NCBI RefSeq assembly: GCF_963921235.1
Contig: NC_086097.1
Coordinates: 102,426,001-102,490,000 of the forward strand
Source of the DNA: Mobula hypostoma
Lineage: Eukaryota
DNA: 64,000 nt
Reading direction: 5' to 3'
Notes under the pieces: model-generated
What the model saw: only the letters and a program-made list of their open reading frames with translations
Database searches by the model: none
Told to the model about the DNA's origin: nothing
Program-made: the position numbers and the translations under genes
Shown here: piece after piece, positions 1 through 64,000 of the stretch
Position numbering within the stretch: position 1 is the first letter of the stretch
How the letters are laid out: each line of letters starts with the position of its first letter

Positions 1-1525
1 ACGCATGCCCCAAGTAGCCAAGCTCCTCCCACGGAACTGCATTCTAGCCAGCATTGCTTAAACACGTGCCTCTGAGCATCTGTGCTTTAAGTCGATTTAC
101 CTTGAGCATCCGTTTGCAAGGTGAGTTCTAAGGTATCGGAAAAGCCTGAAAGAGCTCGTAAGGGTGTTACACTTAGCATAAAACTAGATATAATTAAGCA
201 TTTTGATTGTGGTGAACGAAGTAAGGACAAAGTGAGTTTGGCTTGAGGAAGTTGACGAAGATGATGTTGAAGAGGTTCTGACATCCCATGACCAAGAACT
301 GATAGATGAAGAGCTGATGCAATTGGAAGAGGAAAGGATAACAATTGAAACCGAATGCAGTAGCGAACGGACCGAAAGTGAAGTCATCCAGGAACTGAAC
401 GTGAAGCAACTGCATGAGATTTTCGCTGCAATGATTGCAGAAAAGTACGACTTTAATTTTGAAAGGGTACATAGGTTTAGGGGATATTTGCAGGATGGTT
501 TGAGTGCTTACAAAGAACTGTATGACAGAAAAATGCGCAAGGCTAAGCAGTCAAGCATACTGTCGTTTTTCAAGCCTTCCTCATCAGCCACAGCAGACGA
601 CGAACCTCGACCATCGACATCAAGGCAGGCAGACATAGAAGACAATGATCTACCTGCCCTGATGGAAACAGACGACGATGAGATGACACCCCAGTGTCCC
701 ACCACCCCAACCCCCAGGCCGCGGAGAATGCAGCGGTAGCCGGGAGGCACCTAGCACATCTTTAAGGAAAAAAGCCAAAATAAACAAGCTAATTAATTAC
801 ATGCCGCCCGGCACGTAAATGTCAGCCCAGATCAGAGGCGATTGCCGATTGCGTTGGCTCTGATCTGGCCCGACATTTATGTGCTGGGTGGCACGTAATT
901 AACTAGCTTGTTTATTTCGGCTTTTTTCCTTAAAGATGTGCTGGGTGCGTCCTGGCTACTGCTGCACTACTGCATTCTTCGTGGATCGGTATCGGTTGAC
1001 GGCCTGGAGGTTGGGGACCACTGCACCACCCCAACCTCCGACGACTCAGCCTAACACACCATCATCAGTGTGCTTGGCGCTGTCTTCCCAATTCCGGTAA
1101 GTGATACTACACTGTACATACATTATTTCTACTATATATAGGCTGGGTATTTTTATGTGTTATTTGGTATGATTTGGCAACTTCATAGCTTAAAGGTTAC
1201 TGGAGAGCACTTGCGCCGTGTTTCTGCCGAGAGCGCCTGCGTGAGATTTTCACTACGGTGGACAGTGCAGCAATGATTGTAGAAAAGTATTTCTACTTTA
1301 TATAGGCCGTGTATGTATCATATCATTCCTGCTTTTACTATATGTTACTGTTATTTTAGGTGTTATATGTTATTTGGCATGATTTGGTAGGTTTTTTTTG
1401 GGTCTGCGAACATTCACAAAATTTTCCCATATAAATAAATGGTAATTGCTTCTTCACTTTACGACATTCCGGCTTACGAACCATTTCATAGGAACGCTCT
1501 ACCTTCGGAAGGCGGGGGAAACCTG
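1..1525 (+). mobile_element. Tigger/pogo DNA transposon, 3' part (degenerate transposase C-terminus)
   Basis: ORF 317-739 resembles a Tigger1-type C-terminus (acidic, YKELY..K..KQSSILSFFK); ends ...GGGGGAAACCTG followed by TA. Confidence 0.75.
705..1016. repeat. Imperfect palindrome (~310 bp) inside the Tigger element
   Basis: agcacatctttaag...ataaacaagcta pairs with tagcttgtttat...cttaaagatgtgct; cagatcagag pairs with ctctgatctg; centre near 845. Confidence 0.85.
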
Positions 1526-1689
1526 TATATTGTTTTCACAAGTGGAGGATTAATCTGTGTTTGACTTGCTAAAAGAAACATTGAGAAGCTGTCCCTCCCT
1601 TCTGGAATTGCTTAATGCACGTGGTCACTTTAATGTGTCATTCTGCATTAGCTCTACCAGATTAAAATAACTTTCTAATTTACAAGATC

Positions 1690-2400
1690 AACTGGCTGAA
1701 GAATGGCAGATGAAGCTTGATTCAGATAAATGTGAGGTATTACACTGTGATATGACAAAGCAGATAAATGGTAGGGCCCTGGAGAGTGCTGCGCAGCAGA
1801 GGTGTGCAGGTATGAAGATAGTGGCAGCACAGTTGGACAGGTTGGTGAAGGCATTTAACAGCTTTCCTTTGTTGGTTAGACTATTGAATACAGGAGTTAG
1901 GATTTCATGTTACAGCTATGCAAGGTATTGGTAAGCCACATCTGGAGAACTATGTACAGTTCTTGTCATCTTGTAATAGGAATGATATCATCAAACTTCA
2001 AAGGTACAAAACTGATTTATGAGGATATTACTGGGACAAGAGGGTTTACGTTATAAAGTGAGACCGAGTAGGCTAGGACCAGTGTCCCTGAAGCATAGGA
2101 TGCTGAAGGATGACCTCATGCAGAGGTGGTTACAAAATCATGATGGGCATAGATAAGGTGAATAGCCACAGTCCTTTCCTCAAGGCAGGGGAGTTCAAAG
2201 CTAGAGGGCACAAGATAACTGAGGAGTAATCTTCTCACGCAGAAGGTGGTGTATGTATGGAAGGAGCTGACAGAGGAAGTGGTAGAGTACAATTATGACA
2301 GTTAAAAAGACATTTGGGCTGGTATATGAATAGGAAAAGTTTAACTGACCAGTTGGGCACGAGGGTTTGTTTCTGTGCTGGATAATTCTATGACTTAATG
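1690..2400 (+). mobile_element. CR1 LINE 3' fragment (old)
   Basis: Decayed WQM.F..DKCEV.H and HLE.C.QF-type RT C-terminal motifs plus CR1 3' UTR. Confidence 0.75.
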
Positions 2401-2459
2401 TTTGATTTGATTGGCCTTGAATGCTGGCAATATCTGAATTCACAACTTCCTGCCAATTA

Positions 2460-4290
2460 TAAAACTATAGCACAGTGCAGGCCATTCGGCCCATGACATG
2501 CCAATCTTTTAATTTACTTTAAGATCAATCCAACTCCTTCTTTCCACTTAGTTCTCCATTTTTCTTTCTTACAAGTGTCTATTTAAGTGTTTCTTAAATG
2601 CCCTGAACGTATCGGCCTCTACCATCATCCCTGGCAGAGCATTCCAAACACTCACCACTCTGTGTAAAGAGAAACTAATATCTCCCCTATACTTTCCTCC
2701 AACTACCTCAAAATTGTGCCCCCTAGTACTAGCCATTTCCACTCTTTGAAAAAGTCTCTGGCTATCCACTCCAGTTATGCCTATCATCTTGTACATTCCA
2801 GTCAAGTTAACTCTCATTCTCCTTCACTCCAAAGAAAAAAGCCCTAGCTCACTCAACCCATCCTCGTAAAACATGCTCTCTAATCCAAGCAGCATCCTGG
2901 TAGGTTTCTTCTACACCCTCTCTAAAGTTTCTACTCCCTTCCTATAATGAGGTGACCAGAACTGACTAGCCCAAGTATGGTCTAACTAGGGCTTTATGGA
3001 ACCACATTATCTCATGGCTCTTGAACTCAGTCCCCTGACTAATGAAGGCCAACACACCTTATCAACTTGCCCATAACTTTGAGAGATCTATGGATGCAGA
3101 CTCCAAGTTTCCTCTGCTCCTCCACACTGCTAAAATCATGCCATTAAGCCTTTATTCTGCCTTCAGTATTGACCTTTCAAAGTGAATCACTTCAAACTTC
3201 TTCGGCTTGAACTTCATCTGCCACTTCTCAGTCCAGTTCTGCACCTGTCAATGTCCCATTGCAACCTACAACAACCTTTTACACTACCCACACCACCAAC
3301 CTTTGTGTCAACTGCAAATTTATTAACCCACCCTTCCACTTCTTCATCCAAGTCATTTATAAAATTCACAAAGGTCAGTGGTCTCAGAACAGATCCCTGT
3401 AGAAAACCACCGGTCACCGACTTCCAAGGAGAATACACTGCAACTTTACCACTCTCTGCCACAAGGCCAAGTTTCCCTGGACCCAACGACTCCTGACTTT
3501 CTGAATGAGCCTACCATGAGGAACCTGGTTGAATGCCATTTAAAATCCATACACATGTTTACTGCTCTACCTTCAATCTGTTTTGTTATATTTTCAAAAA
3601 ATTCAATCAGGCTCATAACGCATGACCTGTCCCTCACAGCCTATTCATAACCAGACATGCTTCTCATAAATCCTGTCTATAAGAATTCTCTCAGAGTTTC
3701 CCCTCTCACTGGTCTATAATTCCCAGGGTTATCCTTGCTCCCTTTTTTGAACAAAGGAATAACATTTACCTTCCCCTAATAATCTGATACCATTACTGTG
3801 GCCAGTGAGAACATAAAGAGCATCACCAATTGTGCAGTGATCTCTTCCATCACTCCAAGCAGTAATCTGGGGTATATCCCTTCCAGCCACAGGAACTTAT
3901 CTATTCTACTGTTTTTCAAAAGTTCCAGCACAACCACTTTCTTAACATTGACATGTTCCACATCAGCCCACTTTACAAATGTTTACATCCTCTCACTGGT
4001 AAATACAAAAGCAAAGTCTTCATTCAGGATGTCTCCTAGCTTCTCCGACTCCAGGCCAACATTTCCTCTTCTATCCATGATCATTCCTACTATCACTCTA
4101 GTCATTTTCCTGTTCTTCACTTTGGCATTTTCCTTAATCCTACTTGCCAAAGTCTTCTTATGGCTCCTTCAAGCTCTCCTAAGTCCATTCTTCAGCTCCT
4201 TCATGGCTACCTTGTAATTTTCTAAAGCTCTATCTGATTCTTGCTTCCTAAACCTTAATCGTCCTCTTCCTAAATCTTTCTTCCTCTTTA
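2460..4290 (-). mobile_element. CR1 LINE fragment (RT region and 3' end)
   Basis: Minus-strand ORF pieces QGSVLRPL..FINDLDEEVEGWVNKFAVDTK, LIEFFE, GIYPRLL. Confidence 0.85.
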
Positions 4291-5186
4291 CGGTGTTATC
4301 ACAGAGCTACAATACAACCAATAAAGTGAAACTAAGTGGACATTTCTTTCAAAGATCTGAACAGGTACAATAGGCCAAATTGTCTCTTAATGCCATATGA
4401 TTTTGTTTCTTCCTTTTTTTGCCAGTACTCTCTAGGCCTCAGAAGTTATTGATCTTTACTGCAACAATCATTAGAATGAGGGAAGAAGAAGAATGTTTAA
4501 TTCTGAACTTGTACTACACAAGCATTTATATTTATCAGTACCCAAACTGTCAACTCTACATTATGCCAAAATGTCAAAGTTAAACACATCCACACTAAGA
4601 ACTACCAGAATGAAGAACATCTATTTATTCAGGTGGGTGTGGGGTGTGGTAGGAAATGCCTGTTTCTCCTGCACAAAAGTGACACTGTCACACTGTCCCA
4701 CATACTTTGTGTGGGTCCATTCAGTGTTTGTTAGCCTGTTGTTGGATGTATTCCTGTGTCGTGGCCTGCATTTAATTATACAGTTAATAGAAATCACTGC
4801 AAAGCAAACCAGATATATAGCACTTTAAACCATTTGAATGATGACTCTGTCGAAATCCTGCCCTCCTATTGAATGCAAATTTAGATTTTCTCTCTGAAAA
4901 TGCCGACATAGCTGTTACATTCCCAGTTAAAATGTAAAACACTTTCCACTTAAAATGTAAGACAAAATTTAAGAACTAGCTTGTATTCCCTGGAGTACAA
5001 AAGATTGGGGAATAATGTAATTGAGATGATAATCAAAGCAGCTAACATTTCAGGTGATAAGAAACTATTTCTCCTGGTAAGTAAATCTAGAACAGGAGGG
5101 CATCAAACCAACATTAAAACAAAGCAACACACATCAAAGTTGCTGGCGAACGCAGCAGGCCAAGCAGCATCTATAGGAAGAGGCGC

Positions 5187-5222
5187 AGTCGACGTTTCAG
5201 GCCGAGACCCTTCGTCAGGACT
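5187..5222 (-). ncRNA. Minimal type I hammerhead ribozyme of the Penelope pseudo-LTR
   Basis: AGUC-CUGACGA-AGG(GUCUCGG)CCU-GAAA-C-GUC-GACU; palindromic ACGU stem III as known for Penelope minimal hammerheads. Confidence 0.8.
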
Positions 5223-6334
5223 AACTGAAGGAAGAGTGAGTAAGGGATTTGAAAGCTGGAGGGGGAGGGGGAGATGCAAAATGATAGGAGAAGACAGGAG
5301 GGGGAGGGATGGAGCCGAGAGCTGGACAGGTGATAGGCAGAAGGGGATACGAGAGGATCATGGGACAGGAGGTCCGGGAAGAAAGACGGGGGGGGGGGTG
5401 ACCCAGAGGATGGGCAAGAGGTATATTCAGAGGGACAGAGGGAGAAAAAGGAGAGTGAGAGAAAGAATGTGTGCATTAAAAAGAGTAACAGATGGGTTAC
5501 GAGGGGGAGGTGGGGCCTAGCGGAAGTTAGAGAAGTCAATGTTCATGCCATCAGGTTGGAGGCTACCCATACGGAATATAAGGTGTTGTTCCTCCAACCT
5601 GAGTGTGGCTTCATCTTTACAGTAGAGGAGGCCGTGGATAGACATGTCAGAATGGGAATGGGATGTGGAATTAAAATGTGTGGCCACTGGGAGATCCTGC
5701 TTTCTCTGGCGGACAGAGCGTAGATGTTCAGCAAAGCGGTCTCCCAGTCTGCGTCGGGTCTCACCAATATATAAAAGGCCACATCGGGAGCACCGGACGC
5801 AGTATATCACCCCAGTCGACTCACAGGTGAAGTGATGCCTCACCTGGAAGGACTGTTTGGGGCCCTGAATGGTGGTAAGGGAGGAAGTGTAAGGGCATGT
5901 GTAGCACTTGTTCCGCTTACCACGGCCTCCTCTACTGTAAAGATGAAGCCACACTCAGGTTGGAGGAACAACACCTTATATTCCGTATGGGTAGCCTCCA
6001 ACCTGATGGCATGAACATTGACTTCTCTAACTTCCGCTAGGCCCCACCTCCCCCTCGTACCCCATCTGTTACTCTTTTTAATGCACACATTCTTTCTCTC
6101 ACTCTCCTTTTTCTCCCTCTGTCCCTCTGAATATACCTCTTGCCCATCCTCTGGGTCACCCCCCCCCCCGTCTTTCTTCCCGGACCTCCTGTCCCATGAT
6201 CCTCTCGTATCCCCTTCTGCCTATCACCTGTCCAGCTCTCGGCTCCATCCCTCCCCCTCCTGTCTTCTCCTATCATTTTGCATCTCCCCCTCCCCCTCCA
6301 GCTTTCAAATCCCTTACTCACTCTTCCTTCAGTT

Positions 6335-6370
6335 AGTCCTGACGAAGGGTCTCGGCCTGAAACGTCGACT
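6335..6370 (+). ncRNA. Minimal type I hammerhead ribozyme of the Penelope pseudo-LTR (mirror copy)
   Basis: agtc CTGACGA agg gtctcgg cct GAAA c GTC gact; predicted cleavage after 6366. Confidence 0.8.
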
Positions 6371-6714
6371 GCGCCTCTTCCTATAGATGCTGCTTGGCCT
6401 GCTGCGTTCGCCAGCAACTTTGATGTGTGTTGCTTGAATTTCCAGCATCTGCAGAATTCCTGTTGTTTGCGATTAAAACAAAGCATGTGACTTCATGGAG
6501 AAACCTTTAAACAAAACACAATTGTTGTTAAAAGTAAAAAATGTCAGTATTATGTTTGATTGATTTACATTAGGTCTGATATTAAGGATTATGGAACTCG
6601 GACAGGTACAGATCAACAATGATCTATTGAATGGTGACAGTGATTCAAAAGCAAATCTTCTCAGTATTCCAAAACCAATCAAGTGAAATTTAAAAAGAAA
6701 CAGCAAGTCCTTAC

Positions 6715-6839
6715 CTCATGATTCGCCGTATTCCAGGAGATGCCGAGATGATTGTGGAAGTAGTATAATGGCTAAACCAAATGGTTTGATTACTGTGGAC
6801 TGCTTCAGAAGCTAGCTTTGATAATTCAGCCATCTTGTT
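6715..6839 (-). CDS. TMEM62: TMEM62 coding exon 6 (gene continues beyond window start)
   Basis: ttcacag|AAC...ATGAG|gtaag; 125 nt; NKMAELSKLASEAVHSNQTIWFSHYTTSTIISASPGIRRIM. Confidence 0.93.
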
Positions 6840-7469
6840 CTGTGAAGAACATATACTTCTAACATTATAATTTGCTAAGCTCCTAATCAGATACACTTTC
6901 CAGCTACATGACTTCTCATCCTAACCTTTTAGAGCAGACTATATCCCTAAACAGGAATTTGCAAGACATAGCTGACTGAGTAAAGCTCAGAAGCTTCGTT
7001 TATCCCTGCACTGCAGTGATATGTGCTTCAGCTTGCAAGCTGGTGCCCACACAGCAAAGAGGAGGAACATACACTTGTAGCTGACAATTGCCCAAAAGGA
7101 CTGCATCTGGTGTATGATTGCAGCTGTACAGTCACTGATAAAATACCGAGAAATGCATGAGCCAATACTTGCACAGCAAAGTTCAAGAAAAAACAATAAG
7201 ATCATTGTGTTTCCAGTATCCAAAGAATAAATGTTGATTCCAACTAAATAAACTCTTTGCTTCTGTTTGATTCCCACCCTTCAAGCATGCACATTTGGCT
7301 GGGAGGAATGAGGGTTTTTTCCTTAAGAAATACAATTCCTTCAATAGTAAAACACTGCAAAAGAATTGGCAGTCTCAATTATATCCTTAAGTCATTTGGG
7401 ACTTGAACATAGCACATTTCAGTTTAATCAATCTCACTTAAACAGACAAATTCATCTTTGCAATATTAA

Positions 7470-7610
7470 TGATTTTGAGAGCTTGCTGTGTCAAATTTCA
7501 CACTTTCCCATGTTACAACAGGGACTACACTTCACAATGCTTCACTGGCTGTGAAGCACTTTGGGATGTTTAAAACTGTGGACGATACTAAATTAAAATT
7601 TTTTTTTACT
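7470..7610 (+). mobile_element. Old Deu-domain SINE remnant (SacSINE1-like 3' part)
   Basis: ttacaacagggactacacttca...ttcactggctgtgaagcactttggga resembles the DeuSINE 3' region (from recall). Confidence 0.55.
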
Positions 7611-7944
7611 GCATTCAATGTATGTTGTTCTATTTATTCCTTCCTCATAATAAACAGGCTATTTTCATCATTAGTAGAATATTATTGTCAATTGCTGTAA
7701 ATATACCAAGGGATGGATCAACATGTGAGGTAAGCAGGCCTACCACATCAAACTGGGAAACTCCAGGTCAGGCTCAATAGGAGTGCCTGCGCCTGCGATG
7801 TAATGTAAGGTTTACAATGACAGATATGTTCCGGATCTCTGAACTGCTGAAACGCAGCGGTTTGTACCCAGAAATATTAAGGAATGGTGGTGAGTTAAAG
7901 ATACTGATGAAGAGTAGTCATTGGATATGAAAGTAGTTACAAAG

Positions 7945-8185
7945 ATGCAGAGAAATTACTTTAGTGAGAGGGTGGTAAATCTGTGGAATTTGTTGCCACG
8001 AGCGGCTGTGGAGGTGAAGTCATTGGGTGCATTTAAGGCAGAGATAGATAGGTTCTTGATTAGCCAGGATATCAAAGGGTATGGGGAGAAGGCAGGTGAG
8101 TTGGGATGACTGGAAGAACTGGATCAGCCATGATTGAACGGCGGAGCTGACTCGATGGGTCGAATGGCCTGCTTTTGCTACTATA
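7945..8185 (+). mobile_element. CR1 LINE 3' end
   Basis: RNYFSERVVNLWNLLP...FKAEIDRFL..IKGYGEKAG plus 3' UTR. Confidence 0.85.
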
Positions 8186-8422
8186 TTTTAAAGAACTTCG
8201 AAGGCCAGCTGAAAGAACAAATGCACTTCCATATATCTTCCTGGATCATTACCATCTTACTTGGGTACACTGGGTCAGTTATCGCCGACTGATACTCTAA
8301 AGAATGCGAGGTACAACACAGCTTCCAGTGAAGCTGTCTGAGAATTTGAAGTCAAGTTTCAAAATCAGAGGTTCCTACAGTCCTACCCAGAAGCTATACA
8401 GTTGCATTTTGGTTTAACTTTT

Positions 8423-8640
8423 GGTCGGCTGGTGGCGCACTGAGATCAGCACCGGGCTTAAGAACGGAGGTTCCCGAGTTCGATCCAGTGACAGACTGCT
8501 CCCGAGCGCACTCTCCATCTGTGCCAGGTTGATACCCAGCTCGCAACTTGACCTCGTAAAAAAAAAAACACTGCCACCTCCAGTTTAAATTCCCACACGG
8601 AATATTGTGGAGGATCAAATACATAAATACCCAAACCCAA
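8423..8640 (+). mobile_element. tRNA-derived SINE
   Basis: A-box-like GGTGGCGCACTGAG, B-box GAGTTCGATCC, CpG-retaining body, internal A-tract. Confidence 0.6.
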
Positions 8641-8802
8641 CTCTCGGCAGAACAAAGTTGAGCACTTTTCTGGGTGTCTGAGCACTCTTTAGGAAATTTG
8701 CCTCCTGATCTTTCAGTGGAAGTGCTTGCTTTCCAACATAAAACTCCCCACTTTGCCCTGACCCAATTTCACCCATATACTGTATATCCACATGTTTCTC
8801 AC

Positions 8803-8944
8803 CTGATTCAACAACCCAAAGAAATTGAATGGTCTTTTGGGGCCAGGGCTTGGAGTGGCATCGGCACAGATGAAGGAGTAATTTCCGAAATGAGTCTGGT
8901 ATACATAATGGAAGGAACCTTCCCTTTTAAATGCTGAATATTTC
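8803..8944 (-). CDS. TMEM62: TMEM62 coding exon 5
   Basis: ccacag|G...AATCAG|gtgag; 142 nt; KYSAFKREGSFHYVYQTHFGNYSFICADATPSPGPKRPFNFFGLLNQ. Confidence 0.95.
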
Positions 8945-9275
8945 CTGTGGAAAGGACAGTATAAAGCTGTTAGTTATGATATGTATCAATTACGTTTTTA
9001 TAAAGTCAGTCTCAGGGAGTTTATTTTAAGTCTTTATCCAAAATCATGCGTTAGTAATCATGAACTATATGAAACACTGCAACCCACACATTCATTACTG
9101 GTCCAATACAGTTCCTTCATTCAAAAAGAAAAAGAGAACCAAGCTAGGGACCACATAACTAATTAATTTCAGTAAGGCAAAAGGAAATGTAATGGATTTT
9201 CATATGCAAATTGAAGATACAAGTATACCAAAAAGGTAAAAATCTACAATATTTCTAGAACTCAAAGTACTACAA

Positions 9276-9321
<46 letters not shown>
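9276..9321. repeat. (AAT)n microsatellite, about 15 units
   Basis: Pure AAT tandem run. Confidence 0.95.
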
Positions 9322-10239
9322 GGGACGTACAATGTCAAGGGATAAGTAAACGGTGGTGAGCAGACTTGGAAATAATTGGTGTCACAAACAGAAAAAAGTG
9401 GAAATGGGGTTCCACAAAGATCAGTGCTAGGATTAGTGTTGTCCACCATTTATTTTAATGTTCAAAATTTGCAATATGATTTAGTTCATTCAGAGAAGGA
9501 CTGTGAAAAAGTACAGGAAGGTTCCTTTAAACAAAAAGAATGTGCATAATTTTCAACATTTTTGATAGGAGGAATAAAAAGGCCACAAACTTCTTATAAA
9601 ATGTGCCTAAATGAAAGAACTGAAACATTAAAGAGTCGAGATTCACAAGACACAAGTAATTAAAAATCTGCTTAACTCATTTCTAGAAGGATTGAAATGA
9701 AAAGAAGACATAAAAATTGTTCAATCTTATCCAGGTTTGGTCTTATTCATTTAATCTGAATAATTCTGGATTCTGTGTTATAGTCTTTAGTGAATGTACA
9801 GAAAAAAAATTACAGAAAATAAATCAGTGAATCATAGAAATTTACTGCATACACTGAAAATGTGTTGCACATGAGGAGTTACCCCATCCTCCAGCATCAC
9901 ATCTGCCACCAAATAATACTGGCAAATTACATTCGGAGATTGTGCTATTTCACCTCTTGTTTTATTTTAAGAACTTAAGAAGGGTCTTCCACTTTAAATA
10001 TTAACATTCTGCCTCTTTCCATAAGCAACAGACATGTTTAACAGCTGATTCTGAGGCACGGCCAGTATAATACAATGGGCTTAGAAAATTTATTTCACAA
10101 TGCTCTGAAATGGGCTGAACCGACAGTAGTGATGTGCCCAAACCCAACTTTCCAAAAGAAATTTCATAAGGGTTGAAGCATTTCTTCAATGAAAAACTTC
10201 CTCAATCTCATGGAAACTACATAATTTTGAAAGAGACCG

Positions 10240-11267
10240 TATAGGAAGACAGGGTGGTGAAGAAGGCATGCCATACTTGCCCTCATCAGCCAGTGAGTGG
10301 AATACAATTCTGCAGCTGTTCAGATGCTGGCAAGACCGCAGTTGGATTACTGTGTACAGTTCTGGCGTTCCAGCTACAGGCAGGATGTGATTAAACTGTA
10401 AAGAGTGTTAAAATGTTGCTGGGAGTGGATAGGTTGGGACTGAACTTGCAGGTAGAGTCAGTTGGTGAGAAAAATAAAATCATTTCAAGAGGTCTAGAAT
10501 ACAAGAGCAAGCATTTGACACTGAGGCTTTACAAGGCCCTGGTGAGGCCTCACCTTGAGTATTGCGAACAGTTTCAGCTCATCTAAGAAAAGATGTGCTG
10601 ATATTGGAGAGGATTCAGAGGAGGTTCACAAGGATGATTCCGGGAATGAAGGGGTTATCATATGAGGAACATTTGATAGCTCTGGGTCTGTACTCACGGG
10701 AATTAAGAAGGATGAGACGGTATCTCAATGAAACTTTTGAATGTTGAAAGGCCTAGACAAGGTAGATGAGGAAAGGATGTTTCCCCTCATGGGGTGTCTA
10801 GGACAAGAGGGCACAGCTTCAGGATAGAAGGGCATTCATTTAAAACAGAGATACGAAGAAATTTCTTTAGCCAGCGCGTGGTGAATTTGTGGCCACGGAC
10901 GGCTGTGGAGGCCAACTTGTTGGGTGTATTTAAGACAGAGCTTGATAGGTTCTTGATTAGACACAGCATCAAAGGTTACGCGGAGAAGGCTGGGGAGCGG
11001 GTCTGAGGAGAGGAAAAAGGGATCAGCCATGATTGAATGGTGGAGCAAACGATGGGCGAAATGGCATAATTTTGTATTATGGACTGTTTCCCCTGGAGTT
11101 TAGGAGGCTGAGGAGATGACATTATACAGGCTTTATAAATTATAGAATGATGAGGTGCCAGTCACTTTCCCTGAGTAAGGGGAGTCTGAAACTACAGGGC
11201 ACAAGTTCAGAGTAAGATGGGCACAATTTGAAGGGAACTTGAGGGGCAACCTCTCTCCACACAGAAG
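10240..11267 (+). mobile_element. Nested CR1 fragments (younger 3' end ~10440-11080 inside an older copy)
   Basis: RKDVLILERIQRRFTRMIPGMKGLSYEE and SRTRGHSFRI...RVVNLW; older CR1 sequence resumes after ~11083. Confidence 0.8.
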
Positions 11268-11622
11268 GTTCAAAGTTCAAAGTCAACTTATTATCAAAGT
11301 ACATATATGTCACCATATATAACCCTAAGATTCATTTTCTTGCAGGCATACTCCGCAAGTATAAGAAACACAATAGAATCATTGAAAGACCGTACCCAAG
11401 AGGACAAACAGCTAATGTACAAAAGACAACAAATTGTGCAAATTCAAAAAGAAATAATAATAATAATAATAAATAAATAAACAATAAATAGAGAACATGA
11501 AATGAAAAGTCCAAAGATTGTGGTAACAGCTCGATGATGGGATGAATGACGTTGAGTGAAGTTATCCTCTCTGGTTTAAGAGTCTGATGGCTGAGGGGTG
11601 ATAACTGTTCCTGAACCTGGTG
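11268..11622 (-). mobile_element. Rex1/Babar-type LINE 3' end
   Basis: Minus strand encodes TRFRNSYHPSAIRL, then 3' UTR and (TTTGAAC)n tail; same family as 49638-50070. Confidence 0.7.
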
Positions 11623-14600
11623 AAAGTTGCTTAAACAAAAGAAAAACATGTCCTTGTTGTTTGGGTGTTAACAGTGGTAGTAGAGGATGATTTCCAATTA
11701 TAGGATCCTGCCAGCATTTGATGACAGCAAGCCTTACGAAAGCTGGAGAAATGAAATTGGAATATGGATTCATGTTACAGAACTGGAGAAGAAGAGGCAA
11801 GCCTTGGCTGTTGCTTTCTGGGAAGAGCAGGAGAGACCGAGATGGGAATTTCAGTGGAAGACCTGAACAAAGTTGATTGAATGAATACACTAATAAATAC
11901 AATTGACTGTTTTCTGAAGGAAGAAAAGGATTGGATTTATGAAGCATACTCAGACTTTGACAATATTTACAGAGACAATTCTAAAAATATGGCTGATTAT
12001 CTTATTGATTTTGAACAAAAGTACACTCGCATGCATAAATACAAATGGAACCTCCTGATGCTGTGGCTTTTAAATTGTTGCATATTGCATGTTTAGACAT
12101 GAAAGGCAGACAGCTACTGTTAATTGCATGCAGAAAACTTACTTTTCGATCTAAGAAATTAGCACTCAAGAGAATTTTTGGAGAAAAGGCTGCTAAGACA
12201 ACAGTCAGAATTAGTTTGATTCAGGAAATGGCATATTCCACTGAGCAGAAACAAGAGTATAGCAAGCGTAGTTCCCAGACTGACCAGACAATGGTACCAT
12301 TAGAAATGTGCAGCATATCAAAATATTTACTACTGGGCAAGAAACTGTCCACACAGAAGTGAACAAGTTAAGCCAACTGAAGAACATAACAAATCTGAAG
12401 AAGTAGAAGCGTGTCATATCACATTGTTTGTGAAGGAATCACTTACTAATGCAGAGATATCTGAGGCAGAGGTTTTGATGATAGGATCTCTAGTATCTGC
12501 TGTTATTGATACAGCATGCATACACACAGTGTGTGGAGAAAAACGGCTTGAAAGCTATGTAAGTGAACTAAACCAGAATGAAGTGCATAAACCAATGAAC
12601 ACAGATACACCTAGTAACAATGCATTCAAATTTGGAGATGGAAAGTTTGTGCATTCCACCAAAAGAGGTAAAATTCCTGCAAAAACAGGGTAGATAAAAT
12701 GTTACATTGAAATGGAGGTGGTACCAGTGAACATTCCATTACTCTTGAGTAAATCTTCCCTAAAGAAAAAAGGAGCAGTACTAGATATAGAGAATGACCA
12801 AGCAATGATGCTTCAACAGCCAGTGTCTCTTGAACTCACCAGCCTTGGACATTACTATGTGAACACTCTCGATAAAGACATTACTGAGAACCAGTGGGAG
12901 AACCGTCACACAAAACATGACCATAGATGAGAAACGCAAAGTGGTGCTCAAACTTCACAAGCAGTTTAGACACACTTTAACAGATAGACTTCAGAAACTG
13001 CTCAGGAGTTCAGGAAACAAAGATGCAGATTATTTTTCCATTCTAAAGCAGATAATTGACAGCTGTGTGACACGCCAAAAGTTTGGAAAGCCCAAGGCTG
13101 CGGTTGGTCTGCCGCTAGCATCTGAATACAATGAAACAGGAGCCATAGACCTACACGAACCAGAGCAAGGAGTGTGGTACTTCCATGTCACTGATGAGTT
13201 CACACGTTTCAGTGCTGGTAGCATTGTAAATACAATGAGGCACTCACCCGAGATGGTAAAAAAAAACTTCATCCATTCTGGATAAGTGTGCTTGGCCCAC
13301 CTCGGAAAGTATTCAGTGATAATGGTGGTGAATTTAATAATGATGAATTCAGAGATACGGCAGAAAACTTTAACATTGAAACAAGTACAACAGTCTTTGG
13401 AGTAATGGACTTCTAGAGCGACACAAATACTTACTGAAATAATGCTGAAGGTAATGAAAAGGAATAGCTGTGATTGGAACATAGCCCTGGACTGGACCCT
13501 TATTGTGTCAACTGGTGTTTGGCCAGAATCCAAACCTTCCCTCTGTACTGGTTGACACACCACTTGCTCTAGCGGGCACTACAAGGAGTGAATGGGTTGG
13601 GAAACATATTTCAACACTGCATGTATCAAGGAAGGCTTTCACTGAAGTAGAGTGTTCAGAGAGAATTCGAAAAGCACTGAGGGCACAGGTCCGTCTTATA
13701 GATGACAAACATCAGACAGGGAACAGTGTGTATTACAAAAGAGCAGACTGTACAGAACAGAAAGGTCCTGGAGTTGTCTTTGGTCAGAATGGAGTTGTTA
13801 TTCATGAGACATGGAGGTACATACATCAGAGTGCATCGTTCCAGACTACGTAAGCACAAGCTGAAGACCATCAGAACTCCATAGAGAACGATACAAAAAA
13901 TGAAAAGCACTTACCTGGCACACGGTCACATAGCACAGAGAGAGATGAGGAGAGTGCAGCTAAGGACCCAACAGAGTTGCTCAACAGTGGCACAGACAGT
14001 GTGGAAGAGAGTGCAGTTGGGAACTCAGACTTGCTTGTACAGAAATTATCAAGTACAAAGACAACATGAAGTTTTAGCCTTAAAACAGGACAAACTGAGA
14101 TTTTTAGACCAAAGCACTGGTATCTCATACAAAGCCGAAGTCTGAGGATGAGCAGACAAAGCCACTGGGAGAAACAAAAGTTGGTACAACTTGAATTACC
14201 TAGAACCAGTCACAGTTGTTGGCACGTCAGTCCACGTGTCATGTGTAGACAGACTTCATACTGAATCAAGTATAGATGAGGCTGGATCATCCGAGAAATG
14301 TCAAGATGAAGATGCCCTAGTAACTAAAGAGGTGTTGTTGGAATCTGCAAAACAGGATGAAATCAGAAGTTGGAGAAATAGTGGAGTGTTGAGAAAGCCA
14401 GAGACATTGTCAAAAGACAGAGTCTAGAAGATTGGTGTGCCCTTTGAAAGAAACCCAGACAGAAAATACACCAAAAGCACGTCTGGTAGCTAGAGGTTTT
14501 GAAAAACTGAACATAAAAGAATTCCAAAAAGACTCACCAACATGTGCATCAGAGTCTCTCCAACTACTTCTCTCAGCGATATGTCAAAAGCATTGGCAAA

Positions 14601-16069
14601 CCCATTGCATGGACATAAAATCCGCATTCTTACAGGGGATGGAGCTATCACGTGACATTTACATTAAAACCCCCCCTACTCCCACCCGCCCCAGCTGAAG
14701 CCAGAAGTGAAGGAACACCGTGGAAACTCAAAAAGTGTGTGTGGTCTAGCAGATGCATCACTTTACTGGTATAAAAAAGGTCAAGGAAATGTTGAAAACA
14801 GGTGAAAAAAGGTCACAAGTGGATCCAGCTTTTTTTTTTACTGGCAAGATTCACAATGTCATGTGATTGGAGTACTGTATGTCATAAAGATGACTTCATA
14901 TGGGGAGGCTCATAAAACTTTGTCACAACAGTTATCCCTCAGCTAAAATCAGCCTTTCAGGTTGGGTGCAAGGAACATGACAGATTCTGCTTATGTAGGG
15001 ATAAACATCCTTGCTTTTAACGTTACTGTACAACTCCACCAAGAAAGCTACGTCAAGAATCTTCAGACAATCCACATGGAATCCTCACATGCCACACAAC
15101 AGGATGCACCCCTCAGTGAAGCTGAAGCCAAGCAACTTAGGTCAAAGATAGGTCAGATTTGATTGGTGGCAACGCAGAGCAGACACAACATCATGCTTGA
15201 TGCCTGCAACTTGGCATCCAGCATAAAAAATGCCATAGTACAAACTTTACATGAAGCAAACAAGATAGTGTGCAGAATGCAATCTGAAAAAGTGGCTGAA
15301 GTTTCAACAGCTTGGAAAAGAGCTCAGTGAGGCCTCACTTGGAAATCTTCCTGATGGACGGACTCAAGGAGACATTTTATTGTACTGATGGTGGAAGAGG
15401 GAGGATTTTCACCTCTCTATTGGCAATCAAAAAGGATCCAAAGAGTTATACAAAGTACGCTGAAAAGAGAAACCCTTACAATGTCTGAAGGTATTGACAA
15501 TGCTGTTTATCTGGCCACACTCTATTCTGCGCTTTTCCATGGTGATCCGAAGAAGAGCAGTTTACAAATAACTTGTGTCACAGACAACTACTCTTTGGTT
15601 GATGCCATCAAATCACCAAGTCAGTTACAGAGAAGAGGCTTCATCTAGAGATAAGCAGCACCAAAGAACTTGTCCAAGCACAGAAAATTCATCATATGCT
15701 GCCGTCAACCACAAAGGACAACAAGGGAGCTCCAGCTCTTGTGCTGTTAAAGGCACTTAGTGAAGGCATTTGGTACCTTAAGAACTGGTTCTTCATGGGT
15801 TAGAACTAATTCTCATGTCCTAATGGATATTTGAATTGTCTTTACATTTTAAAAAATTATATACATAAAAAAGGAGGTGGAGATTGTTGAGTTCTGTTCA
15901 TTTGGATTTAGTGGGCATACGTACTTCCCCATTATGCGCATGCATGCCAGATTGGTGGAGAGGGGGGGAGGGAATTGTGGGATAAAAGGGTAGCAGCCCT
16001 CAGGATTGAACTGAGCTGTTGAAGGTAAAGTTGTTTAAACAAAAGAAAAACGTGTCTTTGGTGTTAACA
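11623..16069 (+). mobile_element. Degenerate Ty1/copia LTR retrotransposon, GalEa-type (gag-PR-IN-RT-RH), 5' LTR truncated
   Basis: LTR end TGTTAACA then PBS TGGTAGTAGAG (11675); protease AVIDTACIHTVCG; integrase KLHKQF.H and SDNGGEF; RT PKARLVARGFE, DIKSAFLQG, DDFIWGG; RNase H WQSKRIQRV; PPT 15867-15883; 3' LTR 15885-16069. Confidence 0.88.
15885..16069 (+). repeat. 3' LTR (185 bp, TGTT...AACA) of the copia element
   Basis: Follows the purine tract AAAAAAGGAGGTGGAGA; its last ~45 nt match 11623-11673. Confidence 0.85.
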
Positions 16070-16204
16070 CCTGCCACTGCTTCTCAGCCACGTGTCCCAC
16101 GTCCCTCCTGCAGCACACCACCCTTGCCATTCCAGCATCCTTTGCTCCCACAAACTCACTCACTGCTCCACACTGACAAATACAGTACTGTAGCTGAATA
16201 AATT

Positions 16205-16550
16205 TGTAGGGTCAGGAATGGTTCCAGAGGACTGGAAAAATCACAAATGTCACTCCACACTTTAAGAGAGGGTGGCAAAAAAAAACAGGAAATTATGCAC
16301 TGGCTAGCCTGATTTCAGTGTTTCGTAATGTTTTTTCTGTTATTAAGGATGAGGTTTCAGGGTACTTGGAAGCACATAAAATAAGCCAATAAGCATGGCT
16401 TCTGTAAGGGGAGATCTGCTGGAATTCTTTGAGGAAGTAACAAGCAGGATAAACAAAGGCAAATCAATGGGTGTTTGTTTACTTGGACTTTTAGAATGCC
16501 TTTGACAAGGTGCTGCATGTGAGGCTGTTAAATTAGATAAGGGTGCATGG
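16205..16550 (+). mobile_element. CR1 RT fragment
   Basis: VPEDW...NVTP, LLEFFEEVTSRI, DF..AFDKV motifs. Confidence 0.75.
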
Positions 16551-17214
16551 TGCACCTGTACTGAAGCAGATTGTGGAGGAGATATTGTTCAAAGTAAATT
16601 TATTTAAGTTTGCCTCTCTCAGGACGTTTGCCAACTTGGGAAGCGCATATCAATGACTGGAGCTGGTTTCCCTCTAACCGTGTCACTTTTCCCCAATTCC
16701 AATCCGCCATCCACTTCCAAGCACAGAGTCTTCCATACTACAATGCAGCTTTTAATGGATAGGACATGGAACATCACAGCACAGTACAGTACAGGTTCTT
16801 TGATCCACAATGTTATGCCGACATTTTAATCTACCCCAAAATCAAACTAACCCATCTCTCCTACATCGCCCTCCATTTTACTAACATCTATGTGCCAGAA
16901 GAAATATGGAAAATAACATCCCAAGAACCTGTTTCTTTGTTCAACAGCTCCATTTAATATCAGAGAATGTTTACAATATACAACCTGAAATTCTTGTTCT
17001 TTACAGATATCCACAAAAGCGGAAGAGTGAGTGACAGTTAAAACATGTGAACCCAAAGCTCCCCTACTCCCCCTTCCACATACAAGCAGCAGCAAAGCAA
17101 CGAGCCTCCCCCATCCACACCCACTTACTTCAGCAAAAAAGCATCAGCACCCCCTAAGCAAGCAAGCAATAGCAAAGCCTCCATGAAAGATATAATCTGC
17201 AGTACAACAATTCA

Positions 17215-17489
17215 CGTGGCCAAGTGGTTAAGGCATTAAGGCCTGAAGGTCGTGAGTTCAAGCCCCAGCCGAGGCAACGGGATGTGTCCTTGAGCAAGGC
17301 ACTTAATCACACACTGCTCTGCGACGACACTAGTGCCAAGTTGTATGGGTCCTAATGCCCTTCCCTTGGACAACATTGGTGTTGTGGAGAGGGGAGACTT
17401 GCAGCATGGGCAACTGCTAGTCTTTCATACAACCTTGCCCAGGCCTGCGCCCTGGAGAGTGAAGACTTTGCAAGACTAACGGATGCCTT
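17215..17489 (+). mobile_element. tRNA-derived SINE with 12-bp TSD
   Basis: A-box TGGCCAAGTGG, B-box GAGTTCAAGCC, core GTGTCCTTGAGCAAGGCACTT; TACAACAATTCA at 17203-17214 and 17490-17501. Confidence 0.85.
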
Positions 17490-17949
17490 TACAACAATTC
17501 AACATACCACAGGCTCTCTCTCCCCCTAATAAGGGGACAGAGAGGAGTCACTCATGAGAGGGGAAATATAAACGAATCAACTCGCTGATTCATGGCGTTA
17601 AAGTCTACTGTGTCCCACCCCTGCATTCTCAGACTTGAGAATCAGCAACAAACTCTCCCCCACCAACGAGAGAGGCAGAGACACAGAGACAGAGATTTTA
17701 TGGGATAATAGCAAGGAAGAAGTTCAGTTTGTATTTTGTACAATGGATTCTATATATGCAATAGCAAAGTTGATATTTGAGGTAAAAAGGGGACCAAGAG
17801 CACAAATACAGAATTGGCTAACGGGCAAGCTGGAATGTGGTCTAAAAGGTTCAGGACGACAATACTAGCCCAGCTAGTAAAGCCACAGTCTCACATACTA
17901 GTAGCCAGGTGCCATCTGTGTGGAAGTTGAATGTTCTCCCTGTGATGAC

Positions 17950-19290
17950 CATAAGACAGAACAGAATAGCCCATTCAGCCCATTAAGTCTGTGCCATCAC
18001 TCTATCATGGCTGATTCCGAATCCCACTCAACCCCATATACCTGCCTTTTCTCCATATCCTTCGATGCCCTGACCGACCAGGAAACGATCAATTTCCACC
18101 TTAAATATACCCACAGACTTGTCCTCTACCGCAGTCTGTGGCAGAGCATTCCACAGATTTACTAATCTCTAGCTAAAAAAATTCCTCCGTATCTCTGTTC
18201 TAAAGATATGGGGCCCAAAACAGTTGACAATACTCCAAATGTATCCTGACCAGTGTCTTAAAAAAAGGCTTAGCATTATCTCCTTGCTTTTATATTCTAT
18301 TTCCTTGGAAATAAATGCCAACATTGCATTTGCCTTCTTTACCACAGACTCAACCTGTAAATTAACCTCTGGAGGCTTGCATGAGGACTCCCAAGTCTCT
18401 CTGCACCTCTGATGTTTGAACCTTCTCCCCATGTAGATGATAGTCCGTACTTTGGTTCCTTTTACCTAAATGCATTATCATACATTTCCCAACACTGTAT
18501 TCCATCTGCCACTTTTTTTGCCCATTCTACCGATTTGCCCAAGTCCTGCTGCAATCACATTGCTTCCTCACAACTACCCATCCCTCCACCTATCTTCATA
18601 TCATCCCTCAACTTTCCCACAAAGCCATCAATTCCATTATCTAAATCACTGACAAACAATGTGAAAAGTTGCAGTCCTAAAACTAACCCCTGAGGAACAC
18701 CACTAGTCACTGGCAGCCAACCAGAAAAGGCCCCCTTTATTCCCACTCTCTGCCTCCTGCCTGTCAGTCATTCCTCTATCCATGCCAGTATCTTTCCTGT
18801 AATGCCAGAGGATTTTATCTTGTTAAGCAGCCTCATGTGTGGCACCTTATCAAATGCCTTCTGAAAATCCAAGTAAGTGACATCCACCGCCTCTCCTTTG
18901 TCCACCCTGCTTGTTACTTCCTTGAAGAACCCTAACAAATTTGTCAGGTAAGATTTCTCTTGATCCTTGAAAGATCATGACCAATGCATCCACTATCTCT
19001 TCAACAACCTCCCTCAGGTCTCTGGGATGTAGCTCATCTGGCCCAGCTGGCATATCCACCTTAAGACCATTGAGTTTGTCTAGCACTTTTTCCTTTGTAA
19101 TAGCAATGGCACTCATTTCTGCTCTTTGACACTCATGGACCTCTGGCACACTGCCAGTGTTTTCCACAGTGAAGACAGATGCAAAGTACCCATTAAGTTC
19201 ATCTGTCATTTCCTTGTCCCCCATTACTACCTCACCAGCATCATTTTCCAGTGGTCCAATATCAACTCTCCATTCCCTTTTACTCTTTGT
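17950..19290 (-). mobile_element. CR1 LINE fragment with internal deletions
   Basis: GVPQGLVLG, GPDELHPR, VVKKANAMLAFI ORF pieces and CR1 3' tail. Confidence 0.85.
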
Positions 19291-20074
19291 ACGGAGTGGG
19301 TTTCCCCCCAGATTTTCTTCTGTACTATAAAAATGTGTAAGGTGGGAGATTAATTGTTGTAAATTGCCCCTCTGAGTGGTAGAATGTGGGATGAGTTGAA
19401 GTGAATGTGGGAAGAATATGAAAAGGTATTAATGTCAGATCATTGCAAATATTTGGGACAGGGTCAGTAGGTTACAGGGTCTGATTCCATGACCACTGCT
19501 GGCTTTGATTTTTATTTTATTTCATTCATGGGAAGTAAATGTTATTAGCAAAATGATCATTTATTGTCTATTCCCAGTTGCCTGTGAAATGAGGAGGCAG
19601 TTAACTATCAATCATATTATTGATTCTGGAATTATGTGCAGGCCAAACTGGATATATCCTTCTGTGAAGAATATTAGAAAACCTATTTGGCTTTGTACCA
19701 TTCTACCACTTTCATAATTACTGCTACTGATGCATTATTTTAAGTTCCAGATATTATTTATATTCTAGAATGTCAGGCCCCCAGATCCCATTGCAAGTTC
19801 CAAACTATGTTTCTGAACCATTGTTTGAGGACATTGCCTGCTTGATCAATAGCTTAATCTCTGTGCTGCTGTATCCACATGTTAATGAACTAGACTTGGG
19901 CACAATTTCAAAATCTGTAGATATCACAAAACTATACAAATGGTGAGCTGGGGATCTGGTAGAATGGTAACTCACGTGCAAATGAAAATTTACACGATTG
20001 AAAGGAAAGGAAAAATATAATACAAACTACAAGGTCAATCTTAAAAGAATATGAGAAAAGAAACCCAGGGTGCA

Positions 20075-21249
20075 GAATTGAAAATACACGTGGACTAAGA
20101 TGTTAACTGTCCTGTGCTATCACCAGTGGGATCATCAGTTGACCTGCCACCTGTCTTCAGGAGTTTCGGCCCACTTATGATCAAGACTCCCTCAAGGTGG
20201 TGGGCCAGCAGTGCTAAAGCACCATCTCCCACTGGTGAGCTTAAAAACTTGGCATCTGCCTCTATCAGAGTTGTTGGTCGCTACCATTCAACAGATAGTC
20301 TACTCTTCAGGCCTCTATGCAACTACTGAAGGGTTTGCAAAAGATGTATACACTTTCCGACTATCTGCCCCTCTGGACATACTTGGTCCACACCCATGCT
20401 GATCCTTTCTCTGCTGCCTCAGCTACAGACCTGCTGGTTGACTTGATCTCTCTTCTAGTGAAGCCAAGCTCACGCAGCCACTTCTGGAAAGTGAACGCAA
20501 TAAAGCCACGGCAGCCTACTTCGAATGGATAGCATGAGACCTTCCACCCTCTGTCTCTGCACTCTGATCTTAATTCTGCATATTTGGTAACTTGCGCTCA
20601 TGGGCTTCATCGATGTTGTCTTCCCAGGGAACTGAGAGTTCACCAATAACCACTTCTCTACTGGTTTCAGACCGTACAATTATATCTGGACGCAATGTGG
20701 TGAAAGCTATATGCTCCGGGAAACTGCCTTTCCCATCCAGGTCGGCCTTGACACACCAATCATTGGCTGAAGAAAGTAAGCTTGATCGTGAGCCTGCGCT
20801 GTACACCCTTTACTTGGAGCCTTCTTTCACAATCAATATGCAATGTTCTGTGCAGCATGGGGCATGAGATAAGTTGTGCTGCAGTACTCTCTGCTCAACC
20901 ACTTCTGTTACAACTTTGAGAATGTTGTTATGTCTCCAAGTGTACATGCTGCTGGAAAGATTGACTCTGCATGCACTCAAAATGTGTTGAACTGTTCCTT
21001 TCTCGCCACAAGCAGCACACCTGTCTGTCTCATCTTCATACCAGGTGCTGAGGTTGGCAGGTGCTGGGAGCAGATCGTACACTGCTCTGCGTAGAAAAGA
21101 AATGCGGAGCGGTTCCATCTGCCACAGAACATTCCAAGATAGATGTCGTTGTTCAACACTTTCCCACCAGGTCCAAGCCCCTTGTTTGGCCAGGCCAGCT
21201 GTTTTAGCTAACCTCTTCTCCTCTTCTACCTCTCGTATTTCTTGTGTTA
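20075..21249 (-). mobile_element. Hero-clade (R2-group, restriction-like endonuclease) non-LTR retrotransposon, 5'-truncated
   Basis: AVYDLLP.PANL..W; CCHC finger CAAC...HILSAC; YTWRHN; RPDI; ELSVPWE; EVGCRGF; stop at 20361; 3' UTR 20075-20360; 38-39-bp flanking direct repeat. Confidence 0.88.
20126..20200 (-). ncRNA. Candidate hammerhead-like ribozyme with reversed strand connectivity and a kink-turn, in the Hero 3' UTR
   Basis: CCACCU-UGA-GGGAGU-C-UUGAUC-AUAA-GUGGG-CC-GAAA-CUCCU-GAAGAC-AGGUGG-CA-GGUCAA-CUGAUGA-U-CCCAC; four helices pair by inspection; activity untested. Confidence 0.55.
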
Positions 21250-21349
21250 CAATCTTAAAAGAATATGAGAAAGAAACCCAGGGTGCATATAAATCTTTAA
21301 AATTGGTAGGAAGGGTGAGCAGAGCAGTTTAAAATAAAAGGAAATAATA

Positions 21350-21520
21350 ACAGGATGTTGGAATTGTTCAGGTCAGGCAGCATCTGTAGTGAGAAAGTTA
21401 TTATATTGTAGGTCAATGGCCTGAATAAAGGATCATTGACATGAAACATTAACTCTGTTTCTCTACATAGATGCTGCCTGACCTGCAGAGCATTTTCAGT
21501 TTTTCATTCCAAATTTCCAA
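21350..21520. mobile_element. Short palindromic Penelope-terminus derivative
   Basis: Perfect 17-bp inverted repeat CAGGTCAGGCAGCATCT (21369-21385) / AGATGCTGCCTGACCTG (21469-21485), resembling the Penelope ends elsewhere in the window. Confidence 0.6.
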
Positions 21521-21689
21521 TATTTTGTTTTCCAGTTTATGAACAGATGTAAACAGTAGAAAGGGTGGAAACTGTGCCCAATCAAACACTGTACACAAAA
21601 CCAGGATACCAAACCCCAGAAATAACATGAAGGCTTTGGAGAGAAAACCACACACGGATTAGTGCTGGAATCCATATGGTTTATTACAT

Positions 21690-22213
21690 GAAGTATAATA
21701 TTTGGAAGGACAAACTCCAAGGCAGAGTACAAAGTAAATGGCAGGTTGGTAGTGTGGAGGAGCAGAGGGATCTCGGGGTATATGTCCACAGATCCCTGAA
21801 AGTTGCCTCACAGGTGGATAGGGTAGTTAAGAAAGCTTATAGGGTGTTAGCTTTCATAAGTCGAAGGATAGAGTTTAAGAGTCGCGATGTAATGATGCAG
21901 CTCTATAAAACTCTGGTTAGGCCACACTTGGAGTACTGTGTCCAGTTCTGGTCACCTCACTATAGGAAGGATGTGGAAGCATTGGAAAGGGTACAGAGGA
22001 GATTTACCAGAATGCTTCCTGGTTTAGAGAGTATGCATTATGATCAGAGATTAAGGGAGCTAGGGCTTTACTCTAGTTTAAGAGACTACCAGACAGGTAT
22101 ATGGAGGAAATTAAGGTGGGGGCTTATATGGGAGGCAGGGTTTGAGGGTCAGCACAACATTGTGGGCTGAAGGGCCTGTAGTGTGCTGTACTATTCTATT
22201 CTATTCTATTCTA
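21690..22213 (+). mobile_element. CR1 LINE 3' fragment with (TATTC)n tail
   Basis: QRDLGVYVH...[20 protein letters not shown]...ERVQRRFTRMLPG. Confidence 0.9.
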
Positions 22214-22229
22214 AGTATCAATCAGGATA

Positions 22230-23490
22230 TGGATGTAGAAGTTTCAGATGCACCAAAACTGTAGCATCAACAGTAAAGCATTGAACTAAAGGATTACATT
22301 GATCAAATAGTCAAATGGGGAGAGCAGTAGGAGATGGAATTTTGCCCTGATACATTTGGGGAGGAACAAAAAAGACTAAAAATGTCAAGAGAAATACAGC
22401 AAATGGTAGGGGTCTAGATGATATTGAGGAACTGAGGAATCTCTGTGTGCCAGGTTTGTTGGAGGTGGAAGCACAGGTAGATAATGTGATCAAGAAGGCA
22501 TATGGGATACTTGCCTTCATTCACCATGCATAGAATACAAGAACAGGGAGGTTATAAAATATTATAAAGCATTCATAATAACATAATAGTATTATGTACA
22601 GGTCTAGTTGCCATGCTATGATTGCATGAAAGGGTGCAGAGGAGAATCAGCAGGATGTTGCCCGAGACGGAGATCAGTTATAACTTCAAACATAGAACAA
22701 CAACAAAAAAGGAAGAGCATTTCAGTCCACTCTGTCTATGCCAACCATCATGCCAATTGAAACTAATCCTATCTGCTTTCATATAGTTTATATCCCTCCA
22801 TACTCTGCCTCTTCATTTGCTGTACCAGCATCCACCATTTCCCTAGCAGTGCAGTTCAGACACCTACCTCTCCTTGTTCAAAAAAAAATTGCCCCATAAA
22901 TCTCCTTTAAACTTTGCCTCCCTCACTTTAAATCTATGCCCTCAAGTATTTGATATTTCCACTCAGGGGAAAAATAAGCCTCTCACTAACTAGTCTCTCA
23001 TTCAAGCCCACACATTTGTGAACTTCTTCTGCACTCTCTTCAAGGCCTTCATACCCTTCCTATAATGCAGTGACCAGAACTCCACACACTACTCTAAATA
23101 TAGTCTAACCAAAGTTACATACAATTGCAACATGACTTTAAAACTCTTTTTTACTCAATACTGTCCAATAAAGGCAAGCATGTCACAGGCCTTCTTTATC
23201 AGCTTATCTACTTGTGCTGCCAAATCCATGGCGTTATCAACTTGTACCCCAAGAGAAGAGTTTTTTTTAATGCAGAAGGCGGTTGGAATCTAGAACACAC
23301 AGTCACAGGTGGTGGAGGCGAGTACTGTGAAGACATTTAAAGAGAATTTAGATGAGTATTTGAATTACAAATGGTACAGCTAAAAATCAAAAGCTGATAA
23401 ATTGGATTAATATAGAAAGGTTTCTGGTGGCTGGCATAGATATGGTAGACTGAAAGGGTCTGTTTCTGTACTATGTGACTCTACAAGAGT
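22230..23490. mobile_element. Cluster of old CR1 fragments in both orientations
   Basis: Plus 22230-22680 (KKAYGILAFI), minus 22690-23250, plus 3' end 23255-23485. Confidence 0.65.
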
Positions 23491-25162
23491 ACAAAAGTAA
23501 TTCAACCAATTATCTGAGGAAAAAGGAATCATTTCTTTTCAGTTATTTTCCACAAAATGTGGACATTGCTTGAAGGACCGATACTGCTTGTTCCTAGCCA
23601 TCTTCCTAAAATTCTACAGAATGTTCCACAGACCTATTAGGAAGGAAGTTTCAGGATTTGACTGAGAAGAAATAGTTGTATTGACTGAGGTCAAGACTAT
23701 ATGTGACTTGGAAGGGAACTTGGAAGTGATGTTCCTTCCTTCTTCTAAGTTGTAGAAGTTGTGCTATAATCCAAATAAAATTGGATTAAAGTTACATAGA
23801 CAGATGGTAGAATCTCGTACTTTCTCCTTATAATACAGTAGGCTGGGAAGAAATTTGATACAAATAGTTTAAAAAGCTTTAAGGTAAATAGAGGGAAACT
23901 GTTTTTAACAGATGAAGGTCAGATAACACAGAACATTACCGCATAGTACAGGCCCTTTGGTCCACATGTTGTGATGACTTTTTAACCTACTCAAAGATCA
24001 ATCTAATCTTTCCCTCCTACATAGAAAAATGGGGAGCTATCATCCATGTGTCTATCTGCCTCTACTACTACCCATCAGGGAGTTCCATGCATCCACTCTG
24101 AGTAAAAAAGCCTAACTCTGACATCTGCCCATACTTTCTTCCAAACATCTTAAAGATAAGCCCCCTCATATTAGCCATTTCATCAAAAGGACTCTGGTTG
24201 TCCATGATCTATGCTTCTAATCATATTGTACACCTCTATCTTCAAAAGTCATGCCCTCTAGTCCAGACAGCACCCCAGCAAATCTCCTCTGCTCCCTGTC
24301 TAAAGCTTCCACATCCTTCTTGCAATAAGGCAACCAGAACTAAACACAATATTCCAAATGTGGTCTAATCAGGGTTTTATAGAGCTGGAACATAACCTTG
24401 CAGCTTTTGAACTCAGTCTCTCAATTAATGAAGACCAACACACTATATGCCTTCGTAACAACCCTATCAACTTATGCGGTAACTTTGACGGATCTATGGA
24501 CATGGATACCAAGATCCCCCTGTTCCTCTATACTTCCAAGAATCCTGTCATTAACCCTGTATTCTGCCTTCTAATTCAACCTGCCAAAATGAATCATTTC
24601 ACACTTTTCTGGGTTGAACTCTATCTGCCACTTCTCAACCCAGCTCTGCATCCTTTCAATGTTCTGCTGCATCCTACAACAACCCTCCACACTTTGCACA
24701 ACTCCACCAACTTCCATGTCATCTGCAAACTTACTAACCCACCTTTCCATTTCCTCAGTCATTTATGTATATAAAAAAAATCACAAAGAGCAGGGGTCCA
24801 GAACAGATCCCCTGGAACACACTGGTCACCGACCTCCAAGCAGAATAAACTCCATCTACAGCCACTCTCTGCCTTCTGTGAGCAGACAAAGCCCGCTCTA
24901 CAGTGTATCCACACAGCCAAGTTTCCCTGGATCTCATACTTCTTAACTTTCTGAATGAGCTGACCACGGGGAACCTTAACACACACCTTACCAAAATCTA
25001 TATACACCAAATCCACTGCTCTACCTTACTTAACGTGCTTTGTCACATTCTCAAAAAATTCAATCAGGGACATTAAAGCATAACCTGCCCCTCACGAAGC
25101 CATCCTGACTATCCATTATCAGACCATGCTTCTCCAAATGCTCATAAATCCTGTCTCTGGAA

Positions 25163-25237
25163 TAGAGGTTCCCAACCTGGGGTCCATAGACCCCTCAGTT
25201 AATGCAAGGGGTCCCAAAAAAAAGTTGGGAACCCCTT
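25163..25237. mobile_element. 75-bp hAT-type MITE
   Basis: TIRs AGAGGTTCCCAAC / GTTGGGAACCCCT; 8-bp TSD CTCTGGAA / CTCTAGAA. Confidence 0.75.
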
Positions 25238-25642
25238 CTCTAGAATCTTGCAATAATTTGCCCACCAATGAAGTAAGACTGACTGGCCTAATTCCCAGGA
25301 TTATCCCTACATCCTTTTTTTTAAAACAAAGGAATAACATTTGCCACTATCGCCAAAGGTGCAGCAATTTCTTCCCTTGCTTCCATTAGTAACCTGGGGC
25401 AAACCCCGTCTGGACCCAGGGACTTATCTATCCTAATGCACATCTTCTTTCTTAACATTGTCATGTTTCAGCATATCAGACTGCTTTACGCTGTCCTTGC
25501 AGACGTCAAGTTCCCCCTCACTGATGAATACTGAAGCAAAGTATTCATTAAATACCTCCACCTACCTCCTCTGACTCTAGCAACATGCTTCTTCTCCTAT
25601 CAGTCCTACCCTTACTCTGGTCATCCTTCCTTTTTTCACATA

Positions 25643-27173
25643 CAGTGGTGCTAGAAAGTTTGTGAACCCCGTAAAATTTTCTCTATTTCTGCACAAATAT
25701 GACCTAAAATGTCATCACATCTTCACACAAGTTCTAAAACGAGATAAAGAAAACCCAACTAAATAAATAACACAAAAAACATTTGTTGAGAAAATTGATC
25801 CAATATTACATGCATTTGCTGGAAAATTTATGTGAACCTTTGCTTTCAGAACCCGGGGTGACCCCCCCCCCCAGCCCGTACATCAATAACTTCAACCAAA
25901 TGTTTCCAGTAACTGTTGATCAGTCCTGCATGTCAGCTTGGAGGAATTTTCGGCCATTCCTTCTTACAAAACTGCTTCAACTCTGGATGTTGGTGGGCTT
26001 CCTTACATGACCTGTTGGGTTCAGGTCCTCCCACAACATTTCTATGGGATTAAGGTCAGGACTTTGACTCAGTCATTCCAAAACACAAACTTTCTTCTTA
26101 AACCATTCTGTTGTTGATTTACTCATCTTTCAGATCATTGTCTTGTTGCATTATCCAACTTCTATTAAACTTCGGGTGACGGACCACTACCCTGACATTC
26201 TCCTGGAAAATGTCTTGAATTTTGAATTCGTTGTGCCCGCAATGATTGCAAGCTGTCCAGGCCCTGAGGCAGCAAAGCAGCACCAAAACATGATGCTCCT
26301 TCCACCATGCTTCACAGATGGGATGAGGTGTTGACGTTGATGTGCAGTGCCCTTTTTCCTCCAAACATAGTGGTGTGTATTTCTGCCAAAAAGTTCAAAT
26401 TTTGTCTCTTCTGTCCACAGAACCTTGTCCCAGAAGCATCATGGAACATCCAGGTTGTCCCCTGCAAACTTGAGATGTGCAGCAATGTTTTTTTTGGAGA
26501 ACAGTGGTTTCCTCTATAGCGTCCTTCCATGAACACCATTCTTGTTCAGTGTTTTTCTTATAGTGGACCCATGAACAGAGAACCCAGCAAGTTCTAGAGA
26601 TTTCTGCAGATCTTTTGCGGTTAACCTTGGGTTCTTTTTCACCTCCTTCAGCATTGCACGTTGTGCTCTTGGTGTGATCTTTACAGAATGCCCACTCATA
26701 AAGAGAGTAGCAACAGTACTGAATTTCCTCCTTTTGTAGACAATTTCTCTTACTGTGGACTGATGGACACTCAGGTCTTTAGAAATGCTCTAGTAGCCTT
26801 TTCCAGCTTCATGTACCTCTACAATTCTTTCTTCTTCTAAGGTTCTCTGAAAGTTGTTTTGATTGAGGTATGGTGCACATAAACAGATCTTTCTTGAGAA
26901 GAGCAGGCTCTGTCAGTAACCTGACTTTGGGTGTCTTTTTTATAGGACAGGGCACCATTGATTGGAACACCTGACTCCAAATAGCTTTTGGAGAAGGCAT
27001 TACCCTAGAGGTTCACATACTGTTTCCCAACAGAAGATTTTGGTGTTATTTATTTAATTTGGTTCTCTTTATCTAGTTTTAGGACTTATGTTAAGATCTG
27101 ATCACACTTTAGGCCATACTTATGTAGAAATAGAGAAAATTCTACCGAGTTCACAAACTTTACAGCACCACTG
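25643..27173 (-). mobile_element. Full-length but decayed Tc1 DNA transposon
   Basis: TA|CAGTGGTGCTAGAAAGTTTGTGAAC ... GTTCACAAACTTTACAGCACCACTG|TA; long TIRs; transposase pieces KKNPRLTAKDLQ...STIRKTL and WIMQQDND. Confidence 0.92.
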
Positions 27174-28214
27174 TACGAGTAGAATGCCTTGGGCTTTTCC
27201 TTAATCTTACTCATCAAGGCCTTCTATTGCACTTCTAGCTCTCCTGAGTCTATTCTTCAGCTCCTTCCTGGCCACCTTGTAACTCTCTGGAGCCCTGACT
27301 GATCCTTGCTTCCTAAACCTTACGCAAGCTTTTTTCTTCCTCTTGACAAATGTTCTACATCTCGTCACACATAGTTCCCTCACCCAACCATCCTCTCCCT
27401 ACCTTGAATGGACAAACTTATCGAGAACCCCCAGCAAGTACTCCCTAAACAAACTCCACATTTTTGTACAAATGGCATATGTTGATATCTTTCAAAAAAA
27501 CACGCAAGAGAAACATACACAATGAAGAATTTGAATGTTCTGACTGAGAGTGAAATAGATGCAGCTTCAGTATTTTCTCAGAGGGATGAAGAACAAAACT
27601 GCAATATTATGGCTAAGAACTGATGAATGGCATTGCTCTCTAAGAGCACCATTATAAACACAAGTGCTAACCTCTGAAACACATATTTCTAACACTTGTC
27701 AGGCAAGTCTTATTTCACTAAGTTATGCAAGAATTTCCAGTGTATTTAATACTTCCCCACAACACTATGCAATCCCCAACCCTGCAGCCTGGCTCAATTC
27801 ACATGCCCCCTCCTTCTGGTTGCCTAAAATACTCCAGCAGTCTCTATTACTGCCCCACCCTTTCGTTTGTACGTCATGAAAAGCCACTTTGAGAGACAGG
27901 TGTTTTCCCATGAAGTATGAAATTTAAACACAGTAACTTCTTTGTTCCCAGACTTGTGCACCCATGTGAGTCGCTGGAATCAGAATAGATAGCTAAATGC
28001 AAACCTATTACTGGTTTTAGCTAGAGGTGATACTTGGTACAAGGAAAACAAAGAGAGAAAACATCTGAGGTGAGACTCAGTTGTTAATTTTCCAAGAAAG
28101 GAGAGCTGAATGTATTTTTTCCACCAATATTAATCATAATTCACAGCCCAAGAATGAATAAACAACACATCATTCATTAAATACCAAATTTTAGATAGTT
28201 TTTAAGCACAATAC

Positions 28215-28260
28215 CTGTAGTAGTTATTGACACTCTCAAGTGACGGAATATTGAAAGCAT
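28215..28260 (-). CDS. TMEM62: TMEM62 coding exon 4 (46 nt, absent from the ORF track)
   Basis: ccacag|AT...CAG|gtatt; (D)AFNIPSLESVNNYYR completes GNHD; phases match both neighbours. Confidence 0.93.
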
Positions 28261-29089
28261 CTGTGGTAAGAAAGAGGAAGACTGCATCATGGTAGGCATT
28301 TATATTGCACTTTTAATATAATAAAACATCCATAGGTTCTTAGGGATTAATAAGACAAAACGTAAATGCAAAAAAAATCTAGAGCAAAATTTGATTGAAG
28401 TGGTATATTCTAATGAGCGTCTTAAATGAGGTGATACTGATGGAGGAAGAGGGACTTGTAGACATGACTGCCAAATGGAGTGGGGTTGTACTCAAAAGGA
28501 ACAGTAACTGACAAATACAGAGATTTTGAGAGACAAGGTATGAAGTTGTAGGGCTGAAACAGGTTAGAGAGAATGAAGTGTGATGCAATTTAATTTGAAA
28601 ATAAAGCATTTTAAAATTCCAACTCTCCCAAATCCTGATGTTCAAATTCCCAACCACATCCTGAAAGCAGCTTACAATGTTCCATTTCTGATTAATACCA
28701 TCCTTATTTGACTCACAACATTCTTTGCAGAAAGAAAATATACAGCCAGAATTCACAGCCAGCTTTAATTGCTTCCCATAATTTCTAAACAAAGCCCTGA
28801 TTTGCATCCAGTGATTCAGACAGCAGGGTCACAAGGAGAGCTCATGTCTAGAGGGTGGTGGGCATCACCATAATATTGGGAGAAACATCAACATCAACTA
28901 GGACAGCCCCACGGTTCAGTGGAGAATATTGCTGCTGTGAACTCGTAAGCTTCTAATATTAAGGTTTGCAGTATACCAATTAGAATCATATAGCACAGAA
29001 TCAAGCTCTTCAGTTCACTAAATCTGTCCAATAAACCAGCCCGGAAAAGTTAAGGTTTCAAGTTAAGCCCATCTTTCATCCACACTCAG

Positions 29090-29345
29090 TGGCAACTTAC
29101 CTATACCGATCCTATGCTAGTCCTATATCCCAGCAACTTCCCACTCTCAGACACACCAGGAGTAATTTACAGCGGCCGATTAACCTGCCAAATTGCATGC
29201 CTTTGGGATGTAGAAGGAAACCAGAGCACCCGGGGAAACCCAAACAGCCATAGATAGAACATGCAAACCGTATGCAGAGAGCAGAGGTTAGGACTGAACC
29301 CTGGTTATTAGTGCTGTGAGATAGCAGCTGTAATAATTGCACTAG
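29090..29345 (-). mobile_element. tRNA-derived V-type SINE (old)
   Basis: Minus strand reads GGGTTTCCCCGGGTGCTCTGGTTTCCTTCTACATCCCAAAG, a V-domain-like core; related remnants at 30110-30430, 30590-30910 and 31480-31760. Confidence 0.6.
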
Positions 29346-29611
29346 TGTGCTGTTTGCCTCTTGCATTCTATCTTCCTTCATTTACGAAGTGTTAACACTT
29401 TAATAAGCAAGGAAAATTGAATCAGCCATGATGAAATGGCAGTGCAGTCTCAATGGGCCAAATGGCCTAATTCTGCCCCTTAATGTTATGGTCTAGGTAC
29501 TTGTAAAACTCTAGGGTTCCAGAGAGTTTAAGGACACCTGTTACTCTTCTTTTGAAGCACTATGATTGAATTGCCACCTAATTGGTAGGTGATGACAGAA
29601 GACTGCCATAC

Positions 29612-29749
29612 CATGGTTTCCTTTGATATCAATCCACTTGGTCTTTTCCAAAACTCTGGATTTCTTCAAAATAGTCTGATAGGTTTGCCACTCAATCTCA
29701 TATTGACGAGATCCTATCCTGTTCCTTTCTTTGGCATCTGTCAGATCTC
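29612..29749 (-). CDS. TMEM62: TMEM62 coding exon 3
   Basis: ttttcacag|GA...CATG|gtatg; 138 nt; (G)DLTDAKERNRIGSRQYEIEWQTYQTILKKSRVLEKTKWIDIKGNH with GD and GNH motifs; phase continuous with exon 2. Confidence 0.95.
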
Positions 29750-30109
29750 CTGTGAAAAGCAAATACAATAAGAAAGAGAAATCAAGGCTTTCAGAACAGA
29801 CTCGAACACAGCTTGGAAAAAGACTCTGTTCTCACCACCAATCCTGACCTCCCCCATCAGTATCAACCGTCCTTAGGGATTTGCGTTTTGCCAGTTTTCC
29901 TTGCTTTTGTGTATTTTTCCCTACCCTATTTTTCGAATGTGCTGAGATACTTAACATTTTCTGACCTCACATATGCTTTACAACTAATATTCCGGGGCTG
30001 AGGAAATGCACAAAAGGACCAAAGTACAGCAATTTGTATTTTCCAATCAGCAGTCTCCTGGGTCATGCTTCAGTTATACAGAGCATTGTTGAGACGACAT
30101 CTAGAACAT

Positions 30110-30430
30110 AAAGATAAAGATTAGCTTTATTTGTAACAGGTATATTGAAACACGCAGTGAAATGTGTTGTTTGGGTAAAATCAAATCAGCGAGGATTGTT
30201 CTGGGAACAGCTTGCAAGTGTCGCTGTACTTCCAGTGCCAACACAGCATGCCCACAACTCACTAACCCCAATGTTTTTGGAACATGGGAGGAAACCGAAG
30301 CACCTGGAGAAAACCCCTGCGGTCACAAAAGAATGTACAAATTCCTCACCGATAGTGGCGTTAATCAAATCCCAGTCATCACTGGCACTGTAAAGTGATT
30401 GTGCTAACCATTACACTACAGTGCCGCCTG
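30110..30430 (-). mobile_element. tRNA-derived V-type SINE with LINE-like tail
   Basis: 5' GGCGGCACTGTAGTGTAATGGTTAGC head, V-core GGTGCTTCGGTTTCCTCCCA, 3' AATAAAGCTAATCTTTATCTTT. Confidence 0.65.
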
Positions 30431-33400
30431 TGCTCAGTACTCCTCTTGCTTATTTAAAGATTATGTTAATGCAACGGAAACAGCGAAGATAAAGTTTACT
30501 AGTTATTACCAGGAATGGGTGTGTTGTTTTATAAGGGGGACAAGCTAAGTGAGTAAGACAGAAGTTTGGAAGGCATGATTGAAATGTAAAAGGATGGTCA
30601 GTGACAAAGCTACTACACCTGCTGCTTTACAATTTAATCCTCACCTCTGGCTGAGATTTTACACTTTTTTCTGGTGAACTTATGGGTTTCATCCAGCTGC
30701 TATCACTTTATCCCACATCCCAAATACGTGCAGGAAGAAAGATTCTTCGGCTGCTGTAAATCACCCCCATCAAGTGGGTGAGTGGTTGAAAGGTGGTGGG
30801 GAAGGAATTGCCAGGAATGTAAAGAATAAAATAGGAATGGTGTAAATGGGTGCTGCATGGTCAGTGCAGACTCAGTGGGCTAAAAAGGTGGTTGTCATGT
30901 TTGATATCTTGACAATGGATTTGGAGATGTTTTCTCTTGTGTATGAATCTAGAACTTGGGGGTTCACGTGATAAAAACAAAGATTCAACCATTGAAGGCA
31001 AGGTGAATGCAACATTTTAACTGTTTTAAGGCATAGGTAGATAGACGTTCAATAAGCAAGAGCTGAAATGTAGCCATGGCTTACTAGTGATACTTCCACT
31101 TCTACGTCCAGTAATTGTAGATTCAAGTTGACACAGAAGAGACAAAGCTGAGCAACTCCCTCAGAACCACACCAAAGAATGCTGCATTGTTAGAGGTGCC
31201 ATGTGCTAGCAGATATTAAACATTCTCAAGCTTACATAGGTATCAGGGTACATTCTCTGTATCATTTGACAGTGTCCTTCTGAAGTGTATTCACCTACAA
31301 AGTTACTTACAGATATTGCATTTAACCCCCAACCACACCCAGCCAAACCATCGCTAAATTCATCCCCTTCAACCTCCACAAAGACATCCACTACCAGGGC
31401 ACAACTTCAACTTGGAACCTCCAAGAAGTTAAAGTCTAGAGTGACTCCCCCTTCCCAACCAGCCCAGGCCGCTCCTGCAGTTGGGTTAAATTCTGAGCTC
31501 TGGTGCTCATTGTGATTGGTTTGCACGTTCTCCTTATGACCACATGGGTTCCCCCCCCCCCCCAGATGCTCTATTTCCCCCCCACATCCAAAGGTGCAGG
31601 TTACCTAATGATTGTAAATTGCTTCTAGTCTAGGTAGGTGGCAGGAGAACTAAGAGAGTTCATGGACATAAGAGAGAAAAGGCTCAAGGGAAATAAGCAG
31701 GGAAATGGGAATACAGGAAAGACAGAACAGCAACAACTTAATGGGCCAAATGGCCTCCAATGCAAGAAAATGAAAAGAAAGAGGGTTTCTCTGCCCCCCC
31801 CCCTTCTGTGAAATATATTCTTCAAATCTGTGATCAAGCTTCTGGTAACTTTCCCTACAGTCTCTATGTAGTTTACTGTCAAACTTTATTCAACAATATT
31901 TTCAGACGTTACTACTTTACAGATTCTGTACAAAATACCAATTATTGTTACCTTGGTGAGCACTTAGGAATTATTTTGTAATGAAGAAGCATTGTCTCTC
32001 CCCTTCTCCACAGCAGTTCCCTTTACGTTTAACACGTCACAACATGTGGATTATCCTCAAAATATGATAATTATTACCAACAGTGACATCATTGACCTCA
32101 GTGGATCAGTGGATGATGCAACATTAAGGATGAGTGTGCTGTATCAAAATTATGTATCATTCTACTGCCATGATAGAGATGTATCCCTAATATAAAGTCT
32201 TTTCGACTATATTATATTTACTTAACAGTAATTATATTTCAATTATCTTTCTGGTATCAACTTAGCACTCAGATTAAGTGGCTGGCTTCCCTTCTCTATT
32301 TTTTCAAATGACTGTTGTTCCTATACAAAAAGGGTGCAAAGGTGACCAATTACCTATTGGTGTTACTTAACAGTGACTAGAACATGGTGCCAAGTAATGC
32401 TTTATATACAGTTTTGTTCCAGTAGAAACAAAAATCTATTTGTTAGATAGCTGAATAAATCTAATTGTTAGATCGCTGAGAGGTTCTAACCAATGAGGTG
32501 CTGCAAGCTTAGTGCAGAAAACTGAGCTGTTCATGATCTTGGTCAATGATTTAGTTTGGGATTAAGTGTTATATATCCATGTTTGCTGATGATATAGCAG
32601 AGGATGGCAGAGTAACCTGTGCAAAAGACCTGTGCAGAGTGGTTTTCACAGGATATAAACAAGCTACATGATTAGGCGAGGGTTTGGCAGATGGAATATA
32701 ATACAGAAAATGTAAGGCTAACCTGCAGTGCAAAACATAAAAATTCCAGTACTTGTTAAATAGTGAGAGATTTAAAAGCCAGAGTATTCATGGGACTACA
32801 GTGTCCAGTTACAGCATGAAAATTGTAGGTCAGCCATTACTGAAAAAATAACTTAATAAAATAATCCAAGACCAAAAACACCTTACTACAACTATATCAG
32901 GCCTGGTGAAAATGCACTTTGATTATTGTGCACTGATATGGTCTCCCAACTTGCAAAGGAGAGAGTACAATAATGGTTCACCAAATTGACTCCTGAGATG
33001 GTAGGTTGTACTGTTGAGTTTCAAAGATTAAGAGACGTTCTACTGAAACTTGAACCTCTCCCAGGGTTTGAAAGGACAGATGTAAACTTATTCTTTTGTA
33101 TTTTGAATGCCAAGAACCAGGAGTTAGCCTCTTAAGGGGGTCAGCTCTTTAGAACAGAGGAGAAACTTCTGAACCAAGAGGGTTCCAGAGATTCTACTGC
33201 TGAATGCATTTAAAACAGTGAACAACTTATTGATATATGAGGAAAATAAAGGAGTTAGTGCAAGAAATAGGCACAGAAGTAAAAGTTTAATGAGTAATGA
33301 GCAGAGGCCAAAGGGTCTATTGCTGCTTTCAGAAACAGCAGCATCTGGTTAATAATTAGAGAGACAACAATAGATCAGAATCCGCATGCCATATTCTCCA

Positions 33401-33837
33401 GGAACATAGAGCAAAATACTAAGCTTTGTCCTTCTAAAGACATTGAAAATCATTTTTACGTCACAGTCTGAATGCTATATACTTATCTCGAAATTGTATG
33501 TTTTAAATGATTAAGTAAACATAGTAAAAATAGGAAGCTATCAGCTGTAATAAATTGGTTCACAATCAAACACAGCACAGGACGAAAGGGCTGAAAAAAA
33601 TGTGGACATTACTAACTTTACTTATCTTAATGCATGAACCTAGAAGTGTTTTGAATAAGTTGCTCACTTTTATCTTTGCTGGTCACCTTCAATGCTGTAG
33701 AATAGCAGGGAAAATGGGTGATCTGTGTCTTCTTTAAATTACTGTTTTATTACTTCCTTCTAGCTTTGCTTTCTCTCTCCCAACCTCCTTTCCTCATTTT
33801 GCTTTTCTTTCTCTCTTCTCCCTTTCTGTTTTTTCAA

Positions 33838-35910
33838 GACCATTTGATATAGAAGCAGAATTTGGCTCCGCCATTTCATCGTAGCTGATCCGTATTTCCT
33901 CTCAGCCCCAATCTCCTGCCTCCCCCCCCCCCGTATCCCTTCATGCCCTGACCAATCAAGAATCTATCAACCTCTGCCTTGTGAGGTGAGGCCTCCACCA
34001 GTCAGGGTCAACCATGGATGTTGCATCCAAGCTGTTCAAGTGTCCACAAGCCTGGGCAGTATGATACGGAGAGCAAGCTGTTGCCCATGTAGCAAGCTCC
34101 CTCACTTCACACATCTGAACGGCAGAGACCGATACAGTTTTGTTCCAGCAGCGTTGCAGGAATTCCAGTCAGCATTGAACTCAATGCAGCACTACCTTAG
34201 GGATTCCAGCTCTGGATTTTTCCCTGGGGTTTACTCCCGAAGCCCATGAGTGGGTATAGCTGCAAGGCAGTGGAGGTTTGAGATCAGAGTTTTCCTTCTC
34301 CTCGATGAGCTGCCAACCATGGCTAACAAGCCCCATCTGCTCAAAGCAACTGGCTTTAAGGCGCCAGTAACCTGGCTTTGCCCCTCCTCCTGTCAGTAGA
34401 AACAGTTCTGCCAGGCTTTGTACCTAAGCCACACGTGAAGACCAGGAGGTGGACCTAGTTGTCAGAGGTTTCTTTGAGACGCACACCATTGGGAGCATTT
34501 AATAGGTAGTGGGAGCTTGTCGTCATTACCACCCCCAGCTATAACAACCATAGCAACCAACCTCTGCCTTAAATATACATTAAAAATTTGGCCTCCACAG
34601 CTGCCTGTGGCAAAGAATTCCACAGATTCACCACCTCTGGCTAAAGCAATTCCTCCTCATCTCCATTCTAAAAGGATGCCCCTCTATTCTGAGGCTATGT
34701 CCTCTGGGCTTAGACCCTCACACCATAGGAAACATCCTCTCCACATCCACTCTATCAAGACCTTTCACCGTTCAATCGGTTTCCATGAGGTCACCCCTCA
34801 TTCTTCTGAATTCCAGTGAATACAGGCCCAAAGGCATCAAATGCTCTTCATATGAAAAGCTATTCAATCATGGAAACATTTTAATGAACCTCCTTTGAAC
34901 CCTCTCCAATTTCAGCACATCCTTTCCAAGGGGCCCAAAACTGCTTGCAATACTCCAAGTGAGGCCTCACCAGTGCTTTATAAAGTCTCAATATTACACC
35001 CTCGCTTTTATATTCTAGTCTCTTGAAATGAATGCTAACATCACATTTGCCTTCCTCACCACAGACTCATCCTGCAAATTAATCTTTACGGAATCCTGCA
35101 CAAGAACTGCCAAGTCCCTTTGTACTCTAGTTTTTTGCATTTTCTCTCTATTTAGAAGATGGTCAACCCTTTCATTACTTCTACCAAAGTGCATAAACAT
35201 ACATTTCTTGACACTGTATTCCATCCGCCATTTCTTTGCTCGTTCCACTAATCTGCAAGTCCTTCTGTAGCCTCTCTACTTCCTCAAAACTACCTGCCCC
35301 TCCAACTATCTTTATATCATCTGCAAATTGCATCAAAGCCATCAATTCCATCATCCAACTCATTGACATATAATGTAAAAAGAATCAGTTTCAACACAGA
35401 CCCCTGTGGAATACCACTAGTCACCAACAGCTAGACGGAAAATGCTCCCTTTATTCCTGCTCTTTGACATTGCTTTATCCATGCTCGAATTGTTCCTGTA
35501 ATACCATGAGCTCATAGCTTGTTAAGCAGGCTCACGTGTGACACCTTGTCAAAGGTCTTCTGAAAATCCAAATACACAACCTCAATCGATTCTCCTTTGT
35601 CTATCCTAATTGTTATTTCTTCAAAGAATTCCAACAGATTTGTCAGGCAAAATTTTCCCTTGAGAAAATCATGCTGACTACAGCCTATTTTATCATGTGA
35701 CCCCAAGTACTCCAAAACCACATCTTTAACAATCGACTCCAACATCTTCCCAACCACTGAGGTCAGTCTAACTGACCTATAATTTCCTTTTCTTCCTGCC
35801 TCTCTCACTTCTTGGAGAGTGGAGTGACATTTGTAATTTTCCAGTCTTCTGGAACCTTTCCAGAATCTAGTGATTCTTGAAAAATCATTACTAATGCCTC
35901 CACGATTTGT
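33838..35910 (-). mobile_element. CR1 LINE fragment (RT to 3' end) interrupted at 33981-34557
   Basis: GNYRSVRLTSVVGKMLES, LTNLLEFFE, DFQKTFDKV, FADDIK. Confidence 0.88.
33981..34557 (-). mobile_element. Non-autonomous non-LTR element (RTE-like 5' UTR plus 3' tail) with 13-bp TSD
   Basis: CAACCTCTGCCTT at 33968-33980 and 34558-34570; motif GGAGAAGGAAAACTCTGATCTCAAACC; no ORF. Family assignment is tentative. Confidence 0.65.
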
Positions 35911-37629
35911 TACTGAGAAAACAAAGTTATGTTCATTAAAACTAAATGTTCATTAAAATATTTTACCTAATTCCTCTCAATTCACATAAACTGATGTAAA
36001 AGTGATTTCCCACAGAAGAGTAGATTTTTGGAAGAACAAGTTAATCTAGCTGCACTCTGCTGTTATTACTCAGGTTTGTGGTATATTGGTTTGAAATGGA
36101 CATAGCACACAAGTGGAATGCTAATGTACAGCAAAAATCAAAATGTGACTGCAAATCTCAGCAGATGCCTTTTTTACCCGAATAGTATGACTGATAGTCA
36201 GCATAGCACTTTCTCCTCACAAAGTTAACAAAAGGCACTTGATGTTGTACTTGCACATACCAACACAAGCCAGGATCTGTATGCTGCTTCCTTCACTGGC
36301 TGTCTCTAAACTGGAAAGAGTATAATTAACCATAGGACAATGGGAAACACCTTAGAAAGTTATGTTCATCACTCCAATGCTGATTCACAGGAAGGACTTT
36401 AGGATTTAAGCTAAAAATGACAGGTTTCTTAAATTTAAGCTGTGTTCCATTGAATTCATGTAATTGAGAATTTATCTTAAATATAAATCAATGTAACTGT
36501 ACAGACATAGAAAAGCTATTTCCTTCAATGAAGGAATTGGGGTGGTGGTGATGGTGGCGGGGGGAAGCAGAAAGGAGCATAGTGCTAGAGCTAAGCCACA
36601 CCAAAGTGAAATCAGAAAGCACTTATTGACACAAACACTAAACAGAAATCTGGAACTCTTCCCAAATACTGATGAATACTGGGCACCAATTAACATTTGA
36701 GAATGAGACTGTTGAATTTTTGTACGTTAAAAACATTTAGGCACATTGAGAAATGCAGGTAATTGGAGTTCAGATGTAGATCATCCACCATCTTTTGGGT
36801 TTGAGTTCAGTGATCTCATCATGGGGCTTATGCAATTTAAAAGGGGTGCTAATTAGTGTCATTTTTTCATTGAAACTTGATTCATCCAATTATTCACAAT
36901 GCTGGACTATTAGAAATGGGGTATTAGAAATGGGATTACAAGAAATCAGATGGAATTTTCAATCCAAAAATAGTATTAGCTTCTACAGGAGAACCTTAAT
37001 GCCAATGATGTAATGAAGTAGTAATTTCATGAATTTAAGCTTAAAGGGATAAAATAAGAGGATGAGCAAATTAGAGGTTAACAATCATGGTCTTCCAACT
37101 TCACTGTTCCAAAGTCAGCACCAACGTCACTTTGACAACCAGGTGGATTTACAATGCCTCTACACTCTGTGCATTCTTGCTGCAGTTCTGATGTTAATAT
37201 CGCACAGTTATAAATAATGAAACTTATCATTTAAACTTGCAATAGTGGTGCAATCCAAAAACCAATGTCAATGCATTCACACTATTCTATTAAATATTTA
37301 AATTAGGAAAAGGCCATTTCTGCCCTGGCTAGAAAAACTGTTGGTTTCCCACGTGGGGAAAGGGGATCTCCAAGATATTGATTCAAAAAACCACTCAATT
37401 CAGTGTTTGCCCTTCAATAATCTTCTTTTTCCCAAACATTACTGCCTTTCATGAAAAGGAAAAAAATACTGTCCACCTTTAAGAAACAAAATTGTCAAAA
37501 TAAGCAATATAAATGATAATTCAGCTTTATAACTAAGAATGCGTTCTGTTAATCACATTGGATGCTGCAGTTAAATATCTAATTAACTACAGATAGACCA
37601 ATAACCAAATTATTAGTATCATGACCTAC

Positions 37630-37741
37630 CTGTGACGAAAACGATTTCTGGCTTAATTACATCAATAGTCTCCGTGCAAAATTTCTGAAAGTCAGGGGCT
37701 CTTTGGGAATCGACAAACTTACTGATGTGGATGTCAGACAC
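37630..37741 (-). CDS. TMEM62: TMEM62 coding exon 2
   Basis: tctgctcag|...ACAG|gtagg; 112 nt; [38 protein letters not shown] with the metallophosphoesterase DxH motif. Confidence 0.95.
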
Positions 37742-38199
37742 CTGAGCAGAAAAACAGGTCTCAGTTAACTCAACCATGAACATTGCGACTATAATACCTT
37801 CAAGTTTTAATATTCTACACTCTCGAAACCCGACTCTAACCTCTACTTCATTCAGAATACAACACAACTCCAGCCACCGCCACAAAACATCCCGACACTC
37901 ACATGTGCGTGTGATTCTAATTTAACACTGAAGGTTTTAGTTGCTGTAGGAAACTATCTCACCCACTGTTCCGGTTCACATGCAAAATACGTCACGCTTA
38001 AGCACAAGAAAAAAAACATATATAAACAAGCCAAATTCCAATTATTAAGATATTAAAAGACTTGTTATGGGGCGGAAAGTAATCGCACATAATTTCAACT
38101 ACATCGCCGGTTAGGACTTTACAGAATTGTTTAAAAGATAGCTCATAAATGAAATACAAAATACAGGGCACGGAGCAGGTGAAGTTTTGATCTGGATCC

Positions 38200-38830
38200 A
38201 GAAAACCAGCGCAGGAGGAAGCGTTATTACTTTACAGTGTTGGGCAGGTTAATTCGCGTTCGCCCCAATGCTGCACAGTCGAGCTGGAGGCCTGTACCGT
38301 CGCCGAAGGGCCTACCTGCAGGAACCAGAAGATGTTGTCCATGCCCCCAGCCGGGTACGGAGGCTGCTCTCCTCGCGAGTGTTGGCCGGTTCCACCGCGC
38401 GGCCGCAGCTGCACCGTGTAGTTTTCCAGCATGTAGCCGGTGAGGCAGGCCAGCAGGAGGCCGGCTGCGATCAGCGCGCTGAACAGGGCGAACATCCCTA
38501 ACGACCGGCTTGGCGTCCTCGCCCAGGTTGAGGAGAGACTGGACCACGCTGCTGACAGCAGCCCCACCCACAGCGGCAAGGCCTGCCCTCCCACCGGGGA
38601 ACCGTCTGTGAAGCACCGCTTGAAGGGGCGGCCTTCCACCTGCGGCAATCCTGTTTCTGCCAAGCTGTTCGCGTCATCTGGAGCAGCCTATAGCGTCCGG
38701 GGCTCGGCAGAAGTGCGCTTTGGGATTAAAGGCGGGTATGGATCCTCCTCTCACCCGCCCAGCCCCTTTCCCTGAAACTAAATATTAGAATTATCTCCTC
38801 ACCCCCACCATTCCTTGGGCCTGCGGCGTA
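38200..38830 (-). promoter_or_regulatory. CpG-island-like promoter/first exon region of TMEM62
   Basis: GC- and CpG-rich stretch in an otherwise CpG-poor window, covering exon 1; GC-box-like GGCGGG/CCCGCC near 38731-38760. TSS not determinable. Confidence 0.7.
38316..38495 (-). CDS. TMEM62: TMEM62 coding exon 1 (N-terminal hydrophobic signal/anchor segment)
   Basis: ATG at 38495; 180 nt = MFALFSALIAAGLLLACLTGYMLENY...GMDNIFWFLQ, then donor CAG|GTAGG. NIFWxLQ matches the TMEM62 N-terminus. Confidence 0.9.
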
Positions 38831-39142
38831 CCAGCTTAAAAATTTCTGAATGCAATGTAGGAATTCTGCGTCCTCAATACGTTTGACACTCCCTGCATCC
38901 CAGCAGCAGAATGTGATTGAAATCTGTAGAACAGAAATTTGCCAGCAAATGTATTTTTCAAGTTTCCTTGGATGTTTGAGGCGTGCAGTCCACATCCAAG
39001 AGTGTGATTGCCGTATTTTTATTCTTTACTCAACTGGTACAGCCCCATTTGATAATCTTCCTAATACATTACCTGTTCCCATAGCTGTGAATGTTCAGAA
39101 CTAATATTGTCACTACTGTCACCATCCTCTCTCTGCCTCAAC

Positions 39143-39619
39143 ACAGACATCCCACCCTGCAAAAACTCATTTCAGGGAGGTCGCACCATCAATTTGCGGG
39201 TAGAGTAGCTCCTTAGCTGCTAGCCGGCTAGTTTAAATAACGTTAGCTATGCTAATAAACGAATGACACCTGTTAAACTCACCTCAACATGTCTTTTACA
39301 ATCTTAACCCACCGTGGGCAATAGAAAAGTCACTGTTGCAAACAGTGCAGGAAGCAACACTGTCATTATTTTGACTCCTATTAGGCAGGGGTACACTTTA
39401 GGGTAGTCTGGGGTGAAGTACGTTTTATATATTTTTTTGGAACACTGCCATGGCGCGCTCTTGCTCTCTCTCTCTCGTGGTCGCTCTTGTGCTCTCTCTT
39501 GCTTTCTCTCACTCGCTGTCAAAAAAATTGATTTCCGTGATATTGTATATAATTTGTGGGCATCAGGGAGCCACGATTAATATGCAGGAGACTCCCGGAA
39601 CTTTCGGGAGAGGTGGGAT
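39143..39619. mobile_element. Non-autonomous DNA transposon remnant with internal (CT)-rich tract
   Basis: Inverted ends ATCCCACC...GGTGGGAT; superfamily not determined. Confidence 0.45.
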
Positions 39620-39669
39620 CAACAACTCATACCAAAGTTTCATCTGCAAATTACATAATCAGAAATTTT

Positions 39670-39802
39670 AAACAGAAGAGATTCTGCTGATGCTGGAAAT
39701 CCAGAGCAACACACAAAACGCTGGAGGAACTCAGCAGTTCAGGCAGCATCTATGGAGAGGAATGAGGAGTTGACATTCCAGGCTGAGACTCTTCATCAGG
39801 AA
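39670..39802 (-). mobile_element. Short Penelope terminus with a degenerate hammerhead
   Basis: gctggaaatccagagcaacacac...ctggaggaactcagcag...cttcatcagga matches the ends of the other Penelope copies. Confidence 0.7.
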
Positions 39803-40214
39803 TTTTAAAATGTGATTCCTACCTTTCAGGTGCATTTCAGTAATGCCGAAAGGAGTCTGAGGTTTTCTAGTCAGCTCTGAACATTATCTCCATAGTCCAT
39901 TAGGTCACAGAGCACCAAGTTAAAATATGGTTAAGGACTATCCTGATCACCACCTCCAAACTGTGCCCAGTTGATGAAAAATACTTGGAAGAAACAATGG
40001 TTGTCTCAGTGGATAAAAATGTACTCTGGATGGGGATCCTACAGTGTTCGTCACAAAGAGTGGCTTGATACTATTGGAAAATGCGAATGCACACATTTTC
40101 TATGTATTACAGTATTTACTCAAATGTGTTACAGTATTTACTCAAATGCACACATTGTATTCTCTACAATATTCTCTATGTAACCACTGTTAGCTCATTA
40201 GAAGGTACTCACTA

Positions 40215-40657
40215 TGTAGCCATGACTTTTGACCTGTTTGCTATTAATTCATGAAGAGAACTAGAATGAAACCAAGTAGAAAGATAACGGTGGCAGGTAA
40301 GATGATGAAATATGCGGTAGTATGTCGATGCAAGATTAATTAAGAAATAACTGTGGTTAGGGATGAGAAGACATATGGTCTAAAATGTAAACTAGGACAT
40401 AATTAAGTTGGGGAATAAAACAATAGTGGAAAGTCGAGAGCGGATATATTGATGATATGTAATCACAGGCCGATTGGATATGATGACGTGGCTAAGAAAG
40501 GAAAATTGCTATAAAAAATGCTGTGTGCAAGCCTCGACAGGCAGTCAGCTACTAGCTTTCTGATTGTCTCAGCTTTGATTTGCAAATTAAAGTTTAAAAC
40601 GCCTTGAAGGGTTTTCTGCGTCTCCTTGTCGTTTGTGAGAAAGGAGAAACCACGACA
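40215..40657 (+). mobile_element. Probable solo LTR (ERV/gypsy-like)
   Basis: ATTGG (40473), TGACGT (40484), TATAAAA (40510), ATTAAA (40586), end ...CCACGACA; 5' boundary and TSD uncertain. Confidence 0.45.
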
Positions 40658-40953
40658 AAATCAGCTGGCTAAATTCTGAAGGACAACGTAGCTAGTGAGT
40701 GAGCCAATATGAGAATGAACATCTAAGGTCAGACTCAGAGATCCAGCAGCTCAGAACTGGGTATCCAAGAGATGCTGTAGACCGTCAGTAGCAACAGCAG
40801 TATACCCCAGCATGTACTCCATAGGCACCTCAGTAGGCCATTTCGCACCTCAGGACCTCCTTGCCATTCAATACGTTTATGGCAGATCCACCCAACCTTT
40901 TCTCTGCTGTGCCAGATCCCCATAGTCCACAATTCTATGATTTTTCATTCATA

Positions 40954-43032
40954 CAGTAGATTCTGGTTAATTGAGACACATCAGAACCAGTACATTTTGG
41001 CCCAATTAAGCGGCTGCCCCAATTAGCGGAAGTTTCATGGTAATATTTAAAAAGGTATGAAAAAGACAAATTAACGTTTAACTGAGTAACAAATTACGAA
41101 TTTAAATAAAATACAGAAATATTAGAACACTAGCAATACTACTACAGTACTACAAAACTGTATGAGTTCCAAAATTTTATCAACAGATAATTCATCCAGT
41201 GCATGCTGCCATGTTCTTTTGATTGAGTGCAGATAAACAAAATCAGCACAGACACCTAGTGAAGATAATCGACCTATTATGTGATCCATTGCTTTCTTTG
41301 AAGCTGATAGTGTTACATGCTTATAGCCAAGGGAACTGTTCAGCTTGGCCCGATAAAAAAAGGCCTGTTTCATTGTTTTTCTAGATAATCATTTGCACAA
41401 CTTTGAAGCAAGATGGAGAGTTTTGTAGATTTCCATGTTGATGCTCTTACAGCATCAATACTATTGTTCTCATCGTGCGCTTTCTTGAATTTAATGTGGA
41501 GCCAACACTTCCATTCAGACAAACAACCATCTTTGCTTTAAAACCTTCATGACCAGCTTCTTAGATAGCTCATCTGACTTGCTTTTTAATGTTGGTCCAT
41601 TGACATGCACACCTCGTCCAGTTACGATGGAAAGCCATTGACTGAGGTCCTCCAACATCTGGATCCTTACCTTCACACTTTTGTTTTTGGGATATTTCCT
41701 GTTGGCAGTGGCAAAATGCCCATTCTTCTCACAGTTTATCTGGCAGTAGATTTCGGTATTCCAGTATTGGAGGGAGGAGAAGATGGCGGCGCAATGCAGC
41801 GCGCACGGCCATTCCGAATGATATCGATATGTGTAACTAGGGGTGCCGTGCACAATCTGGATTTGATGGAGACAGCCGTGAGAAGCGCAGAGGAACTTCT
41901 GGAGTAACTTCTGAAATACCTGCTTCGCTGCCGCTGCTGCTGTGCGATCGAGAATCTCCGGAGATGAAGACCCCAAATCCTCGGCTTTGCGTATCTCCTG
42001 TTGCCGGGGCTGGGATCGAAACGCTCGGCAGAGATGGTGCTCGGTGCTCGGTGTCAAAGAGGTGGTCGGGAGCTCGGAGTTTTCGGATGGACTCGGAGTC
42101 GGACTGTGGTCGGATGCTTCCGGAATGCTGCATCAGCAATTTGGTGGCGCTGGAGGTTTACTGTCTGCATGAGATGATGGGACTTCCGAGAGACTTTGAG
42201 ACTTTTACGGTGCCATGGTCTGTTCTTATCAAATTATGGTATTGCTTTGCACTATTGTAACTATACGTTATAATTATGTGGTTTTTGTTAGTTTTTAGAC
42301 CATAAGACCATAAGACAAAGGAGCAGAAGTAGACCATTCGGCCCATCGAGTCTGCTCCGCCATTTTATCATGAGCTGATCCATTTTATCCTATTTAGTCC
42401 CACTGCCCCGCCTTCTCACCATAACCTTTGATGCCCTGGCTACTCAGATACCTATCAAGTCGGTTTTAAGTCGGTTTGTCATGTGTTTTCGTGATATCAT
42501 TCTGGAAAAGCATTTTATCATTTCTTAATGCATGCATTACTAAATGACAATAAAAGGGGACTGCGTGACCTCATAATCATATCAGTTGATAATGAGGGGT
42601 GTTAGGCAGATGGCTTTCAATTTGGTCCAATAGGAGAATTGTTTCGGCTAGTGTCAAATCTTTGCATGGCATCTTGGCAGGATTTGAAATTTTTTTAAAG
42701 TCAAAATGGAAAACAAAGTTATCAAAATTCTCTGCTTTTTGAATCGGTGTCCATCTGCCCAAATGGATAACATAACACAAGTACATAAAACTGACCCTGT
42801 TTAAAAACTGTTCACTTAAGCACGATATAATATCTAACAGCCGCACAAAGTGTACATGACTGATGCTAGTTAGAAACTGTTTGGCAACAGTATCCTATTC
42901 CAATTAAGTGGCACGGTGTCCCAAATAAACAAAAGAGTTCCCAGCTATTTTCTTAATTAGTTTTCTTTAAAAGTTGTCCCAAATAAACAGGTGCCCCATT
43001 TAACCAATGGCCCAATTAACTGGAATCTACTG
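40954..43032 (-). mobile_element. Tigger/pogo (TIGD4/6-like) DNA transposon, internally deleted and interrupted
   Basis: TA|CAGTAGATTCTGGTTAATTG ... CAATTAACTGGAATCTACTG|TA; CENP-B-type HTH pieces (KDLTLAE, QWLS...VNGPTLKSK, FFYRA). Confidence 0.85.
41768..42580 (+). mobile_element. Non-autonomous LINE-like element (copy 1), containing a CR1 3' end at ~42300-42458
   Basis: Begins GGAGGAGAAGATGGCGGCG, CpG-rich, ends AATAAA...CATAATC; homologous to 46628-48122. Confidence 0.65.
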
Positions 43033-44475
43033 TACCTCCAAATAATCTAGGCCAGTGATTCCCAACCATTTTCAGCCCAACACCTAAAGCACCCTCATAC
43101 TTTCCAACACACCTCTTAGACACCATATAATTTTCAGCACCCCCAAAGTGTAAAAACATGTCCACAATATGCTAACATAAGAAAAATTATTCTGCTGTAA
43201 ATTTTTATTTGTCCTTAAACCTAGCTTACACAGTAACTGTGCACTGTACAGCAGCTTCGATATCAATGTGATCCTTGAGCTTGATGCCAACAGCCCCCTT
43301 TGGTACAATATACTTTCTGGCACCCCCATGGTGTAAAAATATGTCTACCATATGCTAACATGAGAAAATTAAACCTAGCTTACACAGTACCTGTACAGCA
43401 GCTTCGATATAATGTGATCCTTGTGCTTAATGATTTTTAGCAAGAGTTGAAATATCTAGTTCAAGTTGTAACAGCAAAAGCCTTAAGTCCCCACGTGTAA
43501 CAATGTCCAAGCAGTTTCTGTCTTTTGTGAGTATGTGGTTCACTGCATTGAAGCCCCCTTCAACAAGGTAGTAGGATGGAAATGCAATGAAGAGCAGTTT
43601 GGCTCTTTTTCAAAGACCAGGAAACTTTGTATGACCATGTAGCTACATACCACAAAAGCTAACATTTTTGAAAAGCATTTTTGCTCCTTCATTATTCTGA
43701 ATTTTGTTAGTTTTTTCTTGCAAGCTTTCTTCCTGTACTTCTACCTTACAAAGAAATAGGTTAATTACCCAGATCATTCAAACACTTGATTTCATTTTTA
43801 AAATCTTTTTTATTTATTATTAAAGATCAAGCAAAAATACTTTAAGGTAATCAAGTCAATATGTCACTATGTACAATGAAGAATTAAATTAGCAAATAAC
43901 TGATTAACAAAGCTAAGCAATATATCAATAATAATAAGAAAAAATAAAGTGTTAATATTTTTTGAAAGAAAAAAAAGAACCCCGACTAAGAAAAAAAAAC
44001 ACGAATCAATTCTGAAAATGCTTCTTCAGTGATTGCAGGTGTAAGTAGTACTCTTGCAAATCACCATCTGTGAAAGAGAGTGTCATACTTTCCTTGCAGG
44101 GGAAACTGTAAGAACATTCTTCTCCCAATGTTTTGTTTATATATGTATAATTTTCTGCTAAAAGTGGACACTGCACTTTTTGCTTGGATGTAATTGAAAT
44201 TTTCACCATGCAGTTTCATATTTAGAATGTTCATTCTGTCATACAGATCAGCTAGGTATGCCACATCTCCATGTAGAAGTTCAATCTTGTTTCCCAAGCT
44301 CCTGTTGACTTTGAGGAAAAATCCAACCACAGTGTCAAAAAGACCAAAGAAATGTTATAAGCAGCAGCCTTATGACTCTTCAAACTCTTTATTGTCATCT
44401 TGACATAACTGGCAAAATATTCTGCTATTTAATGGATGAGTTTTAATTTTGTTGATAGCAGATATTACAAGGGTC

Positions 44476-46200
44476 ATGCATGACAGTCTGGCCCCAGAGA
44501 AAGCTCCTGGCAATGATGGGATTCCTCCAGACCTGATCAAACACTGCAAGAGCTCACTCCTCCAACCTTTACACGAGGTCCTCCGTCAGTGCTGGAAGGA
44601 AGGAGCCGTACCACAGGATTTGTGCAACTCTAAAATCGTCACTTTGTACAAGAACAACTGTAACAACTACAGGGGGATCTCCCTCCTGAGTATTGTCGGC
44701 AAAGTCTTTGCTCATGTAATTCTGGCACGTCTACAAACTCTGGCAGAACGGGTCTACCCTGAGTCCCAATGTGGTTTTCGCGCAAGGAAGTCAACTGTCA
44801 ACATGATTTCCTCACTCTGTCAACTGCAGGAGAAGTGCAGGGAACAACAGAAACCCCTCTATGTCACTTTCATCGACTTGACCAAGGCATTCGACCTTGT
44901 CAGCAGGGATGGGCTCATTCAGATTCTCCTCAAGATCGGCTGTTCCCCAAAACTCCAAAGTATCATCAAGTCATTCCATGATGACATGAGGGCTACTGTT
45001 CAGTACGATGGCAGCTCATCAGAACCCTTCGCTATTCATAGTGGAATCAAACAAGGATGTGTGTTGGCCCCAACATTATTTGGCATCTTCTTCTCTATGC
45101 TATTGAAGCATGCGTTTGGGACATTGACAGAAGGCATCTACATCTGCACCAGGTCTGATGGGCGGCTGTTCAACCCTGCGTGCCTGAGAGCAAGAACAAA
45201 GGTGCGAAAGATCTGAATACGTGACATGCTCTTTGCCAATGACACTGCTATAACCTCGCACACCAAACAGCAACTACAAACTCTCTTGGACTGCTTCTCG
45301 AAGGTATGCAAGGACTTCAGGCTTACCATCAGCCTAAAGAAAACAAATGTCCTTGCCCAGAATGTAGTGGAGACACCAGCCATTACCATCGACAATTATG
45401 ATCTAGAAGTGGTCCATGAGTTCACATACTTGGGGTTGACCATTAGTGACACTCTCTCCCTCGATGCTGAAATCAATAGGTGTTTCGGCAAAACAGCACC
45501 GATCCTTGCTCGACTCTCCTTGCGGGTCTGGGAGAATCCAAAACTCGCTACAAAGACCAAGACTGCTGTGTACAATGCATGCATTATCAGCACCCTCCTG
45601 TATGGTAGCGAGACTTGAACCACCTACTCCAAGCTGGAGAGGAAACTCAATAGTTTTCACCTGCGCAGCCTTTGCTGCATCCTCGGTATCACCTGGAGAG
45701 ACAAAGTCCCAAACTCTGAGGTCCTCTCCCGCGCTGGACTTCCCACAATGTTCACACTTTTAAGACAACGCAGACTGCGCTGGCAGGGCCATGTCCGTCG
45801 TATGAAGGATGGTAGACTGCCAAAGGACATCCTCTATGGAGAACTAGCAACAGGCAAGAGGAACGTTGGTAGACCCCAGCTTCGCTTCAAGGACCTCTGC
45901 AAGCGCGATATGAAAGCCTTAAAAATCAACACAGAGTGCTGGAAGGATACAGCAGATGACCGCAACAAAATGGCGAGGTACTTTTCAGCAATACCTAGAG
46001 CAAGGTGAAAGAGTGATCCTGAGTCAGTTTGAGGAGTGGAGAGCTAAACGGAGGACACAGCGGACAGTGGACAACAATTCCACGATGCCCTACACATGCA
46101 GCAACTGTGGCAGAGCCTGCTGTTCCAGGATCGGCCTCAATAGCCACAGACGATGCTGCTCGACGAACCAGTGACTACCAGAGTTGCAGTACCCATGGTC
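44476..46200 (+). mobile_element. RTE (BovB-like) LINE, 5'-truncated
   Basis: KAPGNDGIP, NNYRGISLLSIVGKVF, PESQCGFR, FIDLTKAFD, GIKQGCVLAPTLF, LFAND, LLYGSET, RLRW.GHVRRM, terminal C2H2-like CSNC..C.SRIGLNSH. Confidence 0.9.
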
Positions 46201-46627
46201 CAGGACTTGAAAAAAGTTGCCGGTTGTGGTTTTTGGGTGCGAGATATTGACGATGAATTACACAATGGATTGCAAACAGACTTGAAATTTCTTTATTCAT
46301 AAATGCCACTAAACTAGCATGGTGACCTGTCATATATGATGCTCCATCTGTTGCACAAGAAATCATGCTCCTAATCAGAATACTTTTATCCTCAATATAC
46401 ACTTGAGTTCATCGTAGATTGATTCTCCCTTGATATTTTTTTTTAACTTTTTGCAAGTGAGAATCTCTTCATAAACTTTTCCATTTTAGTAAACCATACA
46501 TATGCTATTAGCAATGCCTCATTTTCTTGCACAGTTGACTCATCCAGTTGTATCCAAAATTCTGTTTTTTGTAGCTCTGTGCATAGTTAATACTCAATGT
46601 CTTCACTTAATTCACTTCACTTCACTT

Positions 46628-48122
46628 ACAGGAGGAGGAGAAGATGGCAGCGTGCACGGCCACTCTGGTGAATGATATCTGTAATCTGTCAAGTAGGGTA
46701 CTGTGCACAATCCTGATTTGATGGAGACAGACGTGAGAGTACGGAGGAACATCTGGAGAAACTTCTGAAATGCCCGCTTCGCTGCTGCTGCTACTGTGTG
46801 GTCCGGAATCTCCGGAGGAGAAGGCCCTGAATCCTTGGCTTTGCTTGTTTTGGCGGCCGAGGCGAGGTCGAAGGCGCTCAGCAGAGGATGGCACTCGGGA
46901 GGCTGTATCGGAGGAGCTGGTCGGAGGCTCGAAGTTTTTGGATGGACGGACTCAGTGTCGGCTGTTGTCGGGTGCTTCCAATGCATTGGCAGTTGTCGGC
47001 GCCTGGAGGTTTATGGGAGTTTCTCCCTTTGCCACCTGCTATCAGGGACTCGGGAGTCGATCGGGACTTTGAGACTTTTTTTTACCGTGCCCATGGTCTG
47101 CTCTTCATCAAATTATGGTATTGCTTTGCACTGCTGTAACTGTATGTTATAATTATGTGGTTCTGTCAGTGTTCGTCTTTGGTTTGTCCTGTTTTTCTGT
47201 GATATCACTCTGGAGGAACGTTGTATCATTTCTTAATGCATGCATGCATTTCTAGATGATGTTACGTACCCCGTAACTGGGTTGCCAAACCAGCAGAAAT
47301 GGACCACTTAGTTGGAGTCTGGATTACTGGAACTAAGAAAGTTTTATTAAAGAAATAATTAACACAGTACTCTAATCGTAAGGATATAAATGCAACAGGT
47401 TAGCAATGATAAAACACACATGAACACAGAACTAGGGTAATAGGAATCAAAGAAACTCTATCGCAGTCTAGGGGTAAAATGATCAGTTCCAAGTGACGCA
47501 GAGTTCAGTTCAGCTTAGCATAGTGCGCAGTAATCGCTGTTGTGCCGTTGGAGAGAGAGAGAGGGTGAGATATGCAAATCTGATTCAGACAGACCTTTGT
47601 TCTTCGCTGTTAGCTTTCGGGTGGTCCCTTTTTATGTCTTTTATTCTGCTGTGGTCACCGACTGTGACCCCTCCGTTCCGGATACGACTGCTCTTCCTGT
47701 GGTGAACCTGGCACCCAGGCAAGGACGGACACACACACCAGGTTCCCGCCGATCGTACCTTTTCACCCTGTGCGTCTATTGTCGGTTCCCGCGATCCGAC
47801 CGCCAAACTCATACCAACTTGTGGGGGCACACCGCTTTTCCAGGGTCTTGTTATCTCATGATCTCGTGGTGTCTCTTGCCTTAGCGAGCCTGTTCTTTTT
47901 ATCCCCCTGCTGTCCATCAAACTTCAAACAGTTCAGGTTCAAAGCAATCGGTCTGTCAATACTCGGACTGGTGTCTCTTTCCGTTATCTCTCTCTCCTCT
48001 CTCATTAACATTTTGGGTGTTTCTCCATTGTCTCACTTATCTCTCTCATTAGCATCAATCTTCTGATAACGGTTTTTCGTCACAATGACAATAAACGAGG
48101 ACTGAGTGTTTTCATAATCTAA
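46628..48122 (+). mobile_element. Non-autonomous LINE-like element (copy 2), split by a solo LTR
   Basis: Same 5' GGAGGAGAAGATGGC and body as 41768-42580; 3' tail resumes at 48085 (ATGACAATAAA). Confidence 0.7.
47260..48084 (-). mobile_element. Solo LTR (825 bp, gypsy-like) with 4-bp TSD
   Basis: TGTTACG...CGTCACA inverted termini; ATGA at 47256-47259 and 48085-48088; AATAAA on the minus strand near 47345. Confidence 0.85.
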
Positions 48123-48502
48123 TTAGTCAATTCAAAGAACTGCAGAGTTATCACCCAGAGGAACTGATTTTAAAATACTGGTGTCCATTTTGAGAACCTT
48201 TGTGTACAATTCTGATAACTGCAGGCATTATTAATCTTACACCAATTGTATGAGATTTTTCACACTTTGCTAACATTTTGGAAATGTTGTAAGAAGCAAT
48301 GAGACCATTATCAAGGTCATTTTTAGCTTTCTTGGCAAATTACTTGAGTGTACAATGCTTTACAAGTGCTTCTTTCATTTTCTGGAACTGAGTAATACCA
48401 TGAGTAGCCTTTTCAGGGTGTCTTTTACGGAAATGTTTCTGCAATCTTGATGGTTTCATGACTTCATTAGACAATACAGTATTACAAATAAGACACATGG
48501 GG

Positions 48503-49003
48503 TAACATAGAAACATAGAAAATAGGTGCAGGAGTAGGCCATTCGGCCCTTCTAGCCTACACCGCCATTCAGTATGATCATGGCTGATCATCCAACTCAG
48601 AACCCTGTACCAGCCTTCCCTCCATACCCCCTGATCCCTTTAGCCACAAGGGCCATATCTAACTCCCTCTTAAATATAGCCAATGAACTGGCCTCAACTG
48701 TTTCCTGTGGCAGAGAATTCCACAGATTCACCACTCTCTGTGTGAAGAAGTTTTTCCTAATCTCGGTCCTTAAAGGCTTCCCCTTTATCCTCAAACTGTG
48801 ACCCCTCGTTCTGGACTTCCCCAACATCGGGAACAATCTTCCTGCATCTAGCCTGTCCAATCCCTTTAGGATTTTATACGTTTCAATCAGATCCCCCCTC
48901 AATCTTCTAAATTCCAATGAGTATAAGCCTAGTTCATCCAGTCTTTCATCATATGGAAGTCCTGCCATCCCAGGAATCAATCTGGTGAACCTTCTTTGTA
49001 CTC
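48503..49003 (-). mobile_element. Young CR1 3' end
   Basis: Open ORF 48597-48980; (ATAGAAAC)n tail; closely similar to 57270-57770. Confidence 0.92.
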
Positions 49004-49637
49004 TGTGTCACTGATCTGATGGGAACAGAATAAAACTATACTCCAGGTATGTAACATTGTATTGACACACTTTCTGTAGTTTCTGTTTCTTAGCAGGAGT
49101 AGAATTCAAGTCTTCACCGCCTTCAGACTCAGGGATCACGATGTACATATTTATCCATCATTAATGGGGCTAAATTAAATTTTAAAAAATCACTCAAACT
49201 TGGAATGCCTTTCAGATGTTGATGACGGCAGCGAATTGACACGGTTGGTCAGGTCTCATGCCTCAAGTTAGGGAGCTGCTTACCACCCCCCTCACCCAAG
49301 AATCTTGAACACCCCCCAATGACTTCTATATCCTCTTAACACCCCTTTAGGACACATAACTGCCCCTGCTGGGAATCACTGATTTAGCATCTACATCCCT
49401 CTGGGCAGGGAATTCCAGATTTTCACCATCTCTATAAGTAGAAGCTCCTAGGAGTTTCAGTTTTAAATGACTGCCCCTGAATCTTGTAACGATGACCCTT
49501 CTGAAGCGATGGTTTCTGAACACAATTAAATTTTATTTTCAGTTCAGAGGATGGAAACAGACGTAAACTAATTAAGTATGTTCTTGAGCCTCATTAGAAC
49601 AGTGGAGAAAGGCAGAACTGCTTTATTTGAATCTTCA

Positions 49638-50070
49638 GAAGTTCAAAGTAAGTTTATTATCAGGGTACATATATGTCACCATATACAACCCTGAAATTAA
49701 TTTTTCTGTGGACATACTCAATAAGTCCGTTATAGAGTAATAACCACCATAGAATCAATGACAGACCGCACCAACTTGACTGTTCAACCATTGTACAAAA
49801 GACAAACTGAAAATACAAAATTAAAGAACTAATAATAATAATTAATAAAAAAGCAATAAATATCAAGAACATGAGATGAAGAATCCTTGAAAGTGAGTCC
49901 ATAGGTATGGGAACAATTTAATGATGGGGCAACTGAAGTTGAGTGAAGTTATCCCCTTTCGTTCAAGAGCCTGATGGTTGAGGGCTAATTATTTCTGAAC
50001 CTGGTGGTGTGAGTCCTGAGGCTCCTCTACCTTCTTCCTGAAGGCAGCAGTGAGAGACCATATCCTGGGT
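49638..50070 (-). mobile_element. Rex1/Babar-type LINE 3' end
   Basis: Minus strand LLPSGRR.RSLRTHTTRFRN-type C-terminus and 3' UTR shared with 11268-11622. Confidence 0.7.
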
Positions 50071-50489
50071 AGTGGTTCCTGCAATACACACCTTTTTGTT
50101 GGTAATTCTAGTCTTACTTCAGAGTTACTAATGAAATTCTTCATGTAGGTCTATTGTTTTGCCAAATCTTCAACTCAGAAATCAGGAGGCAATATACCTT
50201 CAACTGTTTCATTGAATGTGACTCAGACCAAGGCAAGTTCTTTCTTGGTATCTGTTATTTGCCTAATTAAAAGGGAAGAATATTTTGTTGCCCTCCACTG
50301 GGAAAAAATAATTTCCCTTGTTTTTGTTGCTTTTTAAACTTGCATCAAAGCCATCCCCCTTCAGGCTGTTGAAGAATCTGCAGTATTAGTGTCTCCAGAT
50401 TCAGGTAGCTCTTTAAGCAAATAATCCTCTCAACCTCTCTGTGTCTCCCTTGCTCAGAAATATGGCCCTGGTGCCCTCCTAGCTAGTCT

Positions 50490-51435
50490 TAATTTCCTGC
50501 ATTTGGCCCATATCCCTCCACGTGCTTCTTAAATGATACTATTGTTCCTGCCTCAACCACTTCTTCTGGCAGCTTGTTCCATATATTCACCACCATCTGT
50601 ATGAAAAAAATTACTTCTCAGGTTCCTTTTAAATCTTTCCCACTCATCCTAAATCTATGCCCTCTAAATTTGGACTTTGCTACTCTGAAGAAAAGCTGTT
50701 ACTGTCCACCTTATCTACACCTCTCCTCAATGCTGGATGCTGCCTTCTTAGAGTCTTAGAGTGATAGAGAAATACATACACAAACAGGCTCTTCAGGTCC
50801 ATCTAGTTCATGCCCAAACCATTTAAATTCCCATTCCCAACGACCTGCACCAGGAACATCGCTGTCCATACCCCTACTATCAATGTACCTCTACAGCTTT
50901 TCTTAAACGTTGGAAATCGAGCTCTCATGCACCACTTGTGCTATAGAAAAAATTTTACAGTAATTCTTGAGGCACCTCCTCTTGAAGATGTAATTTATGG
51001 TGGGGAAGGTTGTGCAAATGCTAGCTGAGTCTACAACCCTCTGCAGCCTTTTGTGATGCTGTGCATTGGAGGCTCCGTACCAGGCTGATGCAGCTTTCAG
51101 AGTGCTATAAGCTCTCTCTCCTTCTCCTTGTTTCCAGTGAATAAGGACCTAGGCTGGCCAACCTCTCCCTACAGCTCAGCCCCCCCCTAGAACTGCCAGG
51201 AGCTTTGTAAATCTTTTCTGCACTCCTTTCCAGTTTATTCACATCTTTCCTAAATGAAGATGACAAAAACTGTACACAGTACTGTGACTGTGGCCTCATC
51301 AATGACTAACACAACTGCAACGTCCCAACTTCTGTACTCAATGTACAGATCTGATTGATGAAGGGCAGTATGTTAAATGCCTTTTTCACCACCCTGTCTA
51401 CCTATGGCACTGCTTTCGACAAACTATGCACTTGT
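50490..51435 (-). mobile_element. Mixed old CR1 and Rex-like fragments
   Basis: RPQSQYCVQF...RKDVNKLER (51105-51302) and CR1 3' UTR-like pieces. Confidence 0.6.
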
Positions 51436-51559
51436 TATTTTCAATTAACTGGACTCTTGTGCACAAGTAAATGAAGTGTGGTTCATGAAAAAGGAAAACA
51501 GCATGGCCCCTGTCACCACTCCTGTTCTAAAGTCTGAACAAAGAAATTATATCTCGCCA

Positions 51560-52020
51560 GCCTCCGCTCGCACATCTTTCGCTTCCCTCTTGTTTTAGCA
51601 TCTGAAATTGCCAGTCCCCATCAACTACTTTTTGTCTTCTGGCACTTTACCATGCAATCACAGAAGATATGAAACACTTGCCCTTTTTTTTTTACCTCAT
51701 CCCTTCCCATCATCCGGGGAACCAAAAAGTCCTTCCAAATGAAATAGTATTCACTTGCCATTTTCCCAGTAAATCACTTTTGGTGTTCACACTGTGGTCT
51801 GTTCTGTGCTGAATACAGACACTTCCTGGTTTCTTCAATCTATAGGGATGACTCAAATTTCCATGATGCATATCATTTTAATTCCCTGTCCCACTCCCCC
51901 TCTGAGCCATCTGCCTTCTGCACTATTACACTGAGGCCCAGTTCAGGCTTGAGGGACAACACCTCATCTTCCATCTGAGCACTGAATCTTTTGAAACTCA
52001 TGATCAAATTCTCTAATTAC
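51560..52020 (+). mobile_element. Old Penelope GIY-YIG fragment
   Basis: Decayed TCPF..TSSL.II.G.KKSFQ...RLE.QHLIF sequence collinear with the younger copies. Confidence 0.6.
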
Positions 52021-53767
52021 AAGTTCTTGAGAAAACATCCAAAGATGAACTGAAACAAAAGCAGAGCGGTGACCAGCAAGAACAGAAATAGCCTAATCTT
52101 GTTCAGAATCATTGCAATGCAGAAATCTACCTGCTAGAATATAGAGCAGAGTGCACCATGTAATGAGTCAGAACCCAGTGCCCAGAGGCAAACTGTTAAT
52201 AACTCAGATCAGAATGAAGTTTATTAACAGATTCAGATTTTCACATCCATTCTCTTCAATTACTGCACCTGACCTCTGACTCTCTCTCTTTCTTTTCTTT
52301 TTAAATCTTTACACAAAAGATAAACCATGTAGAAACTAATACACTGTTGCAATATAAATTTACAAGAGATGTAACTCTCTTTCATCCCTGTCTCTCAACC
52401 CTAACCTGACCCCAAACTGACATATGTTGCGAAATTTGTTTTGTGGTAACAGTACAGTGCAAGATTGGTTGGTATGACGTTGTGGGCATCACTGACTCAT
52501 GGAAAAATATCTCCTTTGGAAAGAATATTTGCTAATTTTGTCATACGCTCGCCATCACATCATGGATGGTGTACACAATGTGAAGTGGCAAAAGAGAGAA
52601 TGGTATCTTGCAGGGCAGGAGCCATTTGAAAACTGCAAGTCTTTTCAGTAGTGAGTCATTGTTTGAAGTAGCAAGTGAGAGAGCGACACCTTGCAGGGCA
52701 GGAGCCATTTGAAAACTGCAGGTCCTTTTTTTGTAATTTATTTTTTATTGAAGTTCATCATCAAACAAAACTTTCCATAAGATATATTTCAGACACTGTA
52801 CATATATATCATATAGTAATATTTGTCACAAATCTCCACATAATAATTATCTGAAGTATACACATAGAAAGGAGAGGAAAGAAAGAACAATCGAAAGAAG
52901 AGAACTAAGTAGGGAGTGATCTTTTTTTAACAACATATTCATTGACTTGTGAGAATAAAATCAGGCCTATGAGGTGTTATATAATTAAACGATTTTTCCC
53001 GGTATCAATCAAATTGTTCCAACTTATGATTAACAGATGCTGTTATCTTCTCCATTTTGTAAATGTCCATTGTAATTTCCATCTATTCATTTAAAGTTGG
53101 GCTCTCCTGTGATAACCATTTCCTGGTAAGGGTCTTTATACCAGCCACCAGCAGTATATTCATTAAATATTTATCTCTTTTCAACCATTCTTGAGGTATA
53201 TACCCAAAATATATGGTCTTACTCTCTAAGGGTATTTCACATTTAAAGATGTCTTGTAGGGCATTATGTATCCCACTCCAATAGTCTTTGATAACAGGGC
53301 ATTCCCAGAAAACATGATAATGGTTTGCATTTTGATTTCCACAATTTCTCCAGCAAACAGGGAGGTTGCTATCATAATGGGATTTCTGAGAGGGTGTAAT
53401 AAAACATCTTATCAAGTTTTTCCACCCAAACTTCCTCCATTTCTGTGAACTGGTACACTTCCATTGATACCTCCATATTATTGTCCAGTCTTCCTCAGAT
53501 ATTATTATCCCTCCTTCCTTCTCTCATTTTGTTTTAATGTAAGAAGTGGAATGTGTTTTAAGATTTGACAAACCCTTATACATGCTTGAAATTATTCTAC
53601 TACCATTGTCTGAATTATATGCTTTTCTAAATAGCTCTATCAAACATGTACTTGCCTTGGTTACATTTTTAACTGTCCTATTAACATACTGTCGCATCTG
53701 TAAATATCGATAAAAGTCTTGTTTTTCTAATAAGTGTTTCTCTTTGAGCATCTCAAAACTGAACAGT

Positions 53768-54895
53768 CACAACACGCTGGAGGAACTCAGCAGGTCGGGC
53801 AGCATCCGTGGAAACGATCAGTCAACGTTTCGGGCCGGAACCCTTCATCAGGACTGAAAAGGGAAGGGGCATAGGCCCTATAAAGAAGGTGGGAAGGAGA
53901 GGGCTGGTAGGTTCCAGGTGAAAAATCAGTAAGGGGAAAGATAAAGGGGTGGGGGAGGGGATAGGCAGGAAAGGTGAAGAAGGAAAAGGGGAAAACACAA
54001 TGGGTAGTAGAAGGAGGCAGAACCATAAGGGAGGTGATAGGCAGCTGGGGGAGGGGACAGAGTGAAACTAGGATAGGGGAAGGGAGGGGGAGGGAATTAC
54101 CGTAAGTTGGAGAATTCGATGTTCATACCAAGGGGCTGGAGACTACCCGGACAGTATATGAGGTGTTGCTCCTCCAACCTGAGATTAGCCTCATCATGGT
54201 AGAGGAGACATATGTATGGACATATCCGAATGGGAATGTGAAGCAGAGTTGAAGTGGGTGGCAACTGGGAGATCCTGTCTGTTGTGGCAGACGGAGTGGA
54301 GGTGCGTGATGAAGCGGTCCCCCAATCTGCGTCGGGTTTTACCAATGCAGAGGAGGCCGCAAGAGGAGCACCGGATGCAATAGATGACCACAACAGACTC
54401 ACAAGTGAAGTGTTGCCTCACCTGGAAGGACTGTCTGGGGCCCTGAATGGTGGTGAGAGAGGAGGTGTAGGGACAGGTGTAGCACTTACGCTTACAGGGA
54501 TAAGTGCCAGGTGGGAGATCCATGGGGAGGGACATGTGGACCAGGGAGTCGAGGAGGGAATGATCCCTGCGGAAAGCGGAGAGGGGTGGAGAGGGAAGGA
54601 TGTGCTTAGTGGTGGGGTCCTGCTGAAGGTGGTAGAAGTTCCGGAGGATAATGTGCTGGATCTGGAGGCTGGTGGGGTGGTAGGTGAGGACAAGGGGAGC
54701 TCTGTCCCTGTTGTGGCGGGAGGATGGGGTGAGGGCCGAAGTGCGGGAAATGGAGGAGATGCGGGTGAGGGCATCATTGATGATGGCAGAAGGGAAACCA
54801 CGATCCTTAAAGAAAGAGGACATTTGAGATGTCCTGGAACGGAAAGCCTCATCCTGGGAGCAGATGCAGCGGAGACGGAGGAACTGGGAATAGAG
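53768..54895 (-). mobile_element. Penelope-like retroelement fragment inserted in the L1 ORF2
   Basis: SQFLRLRCICS, PLVLTYHP, IYCIRCSSCGLLCIGKTRRRLGDRF; TSD AAAC(T/C)GAACAGT at 53756-53767 and 54896-54907. Confidence 0.9.
53818..53857 (-). ncRNA. Minimal type I hammerhead ribozyme of Penelope
   Basis: UCAGUC-CUGAUGA-AGGG(UUCCGG)CCC-GAAA-C-GUU-GACUGA; 6-bp stem I. Confidence 0.8.
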
Positions 54896-57269
54896 AAACC
54901 GAACAGTGTTCCTTCTTTCATTATATTGCAAATAGCTGTTATTCCTTTAGCTGTCCAGCACTTAAATCTAGCATCCAGTTTGTTCGGCATAAAATCCGAG
55001 TCATATGCACACCATTTAAGAATTGCAATGTCTCTCTCTAGTTTATATTCTTTTATAATAGTTTTCCATATTTTAAGAGTCCATTTCACCCATGGGTTAT
55101 CAATAGTATTTACGTAGTTTTGTAGGTTGTTACCAGCCAAAATTGCCTGTATGGGGATGGAAAGTATCCTCTCCTCAATGTTTTTCCATTGAGCGTCATA
55201 TGATGGGTTGCACCAGCATATCACGGCTCTCAACTGTGCTGCAAAATAATAATCTCCAAGAGAAGGTAAGCCCCATCCCCACCTTTTCCTTGGCTAATTG
55301 CAAAGTTTTGAGACAAATTCTGGGCCTTTTACCTTGCCATACATACCTCGTTAGCATCTTGTTCCATTCATTGAATTGATTTTGGTTAATCTCTATTGGC
55401 AGGGTCTGAAAGAGATATAGTAGTCTGGGCAGTATATTCATTTTAATAGATTCAATCCTTGAACTGAGACCAAGAAAAGGAATTAGATTCCATCTTGCTA
55501 TATCTTCCTTAATTTTTTTATATACAAAAGGCTGATAATTGCATTCTGATAATTTTGCCAAATCTTTTGGCATAATGATGCACAAATATTTGACAGACTC
55601 TGTTTGCCATGCCCAAGGATATCTACTTTCAATTTCTCTTGGTGGGCTATAGTTACAGTATATGAAAGTAGTTGGGTTTTATCTATGTTGATCTTGTATC
55701 CTGATAATTGGCCATATTGTTCAAAGGATTGCATCAATTTAGGTAGAGAGTCTGTTGGTTGCCCTAGATAGATCAAAATGTCATCCGCATAACAGGCCAA
55801 TTTATGTTCTGTCCCTTTAATAGTAATTCCCCTGATACTTTCATTTTGTCTGATGTGTTGAGCTAATGGTTCCAGATATAACGCGAAGAGTAGCAGTGAC
55901 CATGTACAACCCTGTCTCGTGCCCCGTTCTAGGGTAAAACTATTAGATAAATATCCATTGATTTTAATCCTAGCAGTAGGATTGTCATATAGTGCCTGTA
56001 TAGTTTTAATAATTGTGTCATGTAGACCAAATCTATGTAAAACTCTGTAAAGAAAATTCCAATTAACCGAATCAAATGCCTTTTCAGCATCTACGCTTAT
56101 CACTATTGCTTCAATTTCATTTTTTAATATGATCCATAATGTGAAGTGTCGTTCGTATATTGTCTTGTGTTTGGCGCTGTTGTATAAAACCTGTCTGATC
56201 ATTGTGTATCAGTGTGGGTAGAAACTCTTCTAATCGTTTGACCATGATGGAGGAAAATAATCTATAATCTACATTAAGAACAGATATTGGTCTAAATGAC
56301 CCACATTCCATTTTATCCTTGCCTTCTTTCGGTATAGCTGAGATTATTGCCTCCTTCCAGCTGGGTGGCATTTGCGCCTTTCTTAGAGCCCAGTTCAGTG
56401 TGGGGAGCAAAACAGGAATTAACTCATTTCTGAACTCCTTATACCACTCTGCCGTATATCCATCTGATCCTGGTGACTTCTATTGGAAGATTCTAAGTTT
56501 GGTTGTAATTGTAAATTTAAGTCTCCCCCACATACCAAGAGACCTTCTGTTTCTGTTACCATAATATTAGTAATTTTCTGGAAGAAACTAATATCACTTC
56601 CTGGGGGTGCGTATATATTCAATAAAGTAACTGGATTTCCATCTATATTCCCCCTTACCAGAATATATCTGCCCTCCTTATCTCCCATTTCGAATACTTT
56701 TTCAAAATTTAGCTTGCTTGAGATGAGAATAGCATCTCCTCTTCTATGTCCTGATTTATATGAGGAAAACAAATTAGTGAAGCCCATTCTCTTCAGTTTT
56801 CCATGTTCATTATCACTTAAGTGAGTTTCCTGTAAATATACTACATGGGCTTGTTCTTTTTTCATTTTTGATAGAATTTTACTTCGTTTGATTGGATTGA
56901 CATCAAAAGAAATGAATTTTACTTTGTCCTTAGCCATGTGTTAGTATATCATTGAAATTTGCAGAATATAACTTAATCGATCTACTCCCTGAACAAATAA
57001 GAGCCAAGAAATGCAAATAATAAAAAAAAAGGTAACGAAGGTGTGATTCCAAATCTCTAGATGACCCTGGGTTGAGCTAGAGGAAACATCTAGCTGTGGG
57101 GGATAGCCCCTCCTACCTGTGAGTTGAGGGCCCCCGCTGCAGTACCTATGAAAGTAAGTATAAAAATCTATTAAAACAGCAGGTCTTTTTGGAAGTGAGT
57201 CTTATTTGATCTAATAAAAAGAAAGGAGGTGTAAGCGAAGTGGCCGTTGTGTGACTGGGCCAGTGTTAG

Positions 57270-58708
57270 GATAGAAACATAGAAACATAGAAAATAGGTG
57301 CAGGAGTAGGCCATTCGGCCCTTCAAGCCTGCACCGCCATTTATTATGATCATGGCTGATCATCCAACTCAGAACCCAGCCTTCCCTCCATACCCCCTGA
57401 CCCCTGTAGCCACAAGGGCCATATCTAACTTCCTTTTAAACATAGCTAATGAACTGGCCTCAACAGTTTGCTGTGGCAGAGAATTCCACAGATTCACCAC
57501 TCTCTGTGTGAAGAAGTTTTTCCTAACCTCGGTCCTAAAAGGCTTCCCCTCTATCCTCAAACTGTGACCCCTCGTTCCAGACCTCCCCAACATCGGGAAC
57601 AATCTTCCCGCATCTAGCCTGTCCAATCCCTTTAGGATCTTATACGTTTCAATCAGATCCCCCCTCAATCTTCTAAATTCCAACGAGTACAAGCCCAGTT
57701 CATCCAGTCTTTCTTCATATGAAAGACCTGCCATCCCAGGAATCAATCTGGTGAACCTTCTTTGTACTCCCTCTATGGCAAAGATGTCTTTCCTCAGATT
57801 AGGGGACCAAAACTGCACACAATACTCCAGGTGTGGTCTCACCAAGTACTTGTACAACTGCAGTAGTACCTCCCTGCTCCTGTACTCGAATCCTCTCGCT
57901 ATAAATGCCAGCATACCGTTCGCCTTTTTCACCGCCTGCTGTACCTGCATGCCCACTTTCAATGACTGGTGTATAATGACACCCAGGTCTCGTTGCACCT
58001 CCCCTTTTCCTAATCGGCCACCATTCAGATAATAATCTGTTTTCCTATTTTTGCCACCAAAGTGGATAACTTCACATTTATCCACATTAAATTGCATCTG
58101 CCATGAGTTTGCCCACTCACCCAACCTATCCAAGTCACCCTGCATCCTCTTAGCATCCTCCTCACTGCTAACACTGCCACCCAGCTTCGTGTCATCCGCA
58201 AACTTGGAGATGCTGCATTTAATTCCCTCATCCAAGTCATTAATATATATTGTAAACAACTGGGGTCCCAGCACTGAGCCTTGCGGTACCCCACTAGTCA
58301 CCGCCTGCCATTCTGAAAAGGTCCCGTTTATTCCCACTCTTTGCTTCCTGTCTGCTAACCAATTCTCCACCCACACCAATACCTTACCCCCAATACCGTG
58401 TGCTTTAAGTTTGCACACTAATCTCCTGTGTGGGACCTTGTCAAAAGCCTTTTGAAAATCCAAATATACCACATCCACTGGTTCTCCCCTATCCACTCTA
58501 CTAGTTACATCCTCAAAAAATTCTATGAGATTCGTCAGACATGATTTTCCTTTCACAAATCCATGCTGACTTTGTCCGATCATTTCACCGCTTTCCAAAT
58601 GTGCTGTTATCACATCCTTGATAACTGACTCCAGCAGTTTCCCCACCACCGACGTTAGGCTAACCGGCCTATAATTCCCCGGTTTCTCTCTCCCTCCTTT
58701 TTTAAAAA
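57270..58708 (-). mobile_element. Young CR1 LINE, 5'-truncated, with an uninterrupted RT reading frame
   Basis: About 445 open codons from FKKGGREKPGNYRPVSLTS through DFQKAFDKV, GVPQGSVLGP, FADDTK to GYGGKAG; (ATAGAAAC)n tail. Confidence 0.95.
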
Positions 58709-59379
58709 TGATGATCAAGCTTTGGTGAGAACAGGTTAAGGCTAAAGGTACTGAGTCTTTTGGAGTCATTTAGTTGACTGTAGAACTTCAGCTTAAGAAG
58801 TTAGAGGCAAAGGTATAACAAGTGTAGGCAGGATGGTAGTGTTCCAAGGATTTCCCTTCAATAATGATGACCAATTCGGCACAGAGAGAATCTGAATTCA
58901 CTGACAAGTACCTATATTGGCTCAGTTCATAAGCACTTGAATTTACACAACTGGTGACCTGTGTGCACAATCACTAGGTTGCTTTGACTCTCTATGAACA
59001 GTCAATGGTGAGAAAAGGTAATGACTAGGAAAAGGAGTCTACACTGGCCAGGACTTCTTCTTGATCCAAATGTCTTCTTCATGTTTCAATGTGGGGTCAT
59101 CCACTTCTGCGATGGTCACTGTCTGCGCTCCCAAAATCCCCCATTCTTATTCTTTTCCTTATCTATGGTGTCTCTATTTTGTTGGCTGAAGGTCATCTGA
59201 CTGACCTGTGTCAGTTCTTACTGGATGTGATCCAGGGCTACAAGCAGATTTGCTTTCTGGCTCTCCCTTCAGCCTTGTGGCTTTGGTGATTTCTTTTGTT
59301 CTGTCCCACTCACTTCAACCAGGTCAGCCAAATACTGAGTCCTGTAAGTCTGCATTTCACATAATTTCACAATGGTCTC

Positions 59380-61745
59380 AGCAAACAAGAGAAAATCTGC
59401 AGATGTTGGAAATCCAAGCAACACACACAAAATGCTGGAGGAACTCTGCAGGCCAGGCAGCAACTACAGAAAAGAGTATAGTTGACATTTCGGCCGAGAC
59501 CCTTCCGCAAAACTGAAGAATAAAAGATGAGGAGTCAGAGTTGGAAGGTGAGGGGAGAGTAGTGAGAAACACAAGGTGATAGGTGAAATTGGGAGGGGGA
59601 GAGGTGAAGTAAAGAGCTGGGAAGTTGATTGGTGAGAGAGATACAGGGCTGGAGAAGGGGAAATCTAATAGGAGGGGACAGAAGGCCGTGGAAGAAAGAA
59701 AAAGGGAAGAGCACCAGAGGGAGGTGATGGGCAGGCAAGGAGACAAGGTGAGAGGCAGCAAAGGGGATGGGGAATGGTGAAGGGGGAGGGGCCATTACTG
59801 GAAGTTTTAGAGATCGATGTTCATGCCATCAGGTTGGAGGCTACCCAGACGGAATATAAGGTGTTCCTCTAACCTGAGTGTGGCTTCATTGTGAAAGTAG
59901 AAGAGGTCATGGATTGACATGTCAGAATGGATATGGGAAATGGAATTAAATTGGGTAGCCACTGGGAGATCTGCTTTTGCTAGTGGCTGGAGTGTAGGTG
60001 CTTGGCAAAGTGGTCTCCCAATCTGCATCGGGTCTTATCAATGTACAGGAAGCCACACCGGGAGCATCAGATACAGTAGATAACCCCAGACTCAAAGGTG
60101 AAGATTCACCGCACCTGAAAGGACTGTTTGAGGCCCTGAATGGTAGTGAGGGAGAAGGTGTCGCACTTGTTCTGCTTGCAAGGATAAGTCCCAGGAGGGA
60201 GATCAGTGGGGAGGGATGAATGGACCAGGGAGTCGCGTTGGGAGTGATCCCTGCAGAAAGCAGAAAGTGGGGAGAGGGAAAGATGTGCTTGGTGGTGGGA
60301 TCCCTTTGGAGATGGTGGAAGTTACGGAGAATTATGTGCTGGACAGGTGGTAGGTGAGGACAAGAGGAACCCTATCCCTTGTTGGGTGGTGGGAGGATGG
60401 GGTCAGGGCAGATGTGTGTGAAATGGAAGAGATACAGTTGAGGGCAGCGTGATAGTGTTGGAAGGGAAGCCCCTTCCTTTGAAGAGGGAGGACATCTCCT
60501 TCGTTCTGGAATGAAAAGCCTCACCCTGAGAGCAGATGCAGTGGAGTCCAAGGGATTGAGAGAAGGGGATAGCATTATTAGAAGTAACAGGATGGGAAGA
60601 GATATAGTCCAAGTGGATTTATAATAAACATCAGTAGATAAGCTGTCTCCAGAGATAGAGACAGAAAGGGGAGGAAGGTGTCAGAAATGAACCAGGTAAA
60701 TTTGAGGGCAGAGTGGAAGTTGGAGGTGAAGTTTATGAAGTTGATGAGTTCTGCATGGATGCAGGAAGCAGCACCAATGCACTACACCATTGTAGGCTTG
60801 GAGCATAAACCATTCCACGTAGCTGACAAAAGGGCAGGCATAGCTGGGAGCCATGCAGGTGCCCATAGCTACCCCTTTTGTTTGAAGAAAATAGGAGGAG
60901 CCAAAGGAGAAATTATTGAGAGTGAGGACATTCTGCTAGATGGAGGAGAGTGGTGGTGGAGGGGAATTGGTTAGGTCTGGTGTCCAGAAAGAAACAGAGA
61001 GCATTGAGGTCTTCCTGGTGGGGGTTGGAGGTGGATAGGGACTGAACATCCATAGTGAAAATAAGATGCTTGGGTCCTGGGAACTTGAAAGCATTGAAAA
61101 GATCGAGAGTGTGTGATGCTTCACAGATGTAGGTAGGAAGGGACTGAACCAGGAGTGGGGGTAATAAAACAGAGTTGAGGCATGTAGATATGAGTTCAGT
61201 GGGACAGGGACAAGCTGAAACAATGGGTCTATCTGGACAGGTGGGTTTGTGGATCTTGGGTAGGAGGTAGAAACAGGAGGTGCGGGGTGCGGGAACTATG
61301 CATTTGATAGCAGCGGATAAGATGTCCCCAGAGCTAATGAGGAGAGTGATAGTGTGGGAAGCAATGGCCCGATGCTCCTTAGTGGGACTCTGTTCGAGGG
61401 GTAAGCATGAGGAGGTGTCTCTCAGTTGTTGCTGTGTCTCAGCAAGGTAGAGGTCAGTACACCAGACTGCTACAGCACCCCTCTTATCTGCGAGTTTCAT
61501 GGTGAGGTTTGGATTGGTGCAGAGGGAGTGGAGAGCAGTGCTTTCAGAAGGGGTGAGATTGGAATTGGAGAGAGGAGTGCTGAAGTCAAGATGGTGATGT
61601 CCCATCAGCAGTTGGCAATGAAATGATCCAGACCAGGCAGAAGACCAGAGCAGGGTGTCCAGGGAAAGGAGAAGGGGTCATCAGTGTGCAATGGAGAGTC
61701 CTCGCCAAAGAAGTCGGCATTGAGATGGAGGTGGCAGAAGAGCAT
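59380..61745 (-). mobile_element. Older Penelope-like element (RT and GIY-YIG, decayed)
   Basis: KLADKRGAV, FYLLPKIHKP, DVQSL, MGTCMAPSYAC, LQPDGMN; degenerate hammerhead near 59480-59515. Confidence 0.88.
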
Positions 61746-61899
61746 TGTGTTAATATTCAGTTGCTCTGATTAAGTTATCCTGGAGCAAGTATCAGTTCAA
61801 ACAGTTCACAAAATGGCAGCCTCCATTTAACCGCATGGCAAGAATAAAGACTTTTACTTGGTTTGTTTCCACCGCTCCTACCTCATTCTTGTTCACTGA

Positions 61900-64000
61900 T
61901 TTGTAGATTGTAGTTTTCTCTGGCCAACAGTAGTTAAGGCAGTGAAATGCTTCTCCTGTAAGATATGGGATTGCAGGGTACCTTGATGACTACTATATAT
62001 CTGCAGGAAGTGCACCCAATTTTAGTTCTGGACTGACAGGTTCATGGAACTGGAGAGGGAGCTGGATGTGACCATCTAGTAGGCTGAAAACTTGATAAGA
62101 CTTTTACTGAGGTGGTCACATCCAGACTGCAGGCTTCAGACAGTAGATAGGTGACCACCAGGAGAAATAAGGGGAGTTTACAATTAATACAAGGTTCCCC
62201 TATGGTCATTCCCTTCAGCAACAAGTATACCCCTTTCGATACTACTGGGGGGAAAAACTTATCAGGGCACAGCAGCGGCAGCCAGGCCAGAGTATTGTAA
62301 CTGGCTCTGAGGCTCAGCAGGGAAGGAAAATGTCAGGCAGACCGATAATGATAGGAGACTCAATGACAGGGGGACGAACAGGAGATTCTGTGGTTGTGAT
62401 AAAGACACCGGTATAATGTGTTGTCTCCCAGTTGCTAGAAAAAGGAAGATCTGGGAAGACGTTGGAATTGATTATTAAGTATTTGGTGTTGGAGTACTGG
62501 AAGGCACATGATACAATAGGCCATATTCAGTATGGTTTCCTCAAGGGAACAACTTGCTTGACAAATCTGTTGGAATTCTTTGGAAAAATAACAATCAGGA
62601 TAGACAAAGGAGAATTGGGTGATGTTGCGTACTTGGATTTTCAGAATGCCTTTGACAAGGTACCACACATGAGGCTGCTTAAAAAGTTAAGAGCCCGTGG
62701 TATTACAGGAAAGATTTTAGCATGGATAAAGCAGTGGCTGATTGGTAGGAGGCAATGAGTCAAAATAAAGGGGGCATTTTTTGGTTGGCTGTCACTAATT
62801 AGTGGTCTATAGGGGTCGGTATTGTGGCTGCCTCTTTTCACATTGTGTCAATGACTCAGATGATGGAATTGATTGCTTTATGGCCAAATTTGTTGATGAT
62901 ACGAAGATTGGTGGAGGGGCAGGTGGTGTTCAAGAACCAGGGAGTCTGCAGAAGGACTTAGACAGATGTTGAGAATGGGCAAAGAGGTGACAGGTAAGAC
63001 CATAAGACTCAGAAGCAGAATTAGGCCATTCAACCTTTCGAGTTTGCTCCACCATGCCATCGTGGCTGATCCCAGACCCCACTCAATCCCACACACCTGC
63101 CTTCTCACCATATCCTTTAATGACCCGACTGATCAGGAAACAGTCAACTTCTGCCTTAAATATACCCATAGACTTTGCCTCCACTGCAGTCTGTGGCAGA
63201 GCATTCCACAGATTTACTACTCTCTGGCAAAAAATTCCTCCTTGCCTCTGTTCTAAAGGGTCGCCCCTCAATAGGGAGTTTAACATAAAGGAGCCCTTAG
63301 GAGGCAGTGATCATAATATGATTGAATTCGTACTGCAGTTTGAGAGGGAGAAGCATAACTCATATGTATCAGTATCGGAATGGAATAAAGGGTATTTCAG
63401 AGGCACGAGAGAGGAGCTTGCCCAGGTGGATTGGAGGAGGATACTGGCAAGGATGACGGCAGAGCAGAGATGCCTGAAGTTTCTGAGAATAGTTCACAAA
63501 GCACGGGATAGATATGACCCACAGAAGAAATTCTCAAATGGCAGGGGTAGGCAGCTGTTGCTGACAAGGGAAGCTAAGGGCTGCGCAAAACCCAAGGAAA
63601 GAGCATATAAGGTAGCAAAAGTGAGTGGGAAGTTGGATGATTGGGAAGTTTTTAAAATCTAACAAAAGGCAACTAAAAAAGCCATAAGAAGGGAAAAGAT
63701 GAAATATGAGGGCAAACTAGTCAATAATATAAAGCAGGATACTAGAAGTTTTTTCAGTTATTTAAAAAGTAAAAGGGAGATGAGAGTTGATATTGGACCA
63801 TTGGAAAATGATGCTGGTGAGGTAGTAATGGAGGACAAAGAAATGGCAGATGAACTTAATAGGTACTTGCAATCAGTCTTCACTGTGGAAGACACTAGCA
63901 GTGTGCCAGAGATCCGTGAATGTCAGGGAGCAGGAGTGAGTGCCATTGCTATTACGAAGGAAAATGTGCTAGGCAAACTCAAAGGTCTTAAGGTGAATAA
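61900..64000 (+). mobile_element. CR1 patchwork: ORF1 remnant, RT pieces, inverted 3' end (62993-63270), endonuclease-linker piece
   Basis: ORF1-like CFSC...ICRKC and IGDS (SGNH-like); LTNLLEFF and DFQNAFDKVPH; EPLGGSDHNMIEF. Confidence 0.8.

What the first reader, a model, noticed from the sequence alone, without database searches (positions are those of the whole stretch)
20126..20200. Hammerhead core wired in reverse strand order, with a kink-turn, in the 3' UTR of a Hero LINE
Seen (minus strand): CCACCU UGA GGGAGU C UUGAUC AUAA GUGGG CC GAAA CUCCU GAAGAC AGGUGG CA GGUCAA CUGAUGA U CCCAC. Stem III GGGAGU/ACUCCU abuts GUC and GAAA. Stem I UUGAUC/GGUCAA (6 bp) joins the GUC site to CUGAUGA. 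Stem II is GUGGG/CCCAC. Established: hammerhead types I-III are circular permutations of the order CUGANGA, GAAA, NUH. Here the order is NUH, GAAA, CUGAUGA, which is not a permutation of that order and forces a pseudoknot, with a 4-nt AUAA linker from stem I to stem II (stems known to lie side by side in the active fold). Stem III continues through a consensus k-turn (3-nt GAA bulge, tandem G.A/A.G, then CCACCU/AGGUGG) that could redirect the chain to supply the CUGAUGA strand. Inference: a new hammerhead topology that standard descriptors would miss, possibly processing or presenting the Hero RNA 3' end. I know of HDV-like ribozymes at R2 5' ends but not this. Caveat: the base of stem II is non-canonical (U opposite CC instead of G10.1-C11.1).
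Basis: partly seen in the sequence, partly recalled or inferred. Interest (0 to 1): 0.9.

Follow-up and report, generated by a model that had tools for sequence, protein, structure and literature searches.

The report
Rewired hammerhead domain in LINE tail
The 3' untranslated tail of a jumping gene (a LINE of the R2/Hero type) carries a conserved, knotted RNA domain holding every essential letter of the hammerhead ribozyme in an unusual strand order, so it may be a new form and a new home of this self-cutting RNA, though cutting has not been shown.

Summary
The letters are exactly as reported. Stem I, stem III and the CCACCU/AGGUGG helix are real. The same layout recurs just 3' of the ORF in 27 of 34 testable relatives (27-47% protein identity) and in two further families of this genome, with abundant compensatory changes. 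The only core positions that vary are N7 and H17, and H17 is never G (0 of 29).

Two parts of the reading fail:
- The S-G-C ("reverse") order is already published and validated as the type-SGC hammerhead (Eckert et al. 2023, PMC10085705).
- The proposed stem II (GUGGG/CCCAC) is wrong. Its U is a CpG-decay change of this copy. CCCAC belongs to a 12-bp closing helix (P0) with 20238-20227. The strand before GAAA pairs with an upstream GGCCC (20206-20202).

The domain is therefore about 119 nt (20238-20120). It resembles type-SGC, but the chain is broken between A9 and G10.1 and closed by a new helix. I found no description of that connectivity, or of this LINE context.

Cleavage is untested. 0 of 29 sampled genomic copies begin at the predicted cut. 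I rate it a new variant of a known kind, of high interest if active.

The parts
20120..20238 (-). Whole conserved domain, from the 5' strand of helix P0 to its 3' strand.
   Evidence: z -4.18, 0 of 200 shuffles fold as well. The same architecture was parsed in 29 instances.
20227..20238 (-). P0 5' strand, UCACCAGUGGGA.
   Evidence: Pairs over 12 bp with 20131-20120. A helix of >=9 bp that starts 0-5 nt after A9 is present in 18 of 30 parsed rows. With swapped partners >=9 bp occurs in 4.4%.
20210..20223 (-). Hairpin HP (GGUGC-UUUA-GCACU), between P0 and the 10.x strand.
   Evidence: Predicted in the minimum-energy fold. A hairpin is seen at this place in most lineages by eye and is absent in L052.
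20202..20206 (-). GGCCC, the stem II 10.x strand (G10.1 = 20206).
   Evidence: Pairs with 20172-20168. Compensatory variants occur in relatives, e.g. GAUGA/UCAUC, GUUGA/UCAAC, GGCGC/GCGCC, GUGUCC/GGACAC. 8 of 9 instances with a variant 11.x strand keep >=5 bp, against 34% with swapped partners.
20195..20200 (-).
   Evidence: Pairs with 20152-20147. 6 of 6 pairs show changes on both sides and 90.8% of cells are paired (helix 3).
20192..20194 (-). UGA, the non-bulged strand of the k-turn-like loop. The majority of copies read CGA.
   Evidence: C in 27 of 29 other copies. The N-G-A form recurs in several lineages.
20186..20191 (-). Stem III 16.x strand, GGGAGU (U16.1 = 20186).
   Evidence: Pairs with 20164-20159. 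Own-partner mean 5.55 bp against 2.66 with swapped partners. 5 of 6 pairs change on both sides.
20185..20185 (-). C17. Predicted cleavage is 3' of this base, between 20185 and 20184.
   Evidence: By position in the core. H17 is A 14, C 9, U 6, G 0 in 29 instances. Cleavage itself is not tested.
20179..20184 (-). Stem I 1.x strand, UUGAUC.
   Evidence: Pairs with 20144-20139. Own-partner mean 5.62 bp against 0.60 with swapped partners; >=5 bp in 25 of 29 against 2%. 5 of 6 pairs change on both sides in an alignment that was not fitted to this helix.
20173..20178 (-). Linker AUAAGU, from stem I to stem II. U20173 is C in most copies.
   Evidence: C in 21 of 29 copies; 94% of depth in X19. The linker is 1-8 nt in relatives.
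20168..20172 (-). GGGCC, the stem II 11.x strand (C11.1 = 20168).
   Evidence: Abuts G12. GGGCC or AGGCC in 20 of 29 instances; the variants covary with the upstream strand.
20164..20167 (-). G12 A13 A14 A15.1 (GAAA).
   Evidence: GAAA in 28 of 29 instances.
20159..20163 (-). Stem III 15.x strand, CUCCU.
20153..20158 (-). GAAGAC, the bulged strand of the k-turn-like loop (GAA bulge, G.A/A.G, C).
   Evidence: Sequence fit. The NNN-GA-N form is clear in 6 of 17 lineages and ambiguous in 2 more, by my reading.
20147..20152 (-). Helix X 3' strand, AGGUGG.
   Evidence: helix 3.
20139..20144 (-). Stem I 2.x strand, GGUCAA. All other copies read GAUCAA.
   Evidence: A in 29 of 29 other copies; 402,019 of 403,999 depth in X19.
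20132..20138 (-). C3-A9, CUGAUGA.
   Evidence: CUGANGA in 28 of 29 instances. N7 is U 15, A 6, C 4, G 3.
20120..20131 (-). P0 3' strand, UCCCACUGGUGA.
20074..20119 (-). 3'-terminal tail of the element, with hairpin GGAC...GUCC at 20112-20092. The element ends near 20074.
   Evidence: Homology among copies stops at about query position 347. A similar terminal motif is seen in L037, L057, L064, L066 and L078 by eye.
20361..20363 (-). Stop codon (TAG) of the LINE ORF. The domain starts 123 nt further 3'.

Best explanation
The site is part of a conserved, multiply pseudoknotted RNA domain of about 119 nt in the 3'UTR of a LINE that has a reverse transcriptase and a C-terminal restriction-like endonuclease (R2 superfamily, possibly Hero).

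Shown:
- The order along the RNA is: P0 5' strand; hairpin HP; 10.x strand (GGCCC); helix X 5' strand; NGA; 16.x strand with U and H17; 1.x strand; short linker; 11.x strand (GGGCC); GAAA; 15.x strand; loop; helix X 3' strand; 2.x strand; CUGANGA; P0 3' strand.
- All hammerhead core letters are invariant across lineages except N7 and H17, and H17 is never G.
- Stems I and III, helix X and P0 covary. Stem II covaries where its sequence differs.

Inferred:
- The RNA folds into a hammerhead active site with type-SGC-like wiring. Helix X is the counterpart of the helix that ties the distal ends of stems I and II in type-SGC.
- The chain is interrupted between A9 and G10.1. A junction with P0 and HP sits there, so both ends of the domain enter at the core.
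- The k-turn-like loop, or a bulge in other lineages, gives the sharp bend between stem III and helix X.

Most likely mechanism (inferred, untested): Mg2+-dependent self-cleavage 3' of C20185. This would separate the coding part from the 3'-terminal module of about 111 nt. Retrotransposition uses uncleaved RNA, so cleavage would act as a regulated or attenuating step, perhaps suppressed or controlled by the element's protein.
For: Observation and chance control:
- Letters confirmed.
- The descriptor hit the window once; 0 of 300 shuffles reached >=5,5,5 bp.

Recurrence in relatives:
- Descriptor hits in the 3' flank of 13 of 80 relatives' loci.
- A covariance model found 33 matches at E<=1 over the window plus 80 loci, all on the ORF-sense strand and 3' of the ORF.
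- The domain is present in 27 of 34 loci with >=34% identity, a complete C-terminus and >=250 nt of flank, and in 0 of 9 below 34%.
- Two more conforming families occur in this genome. The pattern gave 56 hits against 1 for the reversed control.

Covariation:
- 82.0% of cells paired against 62.1% shuffled; 127 against 44 cells changed on both sides; score 0.363 against 0.135, each reached by 0 of 500 shuffles. Slid controls gave 0.06-0.12.
- Swapped-partner controls for stem I, stem III and P0 and for stem II.

Core:
- GAAA in 28 of 29 and CUGANGA in 28 of 29 instances. N7 takes all four letters. H17 is A14/C9/U6/G0.

Folding:
- Full-domain folds give z -3.3 to -4.8 in 8 of 11 sequences.

Precedent:
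- Type-SGC hammerheads with the same S-G-C order and a fourth helix cleave at the predicted site. All four helices were verified there by compensatory mutants (PMC10085705, section 14).
Against: - No cleavage data. All 24 runs found were kept as contigs, which cannot show RNA ends.
- 29 of 29 sampled genomic copies extend 5' of the predicted cut. The nearest 5' end lies 20 nt upstream and none starts at U1.1. So the template is uncleaved RNA, and 3' cleavage fragments are not detectably retrotransposed.
- The break between A9 and G10.1 violates the block continuity seen in all described hammerheads (PMC10085705, section 13). Its effect on catalysis is unknown.
- Cutting 111 nt from the 3' end has no obvious benefit for the element.
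- Support for stem II is weaker than for the other helices. Its sequence is mostly conserved, and swapped-partner controls still reach >=5 bp in 34-45%.
- 7 of 34 closer relatives lack the domain; one of these, L055, is a decayed copy.
- Lineage grouping, the HP hairpin and the k-turn counts rest on my reading of parsed tables, not on a statistical test.
Confidence: 0.55

Rival explanations
1. The structure is as described but it does not act as a ribozyme in the cell. The hammerhead-like fold would serve as a compact platform that the element's reverse transcriptase recognises to start target-primed reverse transcription, or as a stabiliser of a non-polyadenylated 3' end. The core letters would be kept for folding and protein contacts.
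For: - In R2 elements the protein recognises a structured, in R2Tg pseudoknotted, 3'UTR element that is necessary and sufficient for TPRT (PMC12222951, passages).
- All sampled copies carry the intact domain and none starts at the cut.
- In a Penelope-like element, hammerhead cleavage was not needed for insertion in vitro, and no reads ended at the site (PMC11167929, passages).
- G at position 17 could also be excluded for folding reasons alone.
Against: - The pattern of free positions (N7, H17 not G) against invariant ones matches catalytic constraints position by position.
- An intact hammerhead core would be expected to cleave unless restrained.
- A separate conserved terminal hairpin lies nearer the 3' end and could be the priming signal.
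- Contigs of runs X1 and X3 suggest that another abundant family shares only the tail from position 15.2 onward, so it would work without the S and G blocks. This is weak: it rests on contigs and on unknown organisms.
Confidence: 0.35
2. One reading: a self-contained 75-nt type-SGC hammerhead at 20200-20126, with stem II formed by GUGGG (20174-20170) and CCCAC (20130-20126) and a non-canonical U/CC base.
For: - The pairing exists in the window copy. It also exists in 5 of 29 other copies that carry the same T (L006, L008, L009, L015, L018).
- L053 can form AAAGGG/CCCUUU.
Against: - The U is C in 21 of 29 copies and in 94% of depth in X19.
- Own-partner pairing is no better than swapped-partner pairing (mean 2.90 vs 2.58 bp; >=5 bp in 3 of 29 against 11.5%).
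- CCCAC is part of the 12-bp helix P0.
- The 106-nt stretch around it folds no better than shuffles.
Confidence: 0.03
3. Chance resemblance: hammerhead-like words in an otherwise ordinary or unstructured 3'UTR.
For: - The scan covers very many windows, and a reader is free to notice any motif.
- 17 of 300 shuffled windows gave a loose hit at >=4,4,4 bp.
Against: Recurrence with compensatory changes in many divergent lineages, always at the same place and on the same strand.
Confidence: 0.02

Closest known systems
Type-SGC hammerhead ribozymes (HRIMA-1 motif and type-SGC variants; Eckert, Friedrich, Weinberg and Weinberg, NAR 2023, PMC10085705)
   Same: - Block order: site, then GAAA, then CUGAnGA.
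- A short linker from stem I (1.x) straight into stem II (11.x).
- Stems I and II of about 5-6 bp.
[quoted passage not shown]
- At least two pseudoknots in the core.
- Missed by the classic type I, II and III descriptors.
   Different: - In type-SGC the 10.x strand and the 3' strand of the fourth helix follow CUGAnGA. Here both lie 5' of the site block, so block C is split between A9 and G10.1.
- A long helix (P0), usually with a hairpin, closes the domain at that point.
- Helix X and stem III are joined on both strands by an internal loop.
- Type-SGC RNAs were found in soil, spruce, sludge and freshwater metatranscriptomes (RNA) beside hairpin ribozymes (Supplementary Table 2). This domain is in animal genomic DNA, inside a LINE.
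- Type-SGC cleavage is proven. Cleavage here is untested.
Classic type I, II and III hammerheads (Rfam hammerhead families)
   Same: Identical core letters and the same free positions; A15.1-U16.1; G10.1-C11.1; three helices around the core.
   Different: The strand order is not a circular permutation of theirs. No Rfam family matched at E<=10 in the window stretch or at E<=5 in 12 relatives.
Minimal hammerheads of Penelope-like elements and retrozymes (PMC4209133, PMC7229834: search listing and abstracts only; PMC11167929: passages)
   Same: A hammerhead core carried by a retroelement, in untranslated or terminal parts, with an unclear role in transposition.
   Different: Those are type I, often lack stem III and act as dimers. 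Their host elements have a GIY-YIG endonuclease and terminal repeats. Here the host is a LINE with a restriction-like endonuclease, and the wiring is different.
Pseudoknotted 3'UTR element of R2 recognised by the R2 protein (R2Tg, PMC12222951, passages)
   Same: A structured, pseudoknotted RNA in the 3'UTR of a LINE with a restriction-like endonuclease, close to the 3' end.
   Different: No hammerhead core is reported there. That element is the 3'-most 67 nt. Here a further 46 nt with its own hairpin follow the domain.
Kink-turn (Kt-7 type; consensus recalled from memory, not from a call)
   Same: In this lineage: C-stem (stem III), 3-nt bulge GAA, tandem G.A/A.G, then NC-stem (helix X).
   Different: Not conserved in all lineages. 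Several have a plain bulge or A.A in place of G.A. Neither kinking nor protein binding was tested.

Membership tests
Hammerhead ribozyme (catalytic core) | CUGANGA box (C3-A9) directly 3' of the stem I 2.x strand | tested here: met
   Window 20138-20132. 28 of 29 parsed instances; N7 takes all four letters.
Hammerhead ribozyme (catalytic core) | G12 A13 A14 followed by the A15.1-U16.1 pair that opens stem III | tested here: met
   GAAA in 28 of 29 instances. Stem III counted from U16.1-A15.1 has mean 5.55 bp.
Hammerhead ribozyme (catalytic core) | Cleavage-site triplet NUH, with H never G | tested here: met
   H17 is A14/C9/U6/G0 in 29 instances. 13 of these were first found with a descriptor that excluded G. 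The other 16 were placed without that filter and none has G.
Hammerhead ribozyme (catalytic core) | Stems I, II and III abut the core and covary | tested here: met
   Stems I and III are strongly supported. Stem II, with the upstream strand, is conserved with G10.1-C11.1; 8 of 9 variant instances are compensated.
Hammerhead ribozyme (catalytic core) | A9 is joined directly, or with 1-2 extra nucleotides, to G10.1 | tested here: not met
   A9 runs into helix P0. G10.1 comes from a strand about 70 nt upstream.
Hammerhead ribozyme (catalytic core) | Site-specific Mg2+-dependent self-cleavage 3' of H17 | not testable with these tools
   No raw RNA reads were available. 0 of 29 genomic copies start at the site.
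Type-SGC hammerhead (Eckert et al. 2023) | Block order S, G, C | tested here: met
Type-SGC hammerhead (Eckert et al. 2023) | Short linker from the 1.x strand to the 11.x strand, and a helix joining the other sides of stems I and II | tested here: met
   The linker is 1-8 nt. Helix X lies directly 5' of the 2.x strand and directly 3' of the 10.x strand. Compared with section 13 and one alignment row of the supplement.
Type-SGC hammerhead (Eckert et al. 2023) | Block C uninterrupted: the 10.x strand directly 3' of CUGAnGA | tested here: not met
   Pairing with the downstream strand shows no support. The 10.x strand lies upstream.
Kink-turn | C-stem, 3-nt bulge, tandem sheared G.A/A.G, NC-stem | tested here: inconclusive
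   The window fits by sequence. The form is clear in 6 of 17 lineages, ambiguous in 2 more and absent in the rest, by my reading. Geometry and protein binding are not testable here.
Hero clade of non-LTR retrotransposons | Single ORF with a reverse transcriptase and a C-terminal restriction-like endonuclease | tested here: met
   - C-terminal 434 aa of copy L024: zf-RVT at E 1.8e-4, below the cut-off.
- A PD...E.K-like stretch (RPDIIVWSD...ELTVPWE) is seen in the translation.
- Full-length homologues of about 1000-1100 aa carry RVT_1 and zf-RVT.
Hero clade of non-LTR retrotransposons | Placement inside the Hero clade in a reverse-transcriptase phylogeny with reference elements | not tested
   No Repbase or Dfam references were at hand. 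Named homologues are 'uncharacterized', and one is labelled R2.

The most novel reading that the evidence does not exclude
This is an active hammerhead of a topology not yet described. It would be a circular permutant of type-SGC in which block C is split at A9|G10.1 by a multi-helix junction (P0, HP, stem II), so the RNA enters and leaves the ribozyme through its catalytic core.

It would also be the first non-circularly permuted hammerhead encoded in animal genomes. It has been kept for a long time in the 3'UTR of a clade of LINEs with a restriction-like endonuclease, where protein-controlled cleavage, or cleavage and re-ligation, would gate whether an RNA serves as template.

Probability: 0.45. 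Interest if true: 0.85.

Novelty: new variant of a known kind. Interest (0 to 1): 0.75.

Why it matters
- If the domain cleaves, the rule that hammerhead blocks cannot be interrupted falls. The catalogue of hammerhead topologies gains a form that current descriptors and Rfam models miss.
- Non-circular permutation would move from environmental RNA replicons into animal genomes.
- For transposon biology it would be the first ribozyme-like domain in the 3'UTR of an R2-superfamily LINE. HDV-like ribozymes are known at the 5' ends.
- It gives a directly testable handle on how such elements handle their RNA 3' region.
- Even if it is not catalytic, it is a well-defined, covarying 3'UTR domain and a candidate protein-recognition element for a poorly studied LINE clade.

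Tried and rejected
- Rfam at permissive thresholds, on the window stretch and on 12 relatives: no hammerhead or other ribozyme match.
- Runs for RNA evidence: all 24 listed were kept as contigs. Four were laid (X1, X3, X14, X19). They gave majority letters but cannot show RNA ends or prove transcription. No place where molecules begin or end was reported.
A pattern search was used instead. About half of its 56 hits belong to an unrelated repeat that does not conform.
- The MAFFT alignment A2 and the model-fitted A3 misplace some rows, in lineages with short linkers. The tool count is therefore conservative. Per-position counts were made with anchored parsing in scripts.
- L067 (mis-parsed), L032 and L074 (cut by contig ends) and a second weak hit in L066 were dropped before the counts.
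- The close relatives P0002, P0003 and P0005 (57-63% identity) were not recovered as DNA by the metagenome scan.
- Earlier findings of this scan: none for this sequence or these words together. The hits for 'hammerhead retrotransposon' all concern Penelope-like elements.
- Literature searches that found no prior description of this LINE context:
  - hammerhead + Hero + retrotransposon + ribozyme: 0 papers.
  - hammerhead + restriction-like endonuclease + retrotransposon: 1 unrelated paper.
  - 'type-SGC': only the 2023 paper.
  - non-circular permutation + hammerhead: 8 papers, none on LINEs by title or abstract.
  - Two further searches: 0 papers. Their '3 UTR' term may not match the printed form.
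- Subscription-only papers and Repbase or Dfam notes were not searchable.
Full report
**Observation.** In hammerhead numbering:

| Element | Window coordinates (minus strand) |
|---|---|
| C17 | 20185 |
| G12-A15.1 (GAAA) | 20167-20164 |
| C3-A9 (CUGAUGA) | 20138-20132 |
| Stem III | 20191-20186 with 20164-20159 |
| Stem I | 20184-20179 with 20144-20139 |
| Outer helix CCACCU/AGGUGG | 20200-20195 with 20152-20147 |

- A descriptor for this strand order, with stems forced to abut the core, finds this one site in the window.
- In 300 dinucleotide-preserving shuffles of the window, 17 had a hit at >=4,4,4 bp, 2 at >=5,5,4 and 0 at >=5,5,5.
- That is suggestive only, because the scan is huge and the motif was noticed after the fact.
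- Rfam at E<=10 reports no ribozyme here.

**The host element.**
- The site lies in a very abundant repeat. The genome has 3.48 Gb; a first look gave 1751 candidates, and the 40 scored matches are about 95-96% identical.
- Homology among copies ends near 20074. The ORF stops at 20363-20361, so the motif sits in a 3'UTR of about 290 nt.
- The C-terminal 434 residues of one copy (L024) show a sub-threshold zf-RVT match and a PD...E.K-like stretch.
- Their full-length homologues are proteins of about 1000-1100 aa with RVT_1 and zf-RVT, from lancelets, fishes and molluscs.
- This is a LINE with a restriction-like endonuclease, of the R2 superfamily. 'Hero' is plausible but could not be tested, because no clade references were available.

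**The window copy differs from its family inside the motif.** Among 29 other copies:

| Position | Window | Other copies | Effect |
|---|---|---|---|
| 20143 | G | A in 29 of 29 | Stem I becomes a perfect UUGAUC/GAUCAA |
| 20194 | U | C in 27 of 29 | UGA becomes CGA |
| 20173 | U | C in 21 of 29 | CpG site; GUGGG becomes GCGGG |

Contigs of run X19 agree: 402,019 of 403,999 depth, 262,056 of 270,569, and 212,391 of 226,411 for the three positions in the order listed.

**Relatives.**
- A scan of metagenome contigs with a protein alignment returned 80 loci that encode relatives at 27-65% identity.
- The descriptor hit the 3' flank of 13 of them, with stems of different sequence.
- A covariance model built from these gave 33 matches at E<=1 over the window and 80 loci. 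All are on the ORF-sense strand and 3' of the ORF.
- Two more were found by the descriptor (L054, L070).
- Among loci that reach the protein's C-terminus and hold >=250 nt of flank, 27 of 34 with >=34% identity have the domain. One of the 7 without it, L055, is a visibly decayed copy. Below 34% identity, 0 of 9 have it.
- In this genome the pattern GGCCGAAACAC-N(18-32)-CTGANGA occurs 56 times, against once for the reversed control.
- The 30 loci fetched include two further families that conform fully, and one unrelated repeat that does not.

**Architecture.** Parsing 29 instances gave one layout. Four rows were dropped first: L067 mis-parsed, L032 and L074 cut by contig ends, and a second weak hit in L066. 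From 5' to 3' the layout is:

1. P0 5' strand
2. Hairpin HP
3. 10.x strand (mostly GGCCC)
4. Helix X 5' strand
5. NGA
6. 16.x strand, U, H17
7. 1.x strand
8. Linker of 1-8 nt
9. 11.x strand (mostly GGGCC)
10. GAAA
11. 15.x strand
12. Loop
13. Helix X 3' strand
14. 2.x strand
15. CUGANGA
16. P0 3' strand

- P0 starts 0-5 nt after A9 and has >=9 consecutive pairs in 18 of 30 rows.
- In the window P0 is UCACCAGUGGGA (20238-20227) with UCCCACUGGUGA (20131-20120).
- The full domain folds with z between -3.3 and -4.8 in 8 of 11 sequences tested. The other three gave -1.85, -1.93 and -0.81.

**Covariation.** The tool count used alignment A3, which was fitted only to helix X and stem III and misplaces some rows.

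| Measure | Observed | Shuffled | Shuffles reaching observed |
|---|---|---|---|
| Cells paired | 82.0% | 62.1% | 0 of 500 |
| Cells changed on both sides | 127 | 44 | 0 of 500 |
| Covariation score | 0.363 | 0.135 | 0 of 500 |

- Slid partners gave scores of 0.06-0.12.
- Stem I, to which the alignment was not fitted, has 5 of 6 pairs with changes on both sides.

In anchored counts each strand was also paired with the partner strand from another lineage as a control. The lineages, 15 groups, were assigned by eye.

| Helix | Own partner | Swapped partner |
|---|---|---|
| Stem I | mean 5.62 bp; >=5 bp in 25 of 29 | mean 0.60 bp; >=5 bp in 2% |
| Stem III | mean 5.55 bp | mean 2.66 bp |
| P0 | >=9 bp in 13 of 29 | >=9 bp in 4.4% |

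- Stem II is mostly conserved in sequence, so it is less informative.
- In 9 instances with a different 11.x strand, 8 keep >=5 bp with an upstream strand, against 34% in controls.
- The first pair is G-C throughout, or G-U in two instances.

**Core.**
- GAAA is present in 28 of 29 instances and CUGANGA in 28 of 29. The one exception for both is L084, a single copy that looks decayed.
- N7 is U, A, C or G. H17 is A 14, C 9, U 6 and never G.
- These are exactly the positions known to be free in hammerheads, by established knowledge of the family.

**What is known.**
- Eckert et al. (NAR 2023, PMC10085705; sections 13, 14, 15 and 18 and parts of the supplement read) describe 'type-SGC' hammerheads.
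- These have the order site, GAAA, CUGAnGA, a linker of about 3 nt from stem I into stem II, and a fourth helix that binds the other sides of stems I and II.
- Cleavage occurred at the predicted site, and all four helices were confirmed by compensatory mutants.
- Those RNAs come from metatranscriptomes of soil, spruce, sludge and freshwater, beside hairpin ribozymes. No retrotransposon context is mentioned in the main text ('retrotranspos' occurs only in a reference).
- The paper assumes that each block is uninterrupted, with 10.x directly after CUGAnGA. Here that is not met. The 10.x strand and the strand of helix X that follows it lie at the 5' side, A9 runs into P0, and P0 and HP lead into G10.1.
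- Read this way, the domain is type-SGC with its natural ends joined by the NGA loop and reopened inside the core, closed by a new helix. This equivalence is my inference from the paper's text and one alignment row.
- In two lineages (L058; L031, L047 and L059) a G directly after A9 may supply 10.1, as if the junction had moved by one pair (by eye).

**K-turn.**
- In the window, stem III, GAA, G-A, C and helix X on one strand face helix X, U, G-A and stem III on the other. This fits the k-turn consensus, which I recall from memory.
- The N-GA / NNN-GA-N form is clear in 6 of 17 lineages and ambiguous in 2 more. The others have a plain bulge or A-A (by eye).
- A sharp bend there is what the wiring needs. 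[quoted passage not shown]

**Function.**
- Cleavage was not testable. All 24 runs offered were kept as contigs. The four laid show no molecule ends.
- The genome gives one test. If the 111-nt 3' product were made and copied, insertions should start at U20184.
- A search with only those 111 nt gave 1522 first-look candidates. All 29 other copies fetched extend further 5'; the nearest 5' ends are 20 and 74 nt upstream.
- So the template is uncleaved RNA, and 3' products are not detectably retrotransposed.
- This fits regulated or inefficient cleavage, and it fits a non-catalytic platform equally well.
- By analogy, R2 proteins recognise structured 3'UTR elements (PMC12222951). In a Penelope-like element, hammerhead cleavage was dispensable for insertion in vitro (PMC11167929).
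- I favour a working ribozyme (0.55) because the pattern of invariant and free core positions is the catalytic one. I hold the platform reading at 0.35.

**Verdict.**
- What remains new, as far as my searches reach, is the connectivity and the LINE context.

Noticed in passing
window 20092-20112 (-); also L037, L057, L064, L066, L078: A terminal hairpin GGAC-AGUUAACAUCUUA-GUCC followed by GUGU and a U-run lies just before the element's 3' end. Similar letters (GGACAG..AACAUC..GUCC-GUGU) recur near the 3' ends of several relatives, at varying distance from the hammerhead-like domain. It may be the priming or recognition signal.
   Followed up: partly
L053, L068, L073, L039, L064, L066, L057, L043; own-genome family S1 (for example L144): The loop of hairpin HP often holds the palindrome UGAUCA (CUGAUCAC and the like). 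A palindromic loop could let two RNAs kiss. The window's family has a short UUUA loop instead.
   Followed up: no
window 20099-20163: - In contigs of runs X1 and X3 the summed depth over this stretch is about 30-50 times that of the part upstream. Loose ends lie at 20163, and a variant at 20119/20120 dominates.
- In X19 the depth is nearly flat.
- Another abundant family in those organisms may share only the tail from position 15.2 onward.
   Followed up: no
L142, L145-L147, L150-L153, L155-L157, L163, L169 (own genome): A different repeat carries GUUUC-GGGCC-GAAAC, an A-run and CUGAGGA. It matched the search pattern but lacks stems I and III of the domain.
   Followed up: partly
L058; L031, L047, L059: In these lineages a G follows A9 before P0 begins, and the upstream strand is one base shorter, as if the junction at the base of stem II had shifted by one pair.
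   Followed up: no
window 20810-21328 (-) and 20364-20600 (-): The window's copy is broken. Its last open frame is 78 codons, and a 172-codon piece in another frame lies further upstream. Homology to a longer copy starts about 1180 nt before the 3' end.
   Followed up: partly
window 25153-25247 (-): A sub-threshold Rfam match to mir-329 (27.1 bits, E 0.023, gathering score 76.8). It is a long hairpin with a U-run and is probably repeat-derived.
   Followed up: no
window 26068-26789 (-) and 21631-22170 (+): Open frames that look like remnants of other mobile elements: a Tc1/mariner-like transposase and a reverse-transcriptase piece, judged by eye from the translations.
   Followed up: no
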